A DNA stretch of 64,000 bases from Eledone cirrhosa. Taxonomy: Eukaryota. Numbering within the stretch: the first letter of the stretch is position 1; each line of letters begins with the position of its first letter. The notes beneath the pieces are model-generated. The model saw only the letters and a list, made by a program, of their open reading frames with translations, searched no databases and was not told where the DNA came from. The stretch covers positions 81,592,001-81,656,000 of the forward strand of contig OZ024741.1 of NCBI GenBank assembly GCA_964016885.1, given 5' to 3'. Positions 1 to 64,000 of the stretch are shown here, one piece after another. Made by a program: the position numbers and the translations under genes.

Positions 1-341
1 ATTTACAAACAAAGTTTATGAAGTGAAAAGAAAAAAGAAAAATGAAAAAAAAACGTGCATAATGCGGAACGTAAAAAGTCAATGTGGAAGAAAAAATAAT
101 GTTATTTACAAGCACAGTCATTGAAGTTAAAACGTGTTAATATAGCAAGAGTGCTTAGTTGATCCATGATTCCGTGATGGAGGCAAATGGTGGACTGAGG
201 TTTGATATGATTTCCCTTTTTAGAGAGTTAATATACAGGGGAAGCAATTCTTGCTGGGTGATATTTAATTTATTTAAGAAAAAGGATTAGGTAGGGTGTG
301 ATGGAGGTAACTCTTGTAAATGTTTGATTGTTTGTTGCAGT

Positions 342-1635
342 TTTAGATTGGTCCGATTTTTAGAGCATTAAGTAGGGGTTGAAATTTATTAATGAAATGT
401 GTTTCCTTATTGGTACGTTGGATGAAAGTAGCGTTGTCTATGAATTTATAAATGGGGAAAATTTTAAAGTTTGGATGTTGGTTGAGAGCACAATTGGCGA
501 TATGTTCACTAAATGCAATCTTTCTTATTCCTGTATTTTAATTTGTGATTTATGGACGGTCATACGTTGACGGAGGTTGTTTTTTGTCTATCCTATGTAG
601 TGCTCTTGACAACATGAGCAGGCAAAACATAGATAAGGTTTTCAGATGCACATGTAAAGTTGTGTTTAACTGTGAAACGTTGTCCTTGTTTAAAATGGAA
701 TGTTGAACCTTCTATTAGATTTATGCATATGCCACAGTTGGGCCTTCCGCATTTTGTTACTGTAGGGTTCATTGTGAGGGTTTGTTGGATTTTGGCTTGT
801 GTGGGGATGTTTTTTATGGATTTGGGTTATCTTTTGCTCTTTATGTTGTTGTGTGTTTGGAGGATATTGTTCATTCTTGGATCTCTTTTTAGTAAAGGAA
901 TGTTCTGGAGGATGGTGTCGAATGCCCCATTGTTGAGGGGGTTGTGTGTCGAGATGTATGGTAGAGTTTTTTGTTGCGATTCATTCCTGGGTTTGGGGTG
1001 TCTGAGTTCCTGGATGTCTAGTTTTAGGGCACGTTGGAATCCATTGATGATTAGGGATGGTGGGTAGTTTCTGCTGATAAGTGTGTTTTTTAATTCTTCT
1101 AGTCGTGTGTAGCATGTGTATTTATCTGAAACTATTGTGCAGATCCTTCTGGCTAGGTTACAAGGAATTGCCATTTTGGTGTGTCTAGGGTGGCACGAGT
1201 TGAATGGAATGTATTGTTTTGAGTCTGTGGGTTTGTAGTATATGTCTGTTTCTATTTTGTTGCTTGTTTTCTTGATGGGGATGTGGAGGAAAGGGAGTTG
1301 TTTATGGCTATAATCCATTGTGAATTGTAAGTTAATGTTGAGTCCATTCAGAAGGGTTTTGAACTCAAACAGTCTATCTATACTTTCATGCCAGAGGATG
1401 AAGCAGTCGTCCAGATATCTCTTCCAGTTCTTTTCTGTATGTTGGTAGAAGTGGTTGCCGTATTTGTCTAGAACTTTGCGGTAGAGAATGGTTTCCAAAT
1501 ATCCCATGACAAGGTTGGCGTATGAGGGGGCCACTTTCGTGCCCATGACAGTCCCAGATTTCTGTCTGTAGTATTTGCCATTGAATTCGAAGAAATTGTT
1601 TTCCAAGATGAAATATACGTACGATGTAATATATA
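342..1635 (-). pseudogene. Penelope-like element (Neptune-type) RT C-terminal half + GIY-YIG endonuclease, 5'-truncated and disrupted
   Basis: ORF 827..1672 has PLE RT motifs (GTVMGTKVAPSYANL, WKRYLDDCF, DIYYKPTD). Past the stop at 827 the frame continues to the knuckle CGRPNCGIC, then, after a frameshift, LIYVL..CSCCQEHYIG*TKNNLRQRMTVH (GIY-YIG). Confidence 0.9.
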
Positions 1636-2174
1636 CAGTATTTCTTCTCCCAATCAGCATAATCAACCACACAAAAAATCAATTAAACAAGGCTATAAGA
1701 TTAAAAGGCACCTATGAAGACACAATAGATAAATAAACGATAGCTATCTATCCGCGATCAACAGCCACAGAATATTTACCCAGTATTTCTAATAGCCCGT
1801 GGAAATCGATTAGATATATCGCCAACCATACACAATTAGGTACAAAATCAAAGTTAGAAGAAAAAATGTATATAAGCAAACACCAAAATTATGTCTCTAC
1901 CCCATGAGATTTCATTCGCTTTTTGGAAATATCCGATCAAGGATAAATTCACGAGTTTCGAAATCATCAGGAAACAAACTCAATTGGACAAAGATTTTTC
2001 TTAAATGGTCCCCGCCAGAAACGAATTCAAAAGGGCTAAGAACTGTGAGGTGGCTAGTAGTCAAGTCAGAAAGTTTGTGATTGGTGCCTTAAGGCGAGTA
2101 GGCTGGTTGCTAGAAAGCGCAGCCGAATACTGCCTAAATTGTTTCTAAAACATATGGGAGATTATCAAATATAT

Positions 2175-2421
<247 letters not shown>

Positions 2422-2574
2422 TGAGTGAGAGTTGGTATCAAAAGTGTTAGAGTTTTGACCTATTAGGGTTATAACTGGTCCTTATTTTCAATAAACTCGC
2501 AAAAGGTTTCATGGCCATGAACGTCCCCTGGAGAGCGTGTGTGAAAATACCTTCCCGTTTTTGTTTTTGTTTCA

Positions 2575-2728
2575 TTCTTCTTCTTCTTCTTCTTCTTCTT
2601 CTTCTTCTTCTTCTTCTTCTTCTTCTTCTTCTTCTTCTTCTTCTTCTTCTTCTTCTTCTTCTTCTTCTTCTTCTTCTTCTTCTTCTTCTTCTTCTTCTTC
2701 TTCTTCTTCTTCTTCTTCTTCTTCTTCT
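2575..2728. repeat. (CTT)n microsatellite
   Basis: Perfect trinucleotide run; source of the poly-R/L/S ORFs. Confidence 0.98.
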
Positions 2729-2732
2729 CAAT

Positions 2733-2778
2733 TTTACTTTTGAAAAAATCATAAGAACTGTGAAACCGGTAAAGTAAA
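2733..2778 (+). ncRNA. Minimal type I hammerhead ribozyme, U3-A8 core variant, weak stem II
   Basis: tttactt TTGAAAA aatcat aagaa ctgt GAAA ccgg TA aagtaaa: 7-bp stem I, palindromic stem III ACCGGT. Confidence 0.6.
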
Positions 2779-2815
2779 TATATATATATATATATTTTAT
2801 TTATATATATATATA

Positions 2816-2883
<68 letters not shown>

Positions 2884-3597
2884 AATTATACGTTACACAT
2901 TCATGCACCATAAACGTTTAAAATATCAATTTTATCTTTAATCACCAACATATTACCTTACCATTAAAGACTGTGATAGACATATGGGCAACTTAAGAAT
3001 TACGGAAGCCGTCGACTAAACCCGCAAATAAATAATAGACTAGAACTCAGCACACAGTACCTAACATAAAAAGGCACATCCACAGGCACACAAACTAAAC
3101 ATCTCATATCAAAAAGAAAATTGATTTCTCGAAATGTTATATTGGCAATTGACGTCATTAAGGTGGAAGGCGAAGTAACCATGGAAAAACGCTTGAAAAC
3201 GAAGAAAAAAAATCAAAATCAAAATTTTATTCCAAAGAGAAGGTTCTGTAAACCCTGATAAAGGGACTTTTAGGTCCCTAAATATTGGACAGATAAAAGA
3301 AGAAGAACAACAAAACAAAACAAAGATTACCAGGTAACTTTTACTTTTCGTTACCGCATCTTACAGTCCATTTTGCATTGTTCAGCCTTCTATCTCTTTC
3401 AACGTCATATATTATATATAATGCTTGAAGCAAACTATAACATTTTATTATAAGTTTCTCTTATATAAACCATTGATTTATAAAAACTAAAATTTCCCAT
3501 TTGGTAATCCTGGAACCTATGGCATATCAAACTTGAACTCCAAGAATTAAATACGTTTAACGCTATTGTCGTCATTATCGACGGGAAGGGTTCACTA

Positions 3598-3655
<58 letters not shown>

Positions 3656-3695
3656 AATAGTAATAAATGGAAAATATCACTATAGCATCATATTA

Positions 3696-3753
3696 ATTTT
3701 ATTATACGTATTTCAAGGATACCGAATTATGGTATGCTTTCATCAGATAAAAT
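3696..3753 (-). ncRNA. Type I hammerhead ribozyme, canonical core
   Basis: Minus strand: attttat CTGATGA aagcatacc ataattc ggtatcctt GAA ATACGTAT A ataaaat. Confidence 0.85.
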
Positions 3754-3884
3754 ACAATGTGTGATGTATAAGATAGTGACATACCCAAAGTATAAACTTA
3801 TGAACATAACTCTGTTGAATATTCATCAACAAAGCAGACAACTCATTGTTTATATATATATATATGTGTGTGTATGTGTGTGTC

Positions 3885-3936
<52 letters not shown>

Positions 3937-4226
3937 TGTGTGTGTGTGTGTGCGTATGTGTATGTGTGTGCGCGCGCGCGCGCGCGCGCGTGTGTGTGTG
4001 TGTGTATTCATGTGTATGAGTATAATATTAAATATTTTCACCATGTGTGTGTAGTTAACTAACTGGAATATATCAGAGGTTAGAAAGATATTTATCCATA
4101 TCTATCCATAGCTGGCCATAAATTTACCACTTTGTGAGAGTCAAATGCAAATGTCTGAACATTTTCTAGCTTGTGATATCATAAAGAAGTTTTTGTACAA
4201 AGTATGCAATAAACAAACACAAAACA

Positions 4227-4272
<46 letters not shown>

Positions 4273-4539
4273 GTTTCTGATATAGGTACAACAATAATAA
4301 TGATAAAAAGAATGACTATACACACCAATAGCGACGTCGTCGAAGACAATTTAAAATTTGACTTGATAAATACTGAATATAAATCAGTTTTTTTGATATG
4401 GAGAGTGGGCTCATTAAAACAAAAATTGTTTTTTCTTTATATTTCTACATTTACATTTACAAGTTAACTGGAAAGAGCCGACAATAAAATAAAATAAATT
4501 CCAGATGATTCTACTTCCAGAGTCACTAAATATATGATA

Positions 4540-4692
4540 TAGCTCTGTGGTGTGGCTAAAGAATTCACTTCACAATCACCCAGGTTCGGATTCAGTCCCA
4601 CAGCGTGGAATTTTGGACATTTACTATATCTGTGAGTTGATGAATGTCTTATGAGTGAAACCTTATAGACGGAAACTGTGCAGAATTCGTTA
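4540..4692 (+). mobile_element. tRNA-derived SINE, decayed (second SINE family)
   Basis: A-box-like gtggtgtggctaaag and B-box-like ggttcggattcagtccc; related copies at about 7150-7315, 28832-28985, 30290-30450(-), 47400-47520(-). Confidence 0.65.
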
Positions 4693-4751
4693 CACACACA
4701 CAAACACACACCAACACACACACACACAAGTGCACACACACAAACGCACAC

Positions 4752-5013
4752 ACATCATCATCATCAATCGTTGACTACTGTCGAGATGATGGATCCCACT
4801 CTCATGCCCCAGAATCCCCTGTCCCCCATCGCTGCCCCCAGGTCCTGTCTGCTGATTCCCGTATCCCTAGAGATAACGTCAGGGAATGACAGCTTCTTAC
4901 TCCTAGTCAGGCTGGAGTCAGGGTTCCAGAGCAAGAGAGCGGATATGATTTCATTGCTGGCACGGTGATAGTGGCCAGCAAATTGAGCTCTCCGGGATTT
5001 TAGAAGGGCAGAG

Positions 5014-5014
<1 letters not shown>
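4752..5014 (-). mobile_element. 3' fragment of an RTE/RTE-X-like LINE
   Basis: Peptide [26 protein letters not shown]...AMGDRGFW followed by a (GAT)n tail; GC-rich island in (CA)n. Confidence 0.7.
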
Positions 5015-5084
<70 letters not shown>

Positions 5085-5094
5085 TATATATGTA

Positions 5095-5195
<101 letters not shown>

Positions 5196-5215
5196 ATATA
5201 TATATATATATATAT

Positions 5216-5312
5216 GCAAGATGTTCCCCAAAATGTATACACACTTTGATTACCGATACTGGCAATATTTATTAGAATGCTGTTGAAGTGTGTATACTTT
5301 TTTTGGACACTG
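5216..5312. mobile_element. Small Tc1/mariner-like MITE remnant
   Basis: Imperfect terminal inverted repeats (ccaaaatgtatacacactttga / ttgaagtgtgtatacttttttttgg) with TA-rich flanks. Confidence 0.5.
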
Positions 5313-5343
5313 TATATAATGTGTGTATGTGTGAGTTGAGTAT

Positions 5344-5524
<181 letters not shown>

Positions 5525-6154
5525 AAAGTAAAAAACAAAAGCAATAACAAAGAGTGCAGTACGAACGGTGTTGGTATATATATATACATACATACATTTT
5601 AATTTTAGGTGCTTGTTTTTATATATGTATATATATTTGCATCGGCCCTTTCCTCTCTCATTAGCCTGCAGCTTTAGAGATGCTTATTTCAATATTTATA
5701 TTTTCAGGAATGCATGTCTTTCAGAGAAGACAAAAAACAAAAGAAAAATCAAAACAAAAAAAACATGAACCTAAAGAAGACGAATGCAAAATTGACAACA
5801 ATAAAAAAGAAGAAAAAATAAACCAACAAATGAATATCTAGAAGAAATAAACAATACAAACAAATAAATAAAAATCCATAGAATTTGTAGTTTAACCTCA
5901 GTCTCCAACAAAAAAATCTGCTTTTAAACACGCGTCAATATTTTTGTGGCTCTTTTTGTTTTGTATTCTTCGTTTTTATTTCAATTTTTTATTATTGTTA
6001 TCTTGAGCCAATATATCTGATTCTGATTTTGAATTTCTGATGAAAAGGAAAAATTTAAATGCCGAACATCAAACGGATCTATTTTTTTGAAGGTTGGCAC
6101 CGAAGTGTGTCGAAGCTCTAGAGAAATAAATAATAAATAAAATAAATAAAAGAG

Positions 6155-6237
<83 letters not shown>

Positions 6238-6248
6238 TATATATAATA

Positions 6249-6308
<60 letters not shown>

Positions 6309-6819
6309 TATAAATCTATCCTAATTAGGAAGTGTTTTTACGCTCATTAAACATGCAAATTTTATAACGGAACTCTACTCTTTTATGGTCAGCTTGTTGT
6401 TAATGTTGATGTTGATGTTGTTGTTGTTGTTATTATTATTATCATTTTAATATCAGCAGAAACTATATACTTCCTAGTCATTACGCCATATTCGTTTCAT
6501 TTCATTCTCTCCTCATGACTAAACTAGTTAACAGTTAAGCTGAAATGAGACAAATCCGCCGTCAAAGAAATGAAAATATGGAGGGAAAATTTGATTTTTT
6601 TCGCCACCATTTTTCATTTTTTCTTCTTCTTTCCACATGTCTAATTACAAATGCCAGTTAGTTACCATTTCTCGCATTTATTTAATGAGGCAACAAGATT
6701 TTTATGATGCGTCGTAAAAATGATTTATTTAATCTAATATGGAACTCCTGCCACTGTATGAAGCTTTTAGAAGATCAGCTATCTAATTGGATACGTAATT
6801 TTGGTTGAATGTAGTCACG

Positions 6820-7170
6820 ACTAAGTGGTTAAGGAGCGTTCAACGTAGGTATGGTGGAGTAGTTAAGGAGTTGGACGTGGAGTAGTTGTGTATCTAAAGA
6901 GTGTTGGACGAGTGTTGGGTGAGTGATTAAGGAGTTTTGGATTCACACTTGGATGAGTTGTTAAGTCTTGCATGTACGTGGCATGGTTTAACACTTAAGG
7001 AGCCTTGGACGCAGGTATAGATGAGTGGTTAAGGAATCTTGGACGCAGGTATGGATGAGTGGTTAAAGAGTCTTGGACGTAGGCATGTTTGAATGGTTAA
7101 GGCTTGCATTTATGTCGCATGGTTTAACGGTTAAGGAGTCTTGGGTGATAGCATGGTTGAGTGGTTAAGA
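6820..7170 (+). repeat. Minisatellite of about 30-bp units derived from a SINE A-box head
   Basis: Unit ttggacgcaggtatggatgagtggttaaggagtc repeated about 10 times, running into a SINE at 7150-7315. Confidence 0.75.
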
Positions 7171-7844
7171 AGTTTGCTTCACAATCATGAGGGCCCATCC
7201 TGGATTTGATCTTACTGTGTCGCATCATGGGTAAGTGTATTTTACCATAGCTCCGAGTAGGCCCAAGCCTTTAGAGAGAAATTGGGTAGGTGGCGGAAAT
7301 TGTATGGATTGCTCCTGTAATTCAAATGTCACTTATTAACCCACGCTGATTCTGCTTATAAATTATGCTGAAGGTCTGTGGAATGTTCAGCCACTTAAAT
7401 ATTAATTCATAAACAGGACATTAGTTGCTTAGAAAACTGAATGCGCTTCGTCGAAACTGACGGAGAATACATCAGCATCATCCTATCCCTATATTAGAAA
7501 ATATTTTTGTTGTAGTACCGTGGTTCTTATTGTTTAGTCTCAAGTTTCCAGACATAACCTTATCGTCTTTTATTTTGATACACAATGAATCTTCCTTCAG
7601 TTTTAATGATGAGCATTTGCTTGTTTGATCAACCTTTATATTCTATGTAGTACGTATGTTTCTCCTATAACAATGCAATTATATCTGTATCTTCTTCCCC
7701 TCTCTCTCTTTGCATGTCTCTTTCTCTTTCTCTCTGTCTCTCATTCTTTCTATTTGTATATTTCTCTTTCTTATTTATTTATCTATCACGCGTCTTTATC
7801 TTCGTTCTATCTATCCACTATATAAATATTCCACATAATTTAAA

Positions 7845-7940
7845 CTTTAATTCGCAATCGTGACGTTGTGAGTTCGATTCCTGGACCGGGCGATGCGTTA
7901 TGTTCTTGAGCAAGACACTTTATTTTCACTTTGCTCCTTC
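7845..7940 (+). mobile_element. CORE-type tRNA SINE fragment
   Basis: B box gagttcgattcc followed by tgttcttgagcaagacacttta. Confidence 0.55.
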
Positions 7941-8204
7941 TACCTTTGCGACTGATAGTTTTAGCAATTCGATAGACCAAGGAAACATTGTCTCCTCGGT
8001 CTGATTTGATGAAAGTCGGTCAAACCTTATATCGAATAAGCGTCATACCAAATATTGAGAAAACTGGACCATTAAATTACACATAAAATACATATATACA
8101 ATTCCATTTACAAGGCTTAGATCAATTCCAGGTGTATGAAAAAGACAGTTGTCCAAGATTGCAGCACTGTGAGATCTAACCCGAAACATAATGAGTTCTA
8201 CTAT

Positions 8205-8390
8205 AAGCACAAGACCAGCAATTTTTGGGGAGGGAAAGTCGATTAAATTGACACTAGTGCAATAGTGGTGCTTTATTTTATTGACCTCGTAAGGATGAAA
8301 GGTAAAGTTAACCTCGGCTGCATTTGAACTCAGAACATAAAGGGCCGTCACTCTATGCTGCAAATCTTGGTGTTCGAAGTTCTACTGAAA
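8205..8390 (-). mobile_element. Dominant tRNA-derived SINE
   Basis: Central block cctttcatccttacgaggtcaataaaataaag and B box gagttcaaat on the minus strand. Confidence 0.75.
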
Positions 8391-9142
8391 TAATGAATGC
8401 AGAGAGTCCTTCTTATCCACCCAGCATGTACTACATTTTTTCTTTTTCTTTTCTTTTGATACATAGTGGATCTAGTACGATAGTATCAAATGATTCCTTC
8501 ATGTATGTATGTATGTATGTATGTATGTATGTATGTATGTATGTATGTATGTATGTATGTATGTATGTATGTATGTATGTATGTATGTATGTATGCATGT
8601 ATGTATGCATGCATACATGCATGTATGTATGTATGTATGTATGTATGTATGTATGTTTGTATTTACTTCTGGTTTTATAATTTTACAAATTTTTGCCAAT
8701 AGAGAGAAAGTCGGTTTCTAACAAAGACACAAGACTCTCTCATTGGAATTTACACAACATCAACTAGGTAGATATCTATGTATGTCTGCATGCATGCATG
8801 TGTGTGCAGGTATCGATGTTACTGTATGCGTGGATGTGTATGTTTTGATACAAACATCAATGTGTGCATGTGCATATGCTTTGTATCTGTACGTGTGTAA
8901 ATGCAGTTATTAGATGCAAAATCTTTGGAATATTTTACATACTTTTACTGTTCCATTAATGGATTGTACTTGTAATTACCTAACTAGTTGTGTTCTTTCT
9001 GTTTCTGTGAAGCCCAGCTTCTCAAGATTTGTATTGAGGCAGTTACTAACACATTCCAGTGCCCCAATAATCACAGGCATAAATCTGTATGTATGTATGT
9101 ATTTATGCGTGTATGTATGTCTTTATGTATGTATGTATGTAT

Positions 9143-9826
9143 GATTTCTCTTTCTCTTAATTTCGAGTATATTTTTTTGACCGGCCACCTTCCTGGTGGC
9201 AAGGTTGTAAAAGAAAAGAAATTGTCATCCCTTGAATCGCAAGAATGTTTTGCATATTTTGAAGGTGCCAGCTATCGCAGCCATTTGTAGACTATGAATT
9301 AGGGAGCTGCGCTTTTTGTCCGCAAATCCAAGTTTGGTCATACTTTGGTCCAAGCGGGTTGGTATATAACCCGTAGCACCAATAATGATGGGTATGAAGC
9401 TAAAGGTGTATCTTGGATACTGGATTTGTAAGCTCCTCATCAATGGTCCGTAGATGTCCTCCTTCTCCTGTATTTTTCTGACAACGTTTACATCAAGTGG
9501 GCAGCTGATCTCCACAACAGAACACGTTTTCAATGTGTGGTCCCAAACTACAATATCAGGCCGGTTGTGCTTTAATTTGGTGGCAGTTTTTATTTTCAGG
9601 TTCCACCAGTATTCCTTAGTGCCATCTGTCTCAATATATTCTTCCTCGTTTGTTGTTAATTTTGTTTTCCGAAGTGCGTTCCAGATAGTTCTAGCTATCC
9701 CATCGTGTCTCATGGGGAGGTAGTAGCGAGATGACATTCTTTCGCAGCTGGCAACAATGTGGCTTACATCCTCGATCTTTGTTTTACATAGCCTACATTT
9801 ATTGTCAGCTGCTGGCCCTCCTCTTT
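9143..9826 (-). mobile_element. 5'-truncated RLE-type non-LTR retrotransposon (R4/NeSL-like) in (TACA)n
   Basis: CRLCKTKIEDVSHIVASC zinc knuckle, RHD, NRPDIVVWD...EISCP...EKEDIY (PD-D/ExK). 3' UTR hairpin gccacc/ggtggc. (CATA)n on both sides. Confidence 0.88.
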
Positions 9827-9844
9827 TGTATGTATGTATGTATG

Positions 9845-9875
<31 letters not shown>

Positions 9876-11022
9876 GTTTAATTGTTATTTTTAACAGTTT
9901 CATTAACGGGATTTCACTCCAGAGTATAGTAAAAGACAAGTGCTCAAAAAAGTAACACGCTGTGGGATCGAAACCAAAACTGCGTAGTGCAAAGCGAATT
10001 TCTCTTACCATATTTACATTCATATTCGAACTAAGCATATAAAAGGGACGTGACTAAGCACTGGCTTGGATGAAAATCGTTAAGGCATAAACACGAAAAA
10101 TGGCGTCATTCACCCACCCCACACTTCGTACTTTTATTGAAGGTATTAGCGAAATAAGTGAAGCAAAATTAATTCAACGAAGATTCAAAATCTAATGGCG
10201 GATTCAGTTCTAACGGGACTTCGTTCTACTTTCACGCTCACCTCGCTGAGAGAATAACAATAAGAACAGTAGCAACAAAACAACAACAACAACAGCAATA
10301 AAGAAGACAGCAATAACAACAACAACAACAGCAGCAGCAGCAACCAGAATAGAAAGTTTTTAGAAGATTAGTAAATTGATGGATTGTTAGTAATGGTAGC
10401 AGTAACAGCCACAACTGTAACAACAACAACTGTAACAACAGCAACAACTGTAATAACAGCAACAACACTTCTGCAACAGGCCACACATATCTCTTCCTTA
10501 TATCTGTTAGTTAAATAGTAATAGTGTTCCTCACACTGTTATAAATACTAGCTTCTTATTATACTCAATATATGTGGTATGTGTCTTCTATTTCAATGCA
10601 TCTGTCTTTGTATCTTTTTGTTTCTCTCTCTCTCTCTCCCCTCTCTCTCTCACTCTGTTTGCCTCACTGCATCTTCGCGCTTTGTGTGTTTCTCTTTCTC
10701 TCCTCTTATATATCACACATCTTTCCTTTCGTTCATCCTATTCCACACAAAAGCTAATTGAGATTAGTAAAGAACGAAAACTTCAAAATGGAGACGAAAC
10801 AGAATGCAGTGTTAACGCAAATACACACATTACACACATATACCCACTTACACACACAGACAACACACGCACACATACGAACATAATTATACACATATTC
10901 AAAAATACATGTATATGTATGTATATGTGTGTGCATATATATATATATATAAATGCGTGCGTGTGTGTGTACATATATTTATCTCTCTCTATATATATAT
11001 ATGTATATATATACATATATAT

Positions 11023-11058
<36 letters not shown>

Positions 11059-11130
11059 AAATACACACATTCATATACCTATATAACTGCAAACGTACAC
11101 GCAGACGCACACATACACATACACATACAT

Positions 11131-11186
<56 letters not shown>

Positions 11187-11786
11187 TCGCAAGAAGACAA
11201 TGTTCAAAAGCTTTTGTAAGTAAACTTAATTCTCGAAGAATCTCCAAGGTAATTGTTACTATTTGTTATTTGGTTTGGCCTCAGACAAAAGGGGCTAGAA
11301 TATATTTGGACAATTCTTTAATCTTCTTGTCTCAAGTGGAATGGTAACCAGCCAAGCATCATGTACATTCGCATTCGATAAAGATCTGTGCACGAAGAAT
11401 AAGAATAACATTTCTTTTATACTCTGGTAAAAGCATCCTTTTCTTTTTGTGTCAATACATGTTAGTCTATTCTATTCTTTGTAATTCACGTCAGCTCAAT
11501 TGCAAAGAGCGCTTTTAGGATTGGGAGTGCCTTTTAACGTAATACCAAACTTTCATAAAATTACACCTACACGCCTAAACTGTTCGAAATCAACACATAC
11601 CACACACAATACAAACACGCAAACTCGTAAACACATTGACATATATGCATGTGCTCATATATATGCAACTCTGTGATGATGAAAGCGCACCATAGTTTGC
11701 TCTGGTGGCCCTTGAAATATGTATAATGAAATAAATATGGTTTTATAAATATAGTTTCCATTTGTTAATATAGTATATATATATAC

Positions 11787-11878
<92 letters not shown>

Positions 11879-12328
11879 TTCAAGAGTAACCAATCTTAAA
11901 GAGAGAGATGGAGATAGGAGAGGAGATATGAGAGGAGAGTTTGGTGAATTAGTTAGAAGCCAAAGCTTAAAGGCATGTGCTCAATGTGCAATATGCAGTA
12001 GAAAGCAGCTAGGTGGCTGGGTTCATGCAGAAGTTAGGTGCGCAGAGCTGGAAATATTCATTAGTTAAGCAAAACAAGACCACAAATTTTACAAGGAAGA
12101 CATTATTAAAAGATTGTCAACTTATTTTAGTTTGATGTAAGGAATGTAGAGAATAATAATAATAATATTAATAATAATAATGTCCGTTTACAATTGTTTG
12201 GCTACTCCATATAATATTTCTGGATCAGATGACTATATATCATAATTGATCTGGTTCAGTTGAAAATAATTAACATATTTAAAAAACAGAGCGGCTCATT
12301 GGAACTTCAAAGGAATATAAATTAAAAT

Positions 12329-12515
12329 AATTGTTTCTACTTTAGGCACAAGGCCAGCAATTACCCAGTACATTACTGGTACTTTATTTTATCGACCCCG
12401 TAAGGATGAAAGGCAAAGTCAACCTCGGCGGGATTTGAACTCAGACCATAAAGGGACGTAACTATGCTGGAAAGCATGGTATCCGACCCTCTACCGATAC
12501 TGCCAATCCACCGCC
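12329..12515 (-). mobile_element. Dominant tRNA-derived SINE, full-length
   Basis: Minus strand: ggcggtggattggcagtatcggtag (A box), gagttcaaatcc (B box), gcctttcatccttacggggtcgataaaataaagtaccag, tail ggccttgtgcctaaagtagaaacaattatt. Confidence 0.85.
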
Positions 12516-12785
12516 AATATAAATTAAAATAATGAGAGAATGTTACATAATATAATGTTTCATATATTGGTTTTTCACTATGGTGTCTTGGTTGCATCAG
12601 TTGTCAGCCATAATCAAGCAGTATTCATCTGTCGAGGCTGCATTGTGTGAGATCTGGTAGATCTCACACAATGCAACCTCGACAGGGAGGAAATATCCTA
12701 TTGTCCAGCTTCCATTAGCGGAACCATTAGGCGACACCGCCGCTCACGCAATGTAACATGATTCAATCCTCCCCACAACACCGAG

Positions 12786-13511
12786 GTGACAACTCCTATC
12801 GGGAAAATCTTCTTTAGGATCATCGAAAAACACTTCCCACTACAACACCGCTACCACAACATAATCAACAAAAATACCATCAAACTCTCCTACAGCACCA
12901 CACCTAACTTTGCACAAAACATCGTCTCCTCTAACAACAAAAAACTCAACCCCTATGGAAGAAATAACTTAAATAGCAGTGGAGAGCCGACCAGGAGGTG
13001 CAACTGTCCTGATGGATCCATTTGCCCCCTCGACAACAGATGCAGAGATCGTAATGTGATCTACCAGTGCAACGTGAGGACGGACAGCTCCAACAAAGCT
13101 TATATAGGATTAACCGCATGTGACTTCAAGACCCGGCTATACCAACACAGACATACTTTCCGAAACCCGGCCCGGCGTCACGCCACCACACTTTCGGGCC
13201 ACATCTGGGACCTCAAAGATAACAATATTACCTATGATCTCACTTGGAGCTTACTCTCCAGAGCCAACCCTTACACGGGAGGACGCCGTCCGTTCAATTT
13301 ATGCTCGGAGGAAACTTTACAAATGGTGTTTTCGACGGACCAACTCCTAAACAAGAAAGACGAACTGGTAACTGCATGCAAACACAGATTGCGTAGGACT
13401 TACTTCGCCCTCAAACCCCATAATGACCGGGGGGGGGGGGGGGGGGTAGACAAGGGCTGTAACACCCCACTTGCCGACTTTGTAATGGGTAACCCCTGCT
13501 TGCAAAGGTAG
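12786..13511 (+). CDS. PLE C-terminal GIY-YIG endonuclease fragment
   Basis: Upstream in-frame *FNPP, CNCPDGSICPL (CxCx5C), VIYQC...YIGLT...RLYQH. Confidence 0.88.
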   Translation: MTTPIGKIFFRIIEKHFPLQHRYHNIINKNTIKLSYSTTPNFAQNIVSSNNKKLNPYGRNNLNSSGEPTRRCNCPDGSICPLDNRCRDRNVIYQCNVRTDSSNKAYIGLTACDFKTRLYQHRHTFRNPARRHATTLSGHIWDLKDNNITYDLTWSLLSRANPYTGGRRPFNLCSEETLQMVFSTDQLLNKKDELVTACKHRLRRTYFALKPHNDRGGGGGVDKGCNTPLADFVMGNPCLQR

Positions 13512-14017
13512 ACGTAAGATTTTCTTTTATATCTTTTTATCGTTTCCTCTATATTTCCTTCTTCCCCCATCCCTTCCTAGTCCTTCCACCCCAGTCCTCC
13601 TTCTTTGTCGTCGTCCTTTTCACTTTCTCGCCCACCCCGAGGCAGCCCCTCGGTCCTTTGTAGCCTCAGTACCCCCACCCCCATCCCCTATTCTATGATA
13701 GAATTGGCCGACTCCGCTTTTTATAGCAGATGTAATTGACCCCAGATATTTGCTTTCTTATCCGATGGCTGCCCCATTTCCGTGCTTTCTACATTTCTTA
13801 ATGGTATCTCTGCTTTAGTTTCTCGTATATCAGTATTTATTTTTTTGGGGTGGTGGGGTGGGTGGGATTCTGAATTAATTTTCCGTATCAAATTTTTCAT
13901 ATATATCGTACGAGCATTTATGTAGTTTGTACTAGAATTTTTGTATCGTAGCGGCACCCTTAGAGATAGTATTAGTATTCATTTTCGGGATTCTGAATTA
14001 TTATTTCGTATTAGTTT

Positions 14018-14064
14018 ATGTTTTGCACTGGGTGATTGCTGGCCTTGTGCCTAGGGTAGAAACA
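14018..14064 (+). mobile_element. SINE 3' tail fragment with 18-bp target-site duplication
   Basis: attatttcgtattagttt at 14000-14017 and 14065-14082 flanks ...ttgctggccttgtgcctagggtagaaaca. Confidence 0.75.
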
Positions 14065-14594
14065 ATTATTTCGTATTAGTTTCGGGACTCTGAATTATTA
14101 TTTCGTGGTAGTTTCTTTAGTATTTTGGCCCCCTACTTGTTTACCTGTCACTGTAAGATATACTCGGTTGATTACTCCTAACTCATAAAATTGTCCCACT
14201 ACAATTCCGTCCCACCTAGTAAACTTTTCTATAGTTTAGCAGTACCAGTGAGAGACTTGATGATTTTGGTTAGGGAATAGTAACCAGAAATAGTTTTTTA
14301 TATTTTTAACATTCTTGGTATTCTTCTATATATTTACTCCATATTTATTTACTTATTGTTTCGACTTCCTCCCCCTCCCTCTCTAGTATACTTGCTTGAC
14401 CTCCTGCCCTTAGGATCCTGCTGTAGTTGGCACTATCAACGCACGACTGGTTTCCTCCACCCCCTCTCCCTCTTTCTTCTACTGGCAGGTTCAGCTACTC
14501 CTTCCTTCCACAAATTGCCATGATAGAATTATGTGTCTCAGCAACAAACTTTTGACCAATCCTTGTGACAATCACTTTTACCATATATGGAATT

Positions 14595-14690
14595 ACCCCC
14601 TGAGAAGTTCGGCTATTCATATACCAGGATAAAACTTTTCATTTAGTCCAGAATTAGCCGTCGAAACGGCTTGAGCTCAGCCGTCGGGGT
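14595..14690 (+). ncRNA. Hammerhead ribozyme in the Naiad pLTR (long stem II, C3/A8 mismatch)
   Basis: acccc CTGAGAA g..cggctattc...gaattagccg tc GAAA cggct tgagctc agccg TC ggggt. Confidence 0.7.
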
Positions 14691-14846
14691 CCTACTCGTT
14701 ACTATTACCCACACTACTACCTTAAGTGTTGAGTAATTTGGTGCGTTATGGTCCACCTGGTTCCTTACCACATTTCCTTCGTTATATATATATATATATA
14801 TTAATTCAAAATATTAATAAATCTTGACATTCATGCGATCAAATAT

Positions 14847-14910
14847 ATTTTATTATATATATTTCAGAGGTACTGTGCTGTTTCCTCAGTACGTCCTCAT
14901 CAGATAAAAT
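14847..14910 (-). ncRNA. Type I hammerhead ribozyme, canonical core
   Basis: Minus strand: attttat CTGATGA ggacgtactg...cagtacctct GAA ATATATAT A ataaaat; same stem I as 3696-3753. Confidence 0.8.
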
Positions 14911-14983
14911 AAATTGATGTCTGACATACCTCAACTGTGCTGATGGTTCAATTCCAGTCTTGGCAGACTTGTTTAACTTTTGG

Positions 14984-15020
<37 letters not shown>

Positions 15021-15021
15021 T

Positions 15022-16162
<1,141 letters not shown>

Positions 16163-16264
16163 GCATATATATATATATGTGTATATATATTTATATATAT
16201 ATTATAAAGTGAAATTACAGGAGGCCAAAAATGTTGAATTTCCTTAATAATTTATTTTCTGCAA

Positions 16265-16322
16265 ACACTGTGCACATTTCAGTGGCCAGGTGGCGTAAGA
16301 ACTTGGTGACATCCTCAGGTGT
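16265..16322 (-). ncRNA. Decayed hammerhead motif
   Basis: acac CTGAGGA tgtca...tggccact GAAA tgtgca CA gtgt (U16.1 changed to C). Confidence 0.5.
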
Positions 16323-16672
16323 AAATTGCGTAATAGATGTATACCAACGGAATGATGGTAAACTTTAAGGAAACAAGTAAAGAAAAAAACAGAGAAGAAA
16401 AAAGTGTGTTTATACTTTTGACCCAGAGACGAACGAAGCAGCATGTTTTTATCAAGCGTCGCCGTCTCTGAGTCATATTACGTCATGGTTAACATTAAAG
16501 AAATTTAAATTTGTATATATATATATATATATAAACGCACATGATCACGTGATTTGCACGTGGTTAGCGTCAAGGATGTGGTAATGTCGGCATATGCTAG
16601 TAGCAGCGTGTGCCAGTGCAAGCATAAACCTTAGAATATTTGGTTTTGACCTCTCCCCCTCTCTCCCCCCCC

Positions 16673-16722
<50 letters not shown>

Positions 16723-16777
16723 GTGAGGTTTTTTTTACAAAATGAAAAATAACCGAGGTGTCCTACACGAGTGGAAG

Positions 16778-17072
16778 TATAAAGAAAAAGGGATGAAATC
16801 GAAAATGCAACTGAAGTCTTATTTTTTTTAAACATATATATATTTTTATTTGGTTCCTTTACCGGTTTCGCAGTTCTTCTGCTTTTCAAAAGGTGAGTTG
16901 AGATGGAGGGTCTGTGGTTTTTCTCACATGTGAGAAAAACCACAGACCCTCCATCTCAACTCACCTTTTGAAAAGCAGAAGAACTGCGAAACCGGTAAAG
17001 GAACCAAATAAAAATATATATATTTAAAAAAAAAATAAGACTTCAGTTGCATTTTCGATTTCATCCCTTTTT

Positions 17073-17079
<7 letters not shown>
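16778..17079. repeat. Near-perfect palindrome of about 300 bp with a U3-A8 hammerhead in each arm
   Basis: Centre cacatgtg (16925-16932). cctt TTGAAAA gcag aagaa ctgc GAAA ccgg TA aagg at 16964-17001(+) and 16856-16893(-). Confidence 0.92.
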
Positions 17080-17154
<75 letters not shown>

Positions 17155-17582
17155 AAAATATATATATATATATATATCAGTCTAAAATCTTTTCCTGGAT
17201 CCTGTATTTTCGTTGCTCTAGTGATGTGGCTGAACTGACCATCGCTATATTTGATTTGCTAAGCTGTCTAAACGTATTGTTATTGCTCTGGGGAACTTTT
17301 CCCCATCCGAGTGCTAAAGCTACAGACCGAATTTGCATTCGTTAGCTTGGCCGCGAACTGAAGCTTCGTTAATGCTGTACTAAAATTTATATATATATAT
17401 ATATAGTATAGATGATTCAGTGAATCCCTGATGGTGGTACCAAAACAAGCACATGAGAAAAAACGAGGAATTTTCGTTTGCATGTACAACATTGTTATTG
17501 TGTATCGATCTTTGAAACGCGCGTAACAGGTCGATAGATACGAAAACAAAATGTTATACATGTAAACAAAACTTCCTCGTTC

Positions 17583-17619
<37 letters not shown>

Positions 17620-17749
17620 TAAATCTACAAAGAGTTTACGGTAGCGTCCAATCCGTATGAAGAACTCAATGTAATCCGGATATCATGGAAAGAAGAGATG
17701 CATTCAAAAATCACTTTCGGTGAAAGATAAACGGAATACAGAGTCAAGA

Positions 17750-17914
17750 TAAAGTATTAAAAAAATAATGAATAAAACAATGAAACAGTTCCTTATATTA
17801 AACAAAAAAAGTTCATTATTTAACGATCCTAGAAACGATCGTTAAATAATGAACTTTTTTTTTTAATATAAGGAACTGTTTCATTGTTTTATTCATTATT
17901 TTTTTAATACTTTA
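17750..17914. repeat. Fold-back inverted repeat (about 78-bp arms, 8-nt loop) ending at (TA)n
   Basis: taaagtatt...ttatttaacgatc [ctagaaac] gatcgttaaataa...aatacttta. Confidence 0.9.
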
Positions 17915-17929
17915 TATATATATATATAT

Positions 17930-18629
<700 letters not shown>

Positions 18630-18686
18630 CATACATATATATGTATGCAACAGAGCAAACAACACGGACACTCTATCTCAAAATTA

Positions 18687-18723
18687 TTTTTGAAAAGCAT
18701 TTAGAAATGCGCAACCGGTAAAA
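18687..18723 (+). ncRNA. U3-A8 hammerhead relic (GAAA changed to GCAA)
   Basis: ttt TTGAAAA gcat ttagaa atgc GCAA ccgg TA aaa. Confidence 0.55.
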
Positions 18724-18927
18724 ACTTAAAAACTTAAAACCACAACTGAATACTAACCCATACAATCACTAATACTCTTTTATTCCTAATTAAACCATTT
18801 TTCAACTGTGAACAATTTGTCAGAATTTTCTATTCCGTTTACCAATATATGTACATATATATATATATAAACATTATATTTGGGAAACGTAAATAATATA
18901 AAGGAATATTTACCTATTTATTCAGTG

Positions 18928-18995
18928 TCCCTACTGCAGTTTCATTGAGCAAAACCCACCATTTAGTGGTGTGGAAATCTTAAATCGTCAGGGAA
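18928..18995 (-). ncRNA. Type I hammerhead ribozyme, canonical core
   Basis: ttcc CTGACGA [stem II with cacca/tggtg] GAA ACTGCAGT A ggga; palindromic stem III. Confidence 0.7.
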
Positions 18996-19248
18996 GATTT
19001 TCCAACTAGAAAGGATTCAACTTAGTTATCCAACTACAAGCAATGATTTCGAACGGGATAACTATCACGTGATCAGCGCCCTACAGAGAGCCTGTGGTAT
19101 GTGGACAATGCCGAGTAAAATGGCTGATGACTATGACAGTCTGACTCGGCCAAATTATTCTTTTCACCTTAGCGAATCAGGTCCCTTGCGATTTGAACAA
19201 TATATCTATATATCTGTGTTTGTTTTTTCTTTTTTTCTTTTATATTCT

Positions 19249-19289
<41 letters not shown>

Positions 19290-19344
19290 CGGCGATGAAT
19301 TAGTTTTGCGAGGTTTTTTATATGAAATCGTGTGTCGAAACAGA

Positions 19345-19708
19345 TATTGTTATATTTGGGGAGGGTCATATTTGCGTAATATTGCCAGAATTAATAACAG
19401 AACACACTCACTGTTTGGTTGGTTTTCGCTTCTCGCTGTCTTTTATATATATATATCTGCGATCTAACTTACTCGGTCCTCAATGTTGCCATTGACTGAC
19501 CGGCGGTCAAAAATAATACAGATACAATATAGACAAACACATATATATATAGTTTACATGTCAGTCAATGGCAACATTGAGGACCGAGTAAGTTAGATCG
19601 CAGATATATATATATAAAAGACAGCGAGAAGCGAAAACCAACCAAACAGTGAGTGTGTTCTGTTATTAATTCTGGCAATATTACGCAAATATGACCCTCC
19701 CCAAATAT

Positions 19709-19714
<6 letters not shown>
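19345..19714. repeat. Inverted repeat (about 155-bp arms, about 58-bp spacer), PLE pLTR-like
   Basis: 19345-19500 is the reverse complement of about 19559-19714; shares atattgttata.tt.gggagggtcat with the pLTR at 24345-24367. Confidence 0.88.
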
Positions 19715-19789
<75 letters not shown>

Positions 19790-19792
<3 letters not shown>

Positions 19793-20202
19793 CGTTTCTG
19801 AATTTGTTTAGCAAGATTCTTTATCTGAAATCGTGTGTTGAAACCGATATTGTTATACTTTGGGAGGGTCATGTTGCCAATAAGAAAAACACGCACCAGT
19901 TGCTTTCACTTCAATTTATTATATATTTATAAATTTATAAATTTACAAATCTACAAACTTATAAATTTCTGGTTGGTTGGTTGGTTCCACAACCAGATAG
20001 TTGTTTAAATATAGTCATAGTCCTTTCGTCACACACTCTGTGACCTCTTCAGTGACTGGGGATTCCTTTCTTTGTTTCTGTGCCTTTCCTTTCTTCTGTC
20101 CTACGCCATTTTGTTTCTGTGTGTGCTCAGTAAATTGAAGTGAAAGCAACTGGTGCGTGTGTTTCTTATTGGCAACATGACCCTCCCAAAGTATAACAAT
20201 AT
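19790..20202 (-). mobile_element. Solo pLTR of the 23340-24425 PLE family, with fold-back end and hammerhead at 20013-20057(-)
   Basis: Reverse match to about 24090-24425. 19847-19918 is inverted to 20131-20202. agtca CTGAAGA g gtcaca gagtg tgtgac GAAA ggac TA tgact. Confidence 0.85.
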
Positions 20203-22745
<2,543 letters not shown>

Positions 22746-23179
22746 TGTGTCTGTTGACACCTGAAATATAGCTTAAGAGAAACATGACAATAATGATAGG
22801 CACCCAATATTTGAACTGGTTTATAGAATTCTCTTGGCCTTTGTCACTCTAAGTAGAGCTTTAAAGAATTAGCTTTTAAAGAATTTCCATTTTCTTTATA
22901 TCCATCAACCATGCCGGACCCCCAACCATCTTATAGTCACCTGATATATAGGCATTGTTAGCTTAAGAGTAACTTAAAAATAACGACTGGCACCCCATTT
23001 TGAACTTGTTTATAGAATTCTTTCTGCCTTTGTCACTCTAAATATAAATTATAGCCTTAAAGAATTAGCTTTTAATGAATTCCCTTTTCTTTCAACCAAT
23101 GACCTCTACCCATCCCACTCCCCACCCTCTCCTACCACATGAAAATATATAAATACCACAACATTTATTGTGGACAGCC

Positions 23180-23230
23180 AGATTCCTGATGATTTCTAAA
23201 GAATGAAACAGTTCTAGTCCTGTAGAATCT
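23180..23230 (+). ncRNA. Type I hammerhead ribozyme, canonical core
   Basis: agattc CTGATGA tttc taaa gaat GAAA cag ttctagtc ctg TA gaatct. Confidence 0.85.
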
Positions 23231-23339
23231 CATCTATAATAAAACTTTTATACCATGCTATGTATCTCATCTATATTAAAACTTTTATACTCTGCTTAGT
23301 TTACAGATTATGCATTTCTTATGGGACCTTCCTCTTGTA

Positions 23340-24421
23340 TAGGAGCACATTTTGGAATAGAATAGAAAGAACTAGGAATAAGGTTAATAGAATAAACTCA
23401 TGGTATGATAGCAATAAATGCCAGAGTGTAATGTTCATCAATACAACCCCTAGAGGTGAATTAGCTTACAAATTTAGAAGAGCTCTAGATAAACATAAAC
23501 TTAATATTAAGATAGTAGAAAGACCAGGTACTCCCCCCCCAAAAAAAAACACTTATTAGCAATACATACCTTTTTCAAAGACTTCCCTGTATAGATAAGA
23601 AATGCATAATCTGTAAACTAAGCCCCCATATTAACTGTAAAACTAGAAATGTAGTATATAGCATAAGATGTACTGGAGGACAATGTAAAGATAAGAATAT
23701 AGTGTACATAGGTGAGACAGTTCGTAGTATAGGAGAACGGTTAAATGAACACTGGCGAGAACTTCAAGATAAAAAAGAATCATCAATACTCCACGAACAT
23801 GCTAAAATAGAACATAAGGGTAAATTAGAGAACATAGAAATAAAAATAGAATCTACACATAGAAAAGACGCAATGTTTAGACAAATCACAGAGGCAATAA
23901 ACATAAATGAACTCCAACCAAATTAAATAGAAAACGTCAATGGAATAGCAACATCACAACTTACAATTAAGGACAAAATGAAAACACACACACGCACAGA
24001 GCAAACAACCAACCAGTAACATGTAAATAAACAAATAAATAAACAAATAAAAACACACACAGACACCCGGATGTAACACATGCGCAAACTAAACACACAA
24101 CACACACAAAAACAAGATGGCGTAGGACAGAACAAAGCAGGGGCACAACACAAAGAAAAGAATCCCCAGTAACTGAAGAGGTCACAGAATGTGTGACTAA
24201 AGAACTTTGACAATATATGAACAACCGTCCGGTTATGGAACCAACCAACCAACCGGAAATTTATAAATTCTTAAATTTATAAATTTAATTTATAATAAAT
24301 TGGAGGGAAAGCAACTGGTGCGTGTGTTTCTTATTGGCAACATGACCCTCCCAAAGTATAACAATATCGGTTTCAAGACACGTTTTCAGATAAAGAATCT
24401 TACTAAACAAATTCAGAAACG

Positions 24422-24425
<4 letters not shown>
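23340..24425 (+). mobile_element. Penelope-like element 3' part (Neptune/Nematis-type): GIY-YIG pseudogene + pLTR
   Basis: VMFINTTPRGEL..KIVERPG, C..KCIIC, VVYSIRC...YIGETVRSIGERLNEH; decayed hammerhead at 24168-24212; ends at (TA)n. Confidence 0.85.
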
Positions 24426-24452
<27 letters not shown>

Positions 24453-24485
24453 TAAGTTATATTCATTTCTTAATCGTGTGTTTAA

Positions 24486-24563
<78 letters not shown>

Positions 24564-24593
24564 TCTCTATCTCTCACTCTCTCTCTATCTCTC

Positions 24594-24671
<78 letters not shown>

Positions 24672-24676
<5 letters not shown>

Positions 24677-25511
24677 AAAAATTGAACGGGAACAAAACAG
24701 AGAGGCAGTACGAACAAAGGTTTATTAGTTTCACGCTCTTGAGAGTGGGGTGGTGGTGGGGAACGACGTTTCGGGCATAAGCCCTTCTTCAGGTGAAAAG
24801 TGTGTGGGAAGAGAGTGCCAAGGGTGTGTAGGGGAGTGGTGGAGAGACATATAGCAAAAAGGGGGTGAGAGGAAACGGTGCAAATGAAATTAAAAATAAA
24901 GGCATGATCAAAATAAAATTAAAATGGAGTAAAACAGGTGGTGGAAGGGTGTGGGGCGTGTAGGGGTTGGACAGGGGAGAGGATGGGTAGGTGTGAAAGC
25001 TGGTGTGAGGAGGGGTGTTTGTGTATTAGTAGAGGTGTTAGTGGGATGTGTGTGTGTTTGAGAAAGGGTGTGGGTGGAGCGGGGAGAGAAGGGTGTGGGG
25101 GACGATGGAGGGAGTGTAGTGTACTGGTGTGTGTGTGCGTGTTTGGATGAGTGTGTGTGTGGTGAAGGGGGTGTTAGTGGGTGTTAGTATACTGGAGGTG
25201 GAGAAAGGGTTGAATGCGGGTGTGAGTGGGGGTCAGTGGTGGTAGGGTGTGTAGAGTGGGTGGTGTAAGAGGGTGTGTGTGTTCGTGTGCGTAGGTTTGG
25301 GGGGTGTTAGTGATGTTAGTTGCGTGTAGAGTGGGTGGTGTAAGTGGGTGTGTGTGTTCGTGTGCTTGGGGTCAGGGGGTGTTAGTGATGTTAGTTGCGG
25401 GGTGGTGGGGTGGATATGTGGGGGTGAGGGTTAGTGGTGGTAGTAGGGTGTGTGTTTAGTGTGAGCGCGTGTATATATGTACCGGTGGGTGTGCGCGTGT
25501 GATAAGGAGGA

Positions 25512-25512
<1 letters not shown>
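24672..25512 (-). mobile_element. pLTR-like cassette with C-rich low-complexity tract and hammerhead core at 24763-24798
   Basis: tttcac CTGAAGA agggc ttat gccc GAAA cGTC; the stem I partner gtgaaa is displaced by about 30 nt; (TA)n flanks. Confidence 0.5.
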
Positions 25513-25566
<54 letters not shown>

Positions 25567-26219
25567 AAAGCATAGCAAGCATAAATTTGAAATAATAATA
25601 AAAACAACCGGAGCGGGAGTTGTGTCATGTTGCTGATGAAAATAAAACAATTTTTTCTATTATAAGTGAAGGTTTTTTACTCATATTTCGTTCATATTCC
25701 TTTCTCTTTTATTTATCTTTATATTTAGATATAAATGTATTTATTTTGGGAAAGCATTTCATATTCCTAAAGTCGACAGAATATGTATATATGCATGTAT
25801 AAATGTATGACTGTATGAATGTATATAAACCGCTTACAACAGAAACGCAAGTTATTTTTATTAGATTTTGGGATTTGCATCATTACTTTAACAAACAATA
25901 AACGCCAGACTCATTTGATAAGTAAATAAAATAAATAAATAAATAAATAAATAAGTAAACGAATGAATAAATAAATATATGAATAAATAAACAGGAAAAA
26001 AATTGCCATTGCTTATATGAATACAGCAATATTATATAGATTTATCTGATAAAAATAATAATATGAAAATGTGTATTTATTTTTGATGTAACGTGTTACA
26101 GAAAATCGTTCCTCCTTGCTTAACGCGATAGAAAAAAACAAACAAAAAAAAAACGGCCATGACCAAGCACGTTGTTTAATTGAAATGTAAAACCTTCCGT
26201 ATCATCATAGTTGTTTTTA

Positions 26220-26780
26220 ATTTACGCAAGCACGTTCCCTCGAAGTCAACTTTACCTTTCATCATTCTGTTGTACCGGAGTTGATGTAATAAACTTCTCT
26301 GTCTCCCAAATTGCTAGCCTTGTTCCAATGCTAGAAGTAACTTAGGCAAGCAAAAGGCTAGCAGTTTATTGACCCCAGAAGACAAAGCTGACTTCGGCAG
26401 AATTTCAAGTCAGAATATAAAGAATTGGAACGACTGCCGCAAAACATTTTATTTGACAGTCTAACGATTCTGCCATAACACTACCCTTAAGCTGATAATA
26501 GTAGCAGTACACATACTCTACGCTACAGAACAGTCAGAAAACGTATACCAGAAACGTTTTTGTCAACCCACTGTCCTTTATATGAGTACTTGGGGAAGGA
26601 GCGGATTGCCGATTAAACCGACCCCAATACTTGATCGGTACACATATTATCGATCCCGGAAGGATGAAATATAAAGGTGACGACAGCGGGGTTTCAGGCC
26701 AGAATGTAAAGAGTCAGAACAAATACGGCAAAGAATTTTGTCCGACGTTCTAATGGATCTGTTAATTCACCTCCAACATA
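26220..26780. mobile_element. Cluster of decayed dominant-family SINEs
   Basis: Several degenerate copies of the ggatgaaaggcaaagt...gaactcagaa block. Confidence 0.6.
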
Positions 26781-27117
26781 GTTCTCAGGGAGATTCAAGG
26801 TGATACATTGGACACTTTAAATGTTGCCAGCTGTGTGGACTGGAGCAACGTGAAATGAATTGTCTTGCTCAGGACATAAGTCAACGCCAGGAAACGAACT
26901 TGCAGCTTTACAAACCTGAACCGAACAGCCTTACTAATCTACGTACCTTCACTTACATGTATGTATGTATGTATGTATGTATGTATGTATGTATGTATGT
27001 ATGTATGTATGTATGTATGTATGTATGCATGCATGCATGCATGTATGTATGTATGTATGTATGTATGTATGTATGTATGTATGTATGTATGTATGTATGT
27101 ATCTATGTATGTATGTA

Positions 27118-27687
27118 TAAGGATTCGTTGAAAGCTTCCTTGAAAGACGCTAACATCTCTGCTGATACATGGAAAAGAGTAGCTGTTGATCATAATAAAT
27201 AAAGAAAGACTGTACATGAGTGGAAAGTTGCTATTGAAGCACCTCGAATCGCATACGAGAAAGTAAAAAGAGATGTGAGGAAAGGCATTGCTGTTACATT
27301 TTCAGTCAGCAAAGGTCTTCCTATGGCACTGACATGCAGCGTCTGTGCAAGACTCTGCCTCAGCAAAGCTGGACTCAAAAGTAATCTTCACAGTCATAAA
27401 ATGAGACCAGTAGTTGACTACCAGGCTACTGTTGGAGATGCCACTGTCAAGCATGTGGAAAAGAGTGTCGATCAGCAGGAGGGCTCAAATGACATGCAAA
27501 AATACATGAAGACCAACCACAGCCGGCTATTGCCAGTGAATGTTTTTGTCATGTTTGCAACTCTGTGCAAGACATTTTAGATCATTGGCTGGGCTAAAAA
27601 GCCACATTTGATCGCAGCACCATTAATTATCAATATATATGTTTTTATCGTGTAATGACCATAATCGATAACGAGGGGGCAGCCATC
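27118..27687 (+). mobile_element. RTE-clade LINE 3' fragment in (TATG)n
   Basis: YKDSLKASLK...W....DHNK*R, then CSVCARLCLSKAGLKSNLHSH; (TATG)n on both sides. Confidence 0.78.
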
Positions 27688-27919
27688 ATGTATGTATGTA
27701 TGTATGTATGTATGTATGTATGTATGTATGTATGTGTGTATGTATGGACCTGTAACTCACAAGGGAGTCGTAGGGGCGCCGTATTGACATACGACGTTTC
27801 TAGGGGATTTATAAAACTGTCACAGCCCATCTCCTCTCCACGTCTGAATAAGCTGAATTCTTCTAGAGAAGGATAGAGAATGAGAGAATGGAAGCGAAAA
27901 AGAGATATAGCGGAAGAAT

Positions 27920-28390
27920 GGATCCCAGTACTAGACTGGTATTATTTTATCGAACTTAAATGGATAAAAGGTAGAGGTAACCTCGGCGAGATTTGAACTC
28001 AGTGAACAGAAAGCTCAGAACAAATGCTGCAAAGCATTCTATTTGATGCTCTAACGACTCTGCTAATTCGCTGCCCTACATTTATATATGTACAGTCCAG
28101 TAACTTCGTATGGAATGGTAACAGCGTCGTAGTGCCATATGACGTATCTTAGGCATACAAAAAACGGACAGAGCCCCTTCCACTCCAGGTTTGAACACAG
28201 CCGATTTCGTCTAGAGACGGGGAGTGACAGAGGACGAATATGCACCAGTATTCGTTTTTTTTTATCGAGATCGACAGGATGAAAGGCGAAAGTGACCTCG
28301 GCAGTACTTGAACTCAGAATGCAGTGAGGCGAAATGAATACTGCAAAGCATTCTATACCGATGGTCTCACGAGTCTGCTATTTCAACGCC
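27920..28390 (-). mobile_element. Two decayed dominant-family SINEs
   Basis: acctcggc.g.ttgaactcag blocks at about 27980 and 28295. Confidence 0.6.
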
Positions 28391-30755
28391 TATTTACATA
28401 CAGAAGTTACAGTAGCAATTAAGGAAAGAATCCACTCCCTCCTACTGTATACTCTTATTTGTTTGTTTAGCAGGCAATTAGATGTGGATATATACAAAGA
28501 AAAGAATTAAACAAGAGAATGTATGATGTTTAGTTGTGTATTAGTTTGGATCAAAGACACTGTTTAAAAAGAGATGCACATTGGAAATATTGTTTAACAA
28601 TCTCAATCATACTAATGCTGCTATTACAATTCGGAATAACCTGTAGAAATTTCGAACATTAGAATAATGTTCTTTTGATCTGCTGTATTTACCAAAATAT
28701 CTATACTTTTATTATTGTCAGACTCTTCGAAAGCTGACAACAAAATAGATTTATAATTTTGTTATTGTTTACATCAACGCACTGATTTGTCAATTGAAGT
28801 TAAAGTTGATTAATATTAAGATACGTGAAACGCAGCTTGGCTGAATAGTTAAGAATTTCGCTTTGCAATCATAACGTCTCTGGTTTGATCCCACCGTGTG
28901 GCATTTTGAACAAATACGATTTGGATCAAACCAAGCCTTCTGAGTGAAATTGGGTAGACGTAAACTGTTTTGAAGTCTATCGTACTATACTCCAATGGGC
29001 CAGCTTTGTCACATATTGTATCCCGCAGAATCACCTTGAAATTGTTAAACGTACTCGTGTCTGTGAAAGCCTCAGTCATATTAATTTACGGAACTGGCTG
29101 TTTCGTTAATCGCATAACTCGAAAGTGACGCAGGTCCATTCCAGTGTTAAGCCGCTGGAGATAACAGAAGATATTCTCTGGTTTAACTCAAGACACGCGA
29201 TATATGCCTTCTACCATATCGCCACGGCAAGGCCCAAACCATGTGAGTTTGGGATGATATGAAGTCCGCTTCTAATAGAAGATATTCCCGGATTCAATTT
29301 AATCAGGAGCTAACGTGAGTAAGCATCTTTTACCGTGTACTCATGTAAAGCCAGGTCATGGGAATGAAATTGAAAAATGAAATGAAAAATGAAACGAAAT
29401 TTACAGCTTATACCTATTTATTTAGGTTTAGCTGGCCTTCTACAAGGCCACATCTAATAAGAGGTTTCTTGAGGGCTTTAATGAAAAGCAACTGAAACTA
29501 GGGTCATGCTCAAGAGCACAACGTGCCGTTCAATCCATGAATCGAACGTGTCCAACACTCTAAGTGCAAGAAATAGGCTTCAGAAAACTGCGTGGCAGCC
29601 CCTATCGACTCTATTGTAAGTTTTCGGATTAGGTGTTCGGTTTGAGGATAGGAAACTCAACATTGTTATGATTTGTATCAGGCCATAACAACACCCAATA
29701 TGTTATAGTTCCTTCCTTTAAGGTGCTAATCGACTCACTGGATCCCCCAAACTATGTTTCTATTGGTCTTCTATTATTGAAATTATCTGACAGTCAGAAC
29801 CCTTAGCAGAGGTGTCACTGCTTTCGTCGAACAGATAGCGCAAAATCTCTCCCCCCTCTTTATCAATCCTGCCAATCCACGGCACATGAACTCGTACAAA
29901 ATACAAAATTTAAATACAAAATTCACTCCGGATGAATTTGAACTCAGAAAGCTGAATCACATGCTGAAGCAATTATCCGACATTTTGCCAATTGGATTGC
30001 TTATATAAAATAAGCCATAAAAAATCTAAAAAAAAAATAACATTAAATATCCAGAAAATTCATATATCTAATATTGCTTCTGTAGCTAACGGAATGGCGT
30101 AAATGGGCCTCCATCGATTTCGAAGATAAGTGTTCTATTTATTCGATCAATGAAAGAAACTGCTCAAGAAATTAATGTGCAGGTTGCAGTGACTTCCGTA
30201 GACATGTGTACCTTTAATGCAGCTCCCAAGAAGATTCAGCGTTGCAGTGTTTATGATGAGATTGGCCCTTTGAATTACAGGAACAATTCATCTGACAGGC
30301 TTCAAAACAGTTCCTGTCTACCCAATTTCACTCACAGGGCCTTGGGTTGACCCGAAGCTAAGCACATGGCATTTGTTAAAAATGTCACGCAATCGGATCT
30401 ATCCCGGGCTCCTAGAATTGCGAAGCGAATATTTTAACCTATGTAGCACCCATTGTAGTTACCAAACGGTCGCAAAACAGTCATTAACTCATATTTATTT
30501 ATTTATCCATTTATTTATTTATCTATTTATTTGTTTCCTTATTTATTTGCTTACTTATTTACTAACCATTTATTTATATTTTATTTATCTATTTTATTTT
30601 TAATTGGTTTATTTTCTCGTCTTATCAGTTTTGTCGTGTTCTAACACCGTACGTAAAATTGAACTTAAATTTATGAAGTTAATATCAGCGTAAACATAGT
30701 AATCTAACAGGAATGTAGAATGTCACATTAATTCACGAAGTTCATTTTATGTATA

Positions 30756-30895
<140 letters not shown>

Positions 30896-30896
30896 C

Positions 30897-30935
<39 letters not shown>

Positions 30936-30965
30936 CATATATATGTACATACATATATATATATA

Positions 30966-31061
<96 letters not shown>

Positions 31062-31301
31062 CAATTCTATCTACTTTATTAATTAATTTCCAATTACGAG
31101 TTAATCAGCGTACTTCATCAGCGGAGTTAGATATTCACACTTCTGTAAAATTGTAAAATTAACTCAGATGTCTTTAATATGTTCGATAAAAAAATAAAAT
31201 GCACACATACACACACATATATATACATGTATATATGTATATGTACATATGTACATATGTATATGTATGCATGTATGTATGAATGTATGTATGCATGTAT
31301 G

Positions 31302-31377
<76 letters not shown>

Positions 31378-31756
31378 TCAATTCAATTTCTTTTATAGTC
31401 TCATTATCACCTGCTAGATATGTGGACTCATCATTCTTCCCCTCTCTCTCTCTTTCTCTCTCACCCACTTTCTTTCATGCTCCTTTCTCTGAACGTTAAG
31501 AAGTGTTGAAAATTATTGCAAATAGTTTATGTGTGTGTGTATATATATATACATATATATACATATACATTTACACACACACACACACATACACACACAC
31601 ACATATATACATATATTTATGATTGGAAATATATTTTTCGAGTTATGTCACATGTTATATCACTTGTTATATCTCGTGTCATACCTCGTGCTAAACTACG
31701 TGTTATACTAAGGAAATTACATAACCAAGCCACATTCCTCGAGTTCGGCCACGCAA

Positions 31757-32110
31757 GTTACATACAACAGAATAGTAACATCGAGTTGGTTACAATACCA
31801 AGATAGATACGTGATTTAAATGACTCAAGTTACATAGCTGAAGTTACACCACACATAATATTGTATGTTACATACCACAGTATAGTAACATCGAGCATGT
31901 TACATTACCAAGATACGTTACGTAATTTAAATGACTCAAGTTACATAGCTGAAGTTACACCACATATAATATTGTATGTTACATACCACAGTATAGTAAC
32001 ATCGAGTATGTTACATTACCAAGATACGTTACGTAATTTAAATGATTCAAGTTACATAGCTGAAGTTACACCACATATAACTTGCGGCATGTTACATACA
32101 ACAGAATAGT
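31757..32110. repeat. Tandem repeat, about 3 units of 110-111 bp
   Basis: gtaacatcgag at 31775, 31885 and 31996; units rich in GTTACA subrepeats. Confidence 0.9.
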
Positions 32111-32392
32111 AATAATAGATATATAATGTTATTCAAATGCCTCAAGTGCTTTGCATCACGTGCATCACTTTATATAAGTTATATCACAGAAGTCAAACCA
32201 CGGCGAGTTACTCATTACAGGTTACATCACAAACATTACATCGTGAGCATTACACTACGCATGTTTCAAAATGTGTATTATTTCTTGCAAGTTACAAGTT
32301 AGTCCACCCAAAATATACCAGGGAAATTACATAATGAAAGTTACATTCCAGTCAAATAATTATCGATGATAAGCATTTAGTTGTTCGATCAC

Positions 32393-32438
<46 letters not shown>

Positions 32439-32479
32439 ATATATATATATATATATACGTAATATATATATATATATAT

Positions 32480-32576
<97 letters not shown>

Positions 32577-33019
32577 AACATATAAGTTGTTTAGTGCAAA
32601 TGAGTAAATGAGTAAATATTTATATATTTATGTCTGTCTGTGTGGTATATATATATACACGTGTTTAGATGTGTCTGAGAGTGTTATAAAGAAACAGTGT
32701 GAACATATTTTGTCATTAGCATTTCCACCCCTCTCCCTTCCCCTCTCACATGCTAGCCTGCTGATGGATATTATTATTCCTGCTTTGTGTATCTTTCTCT
32801 TCACTCTTAATTATAATATTGGGGAAACAATTCATTTTACACCAGGACTTTGCTGAAGAAATAGAATCAAATATAAAGAAAATTACAAACTGCCAAAAAA
32901 AATTTCAAACTTTCTACACACCTGATGCAGGTGTTTGTATTTGAATTAGACATTTTTGAAATTAGATTATTATTTTAATATAAAGGGCGACGAGGCAGGG
33001 TGGGTTTGGAGTTGGTAAA

Positions 33020-33920
33020 ATGAGAAAGGGGTAGAGTGGTGTAGAAAATACCTTCTGTGTTTTAGTTATATTCATGTGCGTTCTTTCTGAGTTCAAATCA
33101 TGACGAAATTAAACTTGACTTTTCATCTTTGCAGGGTTGAAAAATTAAGCAGCAGTTATGTAATAGGCTTGGTTTAACCGGCTGTTCCACATATTAAACA
33201 AACCCAAACTAGTTTCATTTATCTCGTTCGCTCGCTCTGATCAATTGACAATATCCCAGACCTCATTCGCCTGTCAAGTGGGGTGGATCTCATTAAATTG
33301 GACCAAGGAAACAATGTTTCCATTGGTCTTTCCATTACTAATACTATCTACCAGTTGCAACTACTGGCATCTAATGCCGTTCTATCAACCCTCATTTTTA
33401 TATAACTTTATTTTGTTCAGCCACCCATGTGTTCAGAACATTTATTGTATTCTTTGTGCGAGCGCTTGTGGCGAACAAATGAAAACCTTACTTTATAAAT
33501 ATTAGATTAAAGGTGGAGGATTGGCAGTATCGGTACAGCATCGGACAACAGGCTTTGCGACATATAGTTAAAGCCTTTTACGTTCTGAGTTCAAATCATG
33601 CCGAGATTAGCTTTGATTTTTATCCTTACGGAGACGATAAAATTGCTGGCCTTCTACCGATAGTAGAATCAATTATGATTGGATTGACGAAGACTTTAGC
33701 GCGTCGGGAAAAATGCTAAAATGTATTTGTTTCGGTTCATTATGTTCTGACTTCAAATCTCACTGACATCAACTTTGCCTTTCATCCTTCTAGGGTCGAT
33801 GAAATAAATTACCAGGGGCTCGTTAAAATACAGTACCAGTAAGGTTCTGGGGTCAATTTAATCAACTCATAAAAAAAAAAATAAAATTGCTGAACTTGGG
33901 CGTAAATTCGAAAACAATAT
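33020..33920 (+). mobile_element. Cluster of three decayed dominant-family SINEs
   Basis: ttctgagttcaaatc B boxes at about 33086, 33582 and 33745. Confidence 0.65.
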
Positions 33921-34128
33921 TGTATCTGTTGCTTTTTGTTTACGATGGGTAGACAAGCCTAAAAGAGTCTTCTAAGTATATTGGAATATTGCCATATCAT
34001 TCCATGTAAAAACAAACAATGAAATAAGTATTTACCAAAGGAAGGCTGTGTAAGGATTGTGCGACGTCCTTTACACAAACCTTAGGGTGTAAAATTTAGG
34101 TTTTTCTTCTTTGAACTAATTTATAGTT

Positions 34129-35088
34129 TACTAGCTGAATAACCCGGCGTTGCCCAGGTTACTGCTGTTCTTATTCGGATTAGTAAACAATAAATACGAA
34201 GATATGTTTTTTTTCTCATAATTATTTGAAAATATCTATATTTTATAAAAAAAAATATCAAAATTGTAATGATAATAACATTTAGAAATGAAAATCTGTC
34301 AATCTTGAAGCACCTTAGGGTAAACAATATTCATTGTGTAATTTTTTGTTGGTGTCCAAATGAACAAATTGTTGCAACACACTCACACACATACACTCTC
34401 ACATACATATACTAAGACAGACAATCACAGACATACATTCACTGTGACAGGCGCATAGCATTTCAGCTCATTCTTTTGACAGTTGCTACATCAAATGAAA
34501 ATAAAAATGATCACACATACACTGACAAACACATACACTCTCACATACACTCACAGACACGCATACACTCACACATACACTCACACACACTCTCACATAC
34601 ATATACTGAGACAGACACACACACAAACATACATTCACGCACACCTATTTATCTTCGCATATGTATCTGTATGTGTAGATGTGTGTATGTGTGTTTAATT
34701 GTCTGTGTGTAAAGATAATATGTATGCGACTTATTAAGGCTATATGTATGTGTAGATGTGTATGTGTGTTTAATTCTCTGAGGCCTAACGTACGCAACGA
34801 ACTCACAAACACATACACACACATTCACACTCACCGACACATTCACACTCATATACAAAATGTGACGGTCGTCGTCGTCGTCGTCGTAGTGGTGGTGGTT
34901 TACTATAGTTCATTATAGAAATAATATTTTAGATAAAATGTCATATTGTTTTAATCCACATCAAAATAAAAATGACATGATGACACTCACGGGCTCCAAT
35001 ACTATTACATTGTAAAATTTGATTTGATTTGGTCCAGCCGTTTGAGAATGCATAGGAACAGACAGAGAGACAAATAATTTTATATAGA
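34129..35088 (+). mobile_element. Non-autonomous Helitron/Helentron-like (DINE/HINE-type) element
   Basis: Start tactagctgaataacccggcgttgcccaggt (subterminal hairpin), internal CA-rich repeats, end ggtccagccgtttgagaatgcataggaacagacag...ttttatataga. Confidence 0.6.
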
Positions 35089-35783
35089 GAGTGATAGCCT
35101 TCTTCTTCTTCTTCTTCTTCTTCTTCTTCTTCTTCTTCTTCTTCTTCTTCTTCTTCTTCTTCTTCTTCTTCTTCTTCTTCTTCTTCTATAATTAATCAAT
35201 TGATTAATTGATTGTTTAATTGTTTGTTTCAAAACCTTGTTGAGAGTTTACTTCGAGGCTGTGAATAAATTCTTTTGTTCACAGTTTTGAATGTACCCGC
35301 CAAAACTCGGACGTGAACTTCCTCTTTTTTTTTAGAAAGAACACGTGACCTCACTGCCATATTTACTACTACAGTAGAAAGGCAATACTGTCTCTTAAGC
35401 CGTGGAAAGTGAATGCTGGAACGAAAGACCTGTGACGAAGGGAAATCCCCGTTACATCTTAGGTTACATTACTGACTTGCATAAACATTACGCAACATGG
35501 TGTGTAGCTCCCGCTTTCCCAGAAACCCATCGAAGATTTTTATCGATTAATATATAATATCTATCGATTAGGGCCAGGTTCGTCTACAACCTCTCTGTAT
35601 ATTTCCTAGTTGTAGTATTTAGGAGGCAACATGCCTCGGGTCGTATTTTTCATTGTGTCACTATTACTTATTGTAATTATTCTGTGGAATGATTTATTGA
35701 TTACTCCCTCATTGAGTGCTTTGTGACACCTTCGAAAATCGATTACGAATCTAGTACTCGCAGCTGCAACTTCGGTTATACAC

Positions 35784-35846
<63 letters not shown>

Positions 35847-35859
35847 ACGATATGAAGTT

Positions 35860-36232
35860 ACATTGGCAATTTTTAATAATCCCAAATATTGTCGTATGTA
35901 ACATGTATTATCAAGGAAAGAAACTTGACAAATGTAGGCGGCTATTCGAATTATTTTGCTTTTGTTAAAGACATAAATCAAACAGCCCCCCACGGCATTT
36001 ATCAGGGTTCTCTCAGAGTCTCCCACCTACGCACTCCTCTTGATAATGAATTGTAAATCGGAAAATATTTTCGATTACTAAAAATTGCTAAGGTAACTTC
36101 CTAATATCTTCACTTTACTTAAGTGTGTTCTTTTTTCTTCTACTGTCTTATTACCTTCGGCATTTTTACCAAATACGCATTGTCGGGCTTCCACGTGACA
36201 AAACGTATTTCTTATTTGTATTTGTTTCATAT
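35860..36232. mobile_element. Unclassified dispersed repeat between microsatellites; reverse copy at about 53635-54005
   Basis: ggcatttttaccaaatacgcattgtcggg (36159-36187) matches the reverse complement of cccgacaatgcgtgtttggtaaaaatgcc (53698-53726). Confidence 0.7.
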
Positions 36233-36237
36233 GCATT

Positions 36238-36305
<68 letters not shown>

Positions 36306-36327
36306 CTTGCGTGTGTGCGTGCATATA

Positions 36328-36437
<110 letters not shown>

Positions 36438-36467
36438 TTAGATTATCAATATTAGTATTATTGGGCA

Positions 36468-36593
36468 CCCACTGATGAATTATAAGAGCCCACTTGAATA
36501 TTATCTGTTGATCCTATACAAGCTCCTACATAAATTGGTATAATTTCACCCAAATTGTAGGAATCTTATAATGAAACGAGACGTCCGTCTGGG
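36468..36593 (+). ncRNA. Type I hammerhead ribozyme with expanded, branched stem II
   Basis: ccca CTGATGA attataaga [76 nt incl. tcctaca/tgtagga hairpin] tcttataat GAAA cg agacgtc cg TC tggg. Confidence 0.8.
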
Positions 36594-36784
36594 AAGAGAT
36601 ATATCTCATATGAAATAATACAGCCAATTTTCCACACAATGCATTTAGTTAGCACCCCGAACATTTAATTAGGAATATACTCACTTATTTCCTAATGTTT
36701 GTTGAGTGAGTTGGAATTTGGCCGGAGTATCGCTAAAAGCTTTCTCCGATAATGTATTTATATATATATATATATATGTGTGTG

Positions 36785-36852
<68 letters not shown>

Positions 36853-36882
36853 TTATTTTTAATTTTTATTTCAATAGTCAAC

Positions 36883-36924
36883 ATTTGATAAGATGGATTT
36901 TAACAATACATCGAAACCGGTAAT
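36883..36924 (+). ncRNA. U3-A8 hammerhead, short stem I
   Basis: at TTGATAA gatg gattttaacaata catc GAAA ccgg TA at. Confidence 0.55.
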
Positions 36925-37116
36925 TCTTCATATACTTTATATACATTATAAAACTTTTTTTAAAAAAGAATTGTCCCTCTCATATTTTCAATAATATCAC
37001 TTTGACGAATTAAAGAAGAAAAACAGACCCTTAAAAATATTTTTCCCATGCTATTTCCAACTTCACATTTTCCCTCTCTCTTTCACTCTCTCATCCCTAT
37101 ATATATATATATATAT

Positions 37117-37746
37117 ATGACAAGTAAGTATGTTTTGAAACAGTGACCGAGTTTGAAATTAGAAATAGAATAGCTTTCACCGTATTTTTGACTAAAGAAA
37201 TTTTAGCCTGATAATGGGGTTTAGAACCCTCAGATAGATGGAAAAAGATGAGTATTGACGTACATGGGAGTCGAATCCACATTTTTGGTTATCCAGACCA
37301 ATGTGCTACCATTACACCAACACATCATCCATCTCCTTTCATTCAAATTAGAAGCTACATTCTTAGCAAGTATAAATGACAAGTAAGTATGTTTTGAAAG
37401 TATCATTTTCCATTTATCTGAGGGTTCTAAAGCCCATTATCAGGCTAAAATTTCTTTAGTCAAAAATACGGTGAAAACTATTCTATTTCTAATTTCAAAC
37501 TCGCTCACTGTTTCAAAACATACTTATAATTATCATTTATACTTGCTAAGAATGTAGCTTCTAATTTGAATGGAAGGAGATGGGTGATGTGTTGGTGTAA
37601 TGGTAGCACAGTGGTCTAGATAACCAAAGATGTGAGTTCGACTCCATTGTACGCGAATACTCATATTTTTCCATTTATCTGAGGGTTCTAAACCCCATTA
37701 TCAGGCTAAAATTTCTTTAGTAAAAAATACGGTGAAAACTATTCTA

Positions 37747-37753
<7 letters not shown>
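37117..37753. repeat. Inverted + tandem cassette of a unit of about 260 bp containing a tRNA-like segment
   Basis: 37117-37398 is inverted relative to 37407-37753; direct repeats start at about 37407 and 37667; tRNA-like segment at 37585-37657. Confidence 0.8.
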
Positions 37754-37780
<27 letters not shown>

Positions 37781-38436
37781 TGAGTTATAAACTTAAAATA
37801 GTCTTTTACAAATAAATAGCTCAAAGACTTGGTCATTTACAATTCGAACACATGTATACTTGTATCGGTGTTCATCCCTCTCATATATTCATTTGTATAT
37901 ATATGAATTAAAAGTATCAAAGGCGCTGTGTGGTTACTAATAAATATTGTTTAGAAAATGTAAGGGAAACAAACAAAAGGACAATTCTTGCTCTTCAGCT
38001 GTCTGGCGTGGGTCACTGATGTTTCGACGCATTAAAGATAGTTCATCTCACTACAATGCGTTAATAACTAAGAGGTATAGTTATTAGGGAAGAAAGGAAA
38101 CAAAAAAAAAACACAGAGACGATAGCGAAGAGCACGACAGAAAAAGAAAATAAACAGAAGAAAATCATACAGATAAAGAGGAGAAAACAGGAGACAGTAG
38201 CACATGTAAGTTGCAGTAACCAATGGGAGAGAAGAAGTTAAAAAGGAGACCGAACGTAAGCTCTGAATCCGGATTAACAGCACGAGAGGGAGTGAAGAGG
38301 AAAACGTCTGATCTTAGCATGAACAGGTGCAAAGAGGGAGAGACGAAGGAAAACGGAAGTGAGATGGTGAGGGTGAAGTGGGAGAGGGTGAGAAATGCGA
38401 TAGATGGTAAGAGAAAAAGAAAATAAGTGAGTGGGT

Positions 38437-38482
<46 letters not shown>

Positions 38483-38949
38483 TACATATGATAATCTATA
38501 TCTAGAGACAGCTGTTTCGGGATGTACTTCAAGTCAAGAAGGTTAGATGATAAGTGATAATGGCTTCCAATAATATAGTGTCATGTCGTTTTCTCAGAAA
38601 TTAGGAGAATAGAATAAGATGATAAATTTGAAACGCTTAGTTTATAACGAATATTATTTCAATGAAGAATTAATCAATTATTATCTAGCTTCCTTCTATC
38701 TTGACTTCCTTCTATATTGAATATGATATTATTAATTAATAATCTAGCAGTTCGGTCTGACGTGTGACGACATCCCGAAACAGCAGCTGTTTATAGATAT
38801 ATACAATTGAATATTTCAAAAATATATATTGCCGAGGATAATTGTTACATTTACCGAGAGAATATATATGTATGTGCATATGTGTGTGTGTATATGGTAT
38901 ATGTATGTGTGTATATATATATATATATGTATGTATTTATATATATATA

Positions 38950-43007
<4,058 letters not shown>

Positions 43008-43009
<2 letters not shown>

Positions 43010-43156
43010 TGTTTCTACTTTAGGCACAAGGCCAGCAATTACCCAGTGCATTACTGGTACTTTATTTTATCGACCCCGTAAGGATGAAAGGCAAAGTCAA
43101 CCTCGGCGGGATTTGAACTCAGATCGTAAAGGGACGTAACTATGCTGGAAAGCATG
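43008..43156 (-). mobile_element. Dominant SINE (5'-truncated) in the (TAA)n tail of the R4/Dong element
   Basis: Near-identical to 12329-12477. Confidence 0.85.
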
Positions 43157-43166
43157 AATAATAATA

Positions 43167-44061
43167 ATGTATGGAAAATACCCAGAACGAGCTAACAATC
43201 CTGATGTTGTCAAAACTTTAACCCATCAGTGGTTGGCATCCTCTGGACTGAAATCGGAGACTGAAGGACTGATTATATCAGTACAAGATCAGTGTCTGCC
43301 ACCAAAAAATTACCAAGCCAACATAATAATAAATGGATGCAGCCCATTATGCCGTGTATGTAAAAAACAACCAGAGACCACTGATCATATAATTTCAATG
43401 TGCAGTCCTATAGCTTCAACGGAATACCTAAACAGGCATGACAGAGCTGCACAATACATACATTGGATAATGTGTAAGCATTTTGACCTGCCCCATCAAA
43501 AGAATTGGTGGGAGCATCAACCACCTCCCATACTTGAAAAAGATCACATCTCAATCTTGTGGAACTTTAGCATCCAAACAGACCGAAAAATAGATGCAAA
43601 TAGACCTGATATATTACTGAAGGACTTTAAACAGAGGGTATGCCTGCTAATTGATATGTCCGTTCCAATAAACAAGAATGTATCTATAAAAACATTTGAA
43701 AAATTGAGCAAGTATAAGGACCTGGAGATAGAAATTGGAAAAATGTGGAAATTGAGAACTAAAACAATACCAGTGGTTGTAGGCGCTCTAGGAATGATAC
43801 CTAAGGGGTCTAATGATTACTTATCGCAAATCCCAGGAAACCCGCGTATAGGAGAAATACAAAAGAGAGTACTAATGGGGACTGCCTATATACTAAGGAA
43901 GATTCTGTCAATATAAGTACATCACAAGTCTAAACACCTAAAGATGCATGTGTGAGTATGTATGTTCTTTCTTGAACATGGCGGACCTTGTTGTCCCTTG
44001 AGGTCACTGGTTGTGACTTGGTGATAACTCGTATGAACATAAAGCAAGATAAATACAGCTG
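43167..44061 (+). mobile_element. 5'-truncated second copy of the same R4/Dong family (open CCHC + RLE frame 43167-43916)
   Basis: High identity to 42054-42948; short (AAT)n upstream, (TAA)n tail. Confidence 0.92.
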
Positions 44062-44888
44062 TAATAATAATAATAAAATTATTCTGTACAGTGCTCAGGT
44101 GCACTACACTATATATATAAATATATGTTTATGTATAAGTGTTTCAAACATTCATAGGAATACTCTAACATGTTTATTGTATATAGGCATATCATATGGC
44201 TCCATAGACCCCCCCCCCTAATATGAAGCACTACGTTAGTACTACTGCCAACTAATCCTAGCCAGTCAATTTTGCACTTTATGCAAATGAGCATCGCCAG
44301 CCAATGTCTTATTTCGTGCTATACGCATCTAACCTTGTCTGCCATAGACCAAATTATGGCTTTATCGTCATGCTGTGCCGCTGTCACTGAGACCTTTCGT
44401 ACAGCTTTCATTCCCTCGTGTCTCAGAGCACATGCTTTAGTTCAGAGAATGTAAACTTCGAGCTTTGCATTGAAGAAATAGTTGAGCGCCATTCACGTGG
44501 GTACTACGTTCATTGCAATGCTATTCCTTAACGCTTGGTAAAGTTTAGCTTTTAACTACTCCTTTACTCTTGTAATACTTGAGAACGCATCACAGCCAGT
44601 TGTTGGTAATTTTTCCTGTCAACGGTTGTGTAACTAATGTGCTAATCCGGTATACGTAGACTTTACGCGTGAGGAACGATGTGTTAATGGCTGATGCAAG
44701 AAAACCAACCGGTTCTGTAGGATCCCCGGTCGATTTAGCCAAAAAGCAAGACAAAATGCCCCACCCACCCCCAAAATCATTTAAAAATACTCATAAATAA
44801 ATGACAAACGTATAGGTAAATGTGTAGAAAGCGTTCCTTTCAACAAAATCAATAAGAATAAAAGAAAACAGTGATAATAATAATAATA

Positions 44889-45570
44889 ATTGTTTCTACT
44901 TTTGGCACAAGGCCAGCAATTACCCAGTACATTACTGGTACATTATTTTATCGACCCCGTAAGGATAAAAGGCAAAGTTAACCTCGGCGGGATTTGAACT
45001 CAGAATGGAAAGGGCCGTAACTCTATACGTCAAAGCATGGCGTCCAACCCTCTACCGATACTGCAAATAATGATTTCTTTTTTAACCACAAAGGGTTTAC
45101 ACCAAGAAAAAACATTATGACAGTACAGGACGAAAACATAGAGTGTGTACATGTATGTATGTGTGTGTTGGCATGTGGGTTTTGCAATAATAATTGTTTC
45201 TACTTTTGGCACAAGGACAGCAAATACACAGTACATTACTGGTACTTTACTTTATCGACCCCGATAGGATGAAAGGGAAAGTTAACCTCGACGGGATTTG
45301 AACTCAGACCATGCTGCTAAGTATGGCGCCCGACCCTCTACCGATACTGCCAATCCCTTTCCCTTAATAATAATAATAATAATAATAATAATTGTTTCTA
45401 CTTTGGGCACAAGCCCAGCAAATACCCAGTGTATTACTGGTACTTTATTTTATCGACCCCGTAAGGATGAAAGGCAAAGTTAACCTCGGCGGGATTTGAA
45501 CTCAAAATGGAAAGGGCTGTAACTCTTTGCGTCAAAGCATAGCGTCCGACCCTCTACCGATACTGCCAAT
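44889..45570 (-). mobile_element. Three dominant-family SINEs, each abutting (TAA)n
   Basis: Copies at about 44889-45065, 45192-45355 and 45391-45570. Confidence 0.85.
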
Positions 45571-45671
45571 TCAATAATAATAACAACATAAATATATCTG
45601 TTAAGCAATGTCGTTAAATATAGAGACTTGTTATGCCAAATGGCACAGTACACTTACAGATACAGCCACAT

Positions 45672-45722
<51 letters not shown>

Positions 45723-46276
45723 TAAAAAAACATACACAGAGTGGGATAGAAATCTGTGAGGGAACTCACTTGGTCCTCTGCCATGCTAATTATAAAGGAG
45801 AAGAAATCTGAGAAGCGATTTGTGAAGCAATGTGACGGCTAAAGTCTATTGATTGATATTGCTGACTAACAGGTAGTTTTCAAAGGACAAACATGCAACC
45901 TGTTTGTGGAATGAATGCATTTTATGTGTGGAATGCGGAAATATCCGTGTGGAATGTTGTGTGCAAAGAGTAGAGTTTAGCTTAGCTAGTGAGGAGGGGG
46001 TGAGGGGAAAAGGGAGGTGAGAAATGGATAGGGAGAATGTGAGTGAGTGACTGATGCGTACAACTGTGATGTTGGCGGGCGAGTGCGCGAGCAGCATGTA
46101 CAAAACACACACTTTCACACACACACACACATATATATATATATAGAGAGAGAGAGGGAGGGAGAGAGAGAGAGAGAGACAGACAGAGGATGTATACACA
46201 CACATGCACACACACACATATATATATATATATATACATATATATATGTGTGTGTTGTATATGTATATAAAGACAC

Positions 46277-46347
<71 letters not shown>

Positions 46348-46989
46348 TATATATATAGAGACATACATATATATGTATATATTAACGCACATATAGATAC
46401 TTAACATAATGTATATATATATATGGAATACATATAGATACTTAACATAATGTATATATATATATATGGAATACTGTTGGCTTCTTGCTACAATAATTTC
46501 TATACTTTTCATTTATATATATATATAAATATATAAAGAGAGCGAGAGAGAGAGAGAGTGAGAGAGGGGGGGGGATATGGGAGTGAAAGATCTATAGTAG
46601 TTAATCCATGTATGAAACTGATGTAAAAATATGCAAGAACTATTTGAAGGGAATTTGAACAGAACCTGAAATCTTGGAAATTGAGGGTTTAGTCATGGAT
46701 GGTTTATAATTGATGTTTTCTTATGAAAGAAAACCATACTAGGCGATTAAGTAGTTAAGTAGCTGAAAGTTTAACATAAACTAGCAGGACCTCAAATTTA
46801 CTATAGGCAGTCCTTCTTATCTGTAACCGTATGTGGTAACTTAATTAACAGTAGCACTAACATACTCTGGTTCGTAGTAAATGTATACATACACCCGTAT
46901 ATGATATACCCATGCATAACAAACATACAAGTGTCTTTTTATGAATATTTTAACCTGTTATCATGTCACAGGTATATCCATATCGGTGT

Positions 46990-47380
46990 GAGAAATCCAG
47001 GCCCTTTTTCTGGACTTTTATCCGTTACCAGTGACGTTTTCTCAACCGCGGTACCGAGACAAGAGGATATGTGTCTGATGTTCTCACACGACTACTGAAA
47101 TGACCATAGCTTAAAATATTCATGCGAGAGATTCTAATGTGCTTATTATGCATAAACATTGTATATGCTTTCAAATAAACCTCTATTACTAATATCTCAT
47201 ATATTATACTAAATGACAACTCTCTGCCCAGGTCTATATGGAATACGTCGTTTCTCATCCGCCGCTTTCTTCAATGAGCATTCACCTTTTCGAAGAACTG
47301 GAGCTCCATCCCGTGAATCCATATTCCATACACACGAATAAGCGCAAGTAATTCTCAATGTCACAGAATATGTAACATGG
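46990..47380 (-). mobile_element. Possible old CR1/L2-like LINE fragment
   Basis: Frameshifted LIRV.MEYGFTGWS..LRK resembles the post-RT LEY...WSP motif. Confidence 0.3.
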
Positions 47381-47721
47381 CTTAGTACTTTAATAACAAG
47401 TGAAATCCTTCTGACGGACTTCCACATAGTGTCTGTCTACTCAATTTAGTTTGGGTTGACCTGAGGCTCTGATAAAAACGACTTGCCCAAGAGGACATTC
47501 AGCGGATTCAAACACAGTGCCTCACAGGCATACTCGCGTCGATGAAACTACCAATTCATTAAATTATAATGTAATTCGCTGAGTATTCCTATTCCACCAA
47601 GACTCAGAAACTCGTACACTTAACGTAATTTCTATAAAATAGAATCAGTATGGCAGTTTTCGGTTCGGGCAGTTTCTACCATAACGCTGGTGTTGAGTAG
47701 AATCTATGGTAGAAGACTTAA

Positions 47722-47941
47722 CCCTTTAATGTTCAAACCGGCCAGAATTCTCTACCTTTCTCTACTGGCTGTAACTGGTCGCTCAAACTGATGTTAAGGT
47801 ATTGTTCTCAAAATAAATACTTTCAAAATCTCATAGATTCGATATTATGTGAGATAATTATGATTTCTTTATTGTATGCGAGGTAAAGCCTTTACTATGA
47901 AAATCTAATAGTATATATAGAGTAATGTGAATGCTCAAGGG
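47722..47941. mobile_element. piggyBac-like MITE inserted in a SINE
   Basis: TTAA on both sides, ends CCCTT...AAGGG, imperfect 14-bp TIR. Confidence 0.65.
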
Positions 47942-48373
47942 TTAAAGAACTGACAGTTCGATTAAAGCCGGGATTTCATGGTTACATCACGAACATCTTA
48001 ACCCTTCAATCACGCAAACACGAATGCATATATAAGTACACACACGTGCACACGCGCGCGCGCACACACACACACAGACTCACATATATATATGTATGCT
48101 GAGAAAATATAGAAAATATAGAAGGCAGGAAGGTAGCTGTGAAGAACACAGCTTAGTTAATCGGGTAAAATACCCCGGTACCTCTCAAATTCTAGCTGAG
48201 CGCTTTGTGCTAAACGACACTTAACCTCGGTTACCGTCTTAAATAAAGCTAAATATCAGCTTTTCAATGTGATGACATTGAGTTGAAATGTTTAGAAATG
48301 AAGAAAATCTCACAGCTAACTTCCTGCATTCCAGATTTCCTGTCTATCTATCTATCTCTCCCCCCATCTCTCT

Positions 48374-48446
<73 letters not shown>

Positions 48447-48682
48447 CTTATGTCAATATATTATTGAGAGTTTCTAACTCAATATATACTTTTGATAAAC
48501 TCAGCTCCTACAATTTTGTAGAGCTTTTTAAATGTCGAGTAAATCTGGCTGCTATTTTTAGTAACCTACGTTTTACGAAACACGCTGGGGACTGAATGTC
48601 ATGTGCGTTTTTTTTTATTTCTTAAACACGCGCTTTATTTAGTTTTCTAAGAAACCTAGAAGTGAAGGGTTTACTAATTTTT

Positions 48683-48761
48683 ACATCCACTGAAGAGCAA
48701 TCGGATTGGTAAATCCCTTCACTTTGATGCGGAACACTTTTACCAAAGTCTGTCTGGATGT
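48683..48761 (+). ncRNA. Hammerhead relic (GAAA changed to GGAA)
   Basis: acatcca CTGAAGA gcaatc...gatgc GGAA ca...tg TC tggatgt; the cassette end resembles 19168-19222. Confidence 0.6.
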
Positions 48762-48936
48762 TTGATAGTTAACACGATTCGGTTTGTACTATTTCTTAAA
48801 TTACTCTTTTAATTGAGTCTGGCAAACCGTATTGTTCATAGTATCTTATTCACCCTAGCGATTTAGGTCCCTTATAATTTGAACGCACATATGTATATAT
48901 CTGTGTTTATCTCTCTTTATCATATATATATATATA

Positions 48937-50000
48937 CAATATATAGTAAGAAACACAGTAAACCGTGTGTCTAAAATTACAAGGGTTGAAAAACCACATA
49001 TGCTTGAAATTTTTAACCACGAAACAGACAGAATGACAGAATGAAAATAAAAATATTATCATAATAATACAAACCGCCTCAATAACCATTATATCTCTCG
49101 GACAGATTATCCCTAATCTGTTTCGCCCTGAGTGTGTTTGTAACAGATAATCCTGGGCTTCATCAGCGAGAGATTGCGATTAAATGCCACAAACACTATT
49201 TGCCAACGTTCACACAGAAAGATGAATTCATCACCTCGTGCTTCGCCAGTCAAACGTGGTAAGCGCGTATTGAACAGAAATAACAGTCCAACACGCACAA
49301 CTTAATAGCTCAACTTGTAAGGGAGCAGTGGTTTGTATTATTATGATAATATTTTTATTTTCATTCTGTCATTCTGTCTGTTTCGTGGTTAAATATTTCA
49401 AGCATATGTGGTTTTTCAACCCTTGTAATTTTAGACACACGGTTTACTGTGTTTCTTACTATATATTGTTAATCGGCTCAGTATTTATTTGTACTTTATA
49501 CTTAGAGCTTAATGGTTGCAGGGTTCTAATTCTCATATATATATTTCTGCTCCCTTACAAGTTGAGCTATTAAGTTGTGCGTGTTGGACTGTTATTTCTG
49601 TTCAACACGCGCTTACCACGTTTGACTGGCGAAGCACGAGGTGATGAATTCATCTTTCTGTGTGAACGTTGGCAAATAGTGTTTGTGGCATTTAATCGCA
49701 ATCTCTCGCTGATGGAGCCCAGGATTATCTGTTACAAACACACTCAGGGCGAAACAGATTAGGGATAATCTGTCCGAGAGATATAATGGTTATTGAGGCG
49801 GTTTGTATTATTATGATAATATTTTTATTTTCATTCTGTCATTCTGTCTGTTTCGTGGTTAAATATTTCAAGCATATGTGGTTTTTCAACCCTTGTCATT
49901 TTAGACATACGGTTTACTGTGTTTCTTACTATATATTGTTAATCGGCTCAGTATTTATTTGTACTTTATACTTAGAGCTTAATGGTTGCAGGGTTCTAAT

Positions 50001-50005
<5 letters not shown>
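48937..50005. mobile_element. Non-coding inverted + tandem cassette (470-bp unit) with hammerheads, retrozyme/pLTR-like
   Basis: 48937-49327 is the reverse complement of about 49547-49938; 49330-49535 repeats at 49800-50005; hammerheads at 49093-49174(-, canonical) and 49701-49782(+, A9 changed to G). Confidence 0.9.
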
Positions 50006-50059
<54 letters not shown>

Positions 50060-50060
<1 letters not shown>

Positions 50061-50957
50061 GAGGTGGGTCAGAAAAGTTCCAGGACTGATGTCACAAAAG
50101 ATTTATTTCAAACCCAAACTTCACACTAAGAGTTTTCTCCTTCAAAGTAATCCCCCTGGAGTCTAATGCAATTTTCCATCCTTTTCTGCCACGCTTGCAT
50201 GCACTCCTGGAAGGATTCTTCCGGGATCCTCCGCAGTTTCGTCGTCACGGTCTTTTTGATGTCATCCATGTCTTCAAAACGGGTCCCCTCCGGGTCATAC
50301 TCGAAGATCCATGACAGTCATCACCAGTGATGACTGTCCCTAGCAAGTCTGGTTCGGTTTCAAGACGCTCGAGGATGTCCTGGCACACTAGCATGCGTCG
50401 ACCCTTCTGGTCATCGTTCAGCAGTTTTGGCACCATCTTCAGGCAGACTTTCCGCATGTCCAAATCTTCAGTGAGAATCTTCCAGACGCTGTCCCGATTC
50501 ATGCCCAGCTCATTTGCCATCAGTCGAACAGTCAGCCGACGATCGCTACGCACCATCTGCCTGACGCGGTCAACGTTGACCTCAGTCCTGGTTGTTGAGG
50601 GCCTTCCGCTCCTGTGGTCATCTTCCACGTCCTCGCGTCCTTCTTTAAACCTCTTGCACCACTCAAAAACACGTGAGCGTGACATCGTCTCATGTTCATA
50701 CACTTGCTGCAGCAATCCCAGTGCTTCTGACGTAGTTTTCAAGTTGGTTCGTTGCTCGGTGCTCATTGCTTGACGACCTGAAACAGAGGACATGTATATA
50801 AAATTATGAAGAAAAAAGTTTGATCGCTGCAGAGAGCTAAGATTACAGTTACATACTCCAGGAGGATTACTTTGAAGGAGAAAACTCTTAGTGTGAAGTT
50901 TGGGTTTGAAATAAATCTTTTGTGACATCAGTCCTGGAACTTTTCTGACACAGCTCG
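50060..50957 (-). mobile_element. mariner transposon, internally deleted, 103-bp TIRs, in (TA)n
   Basis: TIRs at 50060-50162 and 50855-50957; TA flanks. Confidence 0.92.
50126..50766 (-). pseudogene. mariner transposase remnant
   Basis: HTH region [24 protein letters not shown], linker MVPKLL, ITGDD; middle of the catalytic domain is missing; C-terminus GDYFEGENS*. Confidence 0.9.
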
Positions 50958-51038
<81 letters not shown>

Positions 51039-51062
51039 TATATAAATATATATGTATATATA

Positions 51063-51132
<70 letters not shown>

Positions 51133-51408
51133 TATATATTATATATATATATATATGTGTGTGTGTGTATGTGTGTGTATGTGTGTGCGTGTGTGCGTGC
51201 GTGTGTGTGTGTGTGTACAGTCATCCCCATCATAACCGCAGTTTAATGAATAAAAGGACACAAGAATAAAACGATAAAATAATATATCTGTTTGTGTTAA
51301 TGTGTGTCTATATTTAAAGTATAAATAATTGATGGTGACTTGCAACAGCTTCACTATAATGACGAATGCTTTTTCTATTATTATCATTATCATTATTACT
51401 ATTATTTT

Positions 51409-51470
<62 letters not shown>

Positions 51471-51831
51471 CTAGTAGTAGTAGTATTTTGCTGCTATAGA
51501 CAGTAAATTAGCTGACATTCCGTTAGTTTTGTATGATTTAATTTCGCTTCAAAGGTGATAATAATTTTTGCTCTTTTGTGAATTTACTTGGTAAAATTGT
51601 TTTTTCTTTCCATCCCCATTCTCTGATTAAGGCATTGAAAAGTTCTTTTTTCTTTTCTTGTATTATTATATATTTTTGTCACCATGCCAACAAAACAAAG
51701 AATAGTAAGTTTTTCAATTAGATAAACTGATTGCAAGCCATTAAATTTGGCCAATACGTCAATTGATTTATATGTACAAGTCCGAAATGGAATGGAATTG
51801 TAACTTCATGACTTCATGACCACTCTCGTGC

Positions 51832-51863
<32 letters not shown>

Positions 51864-52114
51864 CATACATACATACATACATACATACATACATACATAC
51901 ATGCATGCATACATACATACATACATAAATACATACATACATTCATTCATACATACATACATACATTCATACATACATACATATATCCATACATATATGC
52001 GTGCATACATACATGCATGTATACATACATACATAAATACACACATACATACAAAAATTCAAACAAACATACATGCATACATACATACATACATACACAC
52101 ACACACATAAATAA

Positions 52115-52243
<129 letters not shown>

Positions 52244-52496
52244 GATATAAGGATTTATTTATATCATGAAAATACTTGAAGACAGATTTTGTCTGCTGCA
52301 GAGTTGTATGAATATAGGAATGAAAGAAAAGAGTGACAGAATGAAAGGAAGATTGGATGAAAGACGGAAAGAAAAGATAAGAATAATTGTAAACCTCAGA
52401 ATATTATTGCTTAAAATAATTCTAATACTACTTTTTAAAATATTCACATCAATCCATAACAGTGGATGTGTTTTTAGTGAAGAAAACAAAATTAGT

Positions 52497-52685
52497 ATTG
52501 GCAGTATCGGTAAAGGATCGGACGCCATGCTTTGCAGCATAGATTACGGCCATTTGTGATCTGAGTTCAAATCCTGCCAAGGTTAACTTTGCCTTAGATC
52601 CTTACGAGGTCGATAAAATAAAGTACCAGTTATTCACTGGATAATTGCTGGCCTTGTGCCAAAAGTAGAAACAATTATTATTATT
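52497..52685 (+). mobile_element. Dominant SINE, full-length, (TTA)n tail
   Basis: ttggcagtatcggta...gagttcaaatcc...ggccttgtgccaaaagtagaaacaattattattatt. Confidence 0.85.
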
Positions 52686-53224
52686 GATGCCACGACATCT
52701 CCAGCTTTTCCTTGACGGTGAACAAGCATGATTGTAGTTCCCTAGACGCGTGTTTCTTTAGCTTGTCTCCGCCGTCCTGAGTCAAGCGAACACTAAGAGG
52801 ATGTGCCAGGAAACTGGAATGTCTTAAGCACACACAGCCCTCAGTACCATCGGTGGACACTCGGCCATGGCATTCTGTAGAGAGTCCATGGTTAATTTCA
52901 AGAAAGCCTTGGCCTGGCAGTGATACCGGTGAGCATTACTGGTTAAAGGTATGGAATTGCCGTCAACCGAACCTGTTTGAGATGCGCGCAGGGCGACGAA
53001 ATCTCCCTGTACATAATCGTCTAGTGTCCGAGTATTGCTGACTTATAGGTATATGTTGAATATCTGCTGTAGGACAAATCCGACAACCAACTGAGTGAAT
53101 ATCACTATGTTACTTTCCTTTAGTCGGGAAGGGCAGGTTGTTTATATCATTGAAGTCGTGTAATTATCTCTTCTTTCTCTCTATATATCTAAAGTCTCAA
53201 GTCCGTCTTATGATAGAAGACTCA

Positions 53225-53448
53225 TTTGACCGGTGCTTATCCCGGTTTCATGGCGTGAAGCGACTGAAAGTATTAGACTTCCCTCTGGACAGGACACCAG
53301 TTCATCGTAGGGTTAAACCTCCAGCTATTGCTAGTATTCAGTTTAAGTTGAGTATACTGAAGCAACGTAAAATGAACACAACATGCAACCCATGAATCGA
53401 ACCCATGACATTATGATCGTAAGTCCAATACCCTTACCACTAGGCCAC
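53225..53448 (-). mobile_element. tRNA-derived SINE of a third (CORE-like) family
   Basis: Minus strand: A box gtggcctagtggtaagg, B box gggttcgattc. Confidence 0.7.
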
Positions 53449-53473
53449 TATATATATATATATATGCATGCAC

Positions 53474-53624
<151 letters not shown>

Positions 53625-54009
53625 CGTATATTTGTTCGAAACATTGTGGAATATGAGATACAAATACGAAACAAAAGTTTGTTTGGCTATTTGGAAACCC
53701 GACAATGCGTGTTTGGTAAAAATGCCAAGGTGATAAGAAATTAGATGAAAAAATGAGCACTGTGAAGTAAAGTAAAATAGTGAAGACGATAGGAAATTAC
53801 CTTATCATTTTTTTATATCCCAAATATTTCCGTATTTACAATCCACTACTAAGGAGAGTCCGTAGGCGGGTGTGAATGGGCTCAAAGAGAAACCTAAGAA
53901 ATGGTGTGGGCGGTTGTTTGATTTATTTTGCTTTTATATTGAAATAAATTGAACAGCCGCCTACGACATTTCGTGTAGATTTTTATCATTCCAAGAGTAA
54001 TATTATTAT

Positions 54010-55465
54010 AAAGATTGTTTTTGTTTTCATCGTCCATTTTCGGTATAATTCTGTCTCCAAATGTTTATATTTGGATATTTTCTCAATTTTTTTCATTTTT
54101 CTCATAATTATTTGTCACTTCAGCTTCTGCTTTTAATTTGTTGGCTTCCTTGTGGGGATTGATAGATCAATTAGAAGACATATTTCTAATTGTGTTTTTT
54201 TAATTATAATATGCGGTCCGTTGGCTTTGATCTCCCCTCTTGTGTGTTTTGGCATATCCCACAGTATGGTTGTTTTGTCATTTTCTGACACTTTTTCTGG
54301 TGTGTGTCTGCATTACCTCTTCTCTTTTGGTATTCCGTAGTGTTGACATAACTTCCAGTGCATTTAAATCTCAATTCTATCATGTCTGTGGAGATATTCT
54401 CTTTTGGTTAAGACTGGGCTGCAAGAATCAATGTGGTTAGTTTTCTTCTCCATAACCACATATTCTGCAGTTACTGTGTTCTGCTTGGTTATGTATTTTT
54501 GGTGGTTTCTGGTGAGGAGGCTTTTATATTATGCTGCAATTAGAAATACTTTAGTCTCGGCTTTTAGTCTTGTACGTCTTAAGCAGTTTTGTGAGTTTTG
54601 CTTGGCCACTTCTTACCCATTCCGCTTTCTCGGGTATTGGTTATGTAAGGGATTAAGTCTGCCCTACAAGTTTCTTTACAAATTGAACCAGTCGAGTGTC
54701 ATTTCTTGCTCTGTCGGCATCTCAGTAAATATTTATGCAAGATACTATTTATCCCTATTAAATATTTAAATCAGAATAAAAACATATTCCTCTCATATCC
54801 ATTGATATCTTTTCGACTTTATTTGTGACACTTGAGAAATAAAGTTCGGCCTTTTATTTAGAATGTCATAATTTTTGTTGGATACGGTTTCTTTGGCTTC
54901 TGAGTGTTTACGTGTTTGCACGCATAGGTCATCGTATTTTCTTTAAATTCAAAGTACGACTTTCTATTCGCTTTCAGAAGAACTATGCATATTTTTTTCT
55001 TTTATGTTTCTCTTTTTAGTGTTTGTTGTTTGTCTGTGATTGTTTTGATTTCTTTATCTATCTTTCGTTACGCACGTGTTTTCTTATTATGAACACTTGT
55101 AATATCAATAAATTACATGAGTGTTACTTACATGCATTGATTTTCGTTTCTCATGTTTTCCTTCCAACTTACTGTTGTTTTAGTCGTTACTATTCGGTGC
55201 TTGTAATCTCTCCTTTTCAATATGCTGTCTCTGTTTTTCAACTGGTTAACCTTTTCTGACGTGTTTCCAATGTCAACAAAGGAATCTATATGACAGAAAC
55301 AATCCCAATATAAAATAGATTTTTGATAGTGTTCGCTGGTTCTTGTTTAGCATATTCTTCATTTTATGTTTAGATTCACTTTTGTTTTGGTGATGTTGCG
55401 TGATTTATTTCAAATCTTGCGGGAAGCTTCGTAATAGGTGTCCATGATGTTATTCATGAACCTAT
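54010..55465 (-). pseudogene. Old, heavily decayed R4/Dong-like LINE apparently lacking the RT core
   Basis: LKAETKVFLIAA*, RHDRI..MHWKLCQHYGI, ILWDMP...IKANGPHIII; starts at (TAA)n. Confidence 0.7.
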
Positions 55466-55480
55466 GATAATAATAATAAT

Positions 55481-56086
55481 AATTGTTTCTACTTTTGGCA
55501 CAAGGCCAGCAATTATCCCAGTGTATTACTGGTACTTTATTTTATCGACCCCTTAAGGATGAAAGGCAAAGTTAATCTCAGCGGGATTTGAACTCAGACC
55601 ATAAAGGGCCGTAACTCTTTGCTGCAAAGCATGGCGTCCGACCCTCTACCGATACCGCCAATCCAATAATAATGGTTTCTGATTCAAGTACAAGGCCAAC
55701 AATTTTAGAGGAGTGTATTACTGGTACTTTATTTTATCAACCTCGTAAGGATGACAGGCAAAGATAACCTCGGCGAGATTTGAACTCAGAACGTAAAGGG
55801 CCATAACTCTATGCTGCAAAACATGATATCTGACGCTCTACCAATACTGCTGATCCACCACCCTAATGCTAACAATAATAATGATATCTACTATAGGCAC
55901 AAGGCCAGCCATTTGAAGGGGAGGGGAAAGTCGATTAAATCGACCCCAGTGTATTACTGTTGCTTTATCTATCAACCCCGTAAGGATGAAAGGCAAAGCT
56001 AACCTAGGCGGGATTTGAACTCAGAATATAAAGGGCCGTACCTCTATGCATGGTGTCCTGACGCTCTACCGATACTGCCAATCCAC
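55481..56086 (-). mobile_element. Three tandem dominant-family SINEs
   Basis: Copies at about 55481-55665, 55672-55862 and 55885-56086, separated by (AAT)n. Confidence 0.85.
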
Positions 56087-56135
<49 letters not shown>

Positions 56136-56137
<2 letters not shown>

Positions 56138-56441
56138 CGGTTTCTTTATTGGCCACAAGGGCTAACATGAAGAAAAACATTACAGACGGCACAGGACGAT
56201 ACAACGTGGGTTTTGGCCGTGTTAAAATGTTATAAAAAGACAGAAACGTGTAAAATAAATTAAAATTCAAACGACAAAAATTCCCCAATAAGGGGGAAGC
56301 CTCGAAGGGTCACTCGTGGCGAAAACCACACAAAGGACCACGGCTACCCTGACCACCAGGGCAAGCACCCTCTCTCAGTTTTCCCACTCCTCAGTCTACA
56401 GGCGCATACTCAGAGTGGGCCCGTTCACTCGGACCAGACCC
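56136..56441 (-). mobile_element. 5'-truncated 3' end of the Tx1-like LINE
   Basis: Diverged copy of about 56465-56810; (AAT)n on both sides. Confidence 0.85.
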
Positions 56442-56770
56442 ATAATAATAATAATAATAATAATGATTTCTTTATTGGCCACAAGGGCTGACATCAAGAA
56501 AAACATTACAGATGGCACAGAACAGTACAGGACGGTACGATGTGGGTTTTGTGCGTGTAAAGATTTTTATTATTTATATAAGAAAAGAAAAAAAAGACAT
56601 AGAAACATATATATATATATAAACAATAAACATGAAAATTGAAACAATGAAAAATTCCCCAATAGGGAGAAGCCTGCGAGGGTTACTCGTGGCGAAAACC
56701 ACACAAAAGACCACGGCCACCCTGACCACCAGGGCAAGCGCCCTCTCTCAATATTTTCCCATTCCTCAAA

Positions 56771-59700
56771 CTACAAGCGTATATTCAGAGCGGTCCCGTT
56801 CACTCGGACCATTCTCGCTCCATGCACCCACCTTTCAACAAACTTGCTAGAAGACAGCACTTGCCTCTCCATGAAACTTTAAAAAGTTAATTAGTGATTC
56901 GCCGAAGAGGAAAGTATCTGTCTTTAACCCTTTCAACATTGTCCACCACACAATCTCTTTCGCCATGGCCACCAGGCAGATGAAAACCGCCTGCCCTTCC
57001 TCCTCGAAGGAAGACGGCGAGACCATCTGCAGAATTGACTCAGTCGATAACCGGATCAGTCCTACACGTGACAGCAACTGTTCGACATAGCTCCACAAGT
57101 CAGCAATGCTCGGGCACTGAACGAGTGCGTCCACGACGGTTTCGTCGCTCTGCGTGCATCTCGGACAGGCGCGACTGACGGCACTTCCGTGCCTGTAGAG
57201 CTTATCTCGAACCGGCAACGCATCCCGGTAGCACTGCCATAGGCCCTGGGCTGAAAGTTTTCCGGAAGAGAGCAAACAGCTGATCTTCTACGCTCAGGAT
57301 CTCTCCGAGAACGTCGTCTCTCTTCCCCTCCACTAGTCCTCTATAGAACGCCGAGGTAGACGTTCCACCGATACTGGTGCCTAGCTGGCAGAGGGCAGTG
57401 AGCGCCTGGAGACATTCCAGTTTCCAAGCGCTATCCCTCGGCCTTTTTCTGAGCCAGGACTGCAGCTCCGTCAAGGACACGAGCTGTGGGAAAACGTGCC
57501 TGGCGAACGGCGATCGCACCTGTTTACCGTCAAGGAAACATCAGAGATGTCGCAGCCTCAGCGCATGTTTGCGCATCATCAGCCATGGCATGCCCAGTCC
57601 ACGCAACGGGTGTTGACAGCAGATGGATCGTCTGACCATGGGAGCGCGTCCCTTCCACAAAAAGCGGAAGAGGAGGCGCTACATTTTGGTGAGAGTTGGG
57701 CCGGGGCAAGGGACGACGGTGAGGCGGTAGCAGATGACGGATGCGATGTACGCATTCGCCACCTCCGCCCGGCCTTTCAAGGACAGGTTCCTCTCGGCCC
57801 ATTTCTGGGTGAGGGAGGCCGCCTTGCTCTTCACCTCGTTCCAGTTTTTCTCCATCTGGAGGTCCGGACCGAACCAGACCCCGAGACATTTAACCGGTCC
57901 GTCCGTCCAACGCCCCACGACGCTGTCGGACGGCATGGATTTGCCTCTCCAGGTGCCGAGCTGCAAGCCCACCGAGTTTTCCTGGTTTATCTTTGCTCCT
58001 GTCACCCCTTCGTATTCCTTGAGTGCGTTGCCGAGCATTTGGACGTGTTTGTTGCTCGACACTACGACGGTGAGGTCGTCGGCGTAAGCCGACTCGGATT
58101 TCCCGTATCCTAGTTCGCGTGGGGAGCCCCTCATCGCCCCCAGTTTGTGCAGTAACGGCGCGAGAGCCAATACATACAAAAGGGACGAGAGGGGACAACC
58201 CTGGTGGACCGAACGCATGATGCTGAACGGCTGCGACAGGTGACCGTTCACCCTCACAACTGAGCAGATGTCGCTGTACATCGCAGCGATCCAACCCCTG
58301 AAAACGGGCTCGAAACCGGCTGCCTCGAGGACCGCCGCCACGTAGCGATGGTCGACCCTATCAAATGCTTTGGATTGATCCAAGTTGCCCAAGGCCCCAC
58401 CCGTGCCAGGTTCCTTAACCACCCTCTCTAAGATGTATCGCATGAGGTGGAGGTTGTCGTGTATGGATCTGTCTGGAATGGCGCATGTCTGCGCCTCTCC
58501 CACCAGACCCTTGACGAGAAGCGCCAACCTCATTGAAAAACACCTTGGCCAAAATCTTAAACTCTGCGTTTAGCAGGGTTATAGGCCTGAAGTTATCGAT
58601 AACATCCCCCTTGTTCAGGTCTTTTCTCAGCAGCGCCACCGCTCCCCGGCTCACAAAGCTAGGAATGCTCCCGTTCTGCTGCCAGTTGCAGTAGACGTCT
58701 GCCAAGAGGTCACCGAACAAGTCTGACATAAATACATAAAGCTTGTAGGGCAGACCATCCAAACGTAGCGATTTACCCCCCGTGCAGTTAGCCATCGCTT
58801 CCCGTATTTCACCGGCTGTCATTGGCTTTTCGCAACACTGTGCTGCGGTCGTCGAGAACCGAGGCAGTCCATCGAGGTATGCACTGAAGTCCATACACCG
58901 ATCCGGCCCGCCGCTTCTCCCGAACAGTTCAGCAAAGTGCTGCTGAAAAGCTTCACACATCTGGTCGGGTTAAAGCAACACGCGCCCATTTTGGTCAGAC
59001 AAAGACCGAATTGTGGCTCTGTTACCACGTCGCGCCACCAGGGCTCATTGGACGGCTTTTGTCCCCTCGTGTTTCAGAGCACGCGTTCTAGCTCCGACAA
59101 TTCAGCCTTCGTGTTTTGCGTTGAAGAATTGGTCGAGTGCCAATCTCGCCGCAAGCACGTCGGTTGCGATGCCTGTCCTAAACGCCTCTTCTAGCTTTCT
59201 GACTAGCTCTCCCTCTACTCTATTTTCCTCTATCACTAGTCCTTTCCTAAACCTAATCGACTCTACTTTAACTGCCCTTTTCAGGGCGAACCACCACCTG
59301 TTGTTGACGACCGCTCCCGTCAACGCCCGCTTGACTAATATGCTAATACGGTCTCTGTAGGCTTTGCGCGCCGGGAAAGACGCGTTCAGCTTCCAGTAAC
59401 CGGGCCCTTGTCTATGGAGACTGTCTATGACGATCTCACAGATCACAAATTTGTGGTCTGTGTAGTCAACTATTTTAAATTGTGGACAACTTATACTAGC
59501 CTTATCTAGTTCTCTGCAGAATACCCTATCTGGATGACCCGATGCGGTTTGTCCATGTCCACATTGGCACATTCGGGTGATCCAGTCGATACTGTCAGAC
59601 ATTTCAAAACGTCTGAGCAGGTTGGTGAGGCTCTTGCACCCTCCTCCCCTATCACTATCCACACACAATCCCAGCGTGCATCCAAGATACCGTTCCAGTC

Positions 59701-60120
59701 GCCCACTAACACTAAAGAGCGGGACGTTCCAAGAAAGGTCTCTAGACGTCTAAAGAAATCTGGCCGTCCTGTCCCTGTCGGTACATAGACGGCTACTAGC
59801 CTGAAAGCGTTGCCTTCGGTGCCGCTTACGTCCAGCACCACCGACTTACCTTCTGGGTCCAGGAAGATGGTCCGTATGGCGAGACCCAAGCCTTTCCGAA
59901 ACAACACAGCCACTCCGCCCCCCGCTCCGGGACGGCTCGGAGATGCGTACACCTCGTAACCGTCGAAGATCGGTGCGAAGCTTTGCGTTTCGGAGATTCT
60001 CGTCTCGCTGATGGCCACCACCTCTATGTTCAGTGACCTGAGGTCGTTAAGCAAGTGACTCTGCTTCCAAAACGAGCTCAAGCCACGCACGTTTACACTT
60101 CCGATCCTGAATACGGCCAT
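56771..60120 (-). pseudogene. Tx1-like ORF2 (APE endonuclease, RT, C-terminal zinc motif), several frameshifts
   Basis: GSVNVRGL, ISETR, GDWN, PGYWKLN, FRPITLLN, LDQSKAFDRVDH, QGCPLS, YADD, CPRC...ETVVDALVQC. Confidence 0.92.
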
Positions 60121-60197
60121 GTTGGGTGAGGAACGGGGCAAGTGAGAAAGGATCACTTACCTTGATCGTCTGGTGAAGGGACCGTTGAATCGTCTCT

Positions 60198-62152
60198 TCA
60201 GCTGGTCGTCGGCTCTTCTGTGAGTATATCCGAGTATACTCTCCGGTTGAGTGTCCCTCCTAGGTCTCTGAAATCACCAACTGCGTTGGGGAATTTCATT
60301 TTAGTGTTTGTGTATTGTTTCTGTGATATTCTTACCAGTCTTATGTTCGTTGGTGTTTTGATTGGTGCTGGTATTATGTAGTCGTGCGGTGAAATGTCTG
60401 TGTGTTTAATTATGTAAGTCATTAGTTTCTTGTGTGTATTTATTGCTGTGCATTTCTTTTTCTGAGGGTGGGGTGTGGTTCTGCTATTTTCTTGTCGTTG
60501 TTGCTGGGTGTGTGTGTTTTGTTGTTGTGTTTGCGATGCTGGTGCTTGTGGTGGTGGTGTTGAAGGTGTTGTTGTTGTTGTTGGCGGTGGGGTTGTCGCC
60601 GGTGGTGATGGTGGTGCTAGTGTGGGTGGTGATGGTGTTGGTGGTGTTGCTGCTGTGCGTCTCTTTGCAGTAGCCTTTACCCTTTTTTCATTTCTTTCCT
60701 CCCTTTTCTGCGTTTGTGCCTTCTTACGACCTTTTGCCACCCCTCTCCTACCTCACACTCCATGTCTGATTCTATGAGGTCGGGGAGGGGTACCAGCTCC
60801 ACTCTTTCACTTGTTGTTGTTGGTGATGTTTGCACTGGAGTCTCTGTTGCAGCTGCATTTGGTATTACTGTTGTTGTTGTTAATACTTCCACTGCTGCTG
60901 CTGTTTTTGATTTCCGTGGCGTGGGTATGGGTGCCACAGACCTATCGTTCCTGGTTGCCGCTTGTCCTGTTGCTGATAGCCGTGGAGCCGGTTTCGGAAG
61001 GAGGGGGGTTTTCTCCTTTCTCAGTGTCTTCTCGTTGCAGAAGGCCCCGAGGTGAGTCTTCGATCCACAGCGAAAGCATTTCGGGCGTTTGCCCTCAACA
61101 CTTATGGGCAGTTGAGTGCCGTTATCGAAGTCTATCACATCCGGAATAGCTTCGATGCACTCCTGGTTGGTTTGGATTAACATCTCAATGGAGGTGCCGA
61201 CCCAATCTTCTCTTACTTTTTTCTGTACTTGCAGTACAGTTGTTTTGTCCTCGATTCCGACGAGGACAGACGCGGCCAGCCAAGAAGGGGCCATCCAGTT
61301 TGACCCTCACAATTTTTTGCCCGCAGTAGGAGGGCACCAACACCATTTCCTCGCTCCTTAGGATCACTAAGGATTGAGCCTTTGCCTCCTGGGGTGTGGC
61401 AAAAAGCACGTCTACGGTGGCATATTTCTTGCCTCGGGTGATGTGTGTTTTCCGCTGCCACACAGACCCTAAGGCTTTTTGTATTTGAACCTCTGTGGAT
61501 CTTTCAACCCTACGGGATTTTGTGCTTACTGTACGGTACGTGACCGTACAGTGCTGTTGGGTTTCGAAAAATTTTTCGGCTGCCTTGCAGATTGCTCGGT
61601 GTTCGGTTTTCGTCACCATCTTCTTCGCTTCCTCTAATTCCTCATTTGTTATGAGGATGGTTTCCAGGTTCTTTGCGATACCTGCAAACGAGATTGGTTT
61701 TTCTTTGCTGCTGCTGTTGTTGTTGTTGTTGTCAGAGCTGCTGTTATTTTTGTTGTTGCTGCAGGTACTACGACTACTGCCGCCGCCGCTGTTGCTGTGG
61801 TTGTTGCTGTTGTTGCTGCTGCTGCTGTTGTTGTTGCTGTTGCTGCTAATGCTGTTGTTGTTTATGCTGCTGCTGATGCTGTTGCGGCTGCTACTGTTGT
61901 TTTCCTTGTCACTGTTGCTGCTGCTGCTGTTATTACGACTGCTACTGCTATTATTCCTGACGTGGAGAAATCTTGCACGCTTTGCACGTGATTTTCCTTT
62001 TCTGGCGTCGCTTGCGAAAGAGAAGGGAGGGAGAGAGACACATTTAGAGAAGGGAGGGAGAGAGACAATCTTCTCTCTGCTGTAGTGACGATTGAGGAAG
62101 AAGAAGACGGAATGAGTGGGAGTGACCTATGAACATTCTTTTTCGTAGCCAT
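60198..62152 (-). pseudogene. Tx1-like ORF1 (gag-like, single CCHC knuckle), frameshifted
   Basis: CFRCGSKTHLGAFC (Cx2Cx4Hx4C) near 61035-61080; Ala/Thr/Pro/Gln-rich linkers. Confidence 0.75.
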
Positions 62153-62372
62153 GTTGTTTTTTTGTTTAAAATAAATATTGGGTACAAAACCCCAATAAGC
62201 GGTTATTTAACCCCGAAGGGTCAAATAACGGACAGAGAGACCCCTGTCACGAGACGAGGAGGAGGGTGTTTTTGTCTACAAGTTGGTTAAAGTTTTAAAC
62301 AATTTACAATTGTTATATGGGTCAAAATTTACAATACCTTACAGAGCCGAGCCTCCGTCAACCATAGCATTC

Positions 62373-62420
<48 letters not shown>

Positions 62421-64000
62421 CAGTCCGTAAGGTGGAAACTGTTGACAAGCGTTATGTCTGAGGAAATCTATCATCACCTCCACACAAACAACTTGTTACC
62501 GGACGAACAGAAGTACAAAGGACCAGTTACTTATTGATAAGATGGTAATGAGGAATTGCAAGAGGAGACACACTGGTCTTGCCATGGGATGGATAGACTA
62601 CAAAAAGGCATTTGACATGGTGCCTCATTCTTGGATCACCAAAATCCTGGAGATCTTCAAGGTGGCAGATAACATCAGACAGTTGTTGGGCAAAAGTATG
62701 AAGTCCTGGGAAACAGAGTTAACATCAACTGGAGAATCCTTGGGAAGCGTGAAGATCAAGAGGGGTATCTTCCAGGGAGATAGTCTGTCCCCTGGAAGAT
62801 TGTCTGTCCCCTGTTGTTTGTCCTGTTGTTTGTCCTTGCCCTGATGCCCCTGACCAGTGTACTGCGAAAAGTGAGAGCAGGATACAGGTTGGGAAAGGGA
62901 GGGCTTACCATCAATCACCTCCTCTTCATGGAGAATCTTAAGCTCTTCGGGAAGAGTGAGAAGGAGTTGGATGTGCTTGTTGACACTGTCCGTATTTTCA
63001 GCAATGATATATGTATGCAATTTGGTATTAGTAAGTGTGGAGTCATTGTGATGAAGAGGGGTAAGTTGAGCAGAAGTAACGGAATCCAGGTAACAACAGG
63101 TGAGATGATAAAGGAAATTGACTCTGAAGAAGGATACAAGTATTTGGATGTTCTGGAGGCTGATGACACCAAGAACAAAAAAATGAAGGAATTGATAAGA
63201 ACTGAATACATTCGGAGAGTAAGGAGCGTATTAAAGTCACATCTGAACAGTAGGAATGCCATAAGTGCAGTAAATTCCCGAGCTGTGTCTATTATTAGGT
63301 ACAGTGCGGGAATTCTGAGATGGAATGTTGCTGAACAAAAAGAAATGGATAGGAAGACTAGGAAGCTATTGACTATCTACAACATGTTCCACAAGAGGAG
63401 TGATGTCAATAGACTCTACTTAAGGAGATCTGAAGGTGGAAGAGGTCTTATCAGCATAGAGGACTGTGTTCAGATGGAGAAAAAGAACCTACACAAATAC
63501 GTGACTGATAGTAAGGGGCCAATGCTCAGAACTGTACTGAAGGAGGGGACAATAGGCCAGAGGATGTCCAAGGAGGAAATAACATCAAGGAGAAAGAGCA
63601 GCCTTCAGGAAAAATCCCTTCATAGTACCTTCTTTGAGAAAACTGAATTTAGAGATCCACAGACATGGAACTGGTTGAAAAGAGGAGACCTTAAAAAGGC
63701 TACAGAAGGAATGTTAATGGCTGCGCTGGAGCAGGCCCTCAAAACGAAGTGGTTGAAACACCACATTTACAAGGAGGAGGCTAGCCCACTGTGCAGGATC
63801 TGTGGAGAGAGAGAGGAGACTGTGGCTCACATTGTATCCGAGTGTAAACACCTAGCCCAGACTCACTATAAGGGCTGGAGACATGATGTGATGGGCAGGG
63901 TGATCCACTGGCACCTATGCAAAGTAAACAATTTACCACATTCTGAGAAGTGGTATGAGCATAAGCCAGAGGCGGTGATAGAAAACGATCAGGTGAAGGT
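62421..64000 (+). pseudogene. 5'-truncated R4/Dong-type LINE (different subfamily), runs off the window
   Basis: Starts after (AAT)n; WIDYKKAFDMVPHSW, GIFQGDSLSP, CRICGEREETVAHIVSEC, RHD. Confidence 0.88.

What the first reader, a model, noticed from the sequence alone, without database searches (positions are those of the whole stretch)
16856..17001. Recurring hammerhead family with compensatory U3-A8 core and ACCGGT stem III
Seen: UUGANAA replaces CUGANGA at 2733-2778, 16856-16893, 16964-17001, 18005-18042, 18687-18723 and 36883-36924. All end in GAAA-ccgg-UA (GCAA in one). Stems I and II differ between families but mostly still pair (gcag/ctgc, gcat/atgc, gatg/catc). Established: positions 3 and 8 form a tertiary Watson-Crick pair in the active fold. 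Inference: covariation in both core and stems indicates selection for activity, and standard CUGANGA searches would miss the family.
Basis: partly seen in the sequence, partly recalled or inferred. Interest (0 to 1): 0.75.

Follow-up and report, generated by a model that had tools for sequence, protein, structure and literature searches.

The report
Known variant hammerhead in Penelope retrotransposons
This is a predicted self-cutting RNA motif of an already published variant type, carried at the end of Penelope-type jumping genes in about 28,000 places in this genome; the copy here is a short back-to-back scrap that likely cannot cut itself, so it is ordinary.

Summary
The six motifs are real. 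The pattern has 20,518 genome matches against 20 for the control. They are minimal type I hammerheads (U3-A8 core, palindromic ACCGGU stem III) in the pseudo-LTRs of several RT + GIY-YIG Penelope-like retrotransposon families of Neptune/Nematis type. 16690-17079 is one two-armed, 5'-truncated insertion in (TA)n; its arms form a 151-bp hairpin that likely buries the ribozyme. U3-A8 minimal hammerheads in Penelope pLTRs, opposite-strand pairs and dimer-dependent weak cleavage were published in 2014, and this scan has noted the type on other DNA. True 3-8 covariation appears only in a sister family with an extra purine after position 3 (C-G 45, U-A 26, U-G 20, C-A 2 of 99), about one switch. New detail: 44 of 94 arms start ~42 nt before the core, 30 nt after a TATA box, so uncut RNA is likely the main template. 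Cleavage itself is untested.

The parts
16690..16932 (-). Left arm: 5'-truncated pLTR copy of the main Penelope-like family with the ~60-nt tail (about 16777-16716; the boundary merges into TA repeats)
   Evidence: 97% identical to pLTR+tail of full-length copy L115; tail sequence also precedes ORF1 in tandem copies
16856..16893 (-). Minimal hammerhead, U3-A8, stem I CCUU/AAGG, stem II GCAG/CUGC, ACCGGU palindrome; predicted cut after 16860
16925..17079 (+). Right arm: 5'-truncated pLTR copy without tail, ending at the +79 site in (TA)n
   Evidence: 95% identical to L115 pLTR; 151-nt inverted repeat with left arm
16964..17001 (+). Same hammerhead on the right arm; predicted cut after 16997
17076..17177 (.). 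(TA)n target repeat at the right end; a second lies at 16690-16716 at the left end
17929..18324 (-). Longer 5'-truncated copy of the main family with hammerhead at 18042-18005
   Evidence: 95% identical to L115 over 398 nt
18080..18110 (-). TATAAAA (18110-18104) 30 nt upstream of the 5'-end hotspot (18080, CC|AGATG): predicted pLTR core promoter and start site
   Evidence: sequence; 44 of 94 arms start at -75..-69 from the cut; TATA at -72 from U3; promoter function inferred
2726..2798 (+). Scrap of an older subfamily; stem I about 7 bp, stem II broken
   Evidence: 81% to L115; subfamily listed; fold
18651..18869 (+). 5'-truncated pLTR of a second family with U3-A8 and fixed A13C (GCAA); motif at 18687-18723
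   Evidence: 99% identical to full-length copy L353; 8,004 genome matches
36863..37083 (+). pLTR piece of a third family, stem II GAUG/CAUC; motif at 36883-36924
   Evidence: 81% to L287, where the motif lies 579 nt after a GIY-YIG-region match

Best explanation
The motif sits in the pseudo-LTR of RT + GIY-YIG Penelope-like retrotransposons and is a minimal type I hammerhead predicted to cut after GUA only weakly, when two sense copies pair through their ACCGGU palindromes; the stretch at 16690-17079 is a two-armed truncated insertion whose own hairpin likely keeps it from cutting. Shown: host element, position 0.4-1.4 kb after the endonuclease end and about 150 nt before ORF1 in tandem copies, two fixed 3' ends (+79 and tail end about +140 from the cut), (TA)n targets, one tailed arm per two-armed insertion, and a 5'-end hotspot about 42 nt before the core. 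Inferred: RNA starts at that hotspot from a TATA/initiator promoter in the pLTR; the element's enzyme nicks both strands of (TA)n, primes at the two internal sites and copies back to the RNA's 5' end across the uncut hammerhead; the two cDNAs join head to head. Inferred further: cleavage is a minor or late event, likely protein-assisted, that would remove the capped ~70-nt leader or release unit-length RNA from a tandem copy.
For: 25 of the 30 best RT copies fetched carry the motif downstream on the same strand. Each family's motif follows its own RT/EN, 39-56% identical in protein to the main family. Pfam RVT_1 and GIY-YIG on ORF2; DKG, GLKF and CX4CX2C linker visible. 3' ends at +79 (50) or running to the tail end (73) of 131 arms. 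Exactly one tailed arm in 15 of 15 two-armed insertions read by eye (four nested loci set aside). Dimer fold -21.1 kcal/mol against -5.8 per monomer. Hairpin -242 kcal/mol. Covariation in stem I and at 3-8. Same layout and weak dimer cleavage in PMC4209133; internal initiation, tail, both-strand extension, uncleaved template and protein-assisted cleavage in PMC11167929.
Against: No cleavage or expression data. The A13C family with a 3-bp A-U stem I reached about 8,000 copies, and older subfamilies with weak stem II are among 1,025 matches. Monomer folds are no better than shuffles. The 3-8 covariation amounts to about one switch on a weakly supported tree (25 of 26 U-A copies in one unstarred clade, 91/93). 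0 of 94 arms not selected for truncation start at the cut. The 5' hotspot was seen in only two related families and could be a reverse-transcriptase stop. The element has two overlapping ORFs, not the canonical single ORF.
Confidence: 0.82

Rival explanations
1. The motif is a hammerhead by descent but no longer cuts in these families; it is kept as a structure or protein-binding site in the 5' leader of the element's RNA.
For: A13C fixed in an ~8,000-copy young family; weak or broken stems in amplified subfamilies; most short copies span the uncut site; hammerhead mutants did not affect insertion in vitro in PMC11167929.
Against: All other core positions and the GUA site stay fixed across families with unrelated flanks; C-A is avoided at 3-8 (2 of 99); about 3-fold more copies start at the cut window than at one control window.
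Confidence: 0.12
2. The short copies are a non-autonomous retrozyme that cycles through self-cleaved circular RNA.
For: Short non-coding hammerhead-bearing copies are very numerous; animal retrozymes derive from pLTRs (10.64898/2026.07.22.740005).
Against: The arms are 95-99% identical to pLTRs of coding elements, are inverted rather than head-to-tail arrays, and begin upstream of the ribozyme with no permutation at the cut site.
Confidence: 0.04
3. The palindromic locus has a host function (hairpin RNA, small RNA source or bidirectional self-cleaving element).
For: A 151-bp near-perfect hairpin would form on either strand; the copy at 17929-18324 keeps the predicted promoter and points towards it.
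Against: Many two-armed insertions have the same architecture; copies decay neutrally.
Confidence: 0.02

Closest known systems
Minimal hammerheads (min-HHR) of metazoan Penelope-like elements, including the U3-A8 variant of Schistosoma mansoni Cercyon elements (Cervera and de la Pena 2014, PMC4209133; parts 1-2 of 4 of the text read)
   Same: Type I topology, U3-A8 core (about 1,300 hits reported there), short stem I, palindromic stem III, pLTR location, mostly single truncated copies, opposite-strand pairs 100-700 bp apart, predicted dimer dependence.
   Different: About 28,000 copies here; a 6-nt ACCGGU palindrome; stem II only 4-5 bp with no extra nucleotide after A9 in the main family; one family with fixed A13C; a sister family with a purine inserted after position 3.
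Natural hammerhead core variants (Perreault et al. 2011, PMC3088659; section 8 and passages read)
   Same: C3-G8 to U3-A8 covariation in nature, stated to be active in vitro; U10.1-U11.1 mismatch tolerated; insertions near C3 in saltern ribozymes.
   Different: Their insertions are numbered 2a/2b, A6a and U13a; an insertion between 3 and 4 and A13C are not in the parts I read.
Poseidon element of Anolis carolinensis (Frangieh et al. 2024, PMC11167929; parts 1-2 of 4 read)
   Same: Two internal initiation sites defining the tail, AT-rich targets, both strands extended, uncleaved RNA as main template.
   Different: C3-G8 core overlapping the ORF start; single ORF; priming site said not to be homologous to the target, whereas both 3' ends here finish in TATA against (TA)n.
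Neptune and Nematis clades of EN+ Penelope-like elements (Craig et al. 2021, PMC8557442; passages and section 11 read)
   Same: C-terminal GIY-YIG, CX2-5CxxC linker, tandem and inverted pLTRs, tail, microsatellite targets.
   Different: Two overlapping ORFs with an in-phase U-UUU-UUA site; the paper's figure legend mentions an optional frameshifted ORF1, but I could not see for which clade.

Membership tests
Minimal type I hammerheads of PLE pLTRs | Core NUGANNA...GAAA...UH with a Watson-Crick 3-8 pair | tested here: met
   5 of 6 window copies have the full core with U3-A8; the sixth has A13C
Minimal type I hammerheads of PLE pLTRs | Stems I and II able to pair | tested here: met
   Main family 4+4 bp; stem II broken in 1 of 6 window copies; first stem I pair kept in 232 of 237 copies and 9 of 9 family representatives
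Minimal type I hammerheads of PLE pLTRs | Palindromic minimal stem III that forms only in a dimer | tested here: met
   ACCGGU does not close in the monomer fold; the dimer forms 6 intermolecular pairs
Minimal type I hammerheads of PLE pLTRs | Located in the pLTR on the coding strand of a PLE | tested here: met
   25 of 30 RT copies; also in the upstream pLTR of tandem copies L115, L117, L119
Minimal type I hammerheads of PLE pLTRs | Extra nucleotide between A9 and G10.1 (typical in the 2014 consensus, not in every family) | tested here: inconclusive
   Absent in the main, GCAA and GAUG families; a U or A stands there in sister families
Minimal type I hammerheads of PLE pLTRs | Self-cleavage in dimeric constructs | not testable with these tools
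   No biochemical data
EN+ PLE, Neptune/Nematis type | PLE-type RT with C-terminal GIY-YIG endonuclease | tested here: met
   RVT_1 E 1.3e-06 (28.7 bits, just under the 29.6 cut-off) and GIY-YIG E 2.1e-06; DKG and GLKF motifs
EN+ PLE, Neptune/Nematis type | CX2-5CxxC linker before the endonuclease | tested here: met
   CX4CX2C in the main family and in the GCAA family
EN+ PLE, Neptune/Nematis type | Tandem or inverted pLTRs, optional tail, (TA)n targets | tested here: met
EN+ PLE, Neptune/Nematis type | Single ORF (canonical description) | tested here: not met
   ORF1 of 409 codons overlaps ORF2 of 775 codons at an in-phase slippery site; I file the host as a two-ORF variant of this type, not as a canonical member
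EN+ PLE, Neptune/Nematis type | Placement with reference Neptune or Nematis proteins in a tree | not tested
   No reference sequences on hand; the tree holds only this genome's copies
Non-LTR retrozymes | Non-coding head-to-tail units, one hammerhead per unit | tested here: not met
   Arms are inverted, truncated pieces of coding elements

The most novel reading that the evidence does not exclude
The genomic copies map a TATA/initiator promoter 42 nt upstream of the hammerhead and show that the ribozyme acts as a rarely firing switch that removes the capped leader of the element's RNA, with about 1% of copies made from the cut RNA; and two core types not in the papers I could read, U3-A8 with A13C (~8,000 copies) and a purine inserted after position 3 with C-G/U-G/U-A covariation (115 matches), are active natural hammerheads.
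Probability: 0.15. Interest if true: 0.55.

Novelty: new member of a known kind. Interest (0 to 1): 0.27.

Why it matters
As stated, the finding repeats a variant published in 2011 and 2014. What it adds is a convenient natural series for the open question of what Penelope hammerheads are for: a young family with intact ORFs and a clean U3-A8 motif, a sister family that spread with A13C, and a third that switched between C-G and U-A while carrying an inserted base. If A13C is dead, cleavage is dispensable for spreading; if it is active, the accepted core consensus is too narrow. The fixed 5' ends also give a testable start site.

Tried and rejected
Rfam scan: only microRNA-like hits from repeats and hairpins in the 150 rows shown. 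RNA evidence: no RNA holder listed. Laying DNA-type contigs did not resolve 5' ends at the cut site. PDB sequence search with ORF2: no match; ORF1 has no convincing Pfam match. Canonical C3-G8 with ACCGGU and no insertion: no family among the first 100 of 746 non-U3 matches. Cut-site trace: hand count of the first 100 rows gave 37 truncated, 53 point mutants and 10 deletions or duplications at the cut window (551 matches) against 17, 78 and 5 at a control window 14 nt upstream (449 matches); odds ratio 3.1, p 0.0007 (run with 54 rather than 53). I keep this as weak: there is one control, TA microhomology lies at the cut, and among unselected arms 0 of 94 start at -2..0 while 9 start at +3..+24. 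The stimulatory hairpin after the slippery site is not conserved in the GCAA family. Lunse et al. (PMC5785218) is not held, so I know it only from its title and a review passage; it may already describe A13C or inserted-base variants. Searches that found nothing on these variants. No supplements were read; those of PMC4209133 and PMC3088659 may bear on novelty. The script stopped after 12 of 16 loci.

Full report
Observation. All six motifs are present as described. Six hits stand against none in 100 simulated windows, and the pattern has 20,518 matches in the 3.0-Gb genome against 20 for the reversed control. They are not six independent cases. The copies at 16856, 16964 and 18005 are one sequence; 16778-16928 and 16929-17079 are the arms of one inverted repeat, 98% complementary with no spacer, between (TA)n runs. 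The 2740 copy has a broken stem II. Rfam showed no hammerhead among the 150 of 310 rows listed.

Host element. Long copies carry a Penelope-type RT with a C-terminal GIY-YIG domain, with DKG, GLKF and a CX4CX2C linker. Craig et al. give this linker for the Neptune and Nematis clades (PMC8557442, passages). The motif lies on the same strand about 1,050 nt after the ORF in 25 of the 30 best RT copies fetched, and in the upstream pLTR of tandem copies, about 150 nt before ORF1 (which covered 12 of 16 loci). The other window motifs belong to separate families, each following its own RT/EN at 0.4-1.4 kb and 39-56% identical in protein to the main family. The window pieces match full-length or EN-bearing copies at 95-97% (main), 99% (GCAA) and 81% (GAUG and the 2726 scrap).

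Anatomy of the insertion. Of 131 main-family arms in the loci held (arms selected for truncation left out), 50 end 79 nt after the predicted cut and 73 run to the end of the tail. In 15 two-armed insertions read by eye, exactly one arm has the tail; the other ends at +79 in 13 and earlier in 2 (L017/18, L029, L032 and L037 set aside as nested). This matches the two internal initiation sites and both-strand extension shown in vitro for an anole element (PMC11167929, parts 1-2). The 5' ends are also clustered: 44 of the 94 arms that end inside the reference start at -75 to -69 from the cut, and 26 of 60 among arms on which no locus was centred. TATAAAA begins 30 nt upstream of that point (window 18110 and 18080). 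The related GCAA family has CATAAAA and CAGAT at matching places, with 27 of 47 starts at -49 to -34 from U3. Small samples of the other families show no such cluster, apart from 5 of 10 GAUG copies at -69 to -64. I infer a transcription start, with short copies made by run-off to the RNA's 5' end across an uncut ribozyme. An RT stop is the alternative. The promoter of Drosophila Penelope is internal and TATA-less (PMC2377424, passages), so this arrangement would differ.

Is it a ribozyme? For: across seven families the flanks are no more alike than shuffles (0.50 and 0.52 against 0.52) while core and palindrome are kept. The first pair of stem I is U-A, A-U or G-C and paired in 9 of 9 representatives (permutation p 0.0008, families not independent) and in 232 of 237 copies, 223 of them U-A. 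The dimer fold scores -21.1 kcal/mol against -5.8 per monomer. A sister family with the same stem III has a purine inserted after position 3 (115 matches, control 0); of 99 distinct copies, 45 are C-G, 26 U-A, 20 U-G, 2 C-A and 6 other. On a tree with those positions masked, 25 of 26 U-A copies fall in one clade with support 91/93, unstarred, so this is about one switch. The protein tree places this family among U3-A8 families in a starred clade, with a long outgroup branch. Against: monomer folds are no better than shuffles. The GCAA family has A13C in 97 of the first 100 of 8,004 matches and a stem I of three A-U pairs; that A13 changes impair cleavage is recalled, and my search for A13C found nothing. 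Subfamilies with weak stem II are among 1,025 matches. Single mutants of the main family in the first 95 Mb of C1 number 7 at position 3, 4 at position 8 and 7 at neutral position 7 (hand count), so copies decay neutrally.

Trace of cleavage. Following a lead from note e1-8659544, I compared copies starting at the cut with a control window. The hand count gave 37 truncated to 53 point mutants (10 others) against 17 to 78 (5 others) in the first 100 rows of 551 and 449 matches; odds ratio 3.1, p 0.0007 (a script check of the first 30 rows of each agreed within one row). That would be about 200 copies, or 1%. It is weak evidence: one control, TA microhomology at the cut, and among unselected arms none of 94 starts at -2 to 0 while 9 start at +3 to +24.

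This locus. Any transcript through 16778-17079 has one sense and one antisense copy and folds into a 151-bp hairpin (-242 kcal/mol, z -40), which would exclude the hammerhead fold. A leftward transcript from the predicted promoter at 18080 would hold two sense motifs, but with the antisense arm between them. The locus is likely inert as a ribozyme.

What is known. Cervera and de la Pena (PMC4209133, parts 1-2 of 4) report minimal hammerheads in pLTRs, about 1,300 U3-A8 hits in Schistosoma mansoni, opposite-strand pairs 100-700 bp apart, palindromic stem III, and low cleavage only in dimers or trimers or with an extended helix III. Perreault et al. (PMC3088659, section 8 and passages) report natural U3-A8 covariation. 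A review (PMC6765202, passages) summarises dimer cleavage; Lunse et al. could not be read. Li et al. (10.64898/2026.07.22.740005, abstract and first part of results) link retrozymes to pLTRs. Other papers were seen only as search listings. I did not find A13C or an insertion between positions 3 and 4 in the parts read or in searches; no supplements were read. Notes of this scan record the same motif type in other genomes and other families of this genome, and the frameshift site; no look-alike of this stretch was on file.

Verdict. A real and abundant new member of a known kind. The U3-A8 hammerhead reading is right, but it is published, the covariation rests on few events, cleavage is untested and this copy is likely silent. 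Interest 0.27.

Noticed in passing
L115:2353-5816 (+); L353 and L356: ORF1 (409 codons) overlaps the RT-EN ORF (775 codons) with an in-phase U-UUU-UUA heptamer, kept in the main and GCAA families; likely -1 ribosomal frameshift. The downstream hairpin is not shared. Already noted elsewhere in this scan.
   Followed up: partly
L187-L283: Sister family with a purine inserted between core positions 3 and 4 and C-G/U-G/U-A at 3-8; 115 matches.
   Followed up: yes
window 14903-14854 (-) and 3746-3703 (-): Two canonical CUGAUGA minimal hammerheads with AUAUAUAU or AUACGUAU palindromes. The wider pattern has 108,105 genome matches against 4,558 control; hosts L361-L365 have a CxCX5C linker as described for the Hydra clade.
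   Followed up: partly
L343, L348, L346: Other families among the first 100 rows: U3-A8 with ACGUACGU or ACAAUUGU palindromes, and a recurring C3-A8 mismatch family.
   Followed up: no
window 1-1612 (-): RT-EN fragment of another ACCGGU-type family (96% to L034 over 983 nt); its pLTR would lie left of the window.
   Followed up: partly
window 12762-13511 (+) and 23519-23926 (+): Further Penelope-type endonuclease fragments; the first has a CxCX5C linker, the second a GIY-YIG match.
   Followed up: no
window 19344-19716 and 37284-37628: Other long inverted repeats next to (TA)n (157-nt arms, 100% complementary, at the first); likely two-armed insertions of other families.
   Followed up: no
window 39152-41977 (+), 57679-60156 (-), 50245-51138 (-): A 941-codon non-LTR RT ORF, a second broken non-LTR element, and a mariner-like transposase fragment.
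   Followed up: no
window 37256-37326 (-): tRNA-like match, 48.4 bits, above the Rfam cut-off, at the edge of an inverted repeat; possibly a SINE.
   Followed up: no
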